Assembly (NCBI GenBank): GCA_963728605.1
Contig: CAVSKS010000008.1
Span: 43,329 to 107,328 of the forward strand
DNA length: 64,000 nt
Direction of reading: 5' to 3'
Source of the DNA: an uncultured Chloroflexia bacterium
GTDB lineage: Bacteria; Chloroflexota; Limnocylindria; Limnocylindrales; CSP1-4
Shown: piece after piece, positions 1 through 64,000 of the stretch
Layout of the letters: each line of letters begins with the position of its first letter
How positions within the stretch are numbered: position 1 is the stretch's first letter
Program-made: the position numbers and the translations under genes
Notes under the pieces: generated by a model
Told to the model about the DNA's origin: nothing
Database searches by the model: none
Seen by the model: the letters and a program-made list of their open reading frames with translations, nothing else

Positions 1-1
1 G

Positions 2-442
2 TTCGGTGCCCGTTTCTCGCGTCGCGTCCTGACCCCGTCCGAGCAGCGCTACGTGCGGGACCGGCCGGAGACGATGGCCGGCCGCTGGGCGGCCAAGGAG
101 GCGGTCTCGAAGGTTCTCGGCCTGGGCGTCCGGGGCATCGGCTGGCGCGACATCGAGATCGAGCGACTTCCGACCGGCCAGCCCGCCGTCCGGCTCCACG
201 GCCGGGCCGAGCGCCGGGCGGAGCAACTGGGCATGGGCCGGGTGGCGATCTCGATCAGCCACGAGGCCGACTACGCGGTGGCGATCGCCTTCGGCATCCG
301 AACCGCCGGCGGCCGGTTTCTCTTCCCGCCCGACATCGAGGAGCGGCTCGACGACCGGGAGCGGCGGATCCTGGCCCGGCTCGAGCGACTGGCCGCCCTC
401 CACCAGGCGAGCGTCGCCGACGAGGGGGAGGGTCCCCGGTGA
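2..442 (+). CDS. acpS: holo-[acyl-carrier-protein] synthase, 5' end outside the window
   Basis: The reading frame is open from position 2. GRWAAKEAVSKVLG and ISISHEADYAVA motifs are typical of AcpS-type phosphopantetheinyl transferases. The stop overlaps the next start (GTGA at 439-442). Confidence 0.85.
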   Translation, partial: FGARFSRRVLTPSEQRYVRDRPETMAGRWAAKEAVSKVLGLGVRGIGWRDIEIERLPTGQPAVRLHGRAERRAEQLGMGRVAISISHEADYAVAIAFGIRTAGGRFLFPPDIEERLDDRERRILARLERLAALHQASVADEGEGPR

Positions 443-1491
443 GCGACCGGCCGCTGGGCTTCGGCCGCACCCCGGGCGCGAGCACCGCCGTCCTGGCCGA
501 AGGCGCCGTCGAGCTCGACGACGACCTGGCCGCCATGCTCCTGCCCGAACGGCCGGCTCGCGGTCACAAGGGCACGTTCGGCAAGGTCCTCGCGATCTGC
601 GGGTCACTCGATTACGCGGGGGCGGCACTGCTCGTCTGCCGGGCCGCCGGCCGGGCCGGTGCGGGGCTCGTGACGCTGGCGGTGCCGGAGTCGCTCCAGC
701 CGCTCTTCGCGGCCAAGGTCGTCGAGGCGACGACCATGGCCCTGCCCGAGGACGACGTCGAGGAGATCGAGCCGGAGGAGGCCCTCGCCCGGATCCTCGA
801 CCACGAACACGACGCGATCGTGCTCGGCCCAGGGCTCCGGCCGGGCCTCGCGACGACGGAGCTGGTTCGGGCCCTGCTCGGCGTCCCGGAGGAGCCCGTC
901 CCTGCCCCGATCGTCCTCGACGCGGAGGCACTCCGGGCCCTGGCCACGATCGACGGCTGGTGGGAGGGGATCCATCGGGCGGCGGTCCTGACACCGCACT
1001 CGGGCGAGTTCGTCCGCCTCCGGACCGGCAGTGGGATCGACCCCCAGGCCGATGGCGATCTCGCAGCCGACGATGCCGCGCGGGCGACCGCGGCCAGGTC
1101 CGCCGCCACGGCCTGGAACCAGGTGATCGTGCTCAAGGGCGCCCGGACCGTGGTCGCCGCGCCGGACGGTTCGCTGGCGGTCGCCCCGTTCGAGAACCCG
1201 GCACTCGCGACGGGCGGGACCGGCGACGTGCTGGCCGGCGTCATCGGCAGCCTCCTCGCCCAGGGCCTCGCCCCGTTCGATGCCGCGAGGCTGGGCGTCT
1301 ATCTCCACGGGCTGGCCGGCGAGACGGTCCGCGAACGCCTGGGCGACGCGGGCCTCCTGGCCTCGGACCTGTCCGACCCGATCGCGGTCGCCCGCCGGCG
1401 GCTGGCCCAGCTCGCCGAACGGCGGAAGGGCGGCAAGCGGCTCGGGTTCGGGCCGCGCGATGGCGCGGGGCCACCCGCCGAACCCTCCTGA
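439..1491 (+). CDS. nnrD: ADP-dependent NAD(P)H-hydrate dehydratase (YjeF C-terminal family)
   Basis: HKGTFGKVLAICGS, TPHSGEF and GGTGDVLAG motifs of the carbohydrate-kinase-like NnrD fold. Confidence 0.85.
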   Translation: MSDRPLGFGRTPGASTAVLAEGAVELDDDLAAMLLPERPARGHKGTFGKVLAICGSLDYAGAALLVCRAAGRAGAGLVTLAVPESLQPLFAAKVVEATTMALPEDDVEEIEPEEALARILDHEHDAIVLGPGLRPGLATTELVRALLGVPEEPVPAPIVLDAEALRALATIDGWWEGIHRAAVLTPHSGEFVRLRTGSGIDPQADGDLAADDAARATAARSAATAWNQVIVLKGARTVVAAPDGSLAVAPFENPALATGGTGDVLAGVIGSLLAQGLAPFDAARLGVYLHGLAGETVRERLGDAGLLASDLSDPIAVARRRLAQLAERRKGGKRLGFGPRDGAGPPAEPS

Positions 1492-1559
1492 GCGCAACCT
1501 CGGGATCCGGGCCGAAGCCACGGATCGACGACCTCCTGGCCGACGCGGGCCTGCCCCCT

Positions 1560-2795
1560 TTGCCGCGCACCGCGTGGCTGGAGATCGACGCCGACGCCGT
1601 GCGCTGGAACCTCTCGCAGATCCGTTTGGTCGCGGGCCCAGGCGTGCGGGTCGAGCCGGTCGTCAAGGCCGACGCCTACGGGCACGGCATGGTCCCGGTC
1701 GCGATGATCCTCGAAGGGGCCGGCGCCGATGGTCTGTCCGTCGCCACGTTCGACGAGGCCGCGGCGCTCCGCGAGGCCGGCGTCACGCTGCCGATCCTCG
1801 TCCTGTACCCCATCCCGCCGGAGCTGGGTCCCGAGGCGGCCCGTTTCGAAATCTCCGTGTCGGTGGGCGACGGTGAGCTGCTCGAGCGCCTGGCCGCGGT
1901 GATGGCGGGCTCGGATGGCCCCGACCTCGGCGTCCAGCTCGAGATCGAGACGGGACTCGGGCGCGGGGGCGTCGACGCCAATGACGCGGCCGCCCTCGCA
2001 GCGCGGTTGCGGACGACCTCGGGCCTGCGGCTGCTGGGCGTCTGGTCGCACCTGCAGGCGCCGGAGGATGGATCCCGGACCGCCGCCCAGGAACGGCTCT
2101 TCGAGACTGCCACGGATGCGGTGGCGGCGGGCGATGCGGTCCCTCGGCATGTCGCGGCCAGCGGCGGCCTGATGACGGGAACGCCGGTCTACGAGGCCGT
2201 CCGGCCGGGACTCACGATCTACGGGCTTCAGCCCGACGAGTTCCTGGGCGTCGACCCAGCACGTCCGCTCGACCTGCGGCCGGCGATGTCCCTCCGCGCC
2301 CGGCCGGTCCGGGTCGCCGACCTGCCGGCGGGTTGGGGGATCTCGTACGGCCCGACGTTCGTGACCCGGCGTCCCAGCCGAATCGCGACCCTGCCGCTCG
2401 GGTACGGCGACGGCTGGCCACGGGCGCTCTCCAATCGGGCGGAGGCGCTCGTCCGGGGCCGCCGCGTCCCGATCGTGGGCAACGTCGCGATGGACGCCGT
2501 GATGGTCGACATCACCGAGGCCGCGCGATCCGGGGAACCGCCGATCGGGGTCGACGACGTATTCACGCTGATCGGCGAGGATGGCGACGAGCGAATCACC
2601 GCCCACGACGTGGCGCGATCACGCACCACCAACTCGTGGGAGGTCGTGACCACCATGGCTCGGCGTCTGCCCCGGGTGTACCATGCGGCGGCCAGAGCGG
2701 TGGGCTTGCGCTCGCTCACCGCCATGGAGGGCGCTTGGCACGGATCGAACTCTGGAACGGGGATATCTGCGACCTCGAGGTCGACGCGATCGTGA
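1560..2795 (+). CDS. alr: alanine racemase
   Basis: VVKADAYGHG PLP-lysine motif and full-length alanine racemase-like sequence inside ORF 960..2795. There is no ATG near the N-terminus. TTG at 1560 is a best-guess start. Confidence 0.8.
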   Translation: MPRTAWLEIDADAVRWNLSQIRLVAGPGVRVEPVVKADAYGHGMVPVAMILEGAGADGLSVATFDEAAALREAGVTLPILVLYPIPPELGPEAARFEISVSVGDGELLERLAAVMAGSDGPDLGVQLEIETGLGRGGVDANDAAALAARLRTTSGLRLLGVWSHLQAPEDGSRTAAQERLFETATDAVAAGDAVPRHVAASGGLMTGTPVYEAVRPGLTIYGLQPDEFLGVDPARPLDLRPAMSLRARPVRVADLPAGWGISYGPTFVTRRPSRIATLPLGYGDGWPRALSNRAEALVRGRRVPIVGNVAMDAVMVDITEAARSGEPPIGVDDVFTLIGEDGDERITAHDVARSRTTNSWEVVTTMARRLPRVYHAAARAVGLRSLTAMEGAWHGSNSGTGISATSRSTRS

Positions 2796-3295
2796 ATGCG
2801 GCGAACCTGTCGCTGTGGATGGCAACCGGCGTCGGCGGGGCGATCAAGCGCGCCGGGGGCGATGAGATCGAGTTCGCCGCGGTTCGGCAGGGCCCCGTCC
2901 CGCTTGGTGGCGCCGTCGTGACGCCGGCCGGCCGGCTCGCCGCGCGGGCGGTGATTCACGCGGTCTCGCTCGATCGTGACCGGCGGACCAGCGGGCCGAT
3001 CATCGAGGCGGCCGTCCGCAGCGCGATGAGCCGGGCTCGCGAGATCGAGGCGACGAGCATCGCCTTCCCGGCCCTCGGCACCGGCGTGGGCGGGTACCCT
3101 ATCGAAGAGGCGGCCCGGATCACGGTCGAGACAGTCCGTGACGAGCTCCAGAACTCACCGTCGATCCAGCACGTGATCTTCGCCTTGCGGGGCGGGACCG
3201 CCTACGAGGCGTTCCAGCTCGAGCTCTCGCGGGAGGCGGCCCGCCAGGCAGCCGCTCCCGGTGAAGCGCCGCAGTCGACGGAGGGCAGTCGATGA
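2735..3295 (+). CDS. MacroD/YmdB-type macro domain protein (ADP-ribose / O-acetyl-ADP-ribose hydrolase family)
   Basis: GDICDLEVDAIVNAAN, GGVGGAI-like and AFPALGTGVGGYP motifs. TTG 2735 is preceded by GGAGGG. It overlaps the alr 3' end. Confidence 0.8.
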   Translation: MARIELWNGDICDLEVDAIVNAANLSLWMATGVGGAIKRAGGDEIEFAAVRQGPVPLGGAVVTPAGRLAARAVIHAVSLDRDRRTSGPIIEAAVRSAMSRAREIEATSIAFPALGTGVGGYPIEEAARITVETVRDELQNSPSIQHVIFALRGGTAYEAFQLELSREAARQAAAPGEAPQSTEGSR

Positions 3296-3582
3296 GCATG
3301 CCCCTCGAGCCCACCGACGAGCAGCGCGACGAGCTCGTCGAGCAGGTCGCCCGGGAGATCCAGATCCGGGGCCTGACGACGCCGGCGGTCCACTTCCTGC
3401 AGGCCAGCCGGCCGTACCGTCCGCTCGGCGCCAACGCGATGCTGTTCTTCGATCCGGTGCTGCGCGGGCTGTTCGGCGGCGAACTGGCAGGCGCCAGCGC
3501 GATCCTGGCCGACGAGGCGGGGATCGAACTGCTCATCGCTCGACTCGAAGAGCTCGACGAAGAGATCACCTGGGACGCCTAG
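3292..3582 (+). CDS. hypothetical 96-aa acidic protein
   Basis: The ATG overlaps the macro-domain stop (ATGA at 3292-3295). No recognisable motif. Confidence 0.5.
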   Translation: MSMPLEPTDEQRDELVEQVAREIQIRGLTTPAVHFLQASRPYRPLGANAMLFFDPVLRGLFGGELAGASAILADEAGIELLIARLEELDEEITWDA

Positions 3583-3670
3583 GGGGAGTGGCACTCCCTC
3601 TGGGCCGGCGCGACTGGGTACTTGGTGCTGGCAGGGCCCGGAAGGGGCCTCCACTGAGTAGGATTCGACG

Positions 3671-5287
3671 GTGACGCATTCGCCGGGGGCGTTCTTCGCC
3701 CTCGACCTCGGGGCTGCCACCAGCTCGGCCGCCCTCGTCGGTCGGGTGGCCGGCCACTGGCGTCTCGTCGGGTCCCTCGCCTTTCCCGCCGCGATCCCCG
3801 AAGACGCCATCGTCAACCAGCTCGTGGCACGGCTGCGTGCCACGGACCCCGCGTTGGCCCTTGAGCTCGGGATCACGGGCGGCGGGGACGGCGGGACCAC
3901 CGACTGGGCGCGGCTCACCGCGCGGTCCACACGGCCCGCCGGCCTCGCGGTCCTGGCCGTTTCGGAGCGGTCGCTGGGCTCCCTGGTCCGGGTCGCCGAG
4001 GGAACCGGCTGGCGCGTCCGACCGGCCAGCGCGGAGCGGATGGACCCGCTGACGATGACCCGCCAGCTGCTCGATCGGGAGCTGGTTGCGGTCCTCCTCG
4101 GCGCGGGCGACCCGCCGGGCGCCGACGAGCGCAACGGACTGGGCGATCTCGCCGCCCTGGTCGCCGCCGTCGCCAGCCGCCGGCCGGAGCTGCACGTCGT
4201 GCTGGCCGGCGCGATGGCGGAGCAGCTGCCTCGGTTCGAATCGTCGGACGGCCGGCCGGGCGACGTCCTCCTCGGCCTGGCCGCCAGCCACGGCACGCCG
4301 CCCGGCGCCGCCCTCCGTGAGCTCCTCGATCGGCTGCGGCGGGAGGCCGACGACGCCAGGGCGGCCACGATCCGGTCGGCCGGGTCGCTCGCCGAGGTGC
4401 TCGGCCGGCGGGTCGAGGTGGTCGACATCGGCATCGACGCCGGACTACGCGTCCTGGCCACGCCCGCCGGTCCGGACCGCCCGCCCGAGGCCGCCTGGGC
4501 GGTCGTCGCCCGCGCCGGGCTCGTGCCCGAGGACCCCGACGAGCTGGTCGTCGACGCCGCCCTCCGCTGGACGACCCAGGTGATCGACCGCCACCGGATG
4601 CGCGACCGGCTGCGGGAGCTTCGCCTGGCACCCTGGTCGGACGTGGCCGGTGAGGGCGCGCCGTTCCGGCTGACCGCCGCGAGGGCGGCACTGGCGCGGC
4701 TCGTCGAAGCCACGCCGGAAATCGACGCCCTCCCGCCGGCTGACCTGCTGATCGTCTGTGGCGGGGCCTGGGCAGTCGCCCCCGGTCCGGCCATCGCCCT
4801 GGCGGTCGCCGATGTCATCCGTCGGCCGGGTGTCACCCAGATCTGCTTCGACCATGCCCGGATGCTCGCGCCGCTCGGCGCGATCGAGAGCGCGTCCGAG
4901 CGCCAGGTCATGCTCGCCGACCTCGCCGACGACCTGCTCGCCCCGCTCGGCACGGTGGTCATGCCGGCCGGCCTGCGTGGTGGCCGGAGCGACGGCCGGC
5001 TCGTGGTCCACGGCGCCACGGGTGCGTCGGAACTGGACCTGGTGGCCGGTGGCCTCGAGCTGGTCGACCTGCCACCGGGCGAGAGCGCGGTCGCCGAGTT
5101 CCAGTTCCGCGACGCCGTCCGGCTCGGGACGCGGGGCCGGCACTTCGCGGTCGACGTCGCCGGCGGTCTCGGCGGGCTGCTGGTCGACCTGCGCGACGTG
5201 CCGCTGCGCCTGCCGGAACGCGCCGAGCGCCGGCGCGAGCTGTTGGCCGAGTGGCAATCGGCGCTGTGGGCCGGGAGCGACGCGTGA
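3671..5287 (+). CDS. hypothetical protein, possible ASKHA (actin-like ATPase) fold, GlmL/MutL-like
   Basis: N-terminal FALDLGAATSSAALVG (phosphate-1-like), VDIGIDAGLRV (phosphate-2-like) and LIVCGGAWAVAPGP (adenosine-motif-like). The assignment is from motif pattern only. Confidence 0.55.
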   Translation: MTHSPGAFFALDLGAATSSAALVGRVAGHWRLVGSLAFPAAIPEDAIVNQLVARLRATDPALALELGITGGGDGGTTDWARLTARSTRPAGLAVLAVSERSLGSLVRVAEGTGWRVRPASAERMDPLTMTRQLLDRELVAVLLGAGDPPGADERNGLGDLAALVAAVASRRPELHVVLAGAMAEQLPRFESSDGRPGDVLLGLAASHGTPPGAALRELLDRLRREADDARAATIRSAGSLAEVLGRRVEVVDIGIDAGLRVLATPAGPDRPPEAAWAVVARAGLVPEDPDELVVDAALRWTTQVIDRHRMRDRLRELRLAPWSDVAGEGAPFRLTAARAALARLVEATPEIDALPPADLLIVCGGAWAVAPGPAIALAVADVIRRPGVTQICFDHARMLAPLGAIESASERQVMLADLADDLLAPLGTVVMPAGLRGGRSDGRLVVHGATGASELDLVAGGLELVDLPPGESAVAEFQFRDAVRLGTRGRHFAVDVAGGLGGLLVDLRDVPLRLPERAERRRELLAEWQSALWAGSDA

Positions 5288-6345
5288 GATCGACGATCCA
5301 CGAGACGGCCGCCCAACGCCCGGGGAGTGGTCGGCCCGCCACCAGAGGCGGGCCGGTCGCGCCGGGCCTCGACCTCGTCGCCGTCCGGCCGATGCTCGTC
5401 CGCGGACTCGAGGTCTCGCTCCCGCTGGGCCTCGGCGACCGTGCCCTGGTGCAGCCCGGCAATTCCGTGCTGCCGGGCGTCTCGATCGCCGATCACCTCC
5501 GGGATTCGCGCCTCGTCGAGGTGGCCCTCGAGGGCGCCAACCGCCCCGGCGAGCGCTGGTCGTCGGACGCGATGCCTCCGGGAAGCGGTCGGAGCGGGCC
5601 GGAAGGCGAGTTGCTGTTCGAGACCGGCGGTCGCTGGCGGATCGCGGCCGGCGAGCACCGGGAGCCGCTCGAATCGCCGATCGCCGGGATCGTCCGGGAG
5701 GTGCGGCCAGGCCAACAGATCCGGCTCCAGGTTCGCGGCGCCGTGATTTCCGGTGCAGTGACCCTCGGCGGCGGTGCCCGCGGACGGCTCGAGATCGCGA
5801 CCGACGCCGACGGCGAGGTCGTCCCCCGGGCGCTCGACGTGGGATCGGCCGGGGCGATCCTCGTGGTCGGTGCCCGGATCGACGCGGAGGCGCTCACCCG
5901 CGCCCGGGCGATGGGCGTGCGGGGCATCGTCGTGGCGACCCTGCCGAGCAAGGACCGGCGCGACTTCCTCGCCTCCGAGGCTCGCCAGCGGGCCGCTCTC
6001 CACCGCCTGCCGCCCTACGGTGTCCTCGTCCTCCACGGCGTGAGCCGGCGGCCGATCGCGAGTCCGCTGATGCGGCTGTTCGAGGCCCTCGCCGGTCGCG
6101 AGGTGGCGATCGTCGTCAACCCACCGGGCCTGGTCTTCGATCCCGAGGACGTTCGCCTGCCGATCGAGCCGCCAGACGAGGTCCACGTGCGGAGCGGGCC
6201 GCTGACGGGCCAGTCCGGGCAGTGGGCGGGTCTCGGCGGGCTTCGGCGGTTCGCGAGCGGGACGCACCTCGAGGCCGGGCTCGTCCAAATCGGCAGTGGC
6301 CCCCCGGTGGCCGTCCCGTTGGGCGACCTCGAACGGTTCTCCTGA
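5284..6345 (+). CDS. hypothetical protein with a barrel-sandwich-hybrid-like segment and a C-terminal KOW-like segment
   Basis: The GTG overlaps the upstream stop (GTGA at 5284-5287). SPIAGIVREVRPGQQI resembles lipoyl/hybrid motifs. VRSGPLTGQSGQWAGL...VAVPLGDLERF resembles a KOW motif. Confidence 0.55.
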   Translation: MRSTIHETAAQRPGSGRPATRGGPVAPGLDLVAVRPMLVRGLEVSLPLGLGDRALVQPGNSVLPGVSIADHLRDSRLVEVALEGANRPGERWSSDAMPPGSGRSGPEGELLFETGGRWRIAAGEHREPLESPIAGIVREVRPGQQIRLQVRGAVISGAVTLGGGARGRLEIATDADGEVVPRALDVGSAGAILVVGARIDAEALTRARAMGVRGIVVATLPSKDRRDFLASEARQRAALHRLPPYGVLVLHGVSRRPIASPLMRLFEALAGREVAIVVNPPGLVFDPEDVRLPIEPPDEVHVRSGPLTGQSGQWAGLGGLRRFASGTHLEAGLVQIGSGPPVAVPLGDLERFS

Positions 6346-6396
6346 CGCCCGTCCGGCCGGGAACGGCCGACGCGTGACTCCGCTACCCTCCGGCGC

Positions 6397-6870
6397 ATGC
6401 CCACCCGCTCGACCACGGAGCGCAGCCTCGTCAGCGACGACCCCGAGACCACGCAGGCCATCGGGCGTCGTCTTGCCGGCGCGGCCGTGGCGGGCGACCT
6501 CGTCTGCCTGTGGGGCGCCCTCGGCGCGGGCAAGACCCAGCTGGCCAAGGGATTCGGGGCGGGCCTCGGCGTCAGCGACACGGTCAATTCGCCCAGCTTC
6601 ATCCTGATGAACGAATACCAGGGCCGGCTGCCGTTCTTCCACGTCGACCTGTACCGGCTGGCCGGACCCGAGGAGGCGATCGGCGGTGGCATCCTCGACG
6701 ACCGCCAGTCGGCGGGTGTCACCGTCATCGAGTGGCCGGAGCGGCTGGCGGAGGCGCTGCCGGAACGACGGCTGGACGTGGTCATCGACGGCGACGGTGA
6801 GAAGCCGCGGACGGTGCGTGTCCGGGCGCATGGCGATGGCCTGGGGCGGTACCTGGAGGCGCTGGGATGA
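6397..6870 (+). CDS. tsaE: tRNA t6A37 biosynthesis ATPase TsaE
   Basis: P-loop GALGAGKT, then SPSF.L..EY and HVDLYRL motifs. Confidence 0.85.
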   Translation: MPTRSTTERSLVSDDPETTQAIGRRLAGAAVAGDLVCLWGALGAGKTQLAKGFGAGLGVSDTVNSPSFILMNEYQGRLPFFHVDLYRLAGPEEAIGGGILDDRQSAGVTVIEWPERLAEALPERRLDVVIDGDGEKPRTVRVRAHGDGLGRYLEALG

Positions 6871-7586
6871 CCGGCGATCGCCGTGCTTCCACCCATGACG
6901 GACGACGGCGGGCGATCCTGGCGATCGATACGGCCACCAGCCGTGTGGTCGTGGCACTCGGGTCGCTGGACGGCGACGCGATCGGCCTCAGCTACTGGGC
7001 CGCGGGCCAGCGGCACGGCGAACAGCTCCTGCCCTCGATCGGCCGGCTGCTGGGCGAGAGCAACGTCCGGCGCTCGCGGCTCGAGGCGATCGTGGTCGGG
7101 ACGGGACCGGGAGCGTTCACCGGGCTCCGGGTCGGGCTCGCGACGGCCAAGGGCCTGGCCCACGGACTGGGCATCCCGATCGTCGGCATCGCCACGACCG
7201 ATGCCCTCCGGGCGGCGGCCGCGTTCGTGCTCGGAGTGCCGCCGGAGCGGCTCGTGATCCTGCAGCCCGCGGGGCCGTCGGACCGGGTGATGTCAGTCGC
7301 CGGCGAACCGCCACGCCGGTTGCCCGGTGGGACCGAGCCCGACCTCCCCGACGGCGTCAACGTCGTCGCCGTCGACCTGGCCGACCGCGCGCCGGCCGAC
7401 GCGATCGCCCGCGGCGAGGTGGCCCACGAGCGGCTGGGTGACGAGCTTCTTCGCCTTGGCGCGGCGCGACTGGCGGCCGGCGACGTCGACGACCTGGCCG
7501 AGCTCGTTCCCGAATACGTGACCCTGCCGCGCGGCGTCACGACGGCACCCGCCGGGGAGGTCGCGTGGTCGCGCGCCCACCGGTGA
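6867..7586 (+). CDS. tsaB: tRNA t6A37 biosynthesis protein TsaB
   Basis: ILAIDTATS and GPGAFTGLRVGLATAKGLA motifs. ATGA overlap with tsaE. Confidence 0.85.
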   Translation: MTGDRRASTHDGRRRAILAIDTATSRVVVALGSLDGDAIGLSYWAAGQRHGEQLLPSIGRLLGESNVRRSRLEAIVVGTGPGAFTGLRVGLATAKGLAHGLGIPIVGIATTDALRAAAAFVLGVPPERLVILQPAGPSDRVMSVAGEPPRRLPGGTEPDLPDGVNVVAVDLADRAPADAIARGEVAHERLGDELLRLGAARLAAGDVDDLAELVPEYVTLPRGVTTAPAGEVAWSRAHR

Positions 7587-8182
7587 AGGTCCGCATCGAG
7601 CCGATGCGCCTCGACGACGTGCCGGCCGTCCAGGGGATCGAGCAGGCGAGCTTCACCACGCCGTGGCCGCCCCACGCCTACCGCAACGAGCTGGAGTCGA
7701 ACCGCCTGGCCACGTACCTGGTTGCGCGCATCGAGGACGAGGTCGTCGGCTATGCCGGCGTGTGGTTGATGGTCGACGAGGCCCACATCACCACGTTCGC
7801 CGTCGATCCCCGGTGGCGGCGCCAGCGGATCGGCGAGCGGCTCCTCGTGGCGGTGCTCGACGTGGCCCGCCAGCGTCGCGCCCGCGAGGCGACGCTCGAG
7901 GTCCGGCTGTCGAACCTGCCGGCTCGGCGGCTGTACGAGAAGTACGGCTTCAAGCCGGTCGGGCTGCGGCCGCACTACTACAGCGACGACCGCGAGGACG
8001 CGCTGGTGATGACCACCGATCCGCTATCGGAGCGGTCGATGACGGATCGCATCGCGCGCCTGCGCGCCGCGCTCGATTCTGCCGATGCGCCGACCGGCCC
8101 GGCCGAGCCGGCCGCCGACGCCGCGGCCACCGAGCCGACGGGTCGGACCGAGCCGCCCGTCGACGGCGGACCCGCCGAATGA
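7583..8182 (+). CDS. rimI: ribosomal-protein-alanine N-acetyltransferase (GNAT)
   Basis: GNAT core VDPRWRRQRIGERLL and RRLYEKYGF. GTG 7583 gives a GTGA overlap with the tsaB stop. The ORF track start at 7565 is the alternative. Confidence 0.85.
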   Translation: MKVRIEPMRLDDVPAVQGIEQASFTTPWPPHAYRNELESNRLATYLVARIEDEVVGYAGVWLMVDEAHITTFAVDPRWRRQRIGERLLVAVLDVARQRRAREATLEVRLSNLPARRLYEKYGFKPVGLRPHYYSDDREDALVMTTDPLSERSMTDRIARLRAALDSADAPTGPAEPAADAAATEPTGRTEPPVDGGPAE

Positions 8183-9237
8183 GCGGTCAGCTGGTCCTCG
8201 CGGTCGAGTCGTCCTGCGACGAGACGTCCATCGCCGTGGTCGAGGATGGTCGTCGCATCCATGCCAACGTCGTCGCCAGCCAGGTCGCCCTCCACGCCCC
8301 GACGGGCGGGATCGTGCCGGAAGTCGCCGCGCGAGCCCACGTCCGCTGGATCGTGCCGGTCCTCGACGAGGCCTGGTCGGCGGCCGGGATCGGCTGGAAC
8401 GACGTGTCGGCGGTCGCGGTGACGTACGGGCCGGGGCTCGCCGGATCGCTGCTGGTCGGGATCAACTTCGCCAAGACGCTGGCCTGGGTCCACGACAAGC
8501 CGCTCGTCGGGGTCAATCACCTCGAGGGCCATGTCTATGCCGGCTGGCTGCTGGATCCGGGCGAAGCCGAGCGCGAGGCGCCGGCATTCCCGCTCGTCGC
8601 CCTGGTGGTCTCCGGTGGACACACCTTCCTCGTCGAGATGCGCGATCACCTGACCTACCGGCTCCTCGGCCAGACGGTCGACGACGCCGCCGGCGAGGCG
8701 TTCGACAAGGTGGGCCGGCTGCTGGGGCTCGACTATCCCGGCGGGCCGGCGATCCAGCGGGCCGCCAGCGACGCCGTCCGTCGCGACGTCGTCTTCCCGC
8801 GCGCCTGGCTCGGCGACTCGTACGACTTCTCGTTTTCCGGTCTCAAGACCGCCGCCCGCCGGATCGTCGACGCCGCCCGGGCCGATGCCGGCCTGGGCGC
8901 GGACGACGGTCCGCTGCCCGCGGCCGTGGTCGCGGAGCTGGCGTGGGGCTTCCAGGACGCCGTCGTCGACGTCCTCGCCACCAAGACCCTTCGCGCCGCC
9001 GGGCGGACCGGCGCCCGGGGGATCCTCGTCGGTGGCGGTGTCGCCGCCAACGCCGCCCTGCGGGCCCGGCTCGCGGCGGAAGCCGAGGCCCGGTCGTTGC
9101 CGCTGGTGGTGCCCAGGCCCGGGCTGTGCACCGACAACGGGGCGATGATCGGCGCTGCCGGCGCCCGCCGGTTCGCCGCTGGCGATCGGGCGGCGCTCGA
9201 CCTCGACGCGCGGCCGTCGCTCCCGCTCGCGCGATGA
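8179..9237 (+). CDS. tsaD: tRNA N6-adenosine threonylcarbamoyltransferase TsaD
   Basis: ESSCDETS, GVNHLEGH and CTDNGAMI motifs. ATGA overlap with rimI. Confidence 0.9.
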   Translation: MSGQLVLAVESSCDETSIAVVEDGRRIHANVVASQVALHAPTGGIVPEVAARAHVRWIVPVLDEAWSAAGIGWNDVSAVAVTYGPGLAGSLLVGINFAKTLAWVHDKPLVGVNHLEGHVYAGWLLDPGEAEREAPAFPLVALVVSGGHTFLVEMRDHLTYRLLGQTVDDAAGEAFDKVGRLLGLDYPGGPAIQRAASDAVRRDVVFPRAWLGDSYDFSFSGLKTAARRIVDAARADAGLGADDGPLPAAVVAELAWGFQDAVVDVLATKTLRAAGRTGARGILVGGGVAANAALRARLAAEAEARSLPLVVPRPGLCTDNGAMIGAAGARRFAAGDRAALDLDARPSLPLAR

Positions 9238-10136
9238 CCGGTCGTGGCGGCCCACCGCTGCTCGACGCGGCCGCCGTCCGGCGGACGCTCCGCGAGGCGG
9301 GCCTCCGGCCGTGGCACGGCAGGTCCCAGAACTTCCTCGCCGATATCGACGTCCTCGAGGGGATCCTCGAGGTGGCGGCGCCGGCGCCCGGCCGTCGCAT
9401 CCTGGAGATCGGGCCCGGCCTCGGGATCCTGACCGGCGGCCTCCTCGACGCCGGGGCCTCGGTGACCGCGGTCGAGCTGGACAGTGGCCTGGTGCACCTC
9501 CTAACCGAGCGCTTCGGAGACGCCCTCGCGGACGGCCGCCTCCGCCTCGTCGAGGGCGACGCCCTCGACCAGGACCTGACACGGCTGCTGGAACCGCCCT
9601 ATGACGTGGTCGCCAACCTGCCGTACCACATCACCAGCCCGATCCTCCATGCCCTGCTGGGCACGGTGCCGCGCCCGGCGCGCCTCGTGCTGATGGTCCA
9701 GAAGGAGGTCGCCGAGCGGATCTGCGCACCACCCGGTGGGATGAGCTACCTGTCGGTCTTCGTCCAGTACCACGCCCGGGCCACGATCGCCTTCACCGTC
9801 CCGGGCCGGGCATTCGAGCCGGCGCCGGCCGTGGAATCGGCGGTCATCGTCCTCGAGCCCTATCCCGAGGACGACCGGCTGCCGGATCCGGAGGTCGAGG
9901 ACGAGCTGTGGCGCCTCGTCCAGGCGGCGTTCCGGGAGCGTCGCAAGATGCTCCACAACGTCCTGGCGCGGCAGCTGCCGATCGATGCGCCACGCGTCGA
10001 TGCCGCGCTCGCGGCGGCCGGAATCGCGCCGGACCGGCGGCCCCAGACGCTCGCCGTGGGGGAGTGGCTGCGCCTGCGCGAGGAGCTGGGCCCGATCGGG
10101 CCGGATTCGCGCGGCCGGGTCCGGTCACGTGGCTGA
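9234..10136 (+). CDS. rsmA: 16S rRNA (adenine1518/1519-N6)-dimethyltransferase
   Basis: SQNFL and EIGPGLGILT (SAM) motifs, plus NLPYHITSPIL. ATGA overlap with tsaD. Confidence 0.9.
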   Translation: MTGRGGPPLLDAAAVRRTLREAGLRPWHGRSQNFLADIDVLEGILEVAAPAPGRRILEIGPGLGILTGGLLDAGASVTAVELDSGLVHLLTERFGDALADGRLRLVEGDALDQDLTRLLEPPYDVVANLPYHITSPILHALLGTVPRPARLVLMVQKEVAERICAPPGGMSYLSVFVQYHARATIAFTVPGRAFEPAPAVESAVIVLEPYPEDDRLPDPEVEDELWRLVQAAFRERRKMLHNVLARQLPIDAPRVDAALAAAGIAPDRRPQTLAVGEWLRLREELGPIGPDSRGRVRSRG

Positions 10137-11163
10137 CCCCGGCCGGCGCCTGTCGCCCGTCGTCCGCGTCGCGCCGGCCAAGCTCAACCTGACCCTGGCC
10201 GTCGTCGGCCACCGGCCGGACGGATACCACGCGATCCATTCGGTCGTGGTCCTGCTCGACCTCGCGGACCGGCTGAGCCTGGCGATCCGGCCGGGCGGCC
10301 CCGACACGCTCCACGTCGATGGCTTCGACTGCGGTCCCGAACAGGACAACCTCGTCCTCCGGGCGCTGGCGGCGGCCCGCGATCGGGCGCGGCACAGCTG
10401 GCCCGGCGGGTCCGCCGATCCGCCATCGCTCGCCGTCCGGCTGGAGAAGGGGATCCCCGTAGCGGCCGGGCTGGGTGGCGGGAGTAGCGACGCCGCCGCG
10501 GCCATCGACGCGGCCTTCGAGGCCTGGGATGCGTCGGTCGACGGGTCGGCCCGGGTGGCGGTCGCCGCGGCGGTCGGGTCGGACGTGCCGCTGTTCCTGG
10601 CCGGCGGCCCGGTCCTCATCGAGGGCCGTGGCGAACGGGTCACGCCGCTCCATGGTGTGCGCGCCGAGGCCGGCCACGAACCGGCGGTCGTGCTCGTGAC
10701 GCCGGCGGTCCCGGCCCACACGGGCGACGTCTTCGCCGCCTGGTCGGCGGGCGCGATGGCGGAGCCGGGTATCGCCCGGCGGACATCGGAGCACTTCGCC
10801 AGCGAGTTCGGCTCCGGCCTGTCGCCGCGGCAGCTGCTGGAGCGTGCCGCGGTCCTCGCCTCGGCCAACGACCTCGCCCCGGCAGCCGCGGCCGTCGTGC
10901 CGGGGCTCGTGCCCTTCCGGCGGGCCCTGACCCGGCGGCTCGGCCGCCCGATCGGGCTGTCGGGCTCCGGGCCGACGCTGTGGGCGCTCTATCCTTCGAG
11001 GGACGAGGCCGAGGCGGCCGCGGACGTCGTCCGCGAGGCGGTCGCCTCGACGGAGGTCGAGGCACCCGGCGACGGACCGCCGTTCGTCGCGGCGGCCACG
11101 ATCGGCCGGCGGGCCGAGCCGCAACCAGACCAACCGGACCACCCAGACAGGAGCGAACCATGA
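10129..11163 (+). CDS. ispE: 4-diphosphocytidyl-2-C-methyl-D-erythritol kinase
   Basis: PAKLNLTL and GIPVAAGLGGGSSDAAA (GHMP kinase) motifs. GTG 10129 overlaps the rsmA stop. Confidence 0.85.
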   Translation: MADPGRRLSPVVRVAPAKLNLTLAVVGHRPDGYHAIHSVVVLLDLADRLSLAIRPGGPDTLHVDGFDCGPEQDNLVLRALAAARDRARHSWPGGSADPPSLAVRLEKGIPVAAGLGGGSSDAAAAIDAAFEAWDASVDGSARVAVAAAVGSDVPLFLAGGPVLIEGRGERVTPLHGVRAEAGHEPAVVLVTPAVPAHTGDVFAAWSAGAMAEPGIARRTSEHFASEFGSGLSPRQLLERAAVLASANDLAPAAAAVVPGLVPFRRALTRRLGRPIGLSGSGPTLWALYPSRDEAEAAADVVREAVASTEVEAPGDGPPFVAAATIGRRAEPQPDQPDHPDRSEP

Positions 11164-11564
11164 GTCGTCAGGCCGTCTCCACCGGCGGCGCCCCGGCCGC
11201 GATCGGACCGTACAGCCAGGGGATCGCCGTCGATGGCTTCGTCTTCTGCTCCGGCCAGATCGGGCTCGACCCGGCGACCGGCGAGCTAGTGAGCGGCGGC
11301 GTCGAGGCGGAGGCTGAGCGGGCCCTCAAGAACCTGACCGCGGTCCTCGACGCGGCCGGCGTGTCGGTGGCCGACATCGTCAAGACGACCGTCTTCCTGG
11401 CCGACATCGGCGACTTCGGCGCGGTCAACGCCGTCTACGCCCGGCACATGCCGGACCCGCCGCCGGCCCGGTCCACGTTCGCCGTCGGGGCGCTGCCGAA
11501 GGGCGCCCGGGTCGAGGTCGAGGCGATCGCGTACCGCCGGATCGCGGATGCGGTGGGCCGCTGA
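11160..11564 (+). CDS. ridA: RidA/YjgF family reactive-intermediate deaminase
   Basis: GPYSQG, KTTVFL and ARVEVEAIA motifs. ATGA overlap with ispE. Confidence 0.85.
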   Translation: MSRQAVSTGGAPAAIGPYSQGIAVDGFVFCSGQIGLDPATGELVSGGVEAEAERALKNLTAVLDAAGVSVADIVKTTVFLADIGDFGAVNAVYARHMPDPPPARSTFAVGALPKGARVEVEAIAYRRIADAVGR

Positions 11565-11594
11565 GCGGCCCGCAGGATCGCGCACGCGGGCCGC
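11565..11594 (+). terminator. candidate stem-loop after ridA (GCGGCCCGC-N12-GCGGGCCGC), inside a 14-bp direct repeat pair GGGCCGCTGAGCGG
   Basis: A 9-bp GC stem read directly. Only a weak T tract follows (GGGTTTG). Confidence 0.3.
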
Positions 11595-11603
11595 TGAGCG
11601 GGT

Positions 11604-11632
11604 TTGACACCCGGGGGGGCCCAACCTACGAT
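11604..11632 (+). promoter_or_regulatory. candidate sigma-70-type promoter for glmU: TTGACA-N17-TACGAT
   Basis: Exact TTGACA at 11604-11609, a 17-nt spacer, then TACGAT at 11627-11632. It lies ~100 nt upstream of the glmU GTG. Confidence 0.5.
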
Positions 11633-11730
11633 GCCGCGACACTGATCATGCCTGACCAACCCCCACCGGAACGTCGCGGCGCCGGACCACATCGCCGACG
11701 CCGAGCCCACGATCTCCGGTTCGTCCCTTC

Positions 11731-13147
11731 GTGAACCCCCCAAGTCCCGGGCACTCCCGGCGGACCGTCGCGATCGTCCTCGCGGCGGGCCTCGGCACGC
11801 GGATGAAGTCGCGCCTGCCGAAGCTCCTCCACCCGCTCCTCGGCCGGCCGATGCTGGCCTACGTGATCGATGCCGCGCGGGCGGCTACCGGCGAGCGGCC
11901 GCTCGTCGTCTACTCGCCGGCCACGGCAGCGCTTCGGGATGTCTTCGCGGGCGACGCCGACTTCGCGCTGCAGGACGAACCGCGCGGCACCGGCGATGCG
12001 GTCCGTGCGGCGCTGCCGGCCCTGCCTCCCGACGTCGATGAAGTGCTGGTCCTCTCGGGCGACGTCCCGCGGGTCGCGCCAGGAGCTCCTCGCCGAGCTC
12101 CTCGAGCAGCGACGGCTCGACCATGCTGCGCTCGCCCTGACCGCGGTCGCGGCCATCGACCCACGCCAACTGGGACGGGTGATCCGGAGCGATGCTGGCT
12201 CGATCGAGGGCATCGTCGAGGCTCGCGACGCCTCGGAGGAGGAGCTCGAGATCGGCGAGATCAACGCCGGGCTGTACGCGTTCGACGCCGACTGGCTGCG
12301 GAGCGCGATCGGGCGGCTCCAGCCGTCGCCGTCCACGGGCGAGCTGTACCTCACGGAGCTGGTGACGATCGCCCGGGCAGACGGCCGCCTCGTCGCGGCC
12401 CTCGATGTCGAGGACGACGGCCGGCTGCTCGGGATCAACGACCGGTCCGAGCTCGCCCAGGCCGAGTGGGACCTCCGGACCGAGCTCAACGAGGCCCACA
12501 TGCGGGCCGGCGTGACGATGCGCGACCCGTCGACCGTCTACCTGGACGCCACCGTCGACCTGGCGACCGACGTCATCCTCGAGCCCAACGTGATCCTGCG
12601 CGGCGCGACCCGGGTCGGGGAGGGGAGCGTCATCGGCGCCGGCAGCCAGATCCTCGACAGCACGATCGGCGAGCGCTGCACGGTCTGGGCCTCCGTCGTC
12701 GAGTCGTCGACGGTCGAGGACGACGTCAGGATCGGGCCGTTCAGCCACCTCCGGCCGGGCTCCCACGTGGGCTCGGGGTCGGAGATCGGCAACTTCGCCG
12801 AGATCAAGAACAGCCGCCTCGGCCGCAACGTCCGGCAGCATCACAACAGCTACCTGGGCGACGCCGACGTGGGTGACGGGACGAACGTCGGCGCGGGCAC
12901 GATCACCGCCAACTACGACGGCGTCCGGAAGCACCGGACGACGATCGGCAAGGGCGTCTTCCTCGGCGTCGACACCATGCTCCGGGCGCCGGTGACGCTC
13001 GGCGACGGGTCGAAGACGGGCGCCGGCGCCGTCGTGACCAGGGACGTGCCGGCCGGCAAGCTGGCGGTCGGCATCCCGGCCCGGATCCGGACCCCGCGCG
13101 AGCCGGCCCTGCCCGTCGACGCCGACGGCGACGGCCGGGCGACCTGA
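11731..13147 (+). CDS. glmU: bifunctional UDP-GlcNAc pyrophosphorylase / GlcN-1-P acetyltransferase, with an apparent +1 frame change near 12070-12080
   Basis: The N-terminus (LAAGLGTRMKS, EPRGTGDAV, VLVLSGDVP) is in the frame of ORF 11731. The rest (QELLAELLEQ..., GEINAGLYAF, hexapeptide repeats) is in the frame of ORF 11870..13147. Confidence 0.85.
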
Positions 13148-14487
13148 TGGACGGACCCGTGCTCGAGATCCTGGTGATCGCGGTCCTGATCCTCCTCAAC
13201 GCGGTGTTCGTGGCCGCGGAAATCGCCCTCGTGACCGTCCGCCGGACCCGGATCGAGCAGCTCATCGACGAGGGTCGTCGGGGTGCCCGCCTCGTCCGAC
13301 GTCTGACCGCCCAGCCGGGACGGTTCCTGGCCGTCATCCAGCTCGGCATCACGTTCATCGGCTTCCTCGCCGCGGCCTTCGCCGGCGCGAGCATCGCCAG
13401 CGGCCTCCGTGAGACGCTGGAGACGATCCCGGCGTTGGAACCCTATGCCGGCGGCCTGGCGCTGATCATCGTCACCGCGGTCCTGAGCTTCTTCACGATC
13501 GTCTTCGGCGAACTCGTGCCCAAGACGCTGGCCCTGGCCCATCCGGAGCGCTACGCGCTCCTGCTGGCGCCGCTCGTCGACGTCGTCGGCCGGGTCCTTC
13601 GGCCGATCGTGTGGGCGCTCCAGCGGGTCACCGAGTTCATCAACCGGCTGCTCGGCGTCAGCGACATCGACCAGAACCAGATCAGCACCGAGGAGCTGAA
13701 GCTCCTCGTCGAGCGGGGCGGCGAGCAGGGGATCCTGGAGGCCGAAGAGGAGCAGATGATCCACGCGGTCATCGAGCTCGGCGGCCGGCGGGTCCACGAG
13801 GTCATGGTTCCGCGGATCGACATCGTCGCCCTGGCATCCACGGCCGGCCTCGAGGAGGCGATCGACAAGGTCGTCGAGGAGGGCCACAGCCGGATCCCGG
13901 TCTACCAGGAGACGGTCGATGAGGTCATCGGGATCCTGTACGCCAAAGACCTGTTGCCGTTTCTCAAGAACGGCTCGCCCCAGCGACCATCGCTCCGGTC
14001 GCTGCTGCGGCCGCCGGTCTTCGTCCCCGAGTCGATGTCGATCGACGACCTGCTCCATGAGCTGCAACGGCGCAAGGTCCACATCGCGATCGTGCTCGAC
14101 GAGTACGGCGGGACGGCCGGCCTGGTCACCATCGAGGACCTCCTCGAGGAGATCGTCGGCGAGATCCAGGACGAATACGACGTCGAGGAGCCGATGGTCG
14201 TCCGGATCTCCGACGACGAGGCAAGGGTCGACGGTCGGGCCGCGGTCGACGACCTGGAGGAGATCTTCGACACCCAGCTGGGCCTCGAGGACGAGGACGA
14301 GTACGACACCGTCGGGGGCCTGATCTATCACCGGGTCGGCGGGGTTCCGTCACCGGGCGACCAGGTGACGGTCGACGGGCTGACACTGACCGTCGAATCG
14401 ACCGACGGCCGGCGAGTGGGCAAGGTCCTGGTGGTCCGTCATCGTGGCGAGGAAGGCGCCGTGGCCGTCGACGAGGCGGACCGCTGA
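13147..14487 (+). CDS. CNNM/CorC/HlyC-family transporter (DUF21 + CBS pair + CorC_HlyC)
   Basis: N-terminal four-TM DUF21-like region, a CBS region (HEVMVPRIDIV...) and a C-terminal transporter-associated domain. The ATG shares 1 nt with the glmU stop (TGATG). Confidence 0.85.
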   Translation: MDGPVLEILVIAVLILLNAVFVAAEIALVTVRRTRIEQLIDEGRRGARLVRRLTAQPGRFLAVIQLGITFIGFLAAAFAGASIASGLRETLETIPALEPYAGGLALIIVTAVLSFFTIVFGELVPKTLALAHPERYALLLAPLVDVVGRVLRPIVWALQRVTEFINRLLGVSDIDQNQISTEELKLLVERGGEQGILEAEEEQMIHAVIELGGRRVHEVMVPRIDIVALASTAGLEEAIDKVVEEGHSRIPVYQETVDEVIGILYAKDLLPFLKNGSPQRPSLRSLLRPPVFVPESMSIDDLLHELQRRKVHIAIVLDEYGGTAGLVTIEDLLEEIVGEIQDEYDVEEPMVVRISDDEARVDGRAAVDDLEEIFDTQLGLEDEDEYDTVGGLIYHRVGGVPSPGDQVTVDGLTLTVESTDGRRVGKVLVVRHRGEEGAVAVDEADR

Positions 14488-14737
14488 GCCGGAAGCCCGG
14501 CGTCGGTCATCCCCTCCGCTTCACCACCATCGCCCACGGCGGGCGGCAAATCCTCGGCCCGGTCTCGGCGGAATGGCCTCGGCCCGTCAGGTACGCACCG
14601 TGTGCGTGGTGGACGTCCCGAGCCTCGTAGCGGAGCCGGATCCGTGCGTGGGTCGCCGGGCTCGGGACCAAATCGACGGAGATTCTGCGCCTATCACGCA
14701 CCGGGTGCGTAGATGACGGGGCCGGCGCCCGCGGGCG

Positions 14738-15763
14738 TCAGGCGCTGATCACCGAGACGATGATCTCCTCGAGGCGGCCGCGGGCGGCCGGGGCGACGAC
14801 GCCGGCGGCGTCGAGCTCGGCGAGGGCCTCGTCACGATGGCGGCGGGCCTCCTCGCGGGTGTAGTCGCGGGCGCCGGTTCGCTCGAGGATCCGGACGATC
14901 TCGGTGATCGCGGCCTCGTCGAGGTCCTCGCCGGTGTACAGCGCCCGCAGGCGGTCGCGATCGTCGGGGCCTGCCTGCTCCATGGCGTAGATCACCGGCA
15001 ACGTCTTCTTGCGACGGGCGACGTCGGTCGGCTCCTTGCCGGTTCGCTGTTCCTCGCCCCAGATGCCGAGCAGGTCGTCGTTGAGCTGGAACGCGATCCC
15101 CAGCGCCCAGCCGAAGGCCCGGTAGCGGCGGATGACCTCCTCGTCGTCGGTCGCGAGCAGGGCACCGGCCTCGATCGAGGCCGCGATCAGGGCCGCGGTC
15201 TTGCGGCCGATCATGTCGAAGTACAGCTCGACCGACATGGCGTCGTCGTGTTCGGACGTCCAGATGTCGATGTACTGGCCCTCGCACAGGGCGACGCACG
15301 TCTCGTCGTAGAGGCGCATCAGCCGGAGCACCTTGGCGTCGCTGAACCCCAGGTCCGTGAGGCGGTGGAGCGCCATCCGCGACAGGCTGAACAGCATGTC
15401 GCCGGTGTTGATCGCCTGGGGGATGCCGTGGAGGGCCCACACGGTCGGCCGGTGGCGCCGCTCGCGATCGCCGTCCTCGATGTCGTCGTGGACGAGGCTG
15501 AAGTTGTGGCCAAGCTCCACCGCCGCGGCCCCGGGAAGGGCCCGGACGTGGTCGCCGGCGATCGAGGCGTAGGCGAGGAGCCCGAGCAGCGGTCGGAGCC
15601 GCTTGCCGGCCGGCGAACCCGTACCGTCCAGGCCGAGGTGGTAGCGGACCATCCGGTACACGCCGACCGTCGACGCGTCACCGTCACCGACGAGTCGGAG
15701 GATCTCCGCTTCCGTGTCGGCGATCAGGGTGGCGAGATCGAGATCGTTCGAGACCTGGGCCAT
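14738..15763 (-). CDS. polyprenyl (geranylgeranyl-type) diphosphate synthase
   Basis: First and second aspartate-rich motifs, LVHDDIED and FQLNDDLLG. ATG at 15763 is preferred. ATG at 15793 is the alternative. Confidence 0.85.
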   Translation of the reverse strand: MAQVSNDLDLATLIADTEAEILRLVGDGDASTVGVYRMVRYHLGLDGTGSPAGKRLRPLLGLLAYASIAGDHVRALPGAAAVELGHNFSLVHDDIEDGDRERRHRPTVWALHGIPQAINTGDMLFSLSRMALHRLTDLGFSDAKVLRLMRLYDETCVALCEGQYIDIWTSEHDDAMSVELYFDMIGRKTAALIAASIEAGALLATDDEEVIRRYRAFGWALGIAFQLNDDLLGIWGEEQRTGKEPTDVARRKKTLPVIYAMEQAGPDDRDRLRALYTGEDLDEAAITEIVRILERTGARDYTREEARRHRDEALAELDAAGVVAPAARGRLEEIIVSVISA

Positions 15764-16061
15764 CGCCCGGCCAGTGTAGCGCCGAATCGACAAACATGCG
15801 AGGCGTTAGTAGCCTGTTGCGGCGCCTGATGAGGCGAACCAAGGCGAAGGACGAAACCGGAAAAGGGAATGTCGGTCCTCTGGCCGGCGCACCCCCCGGA
15901 CACGCCGGACAGAGGACCGGCGCCGACGCGGGGGACGCAACCGCGCCAGCGCCTGAGAGTAATTCGCAGCAGGACGCGTCTTGGATCACTCCAACCCAAG
16001 GGAATTTTTCGGGCGTCATCCTGACCGCACCCCGTCCCGTGGCGGTGGTACCGTCGGGAAC

Positions 16062-16826
16062 GTGCCACCGCCCCGTCGCTACTCCACCGACGCGATCGTC
16101 CTGTCGCGTTTCGACCTCGGCGAGGCGGACCGGGTCCTCACGCTGATCACGCCGGGCGGCGGCAAGCTCAAGGCCATCGCCAAGGGCGTCCGGCGACCGA
16201 CGTCGCGGCTCGGTGGCAGCCTCGAGCCGTTCGCCGAGCTCAACGTTGGGCTGGCGCGCGGTCGAACCTTCGACGTGGTGACCGAGGTTCGCGTGGGGCA
16301 CGCCTGGCTGCGGCTGCGCGATTCGCTCGAATCGGCGGCAACGGCCTGGTACCTCGCTGAGCTCGCCGACCGCTCGCTCGAGGAGCGGCACGCCGCCGAG
16401 CCGCTGTATGCCTTGCTCCGGCGGGCGTACGAACTGCTCGACGCCGGGATGGCCCCCGGACGCGTGGCCCGCTGGTACGAGATGCACCTGGCCGACGAGC
16501 TCGGCGTCCGACCGGAGGTCGATCGGTGCGTCGAATGCGATCGCGTGCTCGAGTCCGACGAGTCGTTCCGCTGGGTCCCGCCGCTGGGCGGCGTGCTCTG
16601 CCAGCGCTGCCCGGGACCGCCGCGCGAGCGAGCCGGCCTGACGCTGGAGGGCCTGAAGCTGCTCAAGGCGTACCAGCGCCTCGACATAGCCGCGATCGCC
16701 GGGCTGCGCCTCTCCGCGGTGGTCGAGGCGGAGGTGGAGGCCGCCATGCGGGACTTCCTCAGGATCGCCCTCGAGCGCGACCCGCGCTCGCTCGCCTTCC
16801 TCGACGAGGTTCGCGCCGGAGCGTGA
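16062..16826 (+). CDS. recO: DNA repair protein RecO
   Basis: OB-fold N-terminus AIVLSRFDLGEADRVLTLITP..GKL.AIAKG and Cys pairs CVECD...CQRC. GTG 16062 chosen as start. Confidence 0.85.
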   Translation: MPPPRRYSTDAIVLSRFDLGEADRVLTLITPGGGKLKAIAKGVRRPTSRLGGSLEPFAELNVGLARGRTFDVVTEVRVGHAWLRLRDSLESAATAWYLAELADRSLEERHAAEPLYALLRRAYELLDAGMAPGRVARWYEMHLADELGVRPEVDRCVECDRVLESDESFRWVPPLGGVLCQRCPGPPRERAGLTLEGLKLLKAYQRLDIAAIAGLRLSAVVEAEVEAAMRDFLRIALERDPRSLAFLDEVRAGA

Positions 16827-17974
16827 AGGCGTTCGACGCGCTGGCGGCACTGACCGCACCCGTCGGCCGGCGCCTCGTGGAGCGACGCGTCGAGCGGCGT
16901 TACAACCGGGTCCTCCATCGGCCGCCGTACCGTGCCTCGGAGCGGGCGAGGGAGCTCCACCGCACCCTCGCGATCGCCGACCTCCACGCCGATTCGCTGC
17001 TCTACGGCCGCGACCTGCTCCGCCGGTCGCGGGTGGGCCACGTCGACGTGCCCCGGCTGATCGAGGGCGGCGTGGCGCTCCAGGCGCTGGCCGCCTGCGT
17101 CCGGGTCCCGCACGGGATCAACCCGGAGCGGAACGAGGACACCTCCGACGATGTCCGGATGCTCGCCATCGCGCTCGGCTGGCCGCCCCGGACGTGGCGG
17201 AGCGGTCTCGCCCGGGCGCTTCATCTAGCCACGCTGGCCCGGCGCCTGGCGGCCAATTCGAACGGCCGCCTCACGATCGTCGGCTCGGCGCCAGACCTTG
17301 CGGCATATCTCGAACGCCGGCGCATCGATCCAGGCCAGACCAGCGCCATCCTCACGATCGAGGGCGCGGCGGCGCTCGACGGGGATCCGGCCAACCTCGA
17401 CCACCTGATCGATGCCGGGTTCCGGCTGTTCGCACTCACCCACATGGTCGACAACCGCTTCGCCGGCTCGTCGTCGGGTGTCGCAAAGACCGGGCTCACC
17501 GACGCCGGCCGGGACCTCGTCGAGCGCCTCGAATCCCGTTCCGTGCTGATCGACGTGGCGCATGCCTCGAGCGCGGCCATCGACGACGTCCTCGCCATCG
17601 CCAGCCGGCCGGTGGTGGCATCGCACACCGGCGTCCTGGGCACCCACCAGACGCCGCGCAACCTTTCGGACGACCACCTCAGGGGGATTGCCGAGACCGG
17701 CGGGCTCGTCGGGATCGGATTCTGGCCGGCGGTCACCGGCGGTGACGATGCCGCGGCCATTGCCCGGGCGGTCCGGCACGCGACGGACGTCGCGGGGATG
17801 GACCACGTCGGGCTCGGCTCGGATTTCGACGGCGCCGTCCCCACGCCGTTCGAGGCCACGGGCCTCGTCCAGTTGACCGACGCCCTTCTGGAGGCCGGCT
17901 TCGCCGACGACGAGATCGCAAGGGTCATGGGTGGCAACGTGCTTCGCCTGCTTGCCGGGACGCTGCCCGCCTGA
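16823..17974 (+). CDS. membrane dipeptidase (peptidase M19 family)
   Basis: DLHADSL, HMVDN, DVAHAS, ASHTG and GLGSDFDG motifs. GTGA overlap with recO. Confidence 0.8.
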   Translation: MKAFDALAALTAPVGRRLVERRVERRYNRVLHRPPYRASERARELHRTLAIADLHADSLLYGRDLLRRSRVGHVDVPRLIEGGVALQALAACVRVPHGINPERNEDTSDDVRMLAIALGWPPRTWRSGLARALHLATLARRLAANSNGRLTIVGSAPDLAAYLERRRIDPGQTSAILTIEGAAALDGDPANLDHLIDAGFRLFALTHMVDNRFAGSSSGVAKTGLTDAGRDLVERLESRSVLIDVAHASSAAIDDVLAIASRPVVASHTGVLGTHQTPRNLSDDHLRGIAETGGLVGIGFWPAVTGGDDAAAIARAVRHATDVAGMDHVGLGSDFDGAVPTPFEATGLVQLTDALLEAGFADDEIARVMGGNVLRLLAGTLPA

Positions 17975-18056
17975 CGGCGCCGACGGTGCTAGCATCGCCC
18001 GACCCAGCAAGCCTGCGACCGTCCCTTCCACGGCCGGCCGCCCAGGAGACGCCCTC

Positions 18057-19469
18057 GTGACCCATTCCCCCGTGTCCGATCCGGATCAGGTCGCGCCCGC
18101 CGTCGCCGAGCTCGACACGATCGTGTCGCTCTCGAAACGGCGCGGCTTCATCTTCCCCTCGAGCGAGATCTACGGCGGGATCAACGCCGTCTGGGACTAC
18201 GGGCCGCTGGGCGTCGAGCTCAAGAACAACGTCAAGCGGGCCTGGTGGCGGGCGATGGTCCAGGAGCGCGACGACATCGTCGGCCTCGATGCCGGGATCC
18301 TGATGCACCCCCAGGTCTGGGTCACCTCCGGCCACGTGGCCGAGTTCAGCGATCCGATGGTCGAGTGCCAGACGGACCACAAGCGGTTCCGCGTCGACGA
18401 GCTCCCCGGGGCGGAGGACCTGAGCCCGAAGGAGCTGCTGGACCCCGGGATCATCGAGCGACTGGGGCTCAAGTGCCCGGTCGACGGCGGCCCGCTGTCG
18501 GCCCCGCGGCAGTTCAACCTGATGCTCAAGACGCACCTCGGGCCGGTCGAGGAGGACGCCGCCGTCGTCTACCTCCGACCGGAGACGGCGCAGGGCATCT
18601 ACGTCAACTTCAAGAATGTCCAGGCGACGTCGCGCAAGAAGATCCCGTTCGGGATCGCCCAGGTCGGCAAGGCGTTCCGCAACGAGATCAGCCCCGGCAA
18701 CTTCGTCTTCCGGATGCGCGAGTTCGAGCAGATGGAGATGCAGTACTTCGTCCGCCCGGACGGCGCGACCGCGGCGTTCGAGGAGTGGCTGCCCCGCCGC
18801 CGCGCCTGGTACGAGCGGTACGGGATCTCGCCCGAGCGGCTCCGCTTCCGCGAGCACCGCCCGGACGAGCTGGCCCACTACGCCAAGAAGGCGGTCGACG
18901 TCGAGTACCGCTTCCCGTTCGGCTGGAAGGAGCTGGAGGGGATCCACAACCGGGGCGACTTCGACCTGTCGAATCATGCGCGCGCCTCGGGCGAGAACCT
19001 GCAGTACTTCGACCCTTCGACCGAGGAGCACTTCATCCCCTGGATCGTCGAGACGTCCGCCGGCGGTGACCGGGCGCCGTTCACGTTCCTGATCGATGCC
19101 TACCGCGAGGAGGAGGTCCGTGGCGAGACCCGCGTCTCGCTGGCCCTCCATCCGGAGCTGGCGCCGTACAAGGTGGCCGTCCTGCCGCTGCTCAAGAAGC
19201 GCCCGGAGATCGTCGAGCTCTGTCACAGGATCAAGGCCGATCTCCAGCGCCACACGATGGCCGTCTACGACGACACGGCCGCGATCGGCAAGCTGTACCG
19301 GCGCCAGGACGAGATCGGGACGCCGTGGTGCGTGACGGTCGACGTCGATTCGCTCACCGACGGTGCGGTGACGGTCCGTGACCGCGATTCGATGACCCAG
19401 GAACGAATCCCGGTCGAGGGCGTGACCCGGCTGATCCTCGATCGCCTCGAGGCCGCCCGAGGGGCATAG
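18057..19469 (+). CDS. glyQS: glycine--tRNA ligase (dimeric class II type)
   Basis: KRRGFIFPSSEIYGG, FRNEISPGNF and a C-terminal anticodon-binding region. GTG 18057 is preceded by AGGAG. Confidence 0.9.
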   Translation: MTHSPVSDPDQVAPAVAELDTIVSLSKRRGFIFPSSEIYGGINAVWDYGPLGVELKNNVKRAWWRAMVQERDDIVGLDAGILMHPQVWVTSGHVAEFSDPMVECQTDHKRFRVDELPGAEDLSPKELLDPGIIERLGLKCPVDGGPLSAPRQFNLMLKTHLGPVEEDAAVVYLRPETAQGIYVNFKNVQATSRKKIPFGIAQVGKAFRNEISPGNFVFRMREFEQMEMQYFVRPDGATAAFEEWLPRRRAWYERYGISPERLRFREHRPDELAHYAKKAVDVEYRFPFGWKELEGIHNRGDFDLSNHARASGENLQYFDPSTEEHFIPWIVETSAGGDRAPFTFLIDAYREEEVRGETRVSLALHPELAPYKVAVLPLLKKRPEIVELCHRIKADLQRHTMAVYDDTAAIGKLYRRQDEIGTPWCVTVDVDSLTDGAVTVRDRDSMTQERIPVEGVTRLILDRLEAARGA

Positions 19470-19471
19470 GC

Positions 19472-20444
19472 ATGGCTCCCGACGCGACTACGGCGGCCGA
19501 ACGGCTTGCTGCCGCGGCCCGGGGCTGGCTGGCGGGCCTGGACGAGCGGCAACGCGAGGCGGCGAACTTCGCCTTCGAAGACGACGAGCGCTTCGTCTGG
19601 CACTACGTTCCCGGCGAGCGGCGGGGCGTCTCGCTGGGCTGGATGACGCCGCCGCAGCGCGTCCTGGCGCTGGGCATCGTCGACGCGGCGATGAGCGATC
19701 GTGGCGCCAGGGAGCTGCGGTCGGTGATCGACCTCGAGGTCATCCTCGGTGCGCTCGAAGGAAAGAGCGGCTACCGGGATCCCGGACGGTACTGGTTCGC
19801 GATCTTCGGCGAGCCCGGGGACGGGGGCCCGTGGAGCTGGCGAGTCGGCGGGCACCATGTCGCCATCCACGGCACGCTCGCCGGTGGTGTCGTCATCGGC
19901 GCCACGCCGTCGTTCCTCGGCGCGAACCCGGCGACCGTACCGAGTGGGCCACTGGCCGGCCACCGCGCGCTCGACGGCGAGGAGCGCCTGGCCCGCGAGC
20001 TCCTTGCCAGCCTGACACCGGCCCAGCGCGGACTGGCGGTCGTCGACCCCGCCGCACCACCGGACATCCTGAGCGGCACCGGCCACAGGGCCGACCTCCG
20101 CGAGGTGCCGAGCGGGATCCGCGCCGACGCCCTCGAACCCGCCCAGCGCGACCTGTTGGAACGGCTGGTCCGGCACTACCTGGAGCGGTTCGAGACCGGC
20201 ACGGCGGACCGGGCGTGGGCACGCGTCGACGCTGCCGGGTTCGACGAGGTCACGTTCGCCTGGGCCGGCCCGGACCAGCCCGGCCGCGGCCACTACTACG
20301 CGATTCGCGGGCCGACGCTGCTGCTCGAGTACGACAACACCCAGAATGGCGCCAACCACATCCACTCGGTCTGGCGCGACCCGACGAACGACTGGGGGCA
20401 AGGACATCCTGGCGGCTCATTACGGCGCTGCACGCAGCCCATGA
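19472..20444 (+). CDS. DUF3500 family protein, with an apparent frameshift in a G5 run at 20394-20398
   Basis: HYYAIRGPTLLLEYDNTQNGANHIHSVWRDPTNDWG is the typical DUF3500 C-terminal region. Removing one G gives ...GKDILAAHYGAARSP-stop at 20444. The raw ORF otherwise runs antisense through the FNR gene. Confidence 0.7.
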
Positions 20445-20458
20445 AAGGATCCGGGCCG

Positions 20459-21283
20459 TTACTCGACCGCCGCGGCGCCCGTCGGCTCCTTGCCCTTGGG
20501 CCAGTAGAGCTCCTTCTTGACCTGCTCCTCGGCGAAGCCGCGCTCGAGGAGGGTGGCCTCGGCCGACAGGATCATGTCCGGGTTGCCGCAGATGTAGGCG
20601 ATCGTGTTCTCGGCCGTGAGCCCCAGCTCGTCGCACACCGGGCCGACGATCGTCTCGACCCGCCCGGTCCGGCCCGTCCAACCGGCGTTGGCCGGATCGG
20701 CCGGCCGGGAGACCGTGGGCACGTAGGTGACCGGGTACTCGCCGGTGCGTTCCCAGTCCTCGAGCAGCTCGCGATAGCCGAGGTCCGCCTCGTAGGACAC
20801 GCCGTTGAGGAAGACTGCCTTCCGGGTGGCGCCGCCCTCCAGCATCCAGCGCATCATCGAGACGAAGGGGGCGTTGCCCGTGCCCGACGAGATGAACAGG
20901 TGCGTCCGATCGTCGTCCGGCTGGAGCATGAACTTGCCCTTGGGGCCGATCATCCGCATCCGGTGGCCAGTGGGCAGGTTCCAGAGGAACGGCGTGAACG
21001 CCCCTTCCTCGACGAGGCGCACGTACATCTCGTAGCCGTCCGTTCCGGCAACGCGCGGCGAGGACGCGACCGAGTACGGGCGCTGGACGATCTTGGCGTC
21101 GACGAACACCCCGATGGTCATGTACTGGCCGGGCTCGAAGGAAGTTGGCTCGCCGTCGAATCGGACCCAGAAGGACGCCAGCGCATCGGTGAAGTCCTCC
21201 CGGCGGACGAGCGAGGCGTTGTAGCGCTCGTCGTCGGCCGCGACCTGCCGTTCGGCGGCCGGGATGGGGGCGGTGTCGGTCAT
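20459..21283 (-). CDS. ferredoxin--NADP+ reductase (plant-type FNR fold)
   Basis: RPYSVAS (FAD), GTGNAPF (NADP) and YICGNP motifs. ATG at 21283. Confidence 0.85.
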   Translation of the reverse strand: MTDTAPIPAAERQVAADDERYNASLVRREDFTDALASFWVRFDGEPTSFEPGQYMTIGVFVDAKIVQRPYSVASSPRVAGTDGYEMYVRLVEEGAFTPFLWNLPTGHRMRMIGPKGKFMLQPDDDRTHLFISSGTGNAPFVSMMRWMLEGGATRKAVFLNGVSYEADLGYRELLEDWERTGEYPVTYVPTVSRPADPANAGWTGRTGRVETIVGPVCDELGLTAENTIAYICGNPDMILSAEATLLERGFAEEQVKKELYWPKGKEPTGAAAVE

Positions 21284-21311
21284 CGGAGCAGTGTAGCCAG
21301 CGCGAGCGGCC

Positions 21312-21797
21312 TCAACCCTGCTGCAGCAACGGGCCGCACGTCGAGCCGACCGTCGGCGGGGCGCGTTCGACGACCACGACCTCCGGGGTGACGGTGATCC
21401 ACGTCGGCAGGGTGGGCGTCTGGATTTCGCCGGTCGACCAGAGGATCGAGAGGCCGTTGAAGGTGCCGGGCAGATCGTGTGGATCGCCGGTGAACTCGGC
21501 GAGCTGCGCATCCAGGATGCGGGTCGGGTCGACCAGCAGTGAGATCAGCAGGTCGCTCGCGGGGACGCCACTGAGCCCAGGAACGAGAACGGCTGCGCCG
21601 CCGCATGGTCGAAGCGCCGTGGTGTATGCCTCGACGTCGCCACCCCGTTGGGAGACCTCGACTACGACCGCCTGGTCGATCCAGCTCTGAACATGGATCG
21701 CCCGGGCGGGGTCCACGGCCGAGGGCGCGGGGCCGGCGCATGCGCCGGCGGCCAGCGCGACGAGCAGCGACCCGACCGTGAAAGCGCGCCGGAACAC
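21312..21797 (-). CDS. hypothetical lipoprotein
   Basis: Signal peptide with lipobox LAAGAC. GTG 21797. Confidence 0.5.
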   Translation of the reverse strand: MFRRAFTVGSLLVALAAGACAGPAPSAVDPARAIHVQSWIDQAVVVEVSQRGGDVEAYTTALRPCGGAAVLVPGLSGVPASDLLISLLVDPTRILDAQLAEFTGDPHDLPGTFNGLSILWSTGEIQTPTLPTWITVTPEVVVVERAPPTVGSTCGPLLQQG

Positions 21798-21823
21798 TCG
21801 TTGATCGTACCGTCGGCGCGGGG

Positions 21824-23671
21824 TCAGAGCGGGGTGATGGTCGCCGAGGTCCCGCTGACCGTCACCCGCTCGGATCGCGAGCCAACCGTTACGACGACGC
21901 TGTAGCCCGCCGCCGTGAGCGTTAGGTTGGAGACCGTCGCCGACGGCGTCCCGGCCGCGGGGACGAGCAGCGTCAGGTAGCGGACCGACGTCCCGGTCTT
22001 GACGACCTCGACCACGGGTGCCGCGATGCGGTGCCCGTGCCGGTAGGAGATCCAGCCCTGGATCGGCGAGGTCCGGCCGCTGACGACCGCCTGGGTCGAA
22101 CTGCCCACGAGCTGCCGGACCAGCAGGTTGCCGCGACGCTGCCGGGTCACGAAGCGGTTCGTGGAGAGCAGCGGATTGGCCGTCGCCGACAGGTGCCAGA
22201 GCTGTCGGAACGTGCGAGGCACGGAAGCGGTAAGCCGGTCGTCGACGAGCAGGTAGTTGAGGCGGCGCGAGAACGTGACGGCTCGCTGCTGCGCCACGCC
22301 GGCGTAGCCGCTGGTCGAGGTTACCGCGTGGACCATCGTGCTGGAGCTCGAACGGCCGAGCAGCGCCGTCGGGGTCTTGGCGTTCCACTTCAGGCCGTCG
22401 ACGGTCACCACGTTGTGCGCCGACCGCCCCTTGAAGTACGACCGGTAGGGATCGAGGTTGTAGCTGTACTTGCCGGGATCGAGCAGGAGCCGCGACCCGT
22501 AGCCGTAGAGCGTGATCCCGGTGCCGTCCGCGTGGCCGTGGATGTACGGTGCGGGCCCCCAGCGCAGCGAGTAGAACACCTCATCCAGGAACGGCCGGTT
22601 CTCGCCCCATCCTGATCGGCAGAACAGGTACCCGGCGCTGTACACGGCCAGCGTTGTCGACGGCTTCGGTCCGGACGCCCCGCGGGTCGCAACGTACTCC
22701 GCCGACGTGCCCGGCAGGTTCGGCGTCGTCTGCCTGTCGGTGTCGCCGATGTGCTCGAGCGTCCCATCCGGCAGGCTGGAGTGGGTGATGAAGTTGGGCA
22801 TCAGGGCGACCCGCGAGAATGCCGCCGGGACGGCGATGCCCATGGCCTGCATCCGGGACTTGGCCAGCAGGTAGCGGCTCCGGTTGTACACCTGGTACCC
22901 GGTCGACTGCTCGTTGGTCACGCCCTGGCCGTCGACGCTCTCGAGGATGAGCGCAGCGATCCGCGCCACCGCCAGGTTCTTCCAGTCGCTGCGCCCCAGG
23001 ACGTGGCCGACCTCCAGCAGGGCGATCGACTGGTTGAGTGCGTGGTTCCCGTGGTCGACGTAGAACGCGGGCTCGGCGAGTGTCTCGCCGTGGACCTCGA
23101 GGGAGGCCATCAGCCATGCGGCGCCGTCGAAGTACGGAGCGGCGCAGGTGAGGACGACGGCTCGCAGCGCCGTCGAGTGGTCGTTCCACGACCAGATCGA
23201 GGGAGCGCCCTGGCGCGGGTTGTCGGCGATCCAGTCGCGCAGCAGGGTCGACGCCCGGACGCGATACCCATGGTCGCCGGTCAGCGACCGCGCCTCGAGG
23301 AGGTCCGACACGGTTGGCAGCGAGTGGAACATGAACTGCCAGTTGCGGTCGCCGAGCGGATCTTCCGCCCAGGTCGGGTCGAGGCCAAGGCTGACGACCG
23401 GATGCGACCCGAGGGCATACCGGCCGGCGAGCGCCAGGTTGGCCCGGTCGATGGCCGGGCTGCCAGTCCGGCAATGGCTCTGCAGCGGCGGGTCGGCGGG
23501 TCGCACCGGGATCGGCGGACGCGGCGTGCCCGGAACCAGGTCGTCGGCGCGGGCGGAGGGCACCGCCCAGTCGCCGGCCCCAAGCGGTGACCAGGACGCT
23601 GTCGTGACGAGACAGGCGGCAAGAAAGGCGGCGCCGAGGACGGACGTCAGCCGGCGATGTGACGGGACCAC
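21824..23671 (-). CDS. secreted alginate lyase / heparinase II/III-like protein
   Basis: Signal-like N-terminus, then a WNDHSTALR and DHGNHALNQSIALLE type toroid region followed by a beta-sandwich region. GTG 23671 is 4 nt after AGGAG. Confidence 0.7.
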   Translation of the reverse strand: MVPSHRRLTSVLGAAFLAACLVTTASWSPLGAGDWAVPSARADDLVPGTPRPPIPVRPADPPLQSHCRTGSPAIDRANLALAGRYALGSHPVVSLGLDPTWAEDPLGDRNWQFMFHSLPTVSDLLEARSLTGDHGYRVRASTLLRDWIADNPRQGAPSIWSWNDHSTALRAVVLTCAAPYFDGAAWLMASLEVHGETLAEPAFYVDHGNHALNQSIALLEVGHVLGRSDWKNLAVARIAALILESVDGQGVTNEQSTGYQVYNRSRYLLAKSRMQAMGIAVPAAFSRVALMPNFITHSSLPDGTLEHIGDTDRQTTPNLPGTSAEYVATRGASGPKPSTTLAVYSAGYLFCRSGWGENRPFLDEVFYSLRWGPAPYIHGHADGTGITLYGYGSRLLLDPGKYSYNLDPYRSYFKGRSAHNVVTVDGLKWNAKTPTALLGRSSSSTMVHAVTSTSGYAGVAQQRAVTFSRRLNYLLVDDRLTASVPRTFRQLWHLSATANPLLSTNRFVTRQRRGNLLVRQLVGSSTQAVVSGRTSPIQGWISYRHGHRIAAPVVEVVKTGTSVRYLTLLVPAAGTPSATVSNLTLTAAGYSVVVTVGSRSERVTVSGTSATITPL

Positions 23672-23883
23672 GAGTCTCCTCGAGGAATCGCTGACAGGCT
23701 TGCCGATTGTGCCACCCCAGCCAACGCCTTCGCGCCCCGCCCAAGGTCCGGGGTCCGACCCCTGACCGCGGCTACCGTTCCGCAACCCGGCCAACGGCCC
23801 GTAGCGGGCTACAATCCGAACGACCCAACGATTCGACCGCGCCGCTCACGAGCGGCGCCGCCCGCTGCAAGGAGCCCATCCCC

Positions 23884-26661
<2,778 letters not shown>

Positions 26662-26671
26662 CCGAACGCCG

Positions 26672-27634
26672 ATGCTCGCCCACGTCCGCTACGTAACGGA
26701 AGGGGAGGCGGGCGACCCGATTGCCTTCCTGGCCGCGGTCCTGGGTCGCGTCGAGACGTGGATCACGTTCGGGATCGGTGGGCTGGCCGTCATCGCGGTG
26801 ATCTGGCTGCTGCTGGCCCGCCGGCCACTGGCGGCCAACTGGGCGCGATTCGCGGAGCGGGCCTGGTCCTACCGCGAGATGGTGCCGTGGATGCTCCGGC
26901 TGAGCGCCGGGCTGGTGCTCATCGGCGCCGGGCTGACCGGCCGGGTTTTCGCCCCGGATGTCGCGATCGCCGGCTGGCCGACGGCCCTCCTCACCGCCAT
27001 CGGCTTCGTCCTCCTGCTGGGGCTGGCCGTCCGCCCCGCCGCGATCGTGGGGCTGGGGCTGTACGGCGCGGCGCTGGTTGCCGCGCCGCACCTGCTCGAG
27101 ATCGCCGACGTTGCGGGCGCCCTCGGCGCGCTGGTCTTCCTGGGACCCGGAGTACCCAGCCTCGATGACCTGGGGCGGGCCGCATTCCCGAGGGCGCCTG
27201 GCGCCGAGGCAGCCACCAGGCCGCAGCCTGACGCCCGCTATGCCGACGTGGTACCGCTGCTCGTTCGGCTGGGGCTGGGTGGCGCGTTCGTCGCCTCCGG
27301 GCTGGTCGACAAGCTGCTGGTTCCGAACCAGGCCCTCGCGACCGTCGACAAGTACGACCTGACCCGGCTCATCCCGGTGGATCCAGGCCTGTGGGTCGTC
27401 GGCGCGGCCGCAGTCGAGACCGCCCTCGGACTGGCGATCCTGGTTGGACTCTTCACCCGCCCGGCGGCGATGCTGGCCTTCGCCGTCCTCACACTGACCC
27501 TGTTCGGCCTGCCGGACGACCCCGTCGTGGCCCATGTCGGGCTGTTCGGGCTGTCGAGCGTGCTGGTCGTCCTGGGCGCCGGCCGGTGGAGCCTCGACCG
27601 GCGGCTGGGCCTCTCGGTTCCGGCTACCGGCTGA
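26672..27634 (+). CDS. polytopic membrane protein, tentatively DoxX-like (two halves)
   Basis: Eight or so hydrophobic helices and a DoxX-like C-terminal half (FVASGLVDKLL...). Weak assignment. Confidence 0.6.
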   Translation: MLAHVRYVTEGEAGDPIAFLAAVLGRVETWITFGIGGLAVIAVIWLLLARRPLAANWARFAERAWSYREMVPWMLRLSAGLVLIGAGLTGRVFAPDVAIAGWPTALLTAIGFVLLLGLAVRPAAIVGLGLYGAALVAAPHLLEIADVAGALGALVFLGPGVPSLDDLGRAAFPRAPGAEAATRPQPDARYADVVPLLVRLGLGGAFVASGLVDKLLVPNQALATVDKYDLTRLIPVDPGLWVVGAAAVETALGLAILVGLFTRPAAMLAFAVLTLTLFGLPDDPVVAHVGLFGLSSVLVVLGAGRWSLDRRLGLSVPATG

Positions 27635-27647
27635 CCCGAATCTGGCC

Positions 27648-29369
27648 TCAGAAGTGCGGTTCGTCCATCCGCCAGCCATTGGTCGTGCGGACCATGTCCC
27701 AGCTGCCGACGAATCGGCGCGGTGAGGGTGCCACCGTCCGGTACTCGGTAAGGTCGACGGCGACTACCGCGGTGCCGCGCTCCGAGTCGAGCTCGACGAC
27801 CTCGCTCCGGGCAACGTCAATCCGCGTCGTTCTCGAGAATCGTCCGTCGATGTATTCGGCGGGCGGGTACTGGGCCTGCATTCGCTCAGTCCACAGCCCG
27901 GCTGCCGCAGCGAACTGGCCGTCCTCCACGAAATCGTAGAAGGCAGCCACCACCAACGCGGGCGACGCCGCGGCCGCCAATGGCGGATCGGGCGTTCCAA
28001 CCGGTTCCGGAACGGACGTCGGCGTCGGATCCGGCTGGGGCGTCGGTGGCGGTGGCGGGACCGGTGTCGGCGGCGGGGTGGGGGACGGCGTCGGCGCAAG
28101 GGACGGTGTCGGGCTGGGTGTCGGGCTGGGTGTCGGACTGGGTGCCTGCGTCGGGACGGTGGCCGTGGGCATCGGCGATGGAACGATCACCGCGACAGCC
28201 GGTGTGGCCGTCGCCGAGAGGACGCCCCCCGGTATCGCGACGAGGCGGGAGCCGACGATCCAGGCCGCGGCGACCACGAACAGCCCGGCGCCCAGCGGCA
28301 GCAACCACAAGGGAGCACCGCGTCGCGTTCTCCTCGTTGGTGCGCCGGCATCGGGCTGCCGGGCGGCAGGCCTGCGGGGCCCGCTGGCGCCGGGACCGAC
28401 CCGGATGCCGTTCGGGGAGATGGGCTCGAGCGGAACGAGGGCGGTGGGCGTTCGGTCCACCGCAGCAGCGACGACGCCCGACCCGGCGGCGACCGGTGCC
28501 GGGCGGCGGCGCAGGACATCCGTCACGGCCCGCGACACGTGTCGGCGGTCCTGGCGCCACCACCCGCGGACGGCCGACGCAAGGGCGTCAGCCGATGGGT
28601 AGCGGTCGCGGGGCGCCCGTGCCATCGCGCGCATCACGATCGGGTCGAGGCCAGCCGGCACCGGCGCGATCGCACTGGGCGGGGGCGGGTCGTCGTGGAG
28701 CCGCTGGAGGGCGACGGCAGCCGGGGAGGGACCATCGAACGGGCGACGGCCGGTCAGCAGCTCGTACAGGACGATGCCCAGGGAATACACGTCGGACGCC
28801 GGTCCGATCGGTTCGCCCAGGACCTGCTCGGGACTGCAGTAGTGGACGGACCCAAGGACCTGTCCGGGGTTCGTCGTCCTGGCATCGCCAAGCGCCCTGG
28901 CGATTCCAAAGTCCACGACGCGGATCTCACCGTCAGGCGTCATCAGGATGTTTGCGGGCTTGATGTCGCGGTGCATGATCCCGCGGTCATGCGCCGCCTG
29001 GAGTGCGTGTGCCGCCGCCATGGTGATCCGAAGGGCCTCGGCGATCGGCAGGGCACCCTTGTCGTGGAGGACCCGCTCGATGTCCGTGCCCTCGACGAGC
29101 TGCATGACGATGAAGTGATCCGTTCCGTCGACCCCGGTGTCATACACCGGGGCGATGTTCCGGTGCGCCAGCGACGCCGCGTTTCGCGCCTCCTGCTGGA
29201 ATCGCCGGACGAACTCCGTGTCGGAGGCGTACTGCGGCCGCAGGACCTTGACCGCGACGGTGCGTCCGAGCACCTCGTCGGTCCCTTCGTAGACGACGGC
29301 CATGCCACCCTCGCCGAGCACGCCTCCGAGTCGATAGCGGCCCGCCAGCAGCTGTCCGTCGATTGCCAT
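27648..29369 (-). CDS. Ser/Thr protein kinase with TM helix, Pro/Thr/Ser-rich linker and extracellular C-terminal domain
   Basis: GEGGMAVVY, VAVK, HRDIKPANIL and DFGIA motifs. One TM follows, then PTPSPTPSPTPS repeats. Confidence 0.9.
   Translation of the reverse strand: MAIDGQLLAGRYRLGGVLGEGGMAVVYEGTDEVLGRTVAVKVLRPQYASDTEFVRRFQQEARNAASLAHRNIAPVYDTGVDGTDHFIVMQLVEGTDIERVLHDKGALPIAEALRITMAAAHALQAAHDRGIMHRDIKPANILMTPDGEIRVVDFGIARALGDARTTNPGQVLGSVHYCSPEQVLGEPIGPASDVYSLGIVLYELLTGRRPFDGPSPAAVALQRLHDDPPPPSAIAPVPAGLDPIVMRAMARAPRDRYPSADALASAVRGWWRQDRRHVSRAVTDVLRRRPAPVAAGSGVVAAAVDRTPTALVPLEPISPNGIRVGPGASGPRRPAARQPDAGAPTRRTRRGAPLWLLPLGAGLFVVAAAWIVGSRLVAIPGGVLSATATPAVAVIVPSPMPTATVPTQAPSPTPSPTPSPTPSLAPTPSPTPPPTPVPPPPPTPQPDPTPTSVPEPVGTPDPPLAAAASPALVVAAFYDFVEDGQFAAAAGLWTERMQAQYPPAEYIDGRFSRTTRIDVARSEVVELDSERGTAVVAVDLTEYRTVAPSPRRFVGSWDMVRTTNGWRMDEPHF
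28105..28140 (-). repeat. three tandem 12-bp units (GGTGTCGGGCTG on + strand) encoding the (PSPT)n linker in the kinase
   Basis: Read directly. The third unit has one mismatch. Confidence 0.8.
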
Positions 29370-29476
29370 GGCCCAAGTGAACCCCCTGGACCCGGCTTGC
29401 GCCGTTCAGCGCAGGCCGATCGCCATGTCTGTCGGCTTGCAGAGCAGCCGCCCCAGTGGACCTACACTCGCCGCAA

Positions 29477-30814
29477 ATGAACGACGTACCGGGTGGACAT
29501 CGCGTCCTGATCGTGGGCGGCGGGTTCGGCGGGCTGTATGCGGCCCGCGGCATCGGCAAGGCCAGGGACATCGACCTGACGCTCGTCGACCGTCGCAACT
29601 TCCACCTCTTCCAGCCGCTCCTCTACCAGGTGGCGACCGGGGCGCTGTCGCCGGGAGAGATCGCCCAGCCGTTGCGGTCGATCCTCCGGAAGAACCGGAA
29701 TACGACGGTGCTGCTCGGCGAGGCCGTCGCGATCGACCCGGACGAGCACGTCGTGGTCCTGTCCGACGGCGGACCGATCGCCTACGACACCCTGGTCGTT
29801 GCCAGCGGGGCCCAGTTCTCGTACTTCGGCAACGATGCCTGGGCAAAGGCCGCGCCGGGCCTCAAGTCGCTCGACGACGCGCTGGAGATCCGACGGCGGA
29901 TCCTGATCGCGTTCGAGGCGGCCGAGCGCGAGCACGTCGCCGAGCGACGGGCCGAGTGGATGACGTTCGTCGTCGTTGGCGGCGGACCCACCGGCGTCGA
30001 GCTGGCCGGTGCCCTCGGCGAGATCGCCAACGACACCCTCAAGCGGGACTTCCGCTCGATCGATCCATCGCAGGCCCGGATTCTCCTGGTCGAGGCGATG
30101 GATCGCATCCTGCCCACCTATCCGGAGGACCGTTCACGGTCCGCACAGCGGCAGCTGGAGCGGCTGGGGGCAACGGTCCGAACCAGGACGAAGGTCGTCC
30201 ACGTCGACAGCCGCCGCGTCCGCGTCGAGTCCGGCGACGGCAAGGAGACCATCCCCACGCGGACCGTGCTCTGGGCTGCCGGCGTGCAGGCGTCGTCGTT
30301 CGCCCGCAAGGTGGCGGAGGCCACCGGCGCCGAGACCGACAAGGCCGGCCGCGTCCGCGTCCGGCCCGACCTGACCGTGCCCGGGCATCCGGAGATCTTC
30401 GTCATCGGCGACGCGGCGGTAATGCCGTGGAAACCCGACCATCCGGCACCGGGGGTCGCCCAGGGCGGCATCCAGTCGGGGAAGTACGTCGCCAAGGCCA
30501 TCCTCGCCCGGGCCCGGGCCCGCGACCGCGACATCAAGGATTTCCGCTACAGCGATCACGGCGATGCGGCGGTCATCGGCCGCCTGTCCGGTGTCACCAA
30601 CATCGGCTGGCTGGGACCGCTTGGCCGCGCCGGTGGGTTCTTCGCCTGGGCCCTGTGGCTGACGATCCACATCATTTACCTGATCGGCTTCGCCAATCGG
30701 ATCGTGGTCACCACCCGCTGGATGTGGAGCTTCTTCACCCACGGCCGGAGCACCCGGCTGATCACCGGCCAGCCGCTCCTGCCGCCGATCGAGGAGCCTG
30801 AGCCGCCCGCTTGA
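29477..30814 (+). CDS. ndh: type II NADH:quinone oxidoreductase
   Basis: VLIVGGGFGG and VVVGGGPTGVELAG dinucleotide-binding motifs. ATG at 29456 is the alternative start. Confidence 0.85.
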   Translation: MNDVPGGHRVLIVGGGFGGLYAARGIGKARDIDLTLVDRRNFHLFQPLLYQVATGALSPGEIAQPLRSILRKNRNTTVLLGEAVAIDPDEHVVVLSDGGPIAYDTLVVASGAQFSYFGNDAWAKAAPGLKSLDDALEIRRRILIAFEAAEREHVAERRAEWMTFVVVGGGPTGVELAGALGEIANDTLKRDFRSIDPSQARILLVEAMDRILPTYPEDRSRSAQRQLERLGATVRTRTKVVHVDSRRVRVESGDGKETIPTRTVLWAAGVQASSFARKVAEATGAETDKAGRVRVRPDLTVPGHPEIFVIGDAAVMPWKPDHPAPGVAQGGIQSGKYVAKAILARARARDRDIKDFRYSDHGDAAVIGRLSGVTNIGWLGPLGRAGGFFAWALWLTIHIIYLIGFANRIVVTTRWMWSFFTHGRSTRLITGQPLLPPIEEPEPPA

Positions 30815-30817
30815 GGG

Positions 30818-31921
30818 TCAGTAGACGATCACCGAGCGGACGCCCTCGCCGCGCCGCATCCGCTCGAATGCGGGCTCCAGGTCGTCGAGGCCGATCCGGT
30901 GGTCGATCAGCCGATCGATCGGCAGCCGGCCGGCGAGGTGAAGGGCCGCATAGCGCGGGAAGTCCTCGGCGGCGACGGCCGAACCGTAGTTGGAGCCGAG
31001 GATCGAGCGCCCGCCGTCGACGAACGGGAAGACCTCGAACGACGCCCGGACGCCGAACGGCGTCATCCCGACCAGGACCGCTGTCCCGCCGGGCGGGAGC
31101 AACCGGATGGCCCGCCTCGATCGTCCCCGGCAGGCCGATCGCCTCGACCACGTACTCCGGGGCACCGCCCGTGGCCTCGCGGATGGCCTCATCCGTGGCC
31201 TCGGGATCCGTCGCCAGCACACCTGCCGTGGCGCCCAGCTTCGCTGCCCGCTCGAGCTTCTGCGGGACCCGATCCACGGCCACGATCCGCGACGCCCCCG
31301 CGAGCACGGCGCCCATCACCGCCGAGAGGCCCACGCCGCCGAGGCCGATCACGACCACGGTGGCGCCTCGCGGGACCGCGGCGGTCTTGGTCACCGCGCC
31401 GACGCCGGTCGAGACGCAGCAGCCGATGAGTGCCGCGACCTCCGGGGAGACGCCGTCCGGCATCGCGACCGCCGCCGAGGCCGGCACGACGATCCCCTCG
31501 CCGAACGTGGCGATCCCGCAATAGGCCAGGACCTCCTGTCCATCGCGACGGCGGAGCGGCGTCCGGCCGTCCGGCAGGCGGTGGCGGAGCGAGGCGCTGT
31601 CGCGGCACAGCCACTGCCGGCCGCGCCGGCACTCTCGCATCGCAGGCACGGCGCATACCACGTCAGGGCAACGAGCCGGCCGACCTCCGGGGATCGCACG
31701 CCAGGCCCGAGCGCCTCGACGATGCCGGCGCCCTCGTGGCCCAGCACCACCGGTCCTTGCCGCTCCCACTCGCCGTCGCGGACGTGGAGGTCCGAGTGGC
31801 AGACCCCGGAAGCGAGCATCCGGACCCGGATCTCGCCGGCGCGCGGCTCTTCGAGCTCCAGGTCCTCGATCCGCAGCAGTTCGCCGGATCGTTCCGCGAC
31901 CGCCGCCCGTACCGTCAGCAC
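30818..31921 (-). pseudogene. Zn-dependent alcohol dehydrogenase split over three frame segments (two single-base frame changes)
   Basis: The N-terminus (GVCHSDLH, GHEGAGIV, CLRCES) is in the frame of ORF 31391..32164. The middle (CRRGRQWLC, GLGGVGLS) is in the frame of ORF 30762..31769. The C-terminus (AIRLLPPGGTAVLVGM...) is in the frame of ORF 30818..31222. Junctions are near 31632 and 31112. Confidence 0.75.
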
Positions 31922-31953
31922 GACCGAAGTGTGCCGATCAACGCGCCATCGCG

Positions 31954-32394
31954 TCAGGGATCGACGACGACGATCCCGGTCATGCCGTACCGCTCGTGGT
32001 CCGGCAGGTGGCAGATGAACTGGTACCGGCCGGGCGTCTCGAAGATGACGACCGTCGTCCGGTCCTCGAGGGCCGGGATCGAGACCTCCGTCGGGCGGCT
32101 CGCGTGGACCGGCTCGGTGCCGGTCCGGTGGCGCTCGTGGCTGGCGGCGTCTCCCACGATCCATTCGTGGTCGATGGGATCGTCGTTGCGAAGGACGAAG
32201 GTGATCGGCTGACCGGCCGGCACGTGGACTTCCGAGACGCTGAACGCCGAGAACCGGATGCCGATGTCGACCGTCGGCGGGCCGCCGGCCCGGGCACTCC
32301 AGCCGGCGACGATGACCGCCAGCAGGATGGCGACCGCCACCGCGCCCAGGAGGACGCCGAGGCGGCCGCTCGAACGAGCCGTGGTCGCGGTCAT
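31954..32394 (-). CDS. membrane-anchored cupredoxin (type-1 copper-like) protein
   Basis: N-terminal TM helix. C-terminal FICHLPDHERYGM has the Cys-His-Met ligand spacing of plastocyanin/azurin-like proteins. Confidence 0.7.
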   Translation of the reverse strand: MTATTARSSGRLGVLLGAVAVAILLAVIVAGWSARAGGPPTVDIGIRFSAFSVSEVHVPAGQPITFVLRNDDPIDHEWIVGDAASHERHRTGTEPVHASRPTEVSIPALEDRTTVVIFETPGRYQFICHLPDHERYGMTGIVVVDP

Positions 32395-32399
32395 GGCCG

Positions 32400-33443
32400 T
32401 CAGGCGAGCCGCGGCGGCCGCCGGCCGATCATCAGCCCGCCGATGACAGCGAGCCCGCCGGCCACGATTGCCAGCGTCAGGCCGATCCGGGCGACGTCCG
32501 GACCGACGCCGGCGGCACCGGCGAAATCGAGCCCGGCGTCCACCCGCGACGGCCGGCCGCCGCCGGTCTCGTCGATCGCGAGGTCGTACCGGAGCTGGTT
32601 CGGGTTGGCGTCGATGGCGATCTTGGTGAGCCAGCCGCCCCCGGGCACCCATTCCATGCCGCGATCGCTGCGGAGGTCCGCCAGGAGGCTGGCGCTGGCC
32701 GGCGCGAAGTGGTCGAGCCCCAGGCCGTTGCGCCCGGTCGGCGTCGGCAGGAGCGACGGCCGCCGGTCGGTCAGCAGGTAGACGTCGGCCTGGATCGTTT
32801 CCCCGGCGCTCTTGCCGAGGGCGAGGATCCGCAGCGGGACCCACGGATCGTCGGTCGGGATCGTGATGTGGACCGGTGTGCCGTCGCCGATCTGCTGGCC
32901 GCGCTCCTCGGCGGCAGTGCCGTCGAACGCCGCGGCGAGGAAGATCTGGCTCCGGCGGGCGTAGAACTCGAGGACCTCGGGGGCATCGGGTGGCAGCCGG
33001 AAGCCGTGGTCCTTGGCCCAGATCCCGATGGACTCGGCGCCGCCCTCGAGGACGGTGATGTCGAGCGCATCGATCTTGACCTTCATGAGTTCCACCGCCG
33101 CGCCACTGGCCGCGGGCGCGGCCGAGAGTCGGAGCTCGTCGAAGATCCCGCGCTGCGGCTCGGTCTCGCGGATCAGTCGCTGGAGCGTCCAGTCGCCGCC
33201 CTTGACCACACTCGTCGGGACACCGGGCAGGGGCGTGATCGAGCCGAACTTGCCGCCGCCGCCGGCGTACTGGAAGGACGTCACGTAGTGCTCGACGCCG
33301 TCGTGATAGCCCGCGAACGTCGTCGTCCGGAGCAGGTTGACGGCCCCGTTCGGTCCGATCAGGCCACCGCAGGCCGCAACCGGCCCCACGATCAAGAGGA
33401 AGGCCACCGTCGTGGCCAAGAACACACCGCCGAGTCGCCGCAT
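32400..33443 (-). CDS. secreted protein with C-terminal TM anchor, tentatively DUF2330-like
   Basis: Signal peptide ending AACGG and a C-terminal hydrophobic helix plus RRPPRLA tail. The family call is from memory of the architecture only. Confidence 0.5.
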   Translation of the reverse strand: MRRLGGVFLATTVAFLLIVGPVAACGGLIGPNGAVNLLRTTTFAGYHDGVEHYVTSFQYAGGGGKFGSITPLPGVPTSVVKGGDWTLQRLIRETEPQRGIFDELRLSAAPAASGAAVELMKVKIDALDITVLEGGAESIGIWAKDHGFRLPPDAPEVLEFYARRSQIFLAAAFDGTAAEERGQQIGDGTPVHITIPTDDPWVPLRILALGKSAGETIQADVYLLTDRRPSLLPTPTGRNGLGLDHFAPASASLLADLRSDRGMEWVPGGGWLTKIAIDANPNQLRYDLAIDETGGGRPSRVDAGLDFAGAAGVGPDVARIGLTLAIVAGGLAVIGGLMIGRRPPRLA

Positions 33444-33587
33444 CACCGGGACCTCCTGGCTGGACCGATTGCGCTCGTATCGCGCGCCGGGTCGATTGGT
33501 GCCAAGACTCCCCCGGGCGGGCTCGGGTTCCCATTGGATGCTGATTCGTGCGGCGGACGGGGGTGCGGCTGGGTATCCTGCCTTGCG

Positions 33588-33821
33588 ATGCCGACGCTCC
33601 ACCCGAACCCGCCGCGACTGATCACCGTCGGGATCGCGGTCGCCCTGCTGGTGATCGGCGCGATCCTGGCCCTGCCGATCGAGCCGGCCCTCGATCTCCT
33701 CGCCCCGCTCGCCGACCTGGTCGCCCGGGTGGGTCTGCCGCTGAACCAGCAAACGGGCTTCCTCGCCCTGTTCGTCGGCAACGCCCTGCTCGTGATCGGC
33801 TCGCTGGTCCCGGGGATCTAG
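33588..33821 (+). CDS. small two-TM membrane protein (77 aa)
   Basis: ATG-initiated tail of ORF 32709..33821. Two hydrophobic helices. Confidence 0.35.
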   Translation: MPTLHPNPPRLITVGIAVALLVIGAILALPIEPALDLLAPLADLVARVGLPLNQQTGFLALFVGNALLVIGSLVPGI

Positions 33822-33822
33822 G

Positions 33823-33996
33823 GTGGGCCGCACGAACTTTGCGCCGACGGCGCGGACGATCCTGGTGGCCCTCGGCCTGATGGTGGTGGGGCTGCTCGGA
33901 ACCTACGGCACGATCGTGTCCGACCTGATCGGGATCTTCGCCTTCGTCGCCGCGGCCGTGCTGCTCCTCCTCGGGATGGTCTTCAAGCGGATCTGA
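33823..33996 (+). CDS. small two-TM membrane protein (57 aa, below the ORF-track cutoff)
   Basis: The GTG at 33823 follows the previous stop by 1 nt. My translation is VGRTNFAPTARTILVALGLMVVGLLGTYGTIVSDLIGIFAFVAAAVLLLLGMVFKRI. Confidence 0.3.
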   Translation: MGRTNFAPTARTILVALGLMVVGLLGTYGTIVSDLIGIFAFVAAAVLLLLGMVFKRI

Positions 33997-34336
33997 CCGC
34001 CGGGCGCGCACCACGCCGGGTCGCCCGCAAGACAGCTGTCATCGCGTGGCAACGGTTGGCGGTGTGACCGTGACCGCCGCCGCCGCACACTACCGGACGG
34101 GTCCCGTCGACGCACTGATCCGGCGGGGCTCGCCACCAGCCAGTTGCTGCAGCAGCCGAACGCGCCAGCCGGGGGACACCATCCTGCGCCCGACCGGACC
34201 AGCCGATGACCTCACGGCCGACCTGCTGCGCTTCGGCGCCGGCCTCGTCACCCTGATCCTTGCCATCGTCCTGGGCCTCGGCACCTGACGACACGACTGC
34301 CCGCCTGGCGCATCGGCGACAGCCGGGCACAAAGAG

Positions 34337-34375
34337 ACGGACGGTCCGGGGAGAGGGGACCCGGACCGTCCGTCG
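34337..34375 (-). terminator. 15-bp perfect stem-loop (GACGGACGGTCCGGG-N9-CCCGGACCGTCCGTC), followed by a T-rich tail on the minus strand
   Basis: Read directly. It lies ~190 nt downstream of the carboxypeptidase stop. The minus-strand tail is TCTCTTTGT. Confidence 0.4.
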
Positions 34376-34564
34376 TCGTTAGGGAACGCCCCGTCACCGG
34401 CGCTCCCCGGAGGAGGGGGATGATTGCGGGCCGTCCGTGCTGGACGCCGACCTTCCTCCAGATTGGCGGTTGATCGATCTCCGCCGGTGCCGCGACGGCG
34501 CCGATCTTCGTTGCATTCTCGTGAAGCTCGCCCGGGCCAGGACGAGCGGCGCTCCGTCCGTCCC

Positions 34565-36199
34565 CTAGCCGGGCCTCTCGATGCGGACGTCGTCGATGCC
34601 GGCCTCGACAAAGCTGTCGGTCGCGGCGTCCTCGGCGACGAAGACCAGGCGGACCGGTTGGCCGGCCCAGGGCGTCATCGGCACGCTGGCCGTCGCCCAG
34701 GCCGCGGCGTCCGTGTCAGGAGCGCCCAGCTCCTCCAGGACCAGCGTCCGGTTGCCCCCGGCATCCTCGACGAAGACCCGCAGCGAGTCCGCCGACGTGG
34801 CCGTTGCAGCGTGGGCGAAGTAGTAGCGGAAGACCAGGTTGCCGGGCGTCGCCGGCAGGCTCACCGGCGCCGCTTCGACCGTGGTCAGGCCGTCGACGTC
34901 GTTCGCGTGTCCTCCACCGGTGTCGGTTCCGCCGGTGACGAGCGCCCGAGCGCCGGAGGCCGCATCGAGCTGGAACAGCACATGGTTGATCGAGACGGGC
35001 TTCGGATCGGCTCGCGACCAGCTGCCGGCGACGGGCGCGGTGTCGGTGCCGTCGGGGTTGCGCGCCCAGCCCTGGTTGCCCTCGAGGTCGTCGAACAGCG
35101 GACCGCAATGGGTCTGCGACTTGCTGATCCAGCGATACGGGCAGTTGCCCACGTCGATCGTGAACAGGAGGGCCGTCCGGTTGCGGAGGGTCTCGCGGTA
35201 GATGTTCTCGTCGGCCGGGTAGTGGTCGCCCCAGACCGTGGCCTGCTCCGGCGGGTACAGCTCCCAGGTGAACGAGAAGATCCGATGGACGCCGTACATC
35301 CAGTCGATCTGGTCGCCGTCGGTGATGTACAGGTCGCTCGACTGCTGGGCCTTGTAGCCGTTGCGTCCGGCCATCCCGATGCCGACCGCGCGGAAGGCGT
35401 TGTAGTCGTCGACGGTCATGTCCGACGGCCGGTTGGTATAGGTGTAGCCGTACGGCCACAGGACCAGCTGGCCGTTGGTGTGGAGCGTGACGTGGGTCTT
35501 GATCTGCTGGCGCCCGCCGACGACCCGGCTGTTGACGAAGTCGCGGACGGCCCGCGTCTCCGGTGCCGAGAAGGCCGATGGGCCGCGGTAGGTGATCGAT
35601 GCCGGTGAACCGGAGGAGCCGCCACAACAGGCCCAGCGGTAGCTGTAGTTGCGGTTCAGGTCGGTGCCGACGGCGGTCGAGCCGGCGTTCGGCTGGCGAT
35701 TCTTGCGCCACGCCCGGTACGGGCTGTCGGGGTTGCCGGTCAGGTCGTAGACGAAGCCGTCAGGGTTGACGGCGAAGATGATGTAGACCTCGCGGTCGTT
35801 GACCAGCGCCCGAACCTGGGTGTCGTTGCTGTAGCGGGTGCTGAGCAGCTTGAGCAGGTAGAGGGCCTGCTCGACGGTCATGTGCTCACGGGCGTGGTGG
35901 AGGGCGTCGAACAGGATCTCCGCCTCCGGCTCGTCGACCGCCACGTTGTCGCTGATCTTGGCCGCCCAGATGTCACGGTTCCCGTATGACTTGCCGATCG
36001 AGAAGACGTCGACGATCCCCGGAAAGGCGGTCTCGGCAGCCATGATCTCGGCGACCATCTCGGGGTAGCTGTGGTAGCGGGAGTCCTTGGCCGGGAAGTC
36101 ACCCGCGGCGGCGGACACCGGCGTGCCGGCGAGCAGCAGGACGCCGAGGGCCAGGCCGGCGGCGGAGCGGAGGCGGAGCGGGCGGGTCAATGAGGACAT
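34565..36199 (-). CDS. secreted M14 zinc carboxypeptidase with an extra C-terminal domain
   Basis: Signal peptide, YHSYPEM, the HAREH zinc motif and WRKNR. ATG 36199. Confidence 0.85.
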
Positions 36200-36294
36200 G
36201 GCCCCAAGACTGCCGGGGACGGTGCGCGGGCGCAACCCCCGAACCGGAGACGTGGAGGCGGTACCAAGGGACCACCCCCGATCAGGCTCGAGCG

Positions 36295-37434
36295 TCAACC
36301 CGCCGGTAGCGTGAACCAGATCGTCGTCCCGTCGCCGGCCGGGCTATCCGCGCCGATCTCGCCGCCGTGGGCATGGACGAGGTTGCGGGCGATCGCCAGG
36401 CCCAGCCCGGAACCCCGCGAGTCGGGCGACTTCCAGAACCGGTCGAAGACGTGCGGCAGCACGTCGGCCGGGATGCCGCTCCCGGTGTCGCTCACGGCCA
36501 CCCGGACCTCACCGCCACCGGACGGTGGTCCAGCAACGGTCGCGGTGATCCGGATGGACCCCGACGCGGGCGTGTAGCGGAGGGCGTTGGCCACGAGGTT
36601 GGCGATGACCTCGCGGACCCTGACCGGGTCGACGTCGAGCAGGGGCACCGATTCGTCCACCTCCACGTTCAGCTTCACGTCGGCCGCGTCGGCGGCGCTC
36701 CCGAACGACGCGACGACGTCCCCGACGACGACGCCGAGATCGGTGGGCTCGCGATGGAGCGGCAGGCTGCCGGTCTCCGACAGGGCAACCGTCCGCAGGT
36801 CGTCGACCAGGCGGGCCATCACCCGGGTTTCGTCGAGGATCGTCGCCAGGTGGGCCTCGTCCGGCGGGTACACGCCGTCCGCGATCGCCTCGAGGTGCCC
36901 CTGGACCACCGACAGCGGCGTGCGCAGCTCATGGCTCACATCGGCCAGCAGCGATCGACGCTGGCGCGCATCGGCCTCGAGCCGTTCGGCCATCGTGTTG
37001 AAGCCGTGGACCAGGTCGCGTAGCGGTCGCGGGCCACGCCTGGGACTCCCGACCCGGACGCCGTAGTCCCCGCCCTCCACCCGGCGCGCCGCCGCGACCA
37101 GCTCGTCGAGCGTCGAGGCCGTCGCCCGGAAGAGCCGGCCGATCGCCACGAAGGCGACCGAGCCGGTCAGCAGCACGACGAAGGCGGCCAGCTGCGGCAA
37201 GGCAGGCGCCGAACCTCCACCCAGCAGCCCGACCAGCGACAGGACGACCGAGGCGACCACCACGAACGCCGATCCGACGACGAGGAAGAAGACCGCGAAC
37301 AGGCAACCGAAACCCCGCCGCGGCCACCGACCGGGCGGTCCCCATGCTCGTCGATCGGGGCTGCGGTCGTGCCATCGGCCGCGCCATGGCGGTCCCCAGT
37401 CCGGCGGCCGGTCGCGATCGGTGGGATCGGTCAC
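36295..37434 (-). CDS. sensor histidine kinase (2 TM, HAMP, HisKA, HATPase)
   Basis: SHELRTPL H-box, NALRYT, DTGSGI and GLGLAI motifs. Confidence 0.85.
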
Positions 37435-38117
37435 GGGCCGTCATCCGCGAAGCGGTAGCCCACCCCGTAGACGGTCAGGATGTAGCGCGGCTGCCGGGGG
37501 TCCGCTTCGAGCTTGCGGCGGAGGTTCTTGACGTGGGTATCGATCGCCCGCTCGTAGGACTCGAAGGCGACGCCGTGGAGGGCATCCAGGAGCTGGCTCC
37601 GGGTGAAGATCCGGCCCGGGCGAGCGGCGAGCGTGGCAAGCAGCTGGAACTCGGTGGGGGTGAGCTCCACGACCCGGCCCTCCACCTCGGCCCGCATCCG
37701 GGCGGTGTCCAGGACGACGCCAGCGGTCCGGATCACATCCCCCGGCTCGTCGGCTGGCTCCGCTCGCCGGAGCACGGCCCGGACGCGGGCGACCAACTCG
37801 CGCGGACTGAACGGCTTCGTCAGGTAGTCGTCGGCGCCGAGCTCGAGGCCGAGCAGCTTGTCGAGCTCGTCGTCGCGCGCGGTGAGCATCACGATGGGAA
37901 CGTTCGAGTCCCGCCGGACCTGGCGCGTGACATCCAGCCCGTCCAGCCCCGGCAGGCCCAGGTCCAGGACGATGAGATCCGGCCGGTCGCGGCGGACGCG
38001 GTCAAGCGCCGACCGTCCGTCGATCGCGGTCACGACGCCAAAGCCCGCGTGCTGGAGGTAGTCGCGCGCGAGCTGGACGATCCCTGGCTCGTCGTCGACC
38101 ACGAGGATCGTCTTCAT
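37431..38117 (-). CDS. OmpR-family response regulator
   Basis: LVVDDE, DLGLPGLDG and a winged-helix tail TVYGVGYRF. Its stop overlaps the kinase start (GTGA). Confidence 0.9.
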   Translation of the reverse strand: MKTILVVDDEPGIVQLARDYLQHAGFGVVTAIDGRSALDRVRRDRPDLIVLDLGLPGLDGLDVTRQVRRDSNVPIVMLTARDDELDKLLGLELGADDYLTKPFSPRELVARVRAVLRRAEPADEPGDVIRTAGVVLDTARMRAEVEGRVVELTPTEFQLLATLAARPGRIFTRSQLLDALHGVAFESYERAIDTHVKNLRRKLEADPRQPRYILTVYGVGYRFADDGP

Positions 38118-38184
38118 CGGTGGCAACGATACGCGGGAGACGCGGCGGCGCCGGGCCCGATCGGGCCCGGCGCTCGTCGAACCG

Positions 38185-38586
38185 TCAGGCGCCCGAGGCC
38201 GGATCGCGCGGCGAACCGCTGTCGGCCTCGTGGAGCTGCCGGTGCAGCCGCTCGAAGCGCTCCTCGCGCGACGCCCATCGTCCGCGATCTTGCTCGTGGT
38301 CCCAGCCACCTGGGCCACGCCAGCCCGGACCCCGACCGCCCCAAACGAGGGCGCGGATGAGGCCGAAGACGAGGAACAGGAACAGGATCGTGCCGAGGAA
38401 GCCGAAGAACCCGAAGCCGATCCCGAACGGGTGCCAGCCGTAGCCGGGTCCGGGATGGGTGACGGTGCCGCCGCCCTGGGCGACGCCTGCAGCCAGGCCG
38501 GCCTGGTAGGCCCAGATCCCGGCGGTGCCGATGGCCACCACGAGGGCCACGGCAAGGAAGAGACGGAAGATGGTCCGTCCGTTCAT
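38185..38586 (-). CDS. small Gly/Phe-rich membrane protein upstream of the two-component pair
   Basis: ATG 38586 is preceded by AAGGAG. Two TM helices, with GWHPFGIGFGFFGFLG. Confidence 0.55.
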   Translation of the reverse strand: MNGRTIFRLFLAVALVVAIGTAGIWAYQAGLAAGVAQGGGTVTHPGPGYGWHPFGIGFGFFGFLGTILFLFLVFGLIRALVWGGRGPGWRGPGGWDHEQDRGRWASREERFERLHRQLHEADSGSPRDPASGA

Positions 38587-38984
38587 GGTCGATCTCCTTT
38601 CGAACTGATCGTGGGGAGATCGTGCCGCCCGATTGTGGAGCCAATGTGGAGGCCGGACGGAGGTTCCGTGAACTCGGTCCCGTGCTGGTGGATGGGTCCT
38701 CCCAAATCTGGCCCATCCGGGGGATTGCCCGGCTGTTGCCACGGGGCCCATACTTTCGGTTGGTAGGTCCGCAGACAGGCTCGACAAACCCCCATACGCC
38801 GCCCAGGCAGGCACGTCGAATCCGATCCGGGTCCCCCAGGACCCGGTTCGATGCCCAATCCACCGTCTGCTCGTGGACCTCCGCAGCACCGGACCCCCCA
38901 CGGTGCGCACGCTTCGCCTGCCAGCGGCTCGTCCCTGCGTCGCCCTGCCCCAGCACGGCGTCCGGCAGAGAGGAGGCACGAGTC

Positions 38985-39599
38985 TTGCGTGGTCCTACCA
39001 ACGGCGCCCAGCGGGCGTCTCATCGACCGCGGCTCCGCCGCATCCTGTTCGGAACGGTCATGGCCGTGGCCATCGCCAGCCCGGGCGCGCTGTCGGCGCC
39101 CGGCCAGGCCTTCGCTCCGGAGACCGCGTCGGCCGCAACGGCCCACGTGGAGTACTACTTCAAGCTCGTGAACTGCACCCGCACCGGCGGCTGGGTCCTC
39201 CGCGACGGGACCTGCAAGGGTTACGGGAGCGGGCGCTACAGCACCTATGTCAAGCCGCTGGTCTTCAGCCCCGGGATCACGACTCGCGTGTCCTACCCGT
39301 ACGCGAGACTGCTGGCGATCCGGGCCAAGTGCAGCCACTTCCTCGACGGCGACCCCGGCTACCGGCTTCGGCGCGCCGGGTTCAGCGGTTCCGCATGGGG
39401 CGAGAACATCGGGTGCCGCGATGGCTACTCGACGGTGAATGCCGCGATCCTCGCCTCGCACCTCGTCTTCCAGAGCGAGAAGTCGACCAACGGCGGCCAC
39501 TGGCGGAACATCAAGAACCCGAAGTACACCTACGTCGGGATCGGCATCTACCGCTACAACGGCAGGGTTCGGCTGGTCACGGACTTCTACCGGCCGTAG
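38985..39599 (+). CDS. secreted CAP/SCP/PR1-like (YkwD-type) domain protein
   Basis: Signal peptide, then GHWRNIKNPKYTYVGIG and GENIG motifs. TTG 38985 lies 8 nt after GAGGAGG. Confidence 0.7.
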   Translation: MRGPTNGAQRASHRPRLRRILFGTVMAVAIASPGALSAPGQAFAPETASAATAHVEYYFKLVNCTRTGGWVLRDGTCKGYGSGRYSTYVKPLVFSPGITTRVSYPYARLLAIRAKCSHFLDGDPGYRLRRAGFSGSAWGENIGCRDGYSTVNAAILASHLVFQSEKSTNGGHWRNIKNPKYTYVGIGIYRYNGRVRLVTDFYRP

Positions 39600-39735
39600 C
39601 CGCGGCGCTCGGCCGAAGCCGCTGTCGGTGCGGGTGGACGCCGGGGGTACGATTCAACGATCCCTCGACCCGCCCGCAACCGGGGCTGGACCCGCCGCCC
39701 CACGGACGGGCCGAACGCGTCAGCAGGAGGACGGC

Positions 39736-40131
39736 ATGAACGCGTTCCTCGTCGAACTCGAGAACAAGCCTGGAGAGCTGGCCCGCATCGCGGAGGCGAT
39801 CGCTGCGAAGGGCGTGAACATCGAGGGCATGAGCGGCTCCACGTCCGGCTCGTCGGGCACGGTCGTGCTCATCACCAACGACGATGCCGCCACGCGATCC
39901 GTGCTGGGCGAAGCGAACTGCTCCTTCCGCGAGGCGGAGGTCGTCGAGGCGACGATGGCTCACCGGCCTGGTGGGCTTGCCCGGGCAGCCCGCCGGCTGG
40001 CCGATGCCGGGGTCAACATCGACGCCGCCTTCCCGATCGGGATGCAGGGCGACGAGGTCAACGTGGCGATCGTGGCCGACGACCCGGCCAAGGCCCGAGA
40101 GGCGCTCTCCGGAGCCGCTGCCGCCGGCTGA
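39736..40131 (+). CDS. tandem ACT-domain protein
   Basis: VELENKPGELARIAEAIAAKGVNI and a second HRPGGLARAARRLADAGVNI repeat. AGGAGG precedes the ATG. Confidence 0.7.
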   Translation: MNAFLVELENKPGELARIAEAIAAKGVNIEGMSGSTSGSSGTVVLITNDDAATRSVLGEANCSFREAEVVEATMAHRPGGLARAARRLADAGVNIDAAFPIGMQGDEVNVAIVADDPAKAREALSGAAAAG

Positions 40132-40133
40132 GC

Positions 40134-41891
40134 TCAGCGGCTGGATCCCACCTGGGCCAGCTCGAGCAGACCTGCCAGTCCCGCCCGGGTCGCGACCGCA
40201 ACCACCTCCTCGTCGGGCGCGACCCGGTCGGCTGCGTCCGGGTGCCAGCGGAAGATCCCGGCCTCCGGGTCGCCGATTGCCAGCACCCGCACGGCAGCCG
40301 GCTGGTCGAGCGAGCCCACGGTCCGGCCCTCGAGCGCTGACCCGGTTGGGGCGACCACCCGGGCGAACAGCAGGACCCGCTGGTCGCCGACCGGCACGGT
40401 TGCCACGACATCGGAGCCGACGGCGGCCGCGGCGAAGGCCGGCGCCGCCAGGTGCGACACGCTCCTTGTGAACCGGATCCCGAACCCGCGCTGGACGCGG
40501 ATCGCGAACGCCGGGTCGTAGAGCCGGACGACGACCCGCAGATCGGGCCGCAGGTCGCGAGCGTTCAGGGCCGCTGACAGGTTGACCAGGTCGCTGCTCG
40601 TGGCGGCGACGACGGCCCGCGCCCGCCCCAGGCCCAGCTGGAGCAGCAGCTCGCGCTGCCGGGCATCGCCAGTGACCACGGGGATGTCGAGCGCCCGGGC
40701 CGCCGCCACGAACCGGCCGTTCTCGTCGGCCTCGATGGCGACTACCGGAACACCGCGCTCCTTGATGCCGATGGCCACCCGGTACCCGATCGAGCCGAGG
40801 CCGGCCACGATGACGTGGTCGTGGATGCTGGCCGGCACTGATCGACGACCGAGCGTCTGGAGCAGCCGTGACCGGATGATCGCGTCGGTGATGAGCGCGT
40901 AGACGACGGCCACGATCGCCGCGCCGACGAGGCTCAGGATCATCGCGTAGATCTTGAGCGCGGGCCCGGCCCGGGTCGGATCGAAGCTGGTCACGAGCGA
41001 GGCGCCGGTCAGCAGGGTGATGGCATACGACAGCGCGTCGAGTGGCGACAGACCGGACGTCAGCCAGAAGTACAGCGCGGAGGCCGCCGCCAGGAGCGCG
41101 AGCATCGCCCCGAACCGGACCAGCCGCCGTTCCGGCGAGGCGAGTCGGTCGCGGATGGCCCGCGGCGCGGCCCGCAGCCGATCGGCAGGCGAGGGCGTGG
41201 ACCGGCCGGTGGATGATGGCGCGGCCAGCTGATCCAGGTCCGTCGCCAGCCGTGGCTCGGCGACCTCGACGAGCATCAGCCCCGGCTCGTCGATGGCGGC
41301 ATCGGGCAGGAGGTCGACGGTCCGGTTGGGGTGCAGGCGGGCCAGCACGATCCGGTCGACGCCCTCGACCGCGGCCGGCAGCCCATCGCCATCGGTCGGC
41401 ACCGGCAGGGCGGTCAGCACCCGGCCACCGATCTCGAACCGCTCGCCCCCTTCGCCGTCGATCGCGGCCGACACGAAGGCGGGTGCCGCGACCGCCGACG
41501 ACGAGAGGGCGACGGCGTTCGGAAAGAGCGCCTGCAGCTGACGGGTCAGGTCGGCGTCGAACAACCGGATCACGATCCGGATCCGCGGGTTCAGCTCCTG
41601 GGCGACGAGCGCGGCATCGAGGTTGCCGAGATCGTCGTCGGTGGCGAGAACGATGGCCGCGGCGGACGGGACGTTGGCTTCCCGCTGGACTCGCTCGAGG
41701 CGGAAGTCACCGGCCACGATGGCGAGGTCGCCTAACCCGGCGTCGTCGGCGGCCTGCCTCGACGGGGCGACGATGACGACGCGCTCGTCGCGGCGACGCA
41801 GCTCGTCGACCGTCCGCAGCCCGAGATGATCGACGCCGCAGACGATGACGTGGTCAGCCGCGGGAACCGGTACCGAGGTGCTGCCCTCCAC
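40134..41891 (-). CDS. RCK/TrkA-N domain membrane protein (putative K+ channel/transport component)
   Basis: Two Rossmann-like RCK N-domains (VIVCGVDHLG, VIVAGLGSIG) flank a hydrophobic segment. Confidence 0.7.
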   Translation of the reverse strand: MEGSTSVPVPAADHVIVCGVDHLGLRTVDELRRRDERVVIVAPSRQAADDAGLGDLAIVAGDFRLERVQREANVPSAAAIVLATDDDLGNLDAALVAQELNPRIRIVIRLFDADLTRQLQALFPNAVALSSSAVAAPAFVSAAIDGEGGERFEIGGRVLTALPVPTDGDGLPAAVEGVDRIVLARLHPNRTVDLLPDAAIDEPGLMLVEVAEPRLATDLDQLAAPSSTGRSTPSPADRLRAAPRAIRDRLASPERRLVRFGAMLALLAAASALYFWLTSGLSPLDALSYAITLLTGASLVTSFDPTRAGPALKIYAMILSLVGAAIVAVVYALITDAIIRSRLLQTLGRRSVPASIHDHVIVAGLGSIGYRVAIGIKERGVPVVAIEADENGRFVAAARALDIPVVTGDARQRELLLQLGLGRARAVVAATSSDLVNLSAALNARDLRPDLRVVVRLYDPAFAIRVQRGFGIRFTRSVSHLAAPAFAAAAVGSDVVATVPVGDQRVLLFARVVAPTGSALEGRTVGSLDQPAAVRVLAIGDPEAGIFRWHPDAADRVAPDEEVVAVATRAGLAGLLELAQVGSSR

Positions 41892-41929
41892 GCCCGCAGT
41901 CTACGGTGGCGCCGATGGCCGGCGACCCC

Positions 41930-42940
41930 TCACGGAACGATCTTGTTCGCCTGCGTCGTCTTGGCGGCGTTGTACACGTCGAGGGTGTTCTGGTTGAACC
42001 TCGGACCGAACATCTTGCCGGGGTGCTCGTCGTAGCCGTAGGAGTTCAGCGAGGTGATCCGGCCGTAGCCGGTGGACGGGTCGAAGGCGCTGAACCACGG
42101 GCCACCGGACGCCCCGCCAGTCATGTTGCAGGGCACGCCCCAGGTCAGGCTGTTGGCCTGGGTGTCGTTGAACGTCCGACCCGAGCAATAGATCAGCTCG
42201 GTGTTGCCCTCGTACAGGTCCGCGGCCGGGTAGCCGAACAGGTACCGCTTCTCGCCGGTCGTGCCGGCGGTCGTCAACCGGAACGTGCCGACGGTGGCGT
42301 CGAGCTGGGTACCGCGATCGCCGGCCCCGACGACGGCGATCGCGAAGTCGTGCCGGACCGCTTGCAGGTTGAACCCGCTGGCGGATGCGAAGCCCTGGTG
42401 GACCACGAGATAAGTGGCGGTCCAGCACCCGTGGGCCGACTGGCCGCACGTGCCGGGGTGGGCGTCGTACTCCGGGACGAACAGCCAATCGGTAGCAAAT
42501 CCGACGCTCACGTCATACGCGCAGTGGCCGGCGGTCAGGACCAGCGATCTGGCGGTCAGCGTGCTGCTGTCGGTTACGACCGACCCGGAGCACACGAACA
42601 TCTGGCTGCCCAGCCGGAAGAACACCTTGCCGGTTGCCCGGTAGGCACGCCCCAGGCCGTTGGGCCACTCGCCTCCGGGCTGATACCCGATGCCCAGGTG
42701 ACGGGTCCCCAACGTGACCGTCCCGTCGCTCGCGAGCACGGGGTCACGCGGCACCGCCGCCCGCATCCGGGCCGGGGTCCAGAAGGCCACGGTCCGAGCC
42801 CGCGCGGCATCGCCGTGTCGAGCGGGGCTGACGGCCGACGTCCCACCCTTGCCGGCCTGGACGACCCACGCCGGCAGGGCCATGGTGAGGGTGACCAGGA
42901 GGACCACTGCAACCGATCGACGGCGTCGCCCCCCGGTCAC
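41930..42940 (-). CDS. secreted trypsin-like serine protease (S1 family), paralog 1
   Basis: LTAGHC, DFAIAVV and GGASGGPW catalytic-triad contexts. Arg-rich signal peptide from GTG 42940. Confidence 0.75.
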   Translation of the reverse strand: MTGGRRRRSVAVVLLVTLTMALPAWVVQAGKGGTSAVSPARHGDAARARTVAFWTPARMRAAVPRDPVLASDGTVTLGTRHLGIGYQPGGEWPNGLGRAYRATGKVFFRLGSQMFVCSGSVVTDSSTLTARSLVLTAGHCAYDVSVGFATDWLFVPEYDAHPGTCGQSAHGCWTATYLVVHQGFASASGFNLQAVRHDFAIAVVGAGDRGTQLDATVGTFRLTTAGTTGEKRYLFGYPAADLYEGNTELIYCSGRTFNDTQANSLTWGVPCNMTGGASGGPWFSAFDPSTGYGRITSLNSYGYDEHPGKMFGPRFNQNTLDVYNAAKTTQANKIVP

Positions 42941-42969
42941 CCCGAGCTGCCTCGTTGGCGCGATGCGGC

Positions 42970-43953
42970 TCAGTTCACGACCGTGTTGGTCGTGGCGGTC
43001 TTGGCGGCGTTGTACACGTCGGTCGTGTCCTCGTTGAACTTGGGACCGTGCATCGCCCGGACGCCGGAGTAGCCGTACGAGTTGAGCGAACTCAGCTGGC
43101 CCACCCCGCTGCTCTCGGTGAAGGTGCGCAGCCACGGCCCGCCGGACGAGCCGCCGGTCATGTCGCACGTCATGCCCCAGGTGAGGTCGTCGTTGTACGG
43201 GTCCTCGAAGATGTTGCCGGCGCAGTACGTCAGGTTGTTGCCCTTGTACTTGCCCGCTGCCGGATAGCCAAAGGCGTAGCGCTTCTCGCCGTTGCTCCCC
43301 GCGGTCGTCACGTCGTACGCCCCGGCGGCGGCGTCGAGCTGGGTGCCCTTGGTCCCGGTCCCGACGACGGCAAAGGCGAAGTCATGGACCGTGGCCTGGG
43401 TGTTGAAGCCACCGGCGGTGGCATAGCCGTTGTGCACGGTCAGCGCCGACGCGGTCCAGCAGCCGAACGGTGAACCGCCACAGACGCTGGGCGGGCTGCC
43501 CGAAAGGCCGTCGTACTGCGGGACGAACATCCAGTTCGTAGCGAACCGCCGGGCAACCTCGTCGTAGGCGCAGTGGCCGGCGGTCAGCACGAGCGACCGC
43601 CCGTTGGTGGTGCTGCCGTCGGTCGCGACGGCTCCGGAGCAGACCCAGTTCGAGCCGGCCATCGAGAAGAAGACCTTGCCGACGGTCCGATAGACCTGGC
43701 CCTGGCCGTTCGGCCAGGCGGCGCCGGCGACCGACCCACCGCCGCTCGGCGGCCTTGCGAACGGACGGAACTCGCCATTCGAGTCGCGGACGAAGTCGCG
43801 CGGCGTGGCCGACGCAATTCGCTGGGCTGTCCAGTAAGCCACGACGCGCTCATGGTCGGAGCGCGCTCCCGTCCCGGCCAGGGCCGGGGCGGCAGCGGGC
43901 AACGCCGCGAGCAGGAGGATGAGGCCGAGGGCAAGCGACGGACGCTTATGCAT
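42970..43953 (-). CDS. secreted trypsin-like serine protease (S1 family), paralog 2
   Basis: LTAGHC, DFAFAVV and GGSSGGPW. Colinear similarity to the neighbouring gene. ATG 43953. Confidence 0.75.
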   Translation of the reverse strand: MHKRPSLALGLILLLAALPAAAPALAGTGARSDHERVVAYWTAQRIASATPRDFVRDSNGEFRPFARPPSGGGSVAGAAWPNGQGQVYRTVGKVFFSMAGSNWVCSGAVATDGSTTNGRSLVLTAGHCAYDEVARRFATNWMFVPQYDGLSGSPPSVCGGSPFGCWTASALTVHNGYATAGGFNTQATVHDFAFAVVGTGTKGTQLDAAAGAYDVTTAGSNGEKRYAFGYPAAGKYKGNNLTYCAGNIFEDPYNDDLTWGMTCDMTGGSSGGPWLRTFTESSGVGQLSSLNSYGYSGVRAMHGPKFNEDTTDVYNAAKTATTNTVVN

Positions 43954-44065
43954 CAACTTGATCTCCGGATTTCGCGGGCTTGGACTGTGTTGCCCTGCAT
44001 ACTCCGCCCGACGGTCCGCGGTCAAGCCGAACGGTGTCCCATGTCAACGCCCCGCGGGGTTTCGG

Positions 44066-44500
44066 TCAGCGGCGAGCGCCGCCCCGCCGCTGCGCGGCAT
44101 CGTGTGCCTGGCGGTACTCGTCGCGGAGGAGCGCCGCACGATCGGCGGCGGTCTCCGCCTCGACCGAACCGGGCACCGCCTCCTGGACCTGCCGCTCCGC
44201 GTCGCGCCACTCGGCGAGGATCACGTGAATCTCACGAGGGGTCGCGTCGATCGAATCCAGCGGGGCCTCGGGGTTCGATTCCTCGACGAGCCCTTCGATC
44301 GTGGTGCTGAGCTGGCGCTGGCGGACCGTGGCCCCGAACAACCGGGCTGCGATGACCTCGATCCGCTCGGCGAGGGCGAGCAGATGCGGGTCACCAGGCT
44401 GGAGCGACCGCTTCTCCTCTTCGAGCTCGGTGAGATCGGCGAGGTCCCGCATCAGCGCGTCCGACGTCGCCCGCAGCGCGTTCCCGATTTCCGACACCAC
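44066..44500 (-). CDS. hypothetical helical/coiled-coil protein
   Basis: GTG 44500 lies after GGGAG. ATG 44560 is the alternative. No motif recognised. Confidence 0.4.
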   Translation of the reverse strand: MVSEIGNALRATSDALMRDLADLTELEEEKRSLQPGDPHLLALAERIEVIAARLFGATVRQRQLSTTIEGLVEESNPEAPLDSIDATPREIHVILAEWRDAERQVQEAVPGSVEAETAADRAALLRDEYRQAHDAAQRRGGARR

Positions 44501-44695
44501 GTCCCCGCTCCCTTCCCCGCGTCCCCCCGGCAGGTCGGACGATAGCGGCCGGACCGGCATCGTGCCCGGGAACGTTGCCACCGGGCATCGCCATCGAACG
44601 TAGCGCGGATCCGGGCCTCCCGCCCTGCCGTACCGTAGGTCAGGCGCAAGCCTCGTCGCCCGCTGCCCCGGCGACCCCATGGAAGGATTGCCTCG

Positions 44696-45613
44696 ATGTC
44701 CCCACGATGTGCCCCATTGCTCCTTGCGACCGCACTGGCCGGCCTCCTCGCGACGGCGCCGGTGGCGGCCGCGCCGTTCCCAGCCCGGATCGACCTGCCA
44801 CCGGGATTCATGCCCGAGGGGATCACCAGCGGGCCCGGGTTGACGGCCTACGTCGGCTCGCTGGCGGGTGGCGCCATCTGGCGCGGCAGCCTCCTGACCG
44901 GTCAGGGGGAGACGTTCGTGGAGGCGACCGGCGAAGTCGCCGTCGGAACGGAATACGAGGCCGGGGCCAACCGATTGTGGGTCGCCGGTGGGCCGCCCGG
45001 TGAGGTCCGCGTGTACGACGCGTCCAGCGGCGCGCTCCTCGCGGACTACCAGTTCGAGCCCGGGTTCCTCAACGACCTCGTGGTGACCGACACGGCGGCA
45101 TACGTGACCGATTCATTCCATTCCTGGCTGGACGTGATCCCGCTGGGCCCGGATGGCCAGCTGCCGCCCGACGACGCGGCGACCACCCTTCCGGTGACGG
45201 GGATCACCTTCGGCCCGGGGTTCAACCTCAACGGCATCGTGGAGATCCATGGCTGGCTCGTGGTCGTCAAGTCGGGGACCGGGGAGCTGTTCCGGATCGA
45301 TCCAGCGACCGGCGCGGCGTCGGAGATCGTGACCGACAGGTTCGACGTCACGACCGGCGATGGCCTGGAGACCAACGGGTCGACCCTGTACGTCGTCCGC
45401 AACGGCGCCGATCCGGCCCGGGTCGCCGTGCTGGATCCCGCCCCCGACCTCTCATCGGCCGTCCTTGTCGGTGAGATCTTCTCCGACGGCTTCGACGTCC
45501 CGACGACGGCGACCTTCGCGGCCGGTCGGCTGTGGGTGTCGAACGCCAGGTTCGGGACGCAGGATCCCCAACCCGCGCCCTACTGGATCACCCGGGTTTC
45601 GGCCCGGCCCTGA
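44696..45613 (+). CDS. secreted beta-propeller-like protein (SGL/strictosidine-synthase-like fold suspected)
   Basis: Signal peptide, then repeated short beta-strand/turn periodicity (YVTD, LYVV, LWVSN). Confidence 0.55.
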   Translation: MSPRCAPLLLATALAGLLATAPVAAAPFPARIDLPPGFMPEGITSGPGLTAYVGSLAGGAIWRGSLLTGQGETFVEATGEVAVGTEYEAGANRLWVAGGPPGEVRVYDASSGALLADYQFEPGFLNDLVVTDTAAYVTDSFHSWLDVIPLGPDGQLPPDDAATTLPVTGITFGPGFNLNGIVEIHGWLVVVKSGTGELFRIDPATGAASEIVTDRFDVTTGDGLETNGSTLYVVRNGADPARVAVLDPAPDLSSAVLVGEIFSDGFDVPTTATFAAGRLWVSNARFGTQDPQPAPYWITRVSARP

Positions 45614-45631
45614 CCCGTCGCGGCCTGGCGG

Positions 45632-46261
45632 TCAGGCGCCGTCGGTCGTCAGCGGATCGGTCGACCGCCATGGGCCGAGGACGTAGGGTTCGGCCGGCCA
45701 GGTGGCCGTCGCGCCGACGATCGTGAATGCCCCCGCCTCGAGCCGTTCGAGGACCAGGCCGACCAGGCCCGCCTGCAGGTCGATCGCGATCCCTCCGGAG
45801 CTGTAGCAGACCTGGAGGGTGGGGTGGCAGCCGCCGGCCGCCGAGGTCGGCGTCGAGATGATGCCGCCCAACTCGTTGACCTCGACGGTCTCGCCATCGA
45901 TCACGGTGCTGACCAGGACGCCTGGGGCGATGTCGCCGACTTCGACCAGGAATTCGAGCCGGTCGGTGGCCAGGTCGCCGTTGCCGCCGACCACGATCCG
46001 CCATGCCTTGGCCGACGGGTCAACGAGCTCGACGACGTAGCCCGGGCCGTCGAGCGAAACGGCGAGCTCCGGGTAGTCGGAGCCGGTGTTGCCCGTCGGT
46101 GGCAGCGTCCTCGGCGTCGCGCTGGGCCGTGGCGACGCCGGCTGGCCCGGCGTCTCGGACGGCGTGACGGTGGCGGGTGGGACCGTGCTCGCCGCACAGC
46201 CGGCTACGACGAGGGCGAGGACGGCAAGGGGCGTCAGGTGACGGCGGCGGGTTGCGTGCAC
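45632..46261 (-). CDS. hypothetical lipoprotein
   Basis: Lipobox LVVAGC followed by a Pro/Thr-rich linker. Confidence 0.55.
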   Translation of the reverse strand: MHATRRRHLTPLAVLALVVAGCAASTVPPATVTPSETPGQPASPRPSATPRTLPPTGNTGSDYPELAVSLDGPGYVVELVDPSAKAWRIVVGGNGDLATDRLEFLVEVGDIAPGVLVSTVIDGETVEVNELGGIISTPTSAAGGCHPTLQVCYSSGGIAIDLQAGLVGLVLERLEAGAFTIVGATATWPAEPYVLGPWRSTDPLTTDGA

Positions 46262-46342
46262 GGGGTGTGGTGCCTCGAATGGGGTTCGCTTGGACGGGGC
46301 GCATCGAATAGACGCGCGACGGGCCCACGCGGTTGCGCGAGC

Positions 46343-47896
46343 TCAGCGGCCGATCAGCAGGTCCACCGGTGCCATGTCGTCGGTCAGCAAGGGCGCGCCA
46401 TCGATGAAGTTGACGAAGTCGCCGCCGCCAACGAGCTGGGCGTCCAGGTCGCCGCGGGCGTCGAGTGCCAGCCGGATCGCCCCGGCATCCAGGTCGGCCT
46501 GTGAGGCCACCACTACGACGTTGCCGCCGCTGTCGCCGGACAGGCTCGATCGGGTCGCGATCACCACGACGTGGCCGAAGACCGACCGAAGCGTGGCGGC
46601 CTCTGCCCGGGTGAACCGGAGTGCCGGACCGTCGATCAGGTTCATGACGTAGCGCCCGTCCGGGGTCAGGACCCGGTCCACCTCGGCCAGGAACTCCCGG
46701 GTCGTCAGGTGCCAGGGCACGGACAGGCCGCCGAACGCGTCCCCGACGGCGACCGCCTGGCTATCGGTTGCGACCGATCGCAGCGACAGCCGGGCATCGC
46801 CGACGACGACCCGAATCCGATCGGTCTCGCTGAAGCCCATCTCCGCCTTGGCGGTCGCGAGGATGACCGGGTCCAGCTCCAGGACGGTGTGCCGGCTTGC
46901 CGGCCAGGTGGCCGCGAGGAAGCGCGGAAAGCTGAACCCACCGCCCCCCACGTGGACGACGTCGACGTCGCCGGCCGCGGCCGTGATCGGCCCCGAGACC
47001 GCATCGGTGAACCAGCGCAGGTACCGGAACTGCTGATCCAGCGGATCCCCGAGGTCGACGTGGGCATGCCGCAGCCCGTCGAGGACCAGGGTCCGGCCAT
47101 TCGGGTTCCCGGGGTCGGTGACCATTCGGATGCAGTAATAGGCGCTCTCGCGATCGCACAGCGTCGGCGTCGTCATCGCCCCGGCCAGGGTTACGACGGC
47201 GATCGCGGCGAGGATCGCCCCACCGCCACGCCCGCCATGGACCAACGCCACCAGCAGGCCCAGCAGCACCAGCAGCGCCCCGGTGCCAACGATCAGAACG
47301 CGGGTCGGCAGGAGGCCCAGCAGGACGAAGCCGGTCAGGAACGTGCCGACGATCGCGCCGGCCGTTCCGATGGCCGACAGCCGGCCGACCGTCGAGCCGC
47401 TCGTCCCGATCGAGACGATCGACGCCCGGACGATCATCGGGGCAACCGCGGACAGGACCGTCGCCGGGATGACGAAGCCGGCGGCCGCGAGGGTGACGAT
47501 CGCGATCAGGTCCTGGCCGATGCCCACCTCGCCGACATTGGCCACGATCGGCACCGAGGCGATCGCGGTAAGGCCGCCCGCGACGAGCGTCGGGCCGATG
47601 AGCCGGACCGGCGACCAGCGATCGGCCGCCCGGCCGCCGAGCCACGCCCCCAGCGAGATGCCGGCGAGGATGACCCCGATGATCCCGGTGTACGTCGTCA
47701 GCGACACGCCAACGTACGGCGCCAGGAGCCGGCCGGCGGCGATCTCGAGGACCAGCACGCAGCCGGCGGCGAGGAACGTCAGGACGGCGGCGGTCGCGGG
47801 GGCGAGTTGCGGCTTCGGGGCGGTGGGTGGGGGAGGTGAGGAGGCCATCGGCGAATTGAACCAGAGTGACGGGTCGGGACACGACGAATGGGTCAT
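46343..47896 (-). CDS. fused polytopic membrane domain / spermidine-synthase-like methyltransferase-fold protein
   Basis: N-terminal ~7 TM helices, then VVHVGGGGFSFPR, VGDA and DAFGG..VPWHLTT motifs. The start may be 47848. Confidence 0.7.
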   Translation of the reverse strand: MTHSSCPDPSLWFNSPMASSPPPPTAPKPQLAPATAAVLTFLAAGCVLVLEIAAGRLLAPYVGVSLTTYTGIIGVILAGISLGAWLGGRAADRWSPVRLIGPTLVAGGLTAIASVPIVANVGEVGIGQDLIAIVTLAAAGFVIPATVLSAVAPMIVRASIVSIGTSGSTVGRLSAIGTAGAIVGTFLTGFVLLGLLPTRVLIVGTGALLVLLGLLVALVHGGRGGGAILAAIAVVTLAGAMTTPTLCDRESAYYCIRMVTDPGNPNGRTLVLDGLRHAHVDLGDPLDQQFRYLRWFTDAVSGPITAAAGDVDVVHVGGGGFSFPRFLAATWPASRHTVLELDPVILATAKAEMGFSETDRIRVVVGDARLSLRSVATDSQAVAVGDAFGGLSVPWHLTTREFLAEVDRVLTPDGRYVMNLIDGPALRFTRAEAATLRSVFGHVVVIATRSSLSGDSGGNVVVVASQADLDAGAIRLALDARGDLDAQLVGGGDFVNFIDGAPLLTDDMAPVDLLIGR

Positions 47897-47935
47897 GCAG
47901 TCGGCTCTTCCGATGTTTCATATTCCGCGGCAGGG

Positions 47936-48985
47936 ATGCGACGACCCGTCACCGCCGTCATCGCCGCTGTCACCGTCCTCGCCATGGTTGGTGCCGTGCT
48001 GCCCGCCGCCGCGGCCGGCCGGACCTTCTATGTCGCCACGAACGGCGACAACGCCGCGGCCGGGACCCAATCCGCCCCCTGGCAATCGATCTACTGGGCG
48101 ATCCGGCGGGCGAGGCCGGGTGACACGATCATCGTCCGCGGTGGCACGTACCGCGAGGCCGTGGGCTATGGCGCCGTGCCCGGTACCGCCACGGCCCCGA
48201 TCCGACTCCAGAGCGAGCGATACGAGCGGGTCGTCCTCATGGGCACGATCCAGCTCGAAAACGCCGACTACTGGACGATCAAGGGAATCAACGTCACCTA
48301 CAACCCCGACCAGGGCCGCCGCGAGTTCCTCGTCAAGTTCGACGGCGGCACCGGCTGGGCGTTCGCCTATGCCGAGGTCTGGGGCACGCGCGGCGTGTCG
48401 AACCTCATGGTCATCGGCTCAGCGAAGCACGGCCCCGCCACCGACTACCGGATCGTCGGCAACTGCATCCACGACAACGATGCCCGGGGCGATCCATTCA
48501 TGAACGACCACAACCTGTACCTGATGCCGGGCTACGGCTCCGGCCCGGGTTTGATCGAGCGGAACATTTTCTTCAACGCCGAGAATGGGGCGAACATCAA
48601 GGCCGCCGGCAACACCTCGGCGACCGGTGCCGGCAACGTCGTCATCCGCTACAACACGATGGTCAGCAGCGCTGCCGGGGTGATCATCGGCTACGACACC
48701 CACCACGTGACGATGTGGAAGAACCTCATCGGCCGCCGGGTGGGTGGCAGCTCGAGCTACAACGCCGGGATCCTGGGCAACCACGTCCACGGCTACAAGA
48801 ACGTGTCGGCCCACTCGGCGGTCTGGGGCTTCCCGAAGTCTGTCCGCTCGACGCTCGACAGCAAGCGCCCGATCGCGTCCAGGGACACGGTCTGGGTCAA
48901 CCCGATGATGGATTCGATCTCCCAGTGCTCGGGCTTCCACCCGACCAACCCGACCGCGAATGGCTACGGGCGCTTCGCGCCCTGA
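47936..48985 (+). CDS. secreted right-handed parallel beta-helix (pectate-lyase-fold, DUF1565-like N-terminus) protein
   Basis: Signal peptide, then FYVATNGDNAAAGTQSAPWQSI..A...A.PGDTIIVRGGTY. Confidence 0.65.
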   Translation: MRRPVTAVIAAVTVLAMVGAVLPAAAAGRTFYVATNGDNAAAGTQSAPWQSIYWAIRRARPGDTIIVRGGTYREAVGYGAVPGTATAPIRLQSERYERVVLMGTIQLENADYWTIKGINVTYNPDQGRREFLVKFDGGTGWAFAYAEVWGTRGVSNLMVIGSAKHGPATDYRIVGNCIHDNDARGDPFMNDHNLYLMPGYGSGPGLIERNIFFNAENGANIKAAGNTSATGAGNVVIRYNTMVSSAAGVIIGYDTHHVTMWKNLIGRRVGGSSSYNAGILGNHVHGYKNVSAHSAVWGFPKSVRSTLDSKRPIASRDTVWVNPMMDSISQCSGFHPTNPTANGYGRFAP

Positions 48986-49971
48986 GCCGCGCGGTCCAGG
49001 GCCTGCTGGGCCTCGGCCACAATTCGGCGGACGATCTCCGCGGCTGGTAGCACATCGCGGATGAGCGCCGCGCTCTGGCCGGCCCACAGCGACAGCGCCT
49101 CGATCTCGCCTTCCATCTCGACGGCCGGCGACGTCGAGGCGTAGCGGAGGATCGGCTCGCCGTCACGAGTCGCGAGGACGTCCGACTCGCCCGGCCGATC
49201 GGTCGCCGGCCTGCCGGCAGCCTCCCAGGCGTCCGTCGTGCTGTTTCGGAGGGTGCGGTGGGCGGCATCCGGCCAGCCCAGGTCGAAGGCCTGCGAGTGC
49301 AGGGTCCCGGTGTCGGTGGCGGCGGCGATGAGGCCCTGGTAGTGCGGGTGGGCCTGCGTCTCGCTGGCCATCACGAAGCGGGTCCCCATCCACGCCCCGG
49401 CCGCACCGAGAGCCAGCGCCGCGGCGAGACCGCGGCCGTCGGCGATCCCACCGGCGGCCACGACCGGGACGGTCCCGACGGCGTCGCAAACGGCGGGTAC
49501 GAGGACCATCGTGGCAACCTCGCCACGGACATGCCCGCCCGCTTCCCAGCCCTGGGCGACGACGATGTCGACACCCTCGTCGACCGACCGCCTGGCCTGG
49601 TCGACCGAGCCGACGGTGTTCATGACGATCGCGCCGCCGGCGTGCGCCAGCGGCACCAGCGGTCCCGGCTCACCCCAATGGAACGAGACGATCGGTACGC
49701 CCGCGTCGAGCAACCAGCCCAGGCGCTCCTCCTGCGGCCAGGCCAGGATCAGGTTGACCCCGAACGGACGATCGGTGAGCTGCCGGGTGCGAGCCACCGT
49801 GGCGGTGACCGTCTCGCGATCGGCCCAGGTGAGGCTGAGCATGCCGAGTGCGCCGGCATTGCTGACCGCCGCTGCGAGCTCCGGTCGGGCGAGGCCGCCG
49901 ATCGGCGCCTGGACGATCGGGACGTCGATCCCGGCCATGCGACACAGCGACGTGTCGAATGAGGACTCCAT
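48964..49971 (-). CDS. nitronate monooxygenase / 2-nitropropane dioxygenase-like FMN enzyme
   Basis: IVQAPIGG, AQGWEAGGH and AAGGIADGRG motifs. Confidence 0.8.
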   Translation of the reverse strand: MESSFDTSLCRMAGIDVPIVQAPIGGLARPELAAAVSNAGALGMLSLTWADRETVTATVARTRQLTDRPFGVNLILAWPQEERLGWLLDAGVPIVSFHWGEPGPLVPLAHAGGAIVMNTVGSVDQARRSVDEGVDIVVAQGWEAGGHVRGEVATMVLVPAVCDAVGTVPVVAAGGIADGRGLAAALALGAAGAWMGTRFVMASETQAHPHYQGLIAAATDTGTLHSQAFDLGWPDAAHRTLRNSTTDAWEAAGRPATDRPGESDVLATRDGEPILRYASTSPAVEMEGEIEALSLWAGQSAALIRDVLPAAEIVRRIVAEAQQALDRAAQGAKRP

Positions 49972-50040
49972 CGGAGGCACGATACGCCGGCCCGCAGGAC
50001 TGAGGGAGCCTCGATGAGACCCCCTCAGTCGGCGCGAGGT

Positions 50041-50484
50041 CTACGGACAGCCCATGACGTCGATGTCGGAGTGATCAACGCGGATGGTGCCGTCAGCGTC
50101 GACCACGAACGTGCTCCGCTCGTGGATCCGGACGGGACCCTCGAACGTGTTGGCGACAAAGGAAAGCGTGAACGTGCCCCCCGGCGTCGCCTGGACATTC
50201 GTGACGCTCACGATCCTCGCCTCCCAGACGCCCTTGGACGTGTCGACGAACGTCACCGTGTAGGTGCCACGGGAGACGATCTGGAAGTGGAAAACGTCGT
50301 CACTCACGTCGACGCTGGTGAACGAGCCTTCGGTCACGAAGTGGAAGTCCGCCAGGTCGTTGCAGATGTTGACGACGCCGAGGTCGGCTCCGGTGGTCGC
50401 GAATTGCTGATGGACGACCTGCGGCCTTCCGGCGGCCAGCGTCGGGGCCGGGACGGCCGCCAGGACGACCGCCAGTACGATCAA
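50041..50484 (-). CDS. small secreted hypothetical protein (start region problematic)
   Basis: The hydrophobic signal-like N-terminus starts at TTG 50484. An AAGGAG-preceded ATG at 50518 is in a different frame (see findings). Confidence 0.4.
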   Translation of the reverse strand: MIVLAVVLAAVPAPTLAAGRPQVVHQQFATTGADLGVVNICNDLADFHFVTEGSFTSVDVSDDVFHFQIVSRGTYTVTFVDTSKGVWEARIVSVTNVQATPGGTFTLSFVANTFEGPVRIHERSTFVVDADGTIRVDHSDIDVMGCP

Positions 50485-50538
50485 CGCGAAACGAAGGGCG
50501 CGCCGAATTCGAGCCCATGGTCTTGCTCCTTTCGATGC

Positions 50539-51822
50539 TCAGGGGAAAGCGAGCCGTTGCCAACTCGCGAAATCGGCCCGACCGAATCCGGGTACGTCCG
50601 GTATCGCGAAGCTCGTCATCGGCGTGATGCCGAGCGGATCGAGGATCGCGACGATCGGTTGACCGCCACCATTGCGCCCGTCGACGGCTAGCACGTGTCG
50701 GGCGTCGGGTGACCAATGTGGGGAGAACCAGTCGCCTTCTTCGCTGATGTGGTCGGCGTTCGAGCCGTCCGCACGGGCGACCATCACCTGCGTCACGTCG
50801 CCCGGTTCCTGGCTCAGCCAAGCGATGGAGAGACCATCGGGCGACCAGGTTGGCGCGAAGTCGCTCCCTCGGGTGTTGACGATGCGGACCTCCCGTTGAC
50901 CATCGAGTCCGACAGTCCACAGATACTGCCCTTCGTCGTTCGGGCCGGCGCTGTACATGATCGTGGTCCCATCTGGCGACCATTCCATGCTGTCAAAGCC
51001 CGGAACGGCGTCATGCGTGACGCGTCGCTCCCCCGTGCCGTCGGTCCCGATGACGTGGATCCCGATGGAGGCCTGCCATCCCTTCATGAACGCGATGGTT
51101 GTCCGGTCAGGCGACAGGATCGGGGACCAGTTGTTCCGCCGGTCGGTCGTGAGTTGGCGGCGGGACGAGCCATCGGTCGCCGCAAGAAATACCTGGTCGA
51201 AGTCGCTGACCTTCCGTGAATACACCACCCACTTACTGTCGGCCGACCAACTGATGGGACTGGGGCTCTCGACGTCGGCGTCGAGGACGATCGCGTTGCT
51301 GCCGTCGGCGTTCGCAATGACGATGTCGCCCCAGTCCTGCCATTGCGGCCTGGAGTCCACGGCTGACAGACGCTTGAACGCGATCCTCGTGCCATCTGGC
51401 GAGAACGCCGGAAACCCGTCGATCCGTTGATCGGACGTCAACCGAGCGCGGTTGGAGCCGTCCGGATTGGCGGTCCAGATGTCGCCGTCGGCGATGAAGG
51501 CCACCAGGCCCGGCTCGGCGAGTCCGAATGGCGGTGGCAGGCGGCGCTGCGACCCAACGATGACGATCGCCACGGCGAGGGCGAGCAGCAACCCGAGGAT
51601 GATCAGGATCGGAGCCAGGCGCTGACCCGTCTCGAACCGCCACGGGCGCGGCCCGGGAAGCCACCGCTCGGGGAGCAGCCAGCCCGGCACCGGACGGGCC
51701 CGGCGCGTGCGCGACAGCGCCCCCTCGAGCACCTGGTCCGCCGCCGGGCCATGGGCGCGCTCGTCGAGCCAGGTCACCATGAGCTGGTCGAGGGCGGCGT
51801 CGGCGAGCCGTTCGCGGGTCAT
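50539..51822 (-). CDS. single-pass membrane protein with periplasmic TolB-like PD40 beta-propeller, putative anti-sigma partner
   Basis: Its ATG overlaps the ECF sigma stop (ATGA at 51819-51822). One TM helix, then repeated SPDG/WSPD PD40 motifs. Confidence 0.65.
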   Translation of the reverse strand: MTRERLADAALDQLMVTWLDERAHGPAADQVLEGALSRTRRARPVPGWLLPERWLPGPRPWRFETGQRLAPILIILGLLLALAVAIVIVGSQRRLPPPFGLAEPGLVAFIADGDIWTANPDGSNRARLTSDQRIDGFPAFSPDGTRIAFKRLSAVDSRPQWQDWGDIVIANADGSNAIVLDADVESPSPISWSADSKWVVYSRKVSDFDQVFLAATDGSSRRQLTTDRRNNWSPILSPDRTTIAFMKGWQASIGIHVIGTDGTGERRVTHDAVPGFDSMEWSPDGTTIMYSAGPNDEGQYLWTVGLDGQREVRIVNTRGSDFAPTWSPDGLSIAWLSQEPGDVTQVMVARADGSNADHISEEGDWFSPHWSPDARHVLAVDGRNGGGQPIVAILDPLGITPMTSFAIPDVPGFGRADFASWQRLAFP

Positions 51823-52373
51823 GCTGTCCGCCCTTCGCCGGCAGGCGTGGTGCGTGCGTCGGCTTCGAGGGCCGCGCGCATCTGTTGCATCGCCCGATGG
51901 AGCCGCGACCGGACGGTACCGGTCGGCCAGCCGAGGACGTCGGCCGCCTCCTCCGGGCGAAGACCCGCGTAGTAGTACAGGACGATCACCGCCCGGTGGT
52001 TGACGTCCAGTTGCCGGAAGCCGCGATCGAGCTGGTCCCGATCGAGGAGCCGACCGGTCTCGTCGGGTTCGGGTGCATCGAAGAGGGGGAGATGCAGCTC
52101 GCGGCTGCCCCGGGAGCGAACCTTCCGTGCCTCGCGATGGCACTCGTTGATGAGCAGTCGATGCAGCCAGGCATCGAAACGGTCGGGATCGCGCAGTCCC
52201 CGAATGTGCCGCCACGCGGCGACAAGGGCCTCCTGGGTGGCATCCTCCGCCGCCGGTTCATCGTGGAGGATCAACCGAGCAATCACCAGGAGACGACCGA
52301 CCGAGACGCGCGCCAGTTCGCTGAACGCGTCGTGATCGCCGCTCATCGCCCGCTCCACGAGATCCCGTTGCAT
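51819..52373 (-). CDS. ECF (group 4) RNA polymerase sigma factor
   Basis: Region 2 (DATQEALVAAW, FDAWLHRLLINE) and region 4 (EAADVLGWPTGTVRSRLHRA). Confidence 0.85.
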   Translation of the reverse strand: MQRDLVERAMSGDHDAFSELARVSVGRLLVIARLILHDEPAAEDATQEALVAAWRHIRGLRDPDRFDAWLHRLLINECHREARKVRSRGSRELHLPLFDAPEPDETGRLLDRDQLDRGFRQLDVNHRAVIVLYYYAGLRPEEAADVLGWPTGTVRSRLHRAMQQMRAALEADARTTPAGEGRTA

Positions 52374-52510
52374 CGGGCCTCCGGGGTGCGCGACCGATCT
52401 GGTCGTGCTACAGCCTATGAGTGGGACCGCGGGCTGGCTATCTCCCGAATCGCTCGCCGCAACGGCTACCCAGGCTGGCGAATACCCCCGAGGGGTATTG
52501 ACAAGGGGGG

Positions 52511-52539
52511 TTGTCAAGCGGGCCGAATTGCGGTAGAAT
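52511..52539 (+). promoter_or_regulatory. candidate promoter TTGTCA-N17-TAGAAT for the extra sigma-70 gene
   Basis: Hexamers and the 17-nt spacer read directly. The same architecture occurs at 58750-58778. Confidence 0.5.
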
Positions 52540-52550
52540 TCAGGTCCGAT

Positions 52551-52573
52551 GGCGTGTCAAGACTTGACACGCC
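52551..52573. promoter_or_regulatory. perfect palindrome GGCGTGTCAAG-A-CTTGACACGCC (copy 1)
   Basis: 11-bp arms and a 1-nt centre, starting 12 nt after the -10. An identical 23-mer occurs at 58791-58813. Confidence 0.8.
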
Positions 52574-52716
52574 TCATGTCATGTCCGGGTCACGAGGCGG
52601 GAGACCCGGGCGGCGCCAGGCGGTCCCGGCGGGGGACGCCAGGCGGGATGGAGACCGCGAGAACCGGTCTGGTCCGTTTGGGCCGCATCGGACGAGAACG
52701 CGCTGCGGAGTTGCTT

Positions 52717-54363
52717 GTGATCGATAACGAACTGACTGTCAAGACCACCCGACGGCATCGGACCGATGCGGGTCGGAAGAGCGCGGCCGCCGTGCTGGAG
52801 CCGGAGATCGCGGTCGAAGCGGTCGAGCTGCTGGCTGCCGAGGTAGGCCTGCCGGCCGACGCCGTCCCGGTGATGGATCTTCCAGCCGAGGCGCCGGACG
52901 TCATCGACCCCGCGGATGTCGACGAGCCGACGACCGCGGAGCTCGAGGAGGCGGAAGAGGTCACGCCCGACGAGATCGACATCGACGATCCCGTTCGGAT
53001 GTACCTGCGCGAGATCGCGCGCGTGCCGCTGCTGACCGCCGAGGAGGAGGTCGTCCTCGCCAAGGGGATCGAGCTCGGCGAGCAGATGGTCGTCGCCCCG
53101 TGGAAGGCGATCGTTTCGCTTCACGAGTGGACGCTCCACGAGACCGAGTCCAAGACCCGTTCGCTCAAGCCGCAGTACCGGCTGCCGTTCGGCGACGAGT
53201 CGCACCGGATGCTCCGCGCCGCACTCGCCGACGACGGCGCGCTGGACCTGCTGGTCACCGCGCCGGCCTTCGGCTTCGCCGCCGCGGCCAAGGAAGCGCC
53301 CAGCGACCACGTCAAGGAGCTGATCGGCGAGGCCCGCAACCTGCGGGCGATCTACAACGAGCGGCTCGACGTGGACGCCTTCGTCAACCTGCTCGATCGG
53401 GCGTACCTGGCCGTTCATAACGGCGACCTCGAGTGTCGCGACAACCCGGCCCTCCGGGCGCTCTACGACTGGACGCGCGACGCCGTCGCGTACCCGGCCC
53501 TCGAGCGCTGGATTGGTGCCGGCCACGATGCCGGCCTGCTGGCCGACATGGGCTACGACCCGGACGCCGTCGGGACCAGGAAGCCGCTCAACCAGCCGGG
53601 CGAGGTCACCCGCCTCGGCCGGCAGGCCAAGGACCACCTGACCAGCGCGAACCTGCGGCTGGTGGTCTCGATCGCCAAGAAGTACCCGAACCGCGGCATG
53701 AGCATCCTGGACCTGATCCAGGAGGGCAACGCCGGGCTGATCCGTGCGGTCGAGAAGTTCGAGTACGAGCGAGGCTTCAAGTTCTCGACGTACGCGACGT
53801 GGTGGATCCGCCAGGCGATCACCCGGGCCATGGCCGACCAGAGCCGGACGATCCGGATCCCGGTCCACATGGTCGAGACGATCAACCGGATGATCCGGAC
53901 CACCCGAGAGCTCCAGGGCCGGCTCGGTCGACAGCCGACGGTCGAGGAGGTCGCCGCGGTGATGTCCGAGACATCGGAGGTCGTGGTCACCCCGGACAAG
54001 GTCCGCGAGATGATCAAGATCCGCCGCGAGCCGATCTCCCTCGAGACCCCGATCGGGGAAGAGGAGGACTCGGCGCTGGGTGACCTCATCGAGGACACCG
54101 ACGCGGTGGCCCCCCTCGAGGCTGCCACGCAGCAGCTCCTCAAGGAGCAGGTCGATGCCGTGCTCGAGTCGCTGAGCGGTCGCGAGCGGCGCGTCCTCGA
54201 GCTCCGGTTCGGGCTCGCGGATGGTCGCGCCCGGACCCTCGAGGAAGTCGGCCGCGACTTCGGGGTGACCCGCGAGCGGGTCCGCCAGATCGAGGCGATC
54301 GCGCTGCGCAAGCTGCGCCACCCGTCCCGGAGTCGCAAGCTCCGCGAGTACATGCTCGACTGA
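52717..54363 (+). CDS. group-1-like sigma-70 factor (extra RpoD paralog) with a large insertion between regions 1.2 and 2
   Basis: [46 protein letters not shown] and [23 protein letters not shown] 52717 lies 6 nt after GGAG. In-frame ATGs at 52648 and 52549 are alternatives. Confidence 0.85.
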
Positions 54364-54377
54364 CCCGACCGAAGACC

Positions 54378-54411
54378 ACGCCCGGTCCTGCAGCGCAGGA
54401 CCGGGCGTTTT
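54378..54411 (+). terminator. intrinsic terminator of the extra sigma gene
   Basis: A 14-bp perfect stem (ACGCCCGGTCCTGC/GCAGGACCGGGCGT), a 3-nt loop, then TTTT. Confidence 0.8.
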
Positions 54412-54426
54412 GATTCCCGTGCCCGG

Positions 54427-54617
54427 CTTGCGCCCACGGCAAGTAAGCGAGCCCCCGATGCGTCGGGACGGCCGCTCGAGGCCGGAATCCTCGCCGGAGG
54501 GCGCCCTCCGTTGCGCGAAGCGCAAGGAAATTCAGCCCTGGGCGGTTTGGGCTCCCACGCTTGCACCCGTCGCAAGCTCAGCGTCGGTGGGGCTTCGGTA
54601 CTTGCACCAGCCGCAAG
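54427..54617. repeat. array A of four (C)TTGC-N7-GCAA(G) hairpin/palindrome units
   Basis: Units at 54427-54443, 54511-54525, 54559-54577 and 54601-54617, read directly. Confidence 0.75.
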
Positions 54618-54642
54618 GTGCGAGACGCCGGAACGCGAACTC

Positions 54643-55020
54643 TCAGGCCGGCTCGAGGATCAGGAAGTCGTTCACCTGGATCACCCCCAGGACCAGCCGG
54701 ACGATCCACGGGACGAGCTGGCGCGACGGATCGTGGAGCCGTTCCGGCGCGGTCAGGCGAACGTGGCGCCGCATCGTCTCGATCTCGCAGCCGCCGGCGG
54801 CCAGGACGTTCTTGACCCATTCCGCGTCAGGGCCGTAGGTCAGCGCCACCACGTACCGACCGTCGCGGCGGAAGATGTTGATCGGCGTCCGCCGGACGGT
54901 CCCGGACCGCCGGCCGACATGGGTCACGATTGCGAACCACGGCAGCCAGCCCGCCACGTGGCGGAGGATCGGGTTCGTGAAGCGGAGATTGATGGCCGCC
55001 ACGAAGCGAGGAATTGGCAT
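54643..55020 (-). CDS. DUF385 / deazaflavin-dependent nitroreductase-family protein
   Basis: HVGRRSGTVRRTPINIFRRDGRYVVALTYGPDAEWVKNVLAAGGCEIE is the characteristic family pattern. ATG 55020. Confidence 0.7.
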   Translation of the reverse strand: MPIPRFVAAINLRFTNPILRHVAGWLPWFAIVTHVGRRSGTVRRTPINIFRRDGRYVVALTYGPDAEWVKNVLAAGGCEIETMRRHVRLTAPERLHDPSRQLVPWIVRLVLGVIQVNDFLILEPA

Positions 55021-55101
55021 CGGTTCGAGTCTACGCGCCGTGAACCACGCGGTACGATGCGCGCCGGCGGCGATTTCTTGAAGCGCGAGAGGGGAGCGGG
55101 C

Positions 55102-57060
55102 GTGGCCCAGACGTCGGGCGGCGCGGAACGGGAGCGGTCGGCGAACGCCACGTTCGCCTGGATCGCCACGGCCCTTGCCGCGTGGGTCGTGATCGGCGTC
55201 TTCCTCGTCGTCCGGGCGCTCAACCTCGGGCTGACCGAGGACGTGGCCGTCTCGCCGTATCACATCGTCGGGTACGCCGCGCTCGCGGCCGTCCTGCTGT
55301 TCTCGATCGGCCTCGTGATCCTCGCCGTCCGTCGGGGGCGGTCTTGGCGCGAGGCGTTCCCGACGGGCTACGGGGTGATGGGCATTGGTGTCCTGGCAGC
55401 CGTGGCCTACATCGTCCTCGACGGGATCTGGCAGAGCGTGGCCGGGATCGGCATCGGGATCGAAGGCGGCTTTGCCCCGACGCGATTGCTCCTGCTGGCG
55501 GCGGTCGCACTGATCGCGGTTGGGCCGCTTCGGGCGGCCCTCCGCGCGGCCACCGCGGGCGGCCCCGTGCACCGCTGGCCGGCCGTGATCGCCGCCGGCC
55601 TCGTTCTGGCGATGGTCGCCAGTCCGGGCGGCTTCCACCCGGCCGTCAGTCCATGGCTCGAGGAGCCCGACGACACCATCGAAGACGACGGCGAGATCTG
55701 GGTCATGAATGCCGATGGGACGAACCAGACCCGGCTGATCGAGGCGCCCGGCAATGAGATCCACGCCGTGGCTCCCGCCTGGTCGCCGGACGGCACCCAG
55801 ATCGCGTGGACCCGCTGGACGCCGAACCAGACCGGTCGGGACTTCAATGCCGACGTCTGGATCGCCGCGACCGACGGCAGCGGCGCCCGGCCCCTCGCGG
55901 AGGGCGCCGAGTGGCAGTGGATCCCGCACTGGTCGCCCGATGGTGTCTGGATCTCGTACACCGTCGAGCCCGACCCCAGCCTCCAAATCGGCGATCCGGG
56001 CGGTCCGCGCCCGGGCGGTCCCATCGCGCCGAACGACCAGGGCTTTGCCATCGGCCCGGCTCCGTTGGTCACGGGCGGCACCGGCGCGGACCTGTGGCGC
56101 GTCCGGGCCGACGGCACGGGCGAACCAGAACGGCTGACCGAAGTCGCGGGCGACGATCGGGCAGGGGATTACTCGCCGGACGGTAGCCAGATCACGTTCG
56201 ATGCCACCCGCGACGGCAACACGGAGATCTACGTGATCGATGCCGACGGCGCGAACCCGCGCCGCCTGACGGACGACGGCGGCGAGGACTGGGCGCCCGA
56301 CTGGTCCCCGGACGCCAGCCGGATCGCGTTCAACTCCGACCGCAACGGCAACGACGACATCTTCGTGATGGCCGCCGACGGGTCGGGCCTGGTCCAGGTG
56401 ACCAATGACCCGATGGACGAGCGTGGAGCGAGCTGGTCGCCGGACGGCCAGACGATCGCCTATGCCGCGTGGCCCGACATCGAGCCCGAGATCTACGCGA
56501 TCGACGTCGACGGGACCAACCCGCGGAACCTCACCCGCAGTCCCGGCACGTGGGATGGCGAGTGGGACGCGGGCGACTGGACGCCCGACGGGCGGTTGGC
56601 GTTCGCCCGGGGCGGCCACTGGCCAACGTTCGCCCAGCCGCTCGTCCGTGAAGATCTGGGCCTCGCGACGCTGCTCATCCAGGCGGCCCTCGTCGCGTTC
56701 ATGTGTCTCCTGCTGCTCCGAATCGGGCCGCCGTTCGGTGCCTTCACGGTGCTCCTGGGGCTATCCACGGTCCTCGCCGCGAGTGGCCTGGACGACTACC
56801 GGTTTGCGATCGCCGCCGCCCTCGCCGGCCTGATCCTCGATCTCCTGGTACCCAGGTTCCCGGCCCGCTCCCGACCGGCGGTCGTTGGGGCGGGCAGTGC
56901 CGCCCTGTTCGTGCTCTCGGTCATCGTGACCGTCCTGTTCACGAGCGGCCTCGTCTGGCGACCCACCCTCGCCTTCGGCGCGGTCCTCGCGGCCGCGGCG
57001 ATCGGCTGGGGGCTGACGCTGCTCAGCGGACCATCCCAACGTACCCCCCAGGGGTCTTGA
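55102..57060 (+). CDS. membrane protein with a PD40 (TolB-like) beta-propeller between N- and C-terminal TM bundles
   Basis: GTG 55102 lies 5 nt after GGGGAG. ATG 55057 is the alternative. Several N-terminal TM helices, repeated WSPDG PD40 units, then several C-terminal TM helices. Confidence 0.7.
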   Translation: MAQTSGGAERERSANATFAWIATALAAWVVIGVFLVVRALNLGLTEDVAVSPYHIVGYAALAAVLLFSIGLVILAVRRGRSWREAFPTGYGVMGIGVLAAVAYIVLDGIWQSVAGIGIGIEGGFAPTRLLLLAAVALIAVGPLRAALRAATAGGPVHRWPAVIAAGLVLAMVASPGGFHPAVSPWLEEPDDTIEDDGEIWVMNADGTNQTRLIEAPGNEIHAVAPAWSPDGTQIAWTRWTPNQTGRDFNADVWIAATDGSGARPLAEGAEWQWIPHWSPDGVWISYTVEPDPSLQIGDPGGPRPGGPIAPNDQGFAIGPAPLVTGGTGADLWRVRADGTGEPERLTEVAGDDRAGDYSPDGSQITFDATRDGNTEIYVIDADGANPRRLTDDGGEDWAPDWSPDASRIAFNSDRNGNDDIFVMAADGSGLVQVTNDPMDERGASWSPDGQTIAYAAWPDIEPEIYAIDVDGTNPRNLTRSPGTWDGEWDAGDWTPDGRLAFARGGHWPTFAQPLVREDLGLATLLIQAALVAFMCLLLLRIGPPFGAFTVLLGLSTVLAASGLDDYRFAIAAALAGLILDLLVPRFPARSRPAVVGAGSAALFVLSVIVTVLFTSGLVWRPTLAFGAVLAAAAIGWGLTLLSGPSQRTPQGS

Positions 57061-57064
57061 CAAC
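56929..57064 (+). repeat. direct repeat copy 1 (last 43 codons plus stop of the TM-PD40-TM gene, plus TTGACAA)
   Basis: Aligns without gaps to 58610-58745. I count about 20 mismatches in 135 nt. Confidence 0.8.
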
Positions 57065-57168
57065 GCGCGGGGAGGGGAGGGGAGGAACGTGGCCTAGCCG
57101 TCGGGCGCGCCCCCGACGACCCGAAGCCGATGCCCGACACGCCCGTTGCCAGGCAGGCTCCTACGCTG

Positions 57169-58527
57169 TCAGCGCATCAGCCGGTAGAGATGCCAGCGGT
57201 CGGGAACGCCCTTCAACTCGCGCTCGCCAGCATCCTCGAAGGTGATGCCAGAACCCGAAACGAGGTCCCTGACCGTTTGGGAAACCAGAACTTCGGACGG
57301 GGCCGCGAGCGCTGCGATCCTCGCGCCGACGTTAACCGCGTTTCCTCCGACCTTGCCAGCGATCCTCTCGACCTCACCGGTGTGCACCCCCGCGCGCACC
57401 TCCAGTCCGAAGTCTCGGACCGCGTCGCCGATAGCCTGTGCGCACCGGACGGCACGCGCCGGACCGTCAAAGGTGGCGAAGAATCCATCCCCAGCCGTGT
57501 CCACCTCGATCCCTCGAAAGCGGCCGAGGAGGGCTCGGACTGCACGGTGATGGCGATCGACGAGATTGCCCCAGCCGCGATCGCCAAGCTCAGCGGCCTT
57601 AGCCGTCGACCCGACGATGTCGGTGAACATCACGGTCGCTAGTACGCGGTCGAGGTCCGCCTCTTGGTGGCCGACCTCCGCAACGAACCGCTCGATCTCG
57701 CCCAGCAGCTCGTCCTGGTTCCCCGACCAGTAGAAGTGATCGACGCCGTGGAACGAGACGAAGCGTGCGCCGTGGATCTGATCCGCCATCCAGCTCGTTT
57801 CCTCGGCGGTGAAGAGCAGGTCGCCGTCGCGGGCGAGGAGAAGTGTAGGGACGTGGACCGCCGGCAACGCCGGGCGGACATCGATCCCGCGGTTCATCCG
57901 CTCGAGCGCGATCGCAGCTCCCGGGCTCGCGGCGTGACGAAGATAGTCCGCGAGCCAACGGATCGTATGGTCATCGTTCGCGAGCGTGGGCGCGCCCCAG
58001 TCTCGCAACTCTTGCGCCGCGAACTCCCGCGTGCCCCACATTCGCTCGATGCTCTCGACGTAGCGCTCGTGCTCATCGTCGGTGGCCACCGGGAACGGGT
58101 AGTCAATCGTCGGTCTCCAGCATGCGCTGGTCCCGAAAAGCACAAGCGCGATGGTCCGCTCCGGATAGGTCGCGGCGAACAGCGTCGCCATCGGACCACC
58201 TTCCGAGAAGCCCAGCACGACGGCGCGTTCGGAGCCGACCGCGTCCATGACAGCCCTCGCGTCATCCATCCGGACCTCGAGAGACGGGAGCCGATCATCA
58301 GACACGCGGTCCGAGAGTCCGGTGCCACGCTTGTCGAAGAGGATCAACCGTGAGAACGCTGCCAACCGGGAGAGGAATCGTGCAAGCGTTGGCTCCTTCC
58401 ACATCAGCTCGATGTGGGTAGTCCATGCCATCACGAAGACCAAATCGACTGGAGCATCGCCCACGGTCTGGTACGCGATGTGAACGCCATCGACGGTCTT
58501 CGCGTAGTTGGTCTCGGGAACCTCCAC
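57169..58527 (-). CDS. alpha/beta-hydrolase fused to a class III adenylate/guanylate cyclase (LipJ-like architecture)
   Basis: N-terminal hydrolase fold (VLGFSEGG nucleophile elbow). C-terminal cyclase domain (VMFTDIVGSTAKA, DTAGDGFFATF, GVHTGEV, G.AVNVGARI). Confidence 0.85.
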   Translation of the reverse strand: MEVPETNYAKTVDGVHIAYQTVGDAPVDLVFVMAWTTHIELMWKEPTLARFLSRLAAFSRLILFDKRGTGLSDRVSDDRLPSLEVRMDDARAVMDAVGSERAVVLGFSEGGPMATLFAATYPERTIALVLFGTSACWRPTIDYPFPVATDDEHERYVESIERMWGTREFAAQELRDWGAPTLANDDHTIRWLADYLRHAASPGAAIALERMNRGIDVRPALPAVHVPTLLLARDGDLLFTAEETSWMADQIHGARFVSFHGVDHFYWSGNQDELLGEIERFVAEVGHQEADLDRVLATVMFTDIVGSTAKAAELGDRGWGNLVDRHHRAVRALLGRFRGIEVDTAGDGFFATFDGPARAVRCAQAIGDAVRDFGLEVRAGVHTGEVERIAGKVGGNAVNVGARIAALAAPSEVLVSQTVRDLVSGSGITFEDAGERELKGVPDRWHLYRLMR

Positions 58528-58609
58528 GTGAGGATACTGAGCGCACGCCAGTGCCGACGCAAACGGCGCTGCTCGGTCAATCCCCGCTCACGAGAGATCT
58601 GGCCGTCGT

Positions 58610-58745
58610 ACCCTGCTGCTGACCAATGGCCTGGCCTGGACGGACACCCTCGCCTTCGGCGCGATCCTCGCGGCAGCGGCCATCGGCTGGGGGCTGACGC
58701 TGCTCAGTGGACCATCCCAAAGTACCCCCCAAGGGTCTTGACAAG
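58610..58745 (+). repeat. direct repeat copy 2 (orphan gene-end fragment plus TTGACAA)
   Basis: Translates in the matching frame to TLLLTNGLAWTDTLAFGAILAAAAIGWGLTLLSGPSQSTPQGS-stop. No upstream gene body. Confidence 0.8.
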
Positions 58746-58749
58746 CACC

Positions 58750-58778
58750 TTGTCAAGAGGTTGACACGGGCGTAGTCT
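58750..58778 (+). promoter_or_regulatory. candidate promoter TTGTCA-N17-TAGTCT for dnaG-rpoD
   Basis: Hexamers and spacer read directly. An additional TTGACA lies in the spacer (58761-58766). Confidence 0.5.
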
Positions 58779-58790
58779 TCCGCGCGAGAT

Positions 58791-58813
58791 GGCGTGTCAA
58801 GACTTGACACGCC
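58791..58813. promoter_or_regulatory. perfect palindrome GGCGTGTCAAG-A-CTTGACACGCC (copy 2)
   Basis: Identical to 52551-52573. It starts 13 nt after the -10. Confidence 0.8.
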
Positions 58814-58820
58814 CTCCGTC

Positions 58821-60749
58821 ATGCCCGGCGAGGTGCACTTGGCAGTCGGCGTTGCGGCCGAGGTGAAGAGCCGCTTGAACGTCGTCGACGTGGTCGGCGA
58901 GACGGTCAGCCTCAAGAAGGCGGGGACCACGTTCAAGGGCCTCTGCCCGTTCCACGGCGAGAAGACCCCGTCGTTCGTGGTCACGCCTGCCCGCGAGTCA
59001 TGGCACTGCTTCGGCTGCGGGCTCGGTGGCGACGTCTTCAGCTTCGTGATGCAGCGCGACGGCGTGCCATTCCCTGAGGCGCTTAAGCAGCTGGCCGCCA
59101 AGGCCGGCGTCGAGCTCGACGAGCGGACCCGCCGGGACGACGTCCGGAAGGCCCGCCTGCGCGAGGTCATGGAGGCGGCGATCGCCTTCTACCACGCCGT
59201 CCTTACGGCATCGAAGACGGGACAGGCGGCGCTCGAGTACCTCCGGGGTCGCGGCTTCACCGATGCCACGATTGAGACCTACCAGCTGGGCTGGGCGCCG
59301 GGTGGCTGGGACACGATGAGCCGGCAACTCCTGGAGCGACGCCAGATCCGGCCCGAGGAGCTGGCCGAGGTGGGACTGACCACGGCCCGCCAGGGCGGCC
59401 GGGGCGCGTACGACCGCTTCCGCGAACGGGTCATCTTCCCGATCCGCGACCAGAACGGCAGCCCGACCGGGCTGGGCGGCCGAATCCTGGCCGACGGCCC
59501 GGATCGCGGCCCGAAGTACCTCAACTCGCCGGCAACGCCGCTGTTCGACAAGAGCCGCAGCCTGTACCTGGTCGACAAGGCCAAGGGCCCGATGCGGAAG
59601 ACCGGCCAGGCGGTGATCGTCGAGGGCTACACCGATGCGCTGATGGCCCACCAGGCGGGCTTCGACACCGTCGTCGCCTCGCTGGGGACGGCGCTGACGC
59701 CGGGCCAGGTGGCGCTCCTGACGCGCTACGCCAAGCGCATCGCGCTGGCCTACGACGTGGACCCGGCGGGCGAGAAGGCGGGCACGTTCGGCGTCCAGGC
59801 GCTGGAAGCGCTGATCGGCCAGCTGGCCGTCGCCGACACCGGCATCGAGCTCGACGAGGTCCGTGTCGTGCGGCTGCCCGACGGCAAGGATCCCGACGAG
59901 GTCCTGCGCGACTCGCCGGATCGCTGGCGGGAAGAGGTCCGGACGGCGGAGCCGATCGTCGACTACCTCATCGACTTCCAGGCTCGCCAGGTCGATCTCA
60001 AGACGCCGGGTGGCAAGTCCCGGTTCGTGGACGCGATCCTGCCAACCGTCCGGGCCGTGCCCAATCCCGTGATGCGTGACGCCTACCTGGCACGGATCCG
60101 GCAGGTCAGCGGGGTGGAGGAGCGGACGCTCATCGAGATGCTCCACCGGCCGGCCCGTCACGGCGCCGACGCCGGACGGATCACCGCCGAATCGGTCACC
60201 GCCTCGCCGGATGCGCTGCCGATCGGCGAGATCCTGCGCTCGATCACCCGGACCGAACGGGACCTCCTGCGGCTGATGCTCCTCCGCCCCGACCAGCAGG
60301 TCCGGATCGCCGACGAGCTCGGGCCCGATCAGCTCCCCTCGACTGTCGCCCGGGAGGTCTACCGGACGATCGCCATCCAGCGGGCCTCGAACGACGAGGG
60401 CGTCCATCCGCCGTTCGACGCGACCGCACTCCTGGCGGCCCTCGACGACGAGACCGCGGCGCTCGTCCGGGCCCTGTACGCCCTCGACGGACCGAGTCCG
60501 CGGGACCTCGACCAGGGCGACGTGGATTACGTCATCGACAACCTGCTCCTCGATCTCGAGGAGGACCGGCTGTCTCATCGGACCGAGTTCACCCAGGACG
60601 CACTCGGCGAGGCGGAACGGGATGGCGACCGGCCATCGATCGACCGCCTGCTGCTGGAGCTCCGACAGCTCAACGAATCGCGCCGGTCGCTCGACCGGCG
60701 CCGCGACCAGACCCGCTACCTGACCCGACAGCTCGCGGGGCGCGCATGA
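58821..60749 (+). CDS. dnaG: DNA primase
   Basis: Zinc-ribbon CPFHGEKTPSF...CFGCG and TOPRIM VIVEGYTD / DPD motifs. ATG 58821 lacks a good SD. TTG 58839 (after GAGG) is the alternative. Confidence 0.9.
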   Translation: MPGEVHLAVGVAAEVKSRLNVVDVVGETVSLKKAGTTFKGLCPFHGEKTPSFVVTPARESWHCFGCGLGGDVFSFVMQRDGVPFPEALKQLAAKAGVELDERTRRDDVRKARLREVMEAAIAFYHAVLTASKTGQAALEYLRGRGFTDATIETYQLGWAPGGWDTMSRQLLERRQIRPEELAEVGLTTARQGGRGAYDRFRERVIFPIRDQNGSPTGLGGRILADGPDRGPKYLNSPATPLFDKSRSLYLVDKAKGPMRKTGQAVIVEGYTDALMAHQAGFDTVVASLGTALTPGQVALLTRYAKRIALAYDVDPAGEKAGTFGVQALEALIGQLAVADTGIELDEVRVVRLPDGKDPDEVLRDSPDRWREEVRTAEPIVDYLIDFQARQVDLKTPGGKSRFVDAILPTVRAVPNPVMRDAYLARIRQVSGVEERTLIEMLHRPARHGADAGRITAESVTASPDALPIGEILRSITRTERDLLRLMLLRPDQQVRIADELGPDQLPSTVAREVYRTIAIQRASNDEGVHPPFDATALLAALDDETAALVRALYALDGPSPRDLDQGDVDYVIDNLLLDLEEDRLSHRTEFTQDALGEAERDGDRPSIDRLLLELRQLNESRRSLDRRRDQTRYLTRQLAGRA

Positions 60750-60788
60750 GCGTCCCGGTCATCCCCGCACGCACTCCGGAGGACCGCC

Positions 60789-62513
<1,725 letters not shown>

Positions 62514-62562
62514 CGCAGCGGGCCCGCGGCGAGGGCCCCGCCGCCCGTCCGCACCGCCCGGC

Positions 62563-62734
62563 TCTTGCACGTGCCGCAAGTGTGAGAGCCCCTCGCCTGC
62601 GCAGGGGAGCCATTTTCGCCGCGAGGGCTCCAGATGTTGCGGCCCGCGCAAGGATTTAAGCCCGAAGCGCCTCCGAGGGCACTGTCAGGTCGCCGATACG
62701 GTCTCGGGGGCTCCCACACTTGCACCGCCGGCAA
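62563..62734. repeat. array B of three (C)TTGC-N7-GCAA(G) hairpin/palindrome units
   Basis: Units at 62563-62579, 62636-62650 and 62718-62734. Their flanks match array A in the same order. Confidence 0.75.
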
Positions 62735-63425
62735 GGTCACGGCGAGCACGGTGGGCCCGGCGGAGGAGAATGATCGCGCTACCTCCCGGATCCCGGCCTG
62801 CACGAAGGGCTCGCATTGCACGATCCCCCGGAATGGGAAACGTGACGTCGAGGTAGTCTGCGGCACCCGCCAGGAACTGCCGTGTCTGGCGCGTGTCCTT
62901 GAGGACGAGCAGGACGCCGTCCACGCGGCTGTCCCGGACCTTCGCCTGCAGGCGACGGTTGACGGCCTGGGCATCCCGCGGTGCCGACTCGAACTCGACA
63001 CCATATCGCCAATCCAGACCGCCAACGAGGCCGTCCCAGGCGCGCAGGTCACCCTGACCCGGCATCGGTGCCTCGCTCTGCCATCGGACGGACGGGTGGA
63101 TCAATTTCCGAAACGCCCTGGCCATCCCGACCTGGGCGGCGTCCCGAATGGGCTCTCCGGAGGGATAGGCACGCACCGATAGTTCGAGCCCGACGATTGC
63201 ACACAATCGGGCCAAATCGATGAGCGATACCCGAAGGACGAGTCCGCGCTCGATCCGGCTGAGTTTCGCCTCTGAGAACCCCGCCGCGCCGGCGACCCTA
63301 CGAAGGCTCAGGCCCCGATCACGACGCGCAGCGCGCAGCTCGTCGCCGATCGATACGACGAGGCGCCGGCCGCGCAACGTGCCGCGGTCGGCGGCCCGCT
63401 CTCTGTTTGCCAAGGCCATATCCAA
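62685..63425 (-). CDS. XRE-family HTH protein with an uncharacterised C-terminal domain (possible PD-(D/E)xK-like)
   Basis: HTH LSLRRVAGAAGFSEAKLSRIERG. The C-terminal WDGLV...YGVEFES...VLLVLKDT pattern is only suggestive of a nuclease fold. Confidence 0.65.
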   Translation of the reverse strand: MDMALANRERAADRGTLRGRRLVVSIGDELRAARRDRGLSLRRVAGAAGFSEAKLSRIERGLVLRVSLIDLARLCAIVGLELSVRAYPSGEPIRDAAQVGMARAFRKLIHPSVRWQSEAPMPGQGDLRAWDGLVGGLDWRYGVEFESAPRDAQAVNRRLQAKVRDSRVDGVLLVLKDTRQTRQFLAGAADYLDVTFPIPGDRAMRALRAGRDPGGSAIILLRRAHRARRDLAGGASVGAPETVSAT

Positions 63426-63458
63426 GCAAACCGGCCTTGGCCAGCACCTCCTGGCGAC

Positions 63459-64000
63459 TCACCGCGCAATTTGTCCCGGTTCGTCGCCCGTTGCCACGGC
63501 CTCGCCGGCCGTGCTCCAGTCGGAGTACGAGCCGGGGTAGAGGATCGGGTCCCGCAGGCCGGCCACCCGCATGGCAAGCGCGTTGTGACACGCGGAGATC
63601 CCGCTGCCACAGGACGTGACGACCTCGGAGGAGCCGTCGGCCGAGAGGCCGGCGAACCGCGCCCGGAGCGCAGCGCTGTCGAGGAACCGCCCGTCTGGCG
63701 CCAGGTTGCCGTCGGTCGGAGCGTTGCGCGCCGTCGGGATATGGCCCGCAACTGGATCGATGGGCTCGATCTCGCCGCGATACCGCGGCGCAGCCCGCGC
63801 ATCGAGCAACACCGCGTCCGAGAGGCGCTCCTTGAGTGCCGCCCGCTCGACGACCTTCGACCAGGCGCCTGCGAGGCCGTCGAGCCGCGCCGGCGGATAG
63901 CCAGGTTCGTTCTTCGCCACCGGCAGGCCGGCGGCCGTCCACGCCCCGAACCCGCCGTCCAGCACGGACACCGCCGCGTGTCCCAGGTCGTCCAGCATCC
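63459..64000 (-). CDS. rhodanese-domain sulfurtransferase (thiosulfate/3-mercaptopyruvate type), N-terminus outside the window
   Basis: Active-site loop CGSGISACH, YPGSYSDW, and the RYRGE..P motif of the catalytic rhodanese domain. Confidence 0.8.
   Translation of the reverse strand, partial: MLDDLGHAAVSVLDGGFGAWTAAGLPVAKNEPGYPPARLDGLAGAWSKVVERAALKERLSDAVLLDARAAPRYRGEIEPIDPVAGHIPTARNAPTDGNLAPDGRFLDSAALRARFAGLSADGSSEVVTSCGSGISACHNALAMRVAGLRDPILYPGSYSDWSTAGEAVATGDEPGQIAR

Follow-up and report, generated by a model that had tools for sequence, protein, structure and literature searches.

A palindrome-centered promoter–leader module upstream of two RpoD-type sigma factor operons in Candidatus Limnocylindria, with possible roles as DNA operator and RNA hairpin

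Introduction

Control of the level of the principal sigma factor is poorly understood beyond a few model species, and the element described here provides a sharply defined handle on it. In the window (the whole 64-kb stretch of DNA that was analyzed), the gene for an additional RpoD-type sigma factor, sigX, and the dnaG–rpoD operon are each preceded by the same 23-nt palindrome, GGCGTGTCAAGACTTGACACGCC, set among TTGACA hexamers and just downstream of a predicted promoter. The first-pass annotation, made from the sequence alone, proposed a promoter and leader module of TTGACA/TGTCAA repeats common to the two transcription units, and suggested that it might act as an operator for a dimeric repressor, as a 5′-terminal mRNA stem-loop, or as a set of −35-like decoys through which sigma factors feed back on their own genes. 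The analysis below supports the existence of such a shared module. The question that the locus raises is what the palindrome at its center is for: whether it has been kept as DNA, as RNA, or as both.

Results

Two modules in one window

The genes and gene-scale features around the two modules are as follows.

about 52373, minus strand: start of an ECF sigma gene
52717–54363, plus strand: sigX, an RpoD-type sigma-70 paralog with Pfam regions 1.2, 2, 3, and 4; probable GTG start, with GGAG before it
54378–54408, plus strand: strong intrinsic terminator after sigX
54511–57060, plus strand: PD40-repeat gene
57169–58527, minus strand: hydrolase/cyclase gene
58839–60749, plus strand: dnaG (Pfam)
60789–62513, plus strand: rpoD (Pfam), in an operon with dnaG behind the second module

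SigX is a full-length paralog of RpoD (65% identity); both proteins carry a large insertion between regions 1.2 and 2, and both keep the segment VTRER(V/I)RQIEA, the helix with which sigma-70 of E. coli recognizes the −35 element. The three genes sigX, dnaG, and rpoD are contiguous at loci L028, L040/L017, and L052, an arrangement consistent with an origin of sigX by tandem duplication.

The first module lies upstream of sigX and comprises these elements.

52482–52498, strand not assigned: TAC-N9-GTA dyad, ATACCCCCGAGGGGTAT, about −65 to −49 relative to the predicted start
52498–52503, plus strand: upstream TTGACA hexamer, GTATTGACA, adjoining the dyad and 12 bp 5′ of the −35
52498–52517: inverted repeat TTGACAA-GGGGGG-TTGTCAA
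52511–52539, plus strand: predicted sigX promoter, TTGTCA-N17-TAGAAT, a 10/12 match to consensus
52511–52516: predicted sigX −35, TTGTCA (the minus strand at 52512–52517 reads TTGACA)
52534–52539: predicted sigX −10, TAGAAT, with the predicted start near 52546–52548
52551–52573, plus strand: 23-nt palindrome, GGCGTGTCAAG-A-CTTGACACGCC, with its 15-nt core at 52555–52569
52579–52588, plus strand: RYRTGTCCGG motif, here TCATGTCCGG, 5 nt 3′ of the palindrome
about 52583–52611: P2, a second hairpin in the sigX leader, by folding prediction

Each element that the first-pass annotation had listed is present where it had been placed. The sigX promoter is the sole sigma-70-type match in a 7.2-kb consensus scan (52000–59200), and the string ATAC-N9-GTAT occurs once in the 64-kb window, at 52482–52498. 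An antisense promoter built on the minus-strand TTGACA was considered and rejected: read from the sequence, its partner hexamer (ATTCTA or ATGATG), the reverse complement of the −10, lacks A2 and T6.

The second module precedes dnaG and rpoD, and part of it is shared with a direct repeat.

56929–57063, plus strand: 135-nt direct repeat, copy 1, made up of the PD40-repeat gene's 3′ end and TACCCCCCAGGGGTCTTGACAA
58610–58744: 135-nt direct repeat, copy 2, containing the dyad and TTGACA of the dnaG module
58722 onward, plus strand: degenerate dyad of the dnaG module, GTACCCCCCAAGGGTC (TAC-N9-GTc), before the TTGACA at 58738–58743
58750–58778, plus strand: probable dnaG–rpoD promoter, TTGTCA (58750–58755)-N17-TAGTCT (58773–58778)
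58761–58766: further TTGACA inside the 17-nt spacer of that promoter
58791–58813, plus strand: second exact copy of the 23-nt palindrome, with its core at 58795–58809, 12 nt after the −10
58819–58828, plus strand: RYRTGTCCGG-type motif, TCATGCCCGG, in the dnaG leader
58830–58833: GAGG ribosome-binding site, preceding the probable dnaG start, TTG, at 58839

The TTG start of dnaG was assigned by homology with L040 and L052. The dnaG–rpoD promoter was not called by the consensus scan because its −10, TAGTCT, is weak; it was read directly from the sequence, and its geometry agrees with that of sigX and of 71 relatives. The near-identical spacing claimed for the two modules is borne out by a dyad-to-palindrome offset of 69 nt in both. 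The truncated copy that had been noted at 57041–57063 is likewise real, being the end of copy 1 of the direct repeat, whose two copies are identical at 115 of 135 positions (85%). The palindrome itself has two exact copies in the window against an expectation of 0, and no match was found in 100 shuffles, even with three mismatches allowed. TTGACA hexamers number 15 on both strands of the window, versus 7.0 ± 2.9 expected; an earlier tally of ten within the three patches stands, while the additional hexamer that had been placed at 52733 lies at 52737–52742, a difference of 4 nt.

Distribution across genomes

A scan of 185,579 species, with one genome each, for a 19-nt core of the palindrome (CGTGTCAAGNCTTGACACG) returned at least 118 loci, and 117 of the 118 among the matches listed carry the module, in Ca. 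Limnocylindria-type MAGs. Nearly all of the MAGs among these matches are labeled Ca. Limnocylindria, Limnocylindrales, or generic Chloroflexota. Counting the matches listed together with the window, there are 121 palindrome instances: 80 before dnaG, 36 before sigX, 4 at locus ends, and 1 unrelated. At the locus ends, L016, L022, and L031 have the full module, and L056 has the layout of a dnaG clade together with a distal core. Conservation of the palindrome in relatives, on which the earlier proposal depended, is thus evident in the 116 instances (matches listed plus window) that stand before a dnaG or sigX ortholog.

The unrelated instance, L110, comes from a “Ca. Tenderia” MAG of 52% GC and has no connection with the module; it is in keeping with our estimate that a pattern of 18 bases would match roughly 9 times by chance over 596 Gb. 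A dispersed repeat of REP or MITE type was also rejected as a candidate. Among the matches listed, no MAG has more than two exact copies, these copies lie at dnaG or sigX, and the window itself has two; with 117 of the 118 listed matches lying in the module, the palindrome is not a repeat scattered genome-wide, the outcome on which the first-pass annotation had said its reading would fail.

Near misses are scarce: 149 exact copies of the 15-nt core in 1.03 Mb of related DNA stand against a single copy with one mismatch and a single copy with two. Only a decayed copy is found in L139–L141, a lower-GC lineage in which DnaG is 68–69% identical and GC content is 61–64%, and the element is absent from DnaG relatives at 40–48% identity. 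Among the matches listed, the module is specific to two operons; it is kept across the class Ca. Limnocylindria, though it is not universal in the class. It is absent from Rfam and from the literature searched: a cmscan of 52300–59000 with E values up to 10 gave chance microRNA and sRNA matches only, none of them on the palindrome; the palindrome sequence was not found in the literature searched; and the publications listed for Limnocylindria are, judged by title and abstract, ecological or taxonomic.

A fixed promoter geometry

Across the class, the parts are arranged as follows: the TAC-N9-GTA dyad, then phased TTGACA hexamers that include the −35, the −10, a gap of 10–14 nt, the palindrome, and finally RYRTGTCCGG. 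Relative to the center of the palindrome (which itself spans −11 to +11), ATAC-N9-GTAT starts at −80, a TTGACA adjoins it at −64, and the −35 (TTGACA or TTGTCA) lies at −52, with the −10 near −29 to −24; a subset of the dnaG modules has a further TTGACA at −41. The dyad starts between −78 and −81 in 34 of 36 sigX modules and 30 of 73 dnaG modules, and the TTGACA starts between −62 and −65 in 20 of 36 sigX modules and between −63 and −66 in 45 of 73 dnaG modules. A −35/−10 pair with a 16–18 nt spacer, and with A2 and T6 in the −10, is present in 107 of 109 modules, 100 of these pairs scoring at least 8/12; in the sigX modules, all 36 have a pair of at least 8/12 with a 17–18 nt spacer. In 106 of the 107 scored modules, 10–14 nt separate the −10 from the palindrome. 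If transcription starts about 7 nt after the −10, the palindrome would begin at roughly +4 to +8, and its core would be centered at about +16 to +18 (near +16 in sigX).

Covariation in the outer stem

Palindromic symmetry ends abruptly at 11 pairs, position d11 being paired in 108 of 109 modules and d12 in 20 of 109. Across 122 distinct leaders, the stem that the palindrome would form in RNA (P1) is 99% paired, and in 120 of 122 rows complementarity is preserved at the positions that vary. Covariation is seen at two of the four outer pairs, with a score that none of 500 shuffles reached: pair d10 is GC in 101 cases, CG in 17, AU in 1, and GU in 1, and pair d8 is GC in 103, CG in 7, UG in 7, and UA in 3. 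On a neighbor-joining tree of DnaG, d8 has changed at least nine times. The d8 variants were found by a search blind to the palindrome, in which the DnaG N-terminus was compared against metagenomes, and which recovered the motif in 19 close relatives. Single-sided intermediates, present at 8 loci, are all G·U or U·G on the sense strand, with none A·C, although these wobbles probably arose no more than two or three times independently.

The hairpin has a predicted energy of −17.3 kcal/mol (z of −4.4 for the sigX copy and −4.3 for the dnaG copy). When the sigX leaders were aligned with MAFFT alone and passed to RNAalifold, P1 was the sole structure recovered. Covariation of the outer pairs, together with the U·G and G·U wobbles, points to an RNA hairpin a few nucleotides from the predicted 5′ end, and so lends support to the stem-loop role that had been suggested for the palindrome. 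In the VGPE01 MAG, the outer stems differ between the two sites (L071 vs. L107), being AACG/CGTC at sigX and GGCG/CGCC at dnaG; changes in the outer stem thus belong to the individual site and are not the mark of an altered protein specificity. The central base is A in 82 modules, T in 14, G in 13, and C in none, and has changed at least nine times on the DnaG tree; two loci have a 2-nt loop or center. An intrinsic terminator or attenuator was rejected as an identity for the hairpin, because no U tract lies 3′ of it: the sequence after the palindrome reads TCATGTCATGTCC or CTCCGTCATGCCC, and a terminator scan was negative there.

An invariant core and its additional copies

The inner part of the palindrome behaves quite differently from the outer stem. 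At about 150 sites, the core TGTCAAG-N-CTTGACA is invariant, with 14 positions fixed and the center A, T, or G; the inner seven pairs never change, whereas the adjacent pair has changed at least nine times. Fixed arms around a free center are the pattern of an operator rather than that of a protein-bound RNA hairpin. An alternative is that the invariant core could be recognized by an RNA-binding protein instead.

The core also recurs away from the leader. At 11 loci, a second exact core, without complementary outer flanks, lies 53–160 bp upstream of the leader copy; nine of these loci (L008, L034, L056, L059, L063, L066, L069, L082, and L102) belong to one dnaG clade, and the others are L072 and L111. 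These distal cores sit 5′ of the predicted −35. Center-to-center distances are 129, 129, 132, 137, 139, 140, 149, 150, and 160 bp, and also 53, 55.5, and 66 bp; they step by about 10 bp (Rayleigh R = 0.74, p about 0.0015 at a period of 10.5 bp, n = 12, uncorrected for shared ancestry). In another clade, at 8 loci, the −35 hexamer combines with one in the spacer to give TGTCAAG-GC-CTTGACA. Recurrence of the core 5′ of the promoter, without an outer stem and in steps of about 10 bp, argues for a DNA operator. The dimeric-protein operator proposed in the first-pass annotation thus finds support for the 15-bp core, where the invariance, the extra copies, and their spacing would all fit such a site.

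Auxiliary cores are limited to a few clades. A center of either 1 or 2 nt, moreover, is an awkward fit for a rigid dimer. Across the loci compared, no conserved upstream neighbor gene and no candidate for the cognate DNA-binding protein emerged; a regulator gene syntenic with the module was sought there and not found, the largest cluster of upstream ORFs covering 7 loci and appearing spurious.

The upstream dyad and the downstream motif

The first-pass annotation had read 52482–52498 as a hairpin, and this reading does not hold. ATAC and GTAT do not vary among 78 homologous sites, where C and G tracts are enriched, while positions 5 and 13 combine freely (CG 23, CA 20, TA 20, TG 15); the element is rejected as a hairpin because its inner positions lack covariation, and it is better described as a dyad in DNA. 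In some dnaG modules, the unit of dyad plus TTGACA is inverted. The type-2 operator of CsoR has the consensus ATATACCCCTNAGGGGTATAT and follows a TAC-X9-GTA dyad rule (PMC3902906), and ATACCCCCGAGGGGTAT fits this consensus in having such a dyad on either side of C and G tracts. The dyad may, by this resemblance, be a DNA-level protein site of the CsoR-operator type. A tblastn search with CsoR query sequences gave no match in the window or in L001–L118.

The RYRTGTCCGG motif starts 5–6 nt after the palindrome, and six positions within it reach 90% conservation or more across 122 leaders. In the sigX leaders, RYRUGUCCGG forms the 5′ strand of P2, a hairpin that is 82% paired in 19 sigX leaders (for a structure specified by hand, on an alignment not fitted to it) and that includes one covarying pair (AU 6, GU 6, GC 5), with 38 of 500 shuffles reaching its score. 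We regard P2 as a moderately supported prediction for sigX. We do not claim it for dnaG, because pairing in the dnaG leaders is no better than in shuffled controls (7.4 vs. 7.0 of 12). There, RYRTGTCCGG may be a third, degenerate half-site (TGTCCGG vs. TGTCAAG).

Discussion

The explanation that we favor, and to which we give about an even chance of being correct, is that the palindrome is the center of a dual DNA-operator and RNA-hairpin module that co-regulates both sigma genes. A single promoter–leader module would serve sigX alone and dnaG–rpoD. Its 15-bp core would be a putative operator for a DNA-binding regulator with two-fold symmetry, which probably also uses the single TTGACA hexamers that recur about every 11–12 bp within the promoter. 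The regulator may, in one clade, also use the auxiliary upstream core, whose apparent helical register would imply DNA looping. In this way one factor could control the expression of the two sigma genes jointly, most likely as a repressor acting just past the predicted start. Once transcribed, the core and its four flanking G/C-rich pairs would fold into an 11-pair hairpin of −17 kcal/mol, about 3–7 nt from the predicted 5′ end, which most likely guards the message against decay that depends on that end; in its outer stem, the identity of two pairs drifts while pairing is kept. The sigX hairpin may, in addition, organize a longer structured leader that includes P2, and the TAC-N9-GTA dyad 5′ of the −35 would provide a second protein site, of the CsoR-operator type.

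Several simpler readings compete with this one. It is unlikely that the element acts in RNA only, as a leader hairpin with an invariant apical helix that attracts an RNA-binding protein or a nuclease, or that simply makes the message more stable; the upstream TTGACA hexamers would then be ordinary −35 elements and the distal cores incidental duplicates. Covariation and wobble pairs, the strand bias of the loop base (C in 0 of 109), tolerance of a loop insertion, the constant distance from the −10, and the conserved downstream motif with P2 in sigX all speak for this. However, protein-bound helices normally covary and have conserved loops, whereas here 14 helix positions are fixed and the center is free, and the core recurs 5′ of the promoter in steps of about 10 bp without an outer stem, and also as a composite of −35 and spacer. 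The converse reading, in which all 23 bp make up a strong operator of a dimeric repressor and the RNA hairpin is an unselected by-product, appears to us distinctly improbable. Perfect dyad symmetry, a position just after the predicted start, a core that does not vary, and auxiliary cores in apparent phase are what such an operator would show; but the complementarity kept at varying positions (120 of 122 rows), symmetric double changes at d8 on at least nine occasions, and intermediates that are solely G·T on the sense strand are not expected of it. Nor are distal cores without outer symmetry, and the different outer stems at the two sites of one genome argue against co-evolution with a protein. 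Least credible of all, to the point of being barely worth entertaining, is that the modules are alike merely because the duplication of rpoD that gave rise to sigX took the dnaG promoter region along, and that the palindrome has no function of its own. The contiguity of sigX, dnaG, and rpoD at L028, L040/L017, and L052 would suit this history, but flanking sequences have diverged freely while the core is identical at about 150 sites, in genomes whose DnaG proteins are 50–60% identical, and the compensatory changes point to selection.

Feedback by the sigma factors themselves deserves separate consideration. Region 4.2 of RpoD or SigX, free or in holoenzyme, might bind the hexamers and the back-to-back −35 elements of the palindrome, such that high sigma activity occludes, traps, or pauses transcription of the sigma genes; we consider this very unlikely. 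The repeated unit is indeed the −35 consensus, the recognition helix VTRER(I/V)RQIEA is kept in both sigmas, and the targets among the matches listed are only the two RpoD-type genes. There is also precedent in the promoter-proximal sigma-70 pause at phage 82 PR′, where region 4 engages a −35-like element early in transcription (work cited in PMC3326312). Against it, the same paper (PMC3326312) has region 4 displaced once the RNA exceeds about 15 nt, and the top-strand hexamer of the palindrome lies beyond that point, near +19 to +24 from the predicted start. A reading of the sequence further shows no −10-like partner 17 bp from either palindrome hexamer, distal cores in apparent helical phase are more suggestive of an oligomer that loops DNA than of holoenzyme, and covariation of the outer stem is left unexplained. 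A more elaborate autoregulatory scheme, in which −35 hexamers in double-stranded DNA bind sigma region 4 or a sigma-4-like regulator and the RNA hairpin competes for or releases that factor, thereby sensing free principal-sigma activity, strikes us as a long shot.

Whichever reading is correct, the element consists of 15 invariant bases within a covarying hairpin, stands (among the matches listed) at two RpoD-type operons only, and has been kept in well above a hundred species of a soil and freshwater class that is abundant and uncultured, for which it could be used as a diagnostic sequence marker. If the dual operator and hairpin reading is true, it would provide a natural case of one palindrome selected both as DNA operator and as RNA hairpin, and would point to a new regulator, possibly with a CsoR-like input, acting on expression of the primary sigma factor.

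Comparison with known systems

In E. coli, dnaG and rpoD belong to the macromolecular-synthesis operon, rpsU–dnaG–rpoD. The arrangement in the window is alike in that dnaG and rpoD are co-transcribed behind a complex control region with multiple signals, and differs in that rpsU is absent. We know of no comparable palindrome in E. coli, and of no paralogous sigma gene there with the same leader. The HAIR operator of HspR, CTTGAGT-N7-ACTCAAG, invites comparison with the upstream repeat of the dnaG module, CTTGACA-N7-TGTCAAG, which has the same 7-N7-7 layout and shares five of seven bases per arm. The two nevertheless differ at two bases in each arm, spacing in the modules is 6–8 nt, and many relatives have direct rather than inverted hexamers; with arms of CTTGACA/TGTCAAG and an orientation that varies among relatives, identity with HAIR was rejected.

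Type-2 operators of the CsoR/RcnR family share with ATACCCCCGAGGGGTAT the TAC-X9-GTA dyad and the C and G tracts, but sit over a copper-efflux promoter, whereas the dyad here lies about 10 bp 5′ of the −35 of a sigma gene. Sigma-70-dependent pausing resembles the present case in having promoter-like hexamers within the initially transcribed region (predicted here). Known sigma-70 pauses, however, mainly involve a −10-like element before +25, while here two inverted −35 hexamers and a predicted nascent hairpin occur with no −10-like partner.

The closest parallels for the two halves of the favored dual reading come from other systems. The leaders of E. coli ompA and of B. subtilis ermC and aprE carry 5′-terminal stem-loops that stabilize the mRNA, and the palindrome is like them in forming a predicted stable hairpin near the predicted 5′ end, with pairing rather than sequence kept in its outer stem. 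To our knowledge, such stabilizers have no invariant 15-nt core and are not common to paralogous regulator genes. The operators of lac (O1/O3), gal (OE/OI), and deo combine a primary with an auxiliary site through DNA looping. The modules resemble these in having a palindromic putative operator just 3′ of the predicted start, a second, weaker copy upstream, and separations that seem to differ by full turns of the helix; they differ in that the half-site is itself the −35 hexamer, the auxiliary copy is present only in some clades, and the primary operator would also be a selected RNA hairpin.

The interval between sigX and dnaG-rpoD

In close relatives (loci L028, L040/L017 and L052), sigX, which encodes an RpoD-type sigma-70 paralogue, lies contiguous with dnaG and rpoD; because of this arrangement, the PD40-repeat and cyclase genes that separate sigX from dnaG-rpoD in the window look like an insertion. 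The features bearing on this neighborhood, and on the use of TTGACA elsewhere in the window, are as follows.

11604-11632: promoter-like site, TTGACA-N17-TACGAT
50539-52373, minus strand: ECF sigma gene, then a gene for a PD40 beta-propeller protein, divergent from sigX
56929-57063 and 58610-58744: direct repeat of 135 nt, identical at 115 of 135 positions

Copies of the direct repeat flank the alpha/beta-hydrolase and adenylate-cyclase gene (57169-58527, minus strand) on both sides, and what is repeated is a copy of the PD40-repeat gene's 3′ end; the TGA stop of this gene is contained in the TTGACA hexamer. The same gene (849 aa) also carries periodic 132-nt repeats at 55680-56534; these encode its beta-propeller blades. 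The promoter-like site at 11604-11632 points to TTGACA as this organism's ordinary -35 consensus.

On the other side of sigX, the PD40 beta-propeller protein encoded beside the ECF sigma gene is a possible anti-sigma factor; most relatives have not kept the two genes together beside sigX.

Repeated motifs in the sigX leader

AGGCGG occurs in the sigX leader at 52595, 52618 and 52641, spaced by exactly 23 nt, and relatives have UGGCGGA in the predicted loops of P2 (the second predicted hairpin, 3′ of that formed by the palindrome) and of a third hairpin. This repeat could represent either a Shine-Dalgarno-like or a GGA-type protein-binding motif. Within sigX codons 7-10, at a point 182 nt downstream of the palindrome in the leader, lies TGTCAAGAC (52737-52745), composed of the palindrome's 5′ arm, its centre base and the first base of its 3′ arm.

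Outlying and degenerate palindromes

An AT-rich intergenic region of a 'Ca. Tenderia' MAG (52% GC) contains a 25-nt palindrome, TACGTGTCAAGACTTGACACGTA (L110:2876-2900), with neither a sigma gene nor dnaG nearby; the match probably arose by chance or is unrelated. MAG CAWKJP01 has two distinct dnaG loci (L047 and L091), both with the promoter-leader module, and probably reflects strain mixture or bin contamination.

The sole one-mismatch core found, GGCGTGTCAAGAGTTGACACGCC, lies in a sigX leader (L052:5704), where the mismatch disrupts the loop-adjacent pair. In a lower-GC lineage (L139-L141), only CGACAGG-T-CTTGACAC remains approximately 50 nt upstream of dnaG, its 5′ arm decayed and its 3′ arm intact. 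The palindrome has been lost naturally in this lineage, and the loss could aid phylogenetic profiling of the putative factor.

Follow-up and report, generated by a model that had tools for sequence, protein, structure and literature searches.

A conserved promoter-plus-leader module with a candidate dual DNA and RNA role before two sigma-factor transcription units of Limnocylindria

The CIRCE element of the HrcA system is an operator that is also transcribed, and as a hairpin it has been reported to affect mRNA half-life. The HAIR operator of HspR has the consensus CTTGAGT-N7-ACTCAAG, and in the rpsU-dnaG-rpoD operon of Escherichia coli the translation of dnaG is kept low. Outside a few model species, control over the level of the housekeeping sigma factor is, to our knowledge, poorly understood. 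The Limnocylindria, soil and freshwater Chloroflexota that are abundant in soils and lakes, are as far as we know uncultured. A further point of comparison is the type-2 operator of CsoR, in which TAC-N9-GTA forms an inverted repeat around C and G tracts (PMC3902906). Here we describe a promoter-plus-leader module which, judged by sequence comparison, is kept by nearly all Limnocylindria before their two main sigma-factor transcription units. The module is undescribed, with no Rfam family or paper matching it: Rfam release 15 gave no match at the gathering score anywhere in the window (the whole 64-kb stretch of DNA that was analyzed), and the two leader regions returned noise only, with E values of at least 0.03, far below gathering.

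The window holds two copies of the module, copy A before the gene for a sigma-70 paralog and copy B before dnaG and an rpoD-like sigma-70 gene (Table 1). A preliminary description had presented copy B, at the dnaG-rpoD promoter, as a further instance of the module of copy A, and this is upheld: a sequence check located all of the elements that it had listed, the GGCGTGTCAAGACTTGACACGCC palindrome (hereafter P1) included, and the two copies align from the TAC-C-tract element through GTCATG(C/T)CCGG. As RNA, P1 of copy B folds into a 10-bp hairpin with the loop GAC. With up to three mismatches allowed, the 23-nt palindrome is found at two sites only in the 64 kb, the chance expectation being 0 in 100 dinucleotide-preserving shuffles. 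A covariance model derived from relatives scores the two copies at 58.1 and 55.8 bits on the plus strand, with about 30 bits on the minus strand and 18 bits for the next best site in the same window. That 18-bit match, at 29388-29437, was rejected as a third copy; it shares the GGCU...GGCC base and the CAUGUC tail and lacks the core, and its score is at the noise level of a search of 1.4 Mb (both strands) covering 100 loci. Behind copy B, dnaG and the rpoD-like gene are presumed to be cotranscribed, and the order of dnaG followed by a sigma gene is kept in relatives. Behind copy A, GGAG precedes the likely start of the sigma-70 paralog (GTG 52717 or TTG 52711), so that its leader would be about 170 nt long.

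Table 1. Features of the two module copies and the genes behind them
Feature	Position in window	Strand	Remarks
TAC-N9-GTA counterpart in copy A, ATACCCCCGAGGGGTAT	52482..52498	+	Perfect TAC-N9-GTA palindrome with C and G tracts
TTGACA of copy A	52498-52503	+	Abuts ATACCCCCGAGGGGTAT
Copy A promoter, TTGTCA-N17-TAGAAT	52511..52539	+	Accepted by simple promoter scan, 10/12 matches
P1 of copy A	52551..52573	+	23/23 nt identical to copy B
Leader motif of copy A, AUGUCCGGG	52581..52589	+	Supplies the 5' arm of another hairpin, P2, at about 52584-52611
Sigma-70 paralog gene	52717..54363	+	Regions 1.2 to 4; behind copy A
Degenerate TAC-N9-GTA, TAC-CCCCCAAGG-GTC	58723..58737	+	Abuts upstream TTGACA; from sequence and alignment with copy A
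9-bp inverted repeat, CTTGACAAG-CAC-CTTGTCAAG	58737..58757	+	Copy B
-35, TTGTCA	58750..58755	+	Copy B; 17 nt upstream of TAGTCT
Loose palindrome TGTCAAGAGGTTGACA (TGTCAAG-AG-GTTGACA)	58751..58766	+	In promoter; -35 plus extra TTGACA
-10, TAGTCT	58773..58778	+	Copy B; weak, of the key positions keeps only A2 and T6
P1 palindrome, GGCGTGTCAAGACTTGACACGCC	58791..58813	+	Copy B, before dnaG-rpoD; perfect, 23 nt
Core TGTCAAG-A-CTTGACA	58795-58809	+	Invariant; within P1 of copy B
Leader motif RUGYCCGGS, here AUGCCCGGC	58821..58829	+	9 nt from hairpin end to its G
Shine-Dalgarno GAGG	58830-58833	+	
dnaG start codon TTG (most likely)	58839-58841	+	From comparison with relatives
dnaG (primase)	58839..60749	+	Pfam Zn_ribbon_DnaG, DNAG_N, Toprim, DnaB_bind
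Sigma-70 gene, rpoD-like	60789..62513	+	Regions 1.2 to 4; 40 nt 3' of dnaG

The module is found in more than 190 related genomes and is closely tied to the same two gene classes. In a scan of the genomes of 185,579 species, 116 of the 121 exact sites immediately precede dnaG (80) or a gene for sigma-70 (36), and in 1.28 Mb of Limnocylindria DNA, 212 of the 218 core matches lie beside dnaG or a sigma gene, the remaining six being four at locus edges, an additional upstream copy in L056, and a single AT-rich match due to chance. The preliminary description had named loss of the motif from relatives in advance as a point on which it could be refuted; the motif is retained at 79 of 80 dnaG loci chosen by protein alone, the L194 lineage being an example of relatives without it. 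Conversely, the hairpin is absent from 78 sigma-70 loci of other phyla and other Chloroflexota, which come from a protein-guided scan with the sigma paralog that returned mostly distant phyla and serves as an outgroup control only. The hairpin and RUGYCCGG stand at fixed spacing before both gene classes in well over 100 species. By this comparison the module is not a local duplication, being present in relatives before both gene classes; of the two origins that had been offered for the similarity of the copies, constraint as one unit stands and copying together with the first codons of dnaG does not. A dispersed repeat of the REP or MITE kind was likewise rejected, with two copies in 64 kb and all informative copies in the 1.28 Mb adjoining dnaG or sigma-70, as was a phage connection, the sole IMG/VR match being a dnaG-rpoD locus. 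No conserved neighboring regulator gene was found; upstream synteny is not kept, its largest cluster taking in 9 of 156 loci.

The elements of the module follow one another in a set order, namely -35 (TTGWCA), a spacer of 17-18 nt, -10, hairpin, and RUGUCCGG. Between the -10 and the hairpin there are 10-12 nt in 147 of 160 cases, so that 3-6 unpaired nucleotides are predicted before the stem, and the distance from the hairpin end to the G of GTCCGG is 9 nt in 125 of 160, the 3' tail of the hairpin reading CCNNNNNNRUGUCCGG. As for an intrinsic terminator or attenuator, no terminator-like U-run follows the hairpin at either copy. Among relatives, TTGTCA serves as the -35 in 61 cases, TTGACA in 59. 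The TTGTCA-N17-TAGTCT promoter proposed earlier for copy B (58750-58778) is present as described, but a consensus promoter scan rejects its TAGTCT, which matches at 3 of 6 positions; the closest relatives carry TAGTCT, TAACCT, or TAATCT at the same place. The extra half-site TTGACA that had been reported in the spacer (58761-58766) is also there, and its arrangement with the -35 into a palindrome recurs in one group of relatives and not in the closest ones. In the 9-bp repeat of copy B, the first arm is the upstream -35-like hexamer and the second contains the -35, a position at which relatives have TTGACAA-N5-TTG(T/A)CAAG as an inverted or direct repeat. Further upstream, TAC-N9-GTA accompanies 119 of 171 related promoters, beside or over the -35. 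A palindrome analogous to the loose one of copy B, TGTCAAG-GC-CTTGACA, is found in several loci (L002, L014, L023, L029, L050, L051, L088, L137, L183), where it precedes the leader hairpin by 44 nt. Second promoters that would use one or the other TTGACA of the core as their -35 were considered and rejected, there being no -10 at 15-18 nt on either strand.

Within the hairpin, two kinds of constraint can be told apart. The basal part of the stem has the compensatory base-pair changes by which a structured RNA element is recognized, and the apical pairs are invariant and so uninformative in this respect. All 740 of the 740 cells of the stem form a standard pair, three stem pairs have changes on both sides, and four basal pairs covary; at pair 4/20 the types are GC (23), UG (23), CG (14), and UA (14). 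In the U·G form, which pairs only in the sense RNA, the left base is always T and the right one G. The covariation score was reached by none of 500 shuffles, although most of the covariation comes from one base pair and the sequences are phylogenetically related. The basal covariation, with its sense-only U·G, indicates selection for an RNA hairpin close to the predicted mRNA 5' end. Even in one and the same genome, the two copies can have different pair types (L133 versus L005, L165 versus L038), which argues for a constraint on structure rather than for a base read by a factor. The loop base, in gene orientation, is A in 140 cases, T in 17, and G in 14, a strand bias that would not be expected of a symmetric DNA site, and variants of loop length are tolerated (L122, L141, L193, L196). 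P1 is present in every MFE and centroid fold, and the covariance model scores the sense strand about 27 bits above the antisense strand. Three further RNA interactions were tried and rejected. Pairing of RUGUCCGG with the Shine-Dalgarno region gave -7.5 kcal/mol versus -6.7 to -6.8 for shuffled sequences, with no conserved helix in short leaders; an alternative hairpin of the 3' arm with a downstream UGUC has 4 bp only and no covariation with position 20; and a loop-to-tail pseudoknot (GAC with GUC) shows no covariation with the loop base.

The apical part presents the other kind of constraint. In the 15-nt core TGTCAAG-N-CTTGACA, which amounts to two -35-type hexamers, the seven apical positions of each arm are invariant across DnaG identities of 51-85%, and no covariation is seen among the apical pairs. 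In one subclade, extra copies of the core with noncomplementary flanks precede the promoter, 129-160 nt before the leader copy, and in another the extra copies overlap the -35 and the spacer. Together, the invariance of the core and its extra copies within and upstream of promoters point to recognition of the core as DNA.

RNA-seq support for the transcription start was sought in metatranscriptome Logan contigs only and was set aside on conflicting results. One contig begins exactly at 58789, and contigs of relatives from two other RNA runs reach 37 and 138 nt upstream of the hairpin. The latter could represent residual DNA, read-through, or another promoter, and the frequent ends of Logan contigs at the conserved hairpin may be an assembly effect.

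We tentatively favor, with a probability of about 0.45, a dual-level element comparable to CIRCE, in which an operator at about +5 to +20 and a 5' mRNA hairpin would together serve a putative factor. The observations from which this model is built are the conservation of the module, its gene specificity, its rigid geometry, the basal covariation, and the invariance of the core. The locus would be one of two copies of a class-wide module, at dnaG-rpoD and at the sigma-70 paralog, each having a sigma-70-type promoter in which -35-like CTTGWCAAG units abound and beside which TAC-N9-GTA usually lies, and transcription is predicted to start a few nucleotides before the 23-nt palindrome. At the DNA level, the 15-bp core would be the operator of a putative sequence-specific DNA-binding factor, whose gene is not nearby and which would limit initiation or escape at both sigma operons. 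At the RNA level, the core and the four covarying basal pairs would form a stable stem-loop right at the mRNA 5' terminus, which most likely would set mRNA stability or processing rather than occlude the ribosome-binding site. Where transcription starts, that a protein binds, in which direction regulation acts, and how the mRNA is affected are all inferred from these observations. Insertions of 1 to 3 nt at the center of the palindrome are awkward for a dimeric DNA-binding protein and count against the dual-level model, as do the RNA contigs that run upstream of the hairpin, the search for a candidate regulator that found none, and the origin of most of the covariation in one base pair among phylogenetically related sequences. 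So do the strand-biased center base and the directional RUGUCCGG, which could place all of the constraint on the RNA.

That last possibility, in which the 5'-terminal hairpin and RUGUCCGG form one composite mRNA signal, strikes us as rather unlikely. It could act through an RNA-binding protein (autogenous or global), through a hairpin-stabilized promoter-proximal pause, for which the conserved YG dinucleotides 9-13 nt after the stem would be of interest, or through protection from RNase J/E-type decay. In its favor stand the sense-only U·G among the basal covariation, the strand bias of the loop base, the direction and fixed spacing of the downstream motif, the higher score of the sense strand, the tolerance of loop-size variants, and the short distance, a few nucleotides, between the stem-loop and the predicted 5' end. 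The invariant core would then have to reflect a factor that contacts the apical stem and loop, but six or seven Watson-Crick apical pairs that never covary class-wide are unusual for RNA recognition, and the extra core copies in or upstream of the promoter have flanks that do not pair. Neither the pause nor the decay idea explains the invariance of sequence, and conserved pause or termination signals, whether -10-like or U-rich, are absent. The core consists of two TTGACA hexamers of the -35 consensus set back to back, and further -35-like hexamers fill the promoter, which prompts another explanation, namely that region 4 of sigma, free or in the holoenzyme, binds the decoy -35 hexamers, such that decoy-bound region 4 would hinder productive initiation or escape and exert negative feedback on the sigma level. 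If true, this would be a direct homeostat of the housekeeping sigma factor without a dedicated repressor. A gene for a group-1/2 sigma-70 factor is the sole feature common to both units, the element is confined to sigma-encoding units, no separate regulator gene lies nearby, CTTGWCAAG is common to the core and the promoter units, and the spacings of the inverted hexamers (1, 2-4, or 15 nt) fit monomeric recognition. We nevertheless regard it as improbable: the sigma-dependent promoter-proximal effects that have been described need a -10-like element, and none is conserved 15-18 nt from either hexamer; no conserved TAnnnT, as in the sigma-70 pause element, lies downstream of the start in the window copies and the sequences of relatives; and the invariant G11 and C13, the basal covariation, and RUGUCCGG are left unexplained. 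We know of no precedent for sigma region 4 binding decoys at its own genes.

Two explanations that look to translation fare far worse. In the version drawn from the preliminary description, dnaG starts at ATG 58821, its first codons were duplicated along with the module, and the hairpin, 8 nt from that ATG, gates translation. In this genome ATG 58821 is indeed in frame with dnaG, without a Shine-Dalgarno sequence. In relatives, however, the equivalent RUG is out of frame in 68 cases (as in L040 and L052), in frame but cut off by an intervening stop in 7, and in frame without such a stop in 18, which is about as chance predicts; it is ATG or GTG in about 90% and sometimes ACG, GCG, or AGG. The N-terminus of DnaG, (M)AVG[VI]AAEVK, is conserved and begins at a TTG or GTG after GGAGG, and the start in the window is therefore placed at TTG 58839; of the starts predicted in 116 relatives, 86 are TTG and 109 have a Shine-Dalgarno sequence. 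ATG 58821 is, on this comparison, a part of the leader motif and not the dnaG start. Gating of dnaG translation by the hairpin is unlikely, given hairpin-to-start distances of 29 to 170 nt among relatives and no conserved pairing of the ribosome-binding site, whereas an effect of the hairpin on mRNA stability, which had also been suggested, is plausible. As the motif also precedes sigma genes whose start codon lies about 130-300 nt further on, the translation-gating account as a whole can be given hardly any credence. Much the same holds for a leaderless short ORF or uORF, the candidates being MACQDLTR... (ATG 58789 or 52549) and MSG... (the conserved RUG). In each window copy an ATG lies 2 nt ahead of the hairpin, one RNA contig begins at 58789, and the high frequency of ATG or GTG at RUG would suit an initiation codon. 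Yet the ATG before the hairpin is not kept in relatives, and the frames opened by RUG are between 4 and more than 90 codons long, their peptides not being conserved past M-(S/F/P)-G, making such an ORF a most improbable basis for the module.

Returning to the dual-level element, the retention of the module before both main sigma units in nearly all Limnocylindria suggests that it probably controls the amount of the principal sigma factor. If so, it would be a class-wide signal dedicated to the two principal-sigma units, and thereby a control point over global transcription capacity and primase. The 49-nt motif and its covariance model, R1, can be used for genome annotation, the start of dnaG is corrected to TTG 58839, and the module offers a bait for finding the putative factor. 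More generally, the palindrome provides a natural case for separating selection at the DNA level from selection at the RNA level.

Against the systems with which we began, the likeness is in each case partial. As in the E. coli operon, dnaG and rpoD are colocated, and the use of TTG as the dnaG start by most relatives can be set beside the low dnaG translation of that system; unlike there, no rpsU lies upstream, and the internal terminator, LexA site, heat-shock promoter, and RNA processing of the E. coli operon have no counterpart in this sequence. The pattern of the CsoR type-2 operator is present at ATACCCCCGAGGGGTAT of copy A (52482-52498) and in the 119 of 171 relatives, whereas copy B is degenerate (TAC-N9-GTC) and the inner tracts are often not complementary. 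This likeness concerns only the upstream part of the module, the targets are unrelated to metal or sulfur stress, and no CsoR-like ORF was found in the window by a crude RLxRIxGQ pattern. The promoter repeat of copy B, CTTGACA-N7-TGTCAAG, has the 7-7-7 layout of HAIR and the CTTGA...TCAAG ends in common with it. However, half of the relatives have direct repeats, the spacing varies from 6 to 8 nt, the polarity of the leader palindrome is opposite (CAAG inward), and the targets are not chaperone genes; thus, neither the copy B repeat nor those of relatives is a HAIR/HspR operator. Like the 5' stabilizer stem-loops of the ompA, aprE, and ermC type, the module is predicted to have a stable hairpin about 3-6 nt from the 5' end of the transcript, at a tightly conserved distance; those stem-loops lack sequence conservation, in contrast to the 15 invariant nucleotides here, where the 5' end is a predicted one. 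From CIRCE, the module differs in sequence (TTAGCACTC-N9-GAGTGCTAA versus TGTCAAG-N-CTTGACA), in the loop (9 nt versus 1-3 nt), and in the genes downstream (the chaperone groE or dnaK operons versus dnaG-rpoD and the sigma paralog), which places it outside the CIRCE/HrcA operators; it also has the fixed downstream RUGUCCGG, and its regulator is putative. What it shares with CIRCE/HrcA is a perfect inverted repeat, strongly conserved in sequence, that lies between promoter and start codon at very few operons throughout a whole lineage.

Direct reading of the sequence bears out every element that the preliminary description had listed at the dnaG-rpoD promoter, positions included (see the table). 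That the palindrome here is a second copy is likewise borne out: the same 23-mer occurs unchanged at 52551-52573, before a sigma-70 paralog (copy A; the dnaG-rpoD site is copy B), and the two loci can be aligned from the TAC-C-tract element to GTCATG(C/T)CCGG, the similarity that had been noted. These are the only two palindrome sites in the whole window with up to three mismatches allowed, against none in 100 shuffles.

Elements of the dnaG-rpoD promoter and leader in the window
Feature	Position	Basis
Inverted repeat CTTGACAAG-CAC-CTTGTCAAG	58737-58757	sequence
TTGACA	58761-58766	sequence
Promoter TTGTCA-N17-TAGTCT	58750-58778	sequence
Perfect palindrome GGCGTGTCAAGACTTGACACGCC, copy B	58791-58813	sequence
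ATG	58821	sequence
TTG	58839	sequence

Copy B precedes dnaG, whose product combines zinc-ribbon, DNAG_N, Toprim, and DnaB-binding domains, with a sigma-70 gene (regions 1.2 to 4) 40 nt downstream of dnaG; copy A precedes the second sigma-70 paralog, and a principal-type sigma factor is common to both transcription units. In the stretches flanking the sigma paralog (50539-52517, minus; 54511-57060, plus) there is an ECF sigma gene, opposite copy A and divergent from it (51819-52517, minus), and PD40/beta-propeller proteins are encoded on either side of the paralog; a 452-aa protein in which an alpha/beta-hydrolase domain is joined to an adenylate or guanylate cyclase domain is encoded divergently from dnaG (57169-58527, minus). 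As in the window, the two units lie 2-6 kb apart in several relatives, each with its own module of promoter, hairpin, and leader motif (at 795 and 2808 in locus L198, where the units are immediate neighbors; 2027 and 3884 in L028; 5694 and 7636 in L052; and in L017 and L040, from one contig).

An exact search for CGTGTCAAGNCTTGACACG, with one genome per species, returned at least 118 loci, which among the matches listed are nearly all from Limnocylindria or unclassified Chloroflexota MAGs. Among the matches listed, 116 of 121 sites lie immediately 5' of dnaG (80) or a sigma-70 gene (36), oriented by the flanking gene; the other five comprise four at locus edges and one AT-rich chance match. 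Because this search had fixed the sequence, 80 further dnaG loci were chosen by protein similarity alone (51-85% identity). Relatives retain the motif, on whose presence the preliminary description had staked its reading: the hairpin lies 29-200 nt upstream of dnaG in 79 of the 80, including four loop-length variants and one copy broken by Ns, the exception being a distant relative (L194). With the sigma paralog as guide, a further scan yielded mainly loci from other phyla or from non-Limnocylindria Chloroflexota such as Herpetosiphon and Aggregatilineales; the 15-nt core of the palindrome, TGTCAAG-N-CTTGACA, is absent from these 78 sigma-70 loci and present in the two Limnocylindria-type loci of the set. 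All informative core matches in the 1.28 Mb of collected DNA adjoin dnaG or a sigma gene, and a search with a covariance model of hairpin and leader motif, built from relatives, gave no further substantial matches. A weak third model match in the window (29388-29437, plus strand, 18.4 bits), between a divergent Ser/Thr kinase gene and a pyridine-nucleotide-disulfide oxidoreductase gene, has the hairpin GGCUUGCGC-CGUUCA-GCGCAGGCC, the base GGCU...GGCC as in the module, and CAUGUCUG 6 nt on; it is probably due to chance. In one contig filed as viral (L197, IMGVR_UViG_3300009549_000150), the fetched stretch carries the module at a dnaG-rpoD locus of the ordinary Limnocylindria type, and the viral label may reflect misclassification or a prophage-adjacent host region.

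The hairpin bears the marks of selection on RNA. In the protein-selected dnaG set, every one of the 740 cells of the helix (10 bp) is a standard pair; the fourth pair is G-C (23), U·G (23), C-G (14), or U-A (14), double changes also occur, more rarely, at pairs 2 and 3, and none of 500 shuffles matched the observed covariation. The wobble orientation is constant (5'-arm T, 3'-arm G), with pairing in the sense transcript only, and the model scores the sense strand ~27 bits above the antisense. The hairpin appears in all predicted MFE and centroid structures, and rare variants alter the loop length while retaining the stem. Within a genome, the pair type can differ between the copy at dnaG and that at the sigma gene (L133/L005; L165/L038); it therefore indicates a structural requirement rather than a base recognized by some common factor. 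The gene-oriented central base (A in 140, T in 17, G in 14) has a strand bias, which a symmetric duplex site would lack.

Across 171 non-redundant leaders, the -35 element reads TTGTCA (61) or TTGACA (59), and the spacer is 17-18 nt long. The first hairpin base follows the end of the -10 by 10-12 nt in 147 of 160, a geometry that predicts a hairpin start ~3-6 nt past the transcription start, and the leader motif RUGUCCGG stands at a fixed distance 3' of the hairpin (9 nt to the G of GTCCGG in 125 of 160). Neither window copy has a U-run after the hairpin. No RNA run of the source organism turned up. One 151-nt metatranscriptome contig identical to the window begins exactly at 58789; relatives' contigs in two other RNA runs reach past the hairpin on its upstream side, by 37 and 138 nt, and further contigs terminate within it, which may be an assembly effect. 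A relative's contig with the dnaG leader and 5' coding region (window 58839-58955) from soil metatranscriptome run X29 has a word depth of ~187, far above neighboring contigs, a hint that this mRNA segment is highly abundant. The promoter itself is composed of CTTGWCAAG units. Upstream, 119 of 171 related promoters carry a TAC-N9-GTA element that agrees with what has been published for CsoR type-2 operators (PMC3902906); TGTCAA and TTGACA often border it, which makes a composite palindrome of 27 bp. A perfect palindrome of this kind, ATACCCCCGAGGGGTAT, occupies 52482-52498 and abuts the sigma-gene promoter, and positions 58723-58737 hold a weaker form; a crude pattern search found no CsoR-like ORF in the window. 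The long sigma-paralog leader contains, at 52590-52650, three (A/U)GGCGG(A) motifs, which in relatives (L005, L057, L058, L098, and others) fall in the loops of successive hairpins, the first with UGUCCGG as its 5' arm; they could be sites bound by a second factor.

The ATG that had been taken as the dnaG start belongs instead to the leader motif. In 68 relatives the conserved RUG does not share the dnaG frame; of those in which it does, 7 have a stop codon in between and 18 are open, which is roughly chance. The RUG is occasionally replaced by ACG, GCG, or AGG, and in the closest relatives (L040, L052) AUGUCCGGC is not in the dnaG frame. In 86 of 116, the first codon of the conserved N-terminus (M)AVG[VI]AAEVK is TTG, and a Shine-Dalgarno sequence precedes the predicted start in 109 of 116. 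Accordingly, the predicted start in the window is the TTG, with GAGG at 58830-58833. An ORF opened by the RUG was rejected, its length and peptide being unconserved, as is an ATG just 5' of the hairpin in the window. Direct gating of dnaG translation by the hairpin, as had been proposed, is unlikely: the distance from hairpin to start codon varies from 29 to 170 nt, and no pairing of the motif with the ribosome-binding site is conserved. One lineage (e.g., L130, L142-L144, L146, L156) has ACG or ATC at the aligned start position after a good GGAGG; TTG, ACG, and ATC at this position suggest deliberately weak or non-canonical primase initiation.

Centre variants aside, the core is constant across DnaG proteins 51-85% identical to that of the window, and RNA structure alone does not predict perfect Watson-Crick pairs without any covariation. 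Several lineages have extra cores outside this leader: eight loci have one 129-160 nt upstream, past the promoter, with non-pairing flanks, and nine have TGTCAAG-GC-CTTGACA overlapping the -35 and spacer, the type of the loose palindrome TGTCAAGAGGTTGACA at 58751-58766. An explanation at the RNA level only (a protein-binding hairpin, a hairpin-assisted pause, or 5' protection) would accommodate the covarying helix; set against the invariant core and its extra copies, we consider it unlikely. The core also consists of two -35-type hexamers, and the downstream-encoded sigma factors might recognize these back to back and regulate themselves. The variable hexamer spacing speaks for this, as does the fact that no linked regulator gene was found beside the module loci. 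It is nonetheless quite improbable, because the hexamers have no -10-like partner and we know of no precedent for sigma self-recognition of this sort.

The simplest account of both the RNA-level and the DNA-level facts is a dual-level element, to which we assign a probability of about 0.45. The invariant core, at approximately +5 to +20, would act as the operator of a sequence-specific factor, and the core and covarying pairs would form a 5'-terminal mRNA hairpin that, jointly with RUGUCCGG, may alter the fate of the transcript. The palindrome, which has no Rfam family match and was not found in the searchable literature, is a new motif; the logic proposed for its module, operator and mRNA hairpin in one, is that of CIRCE.
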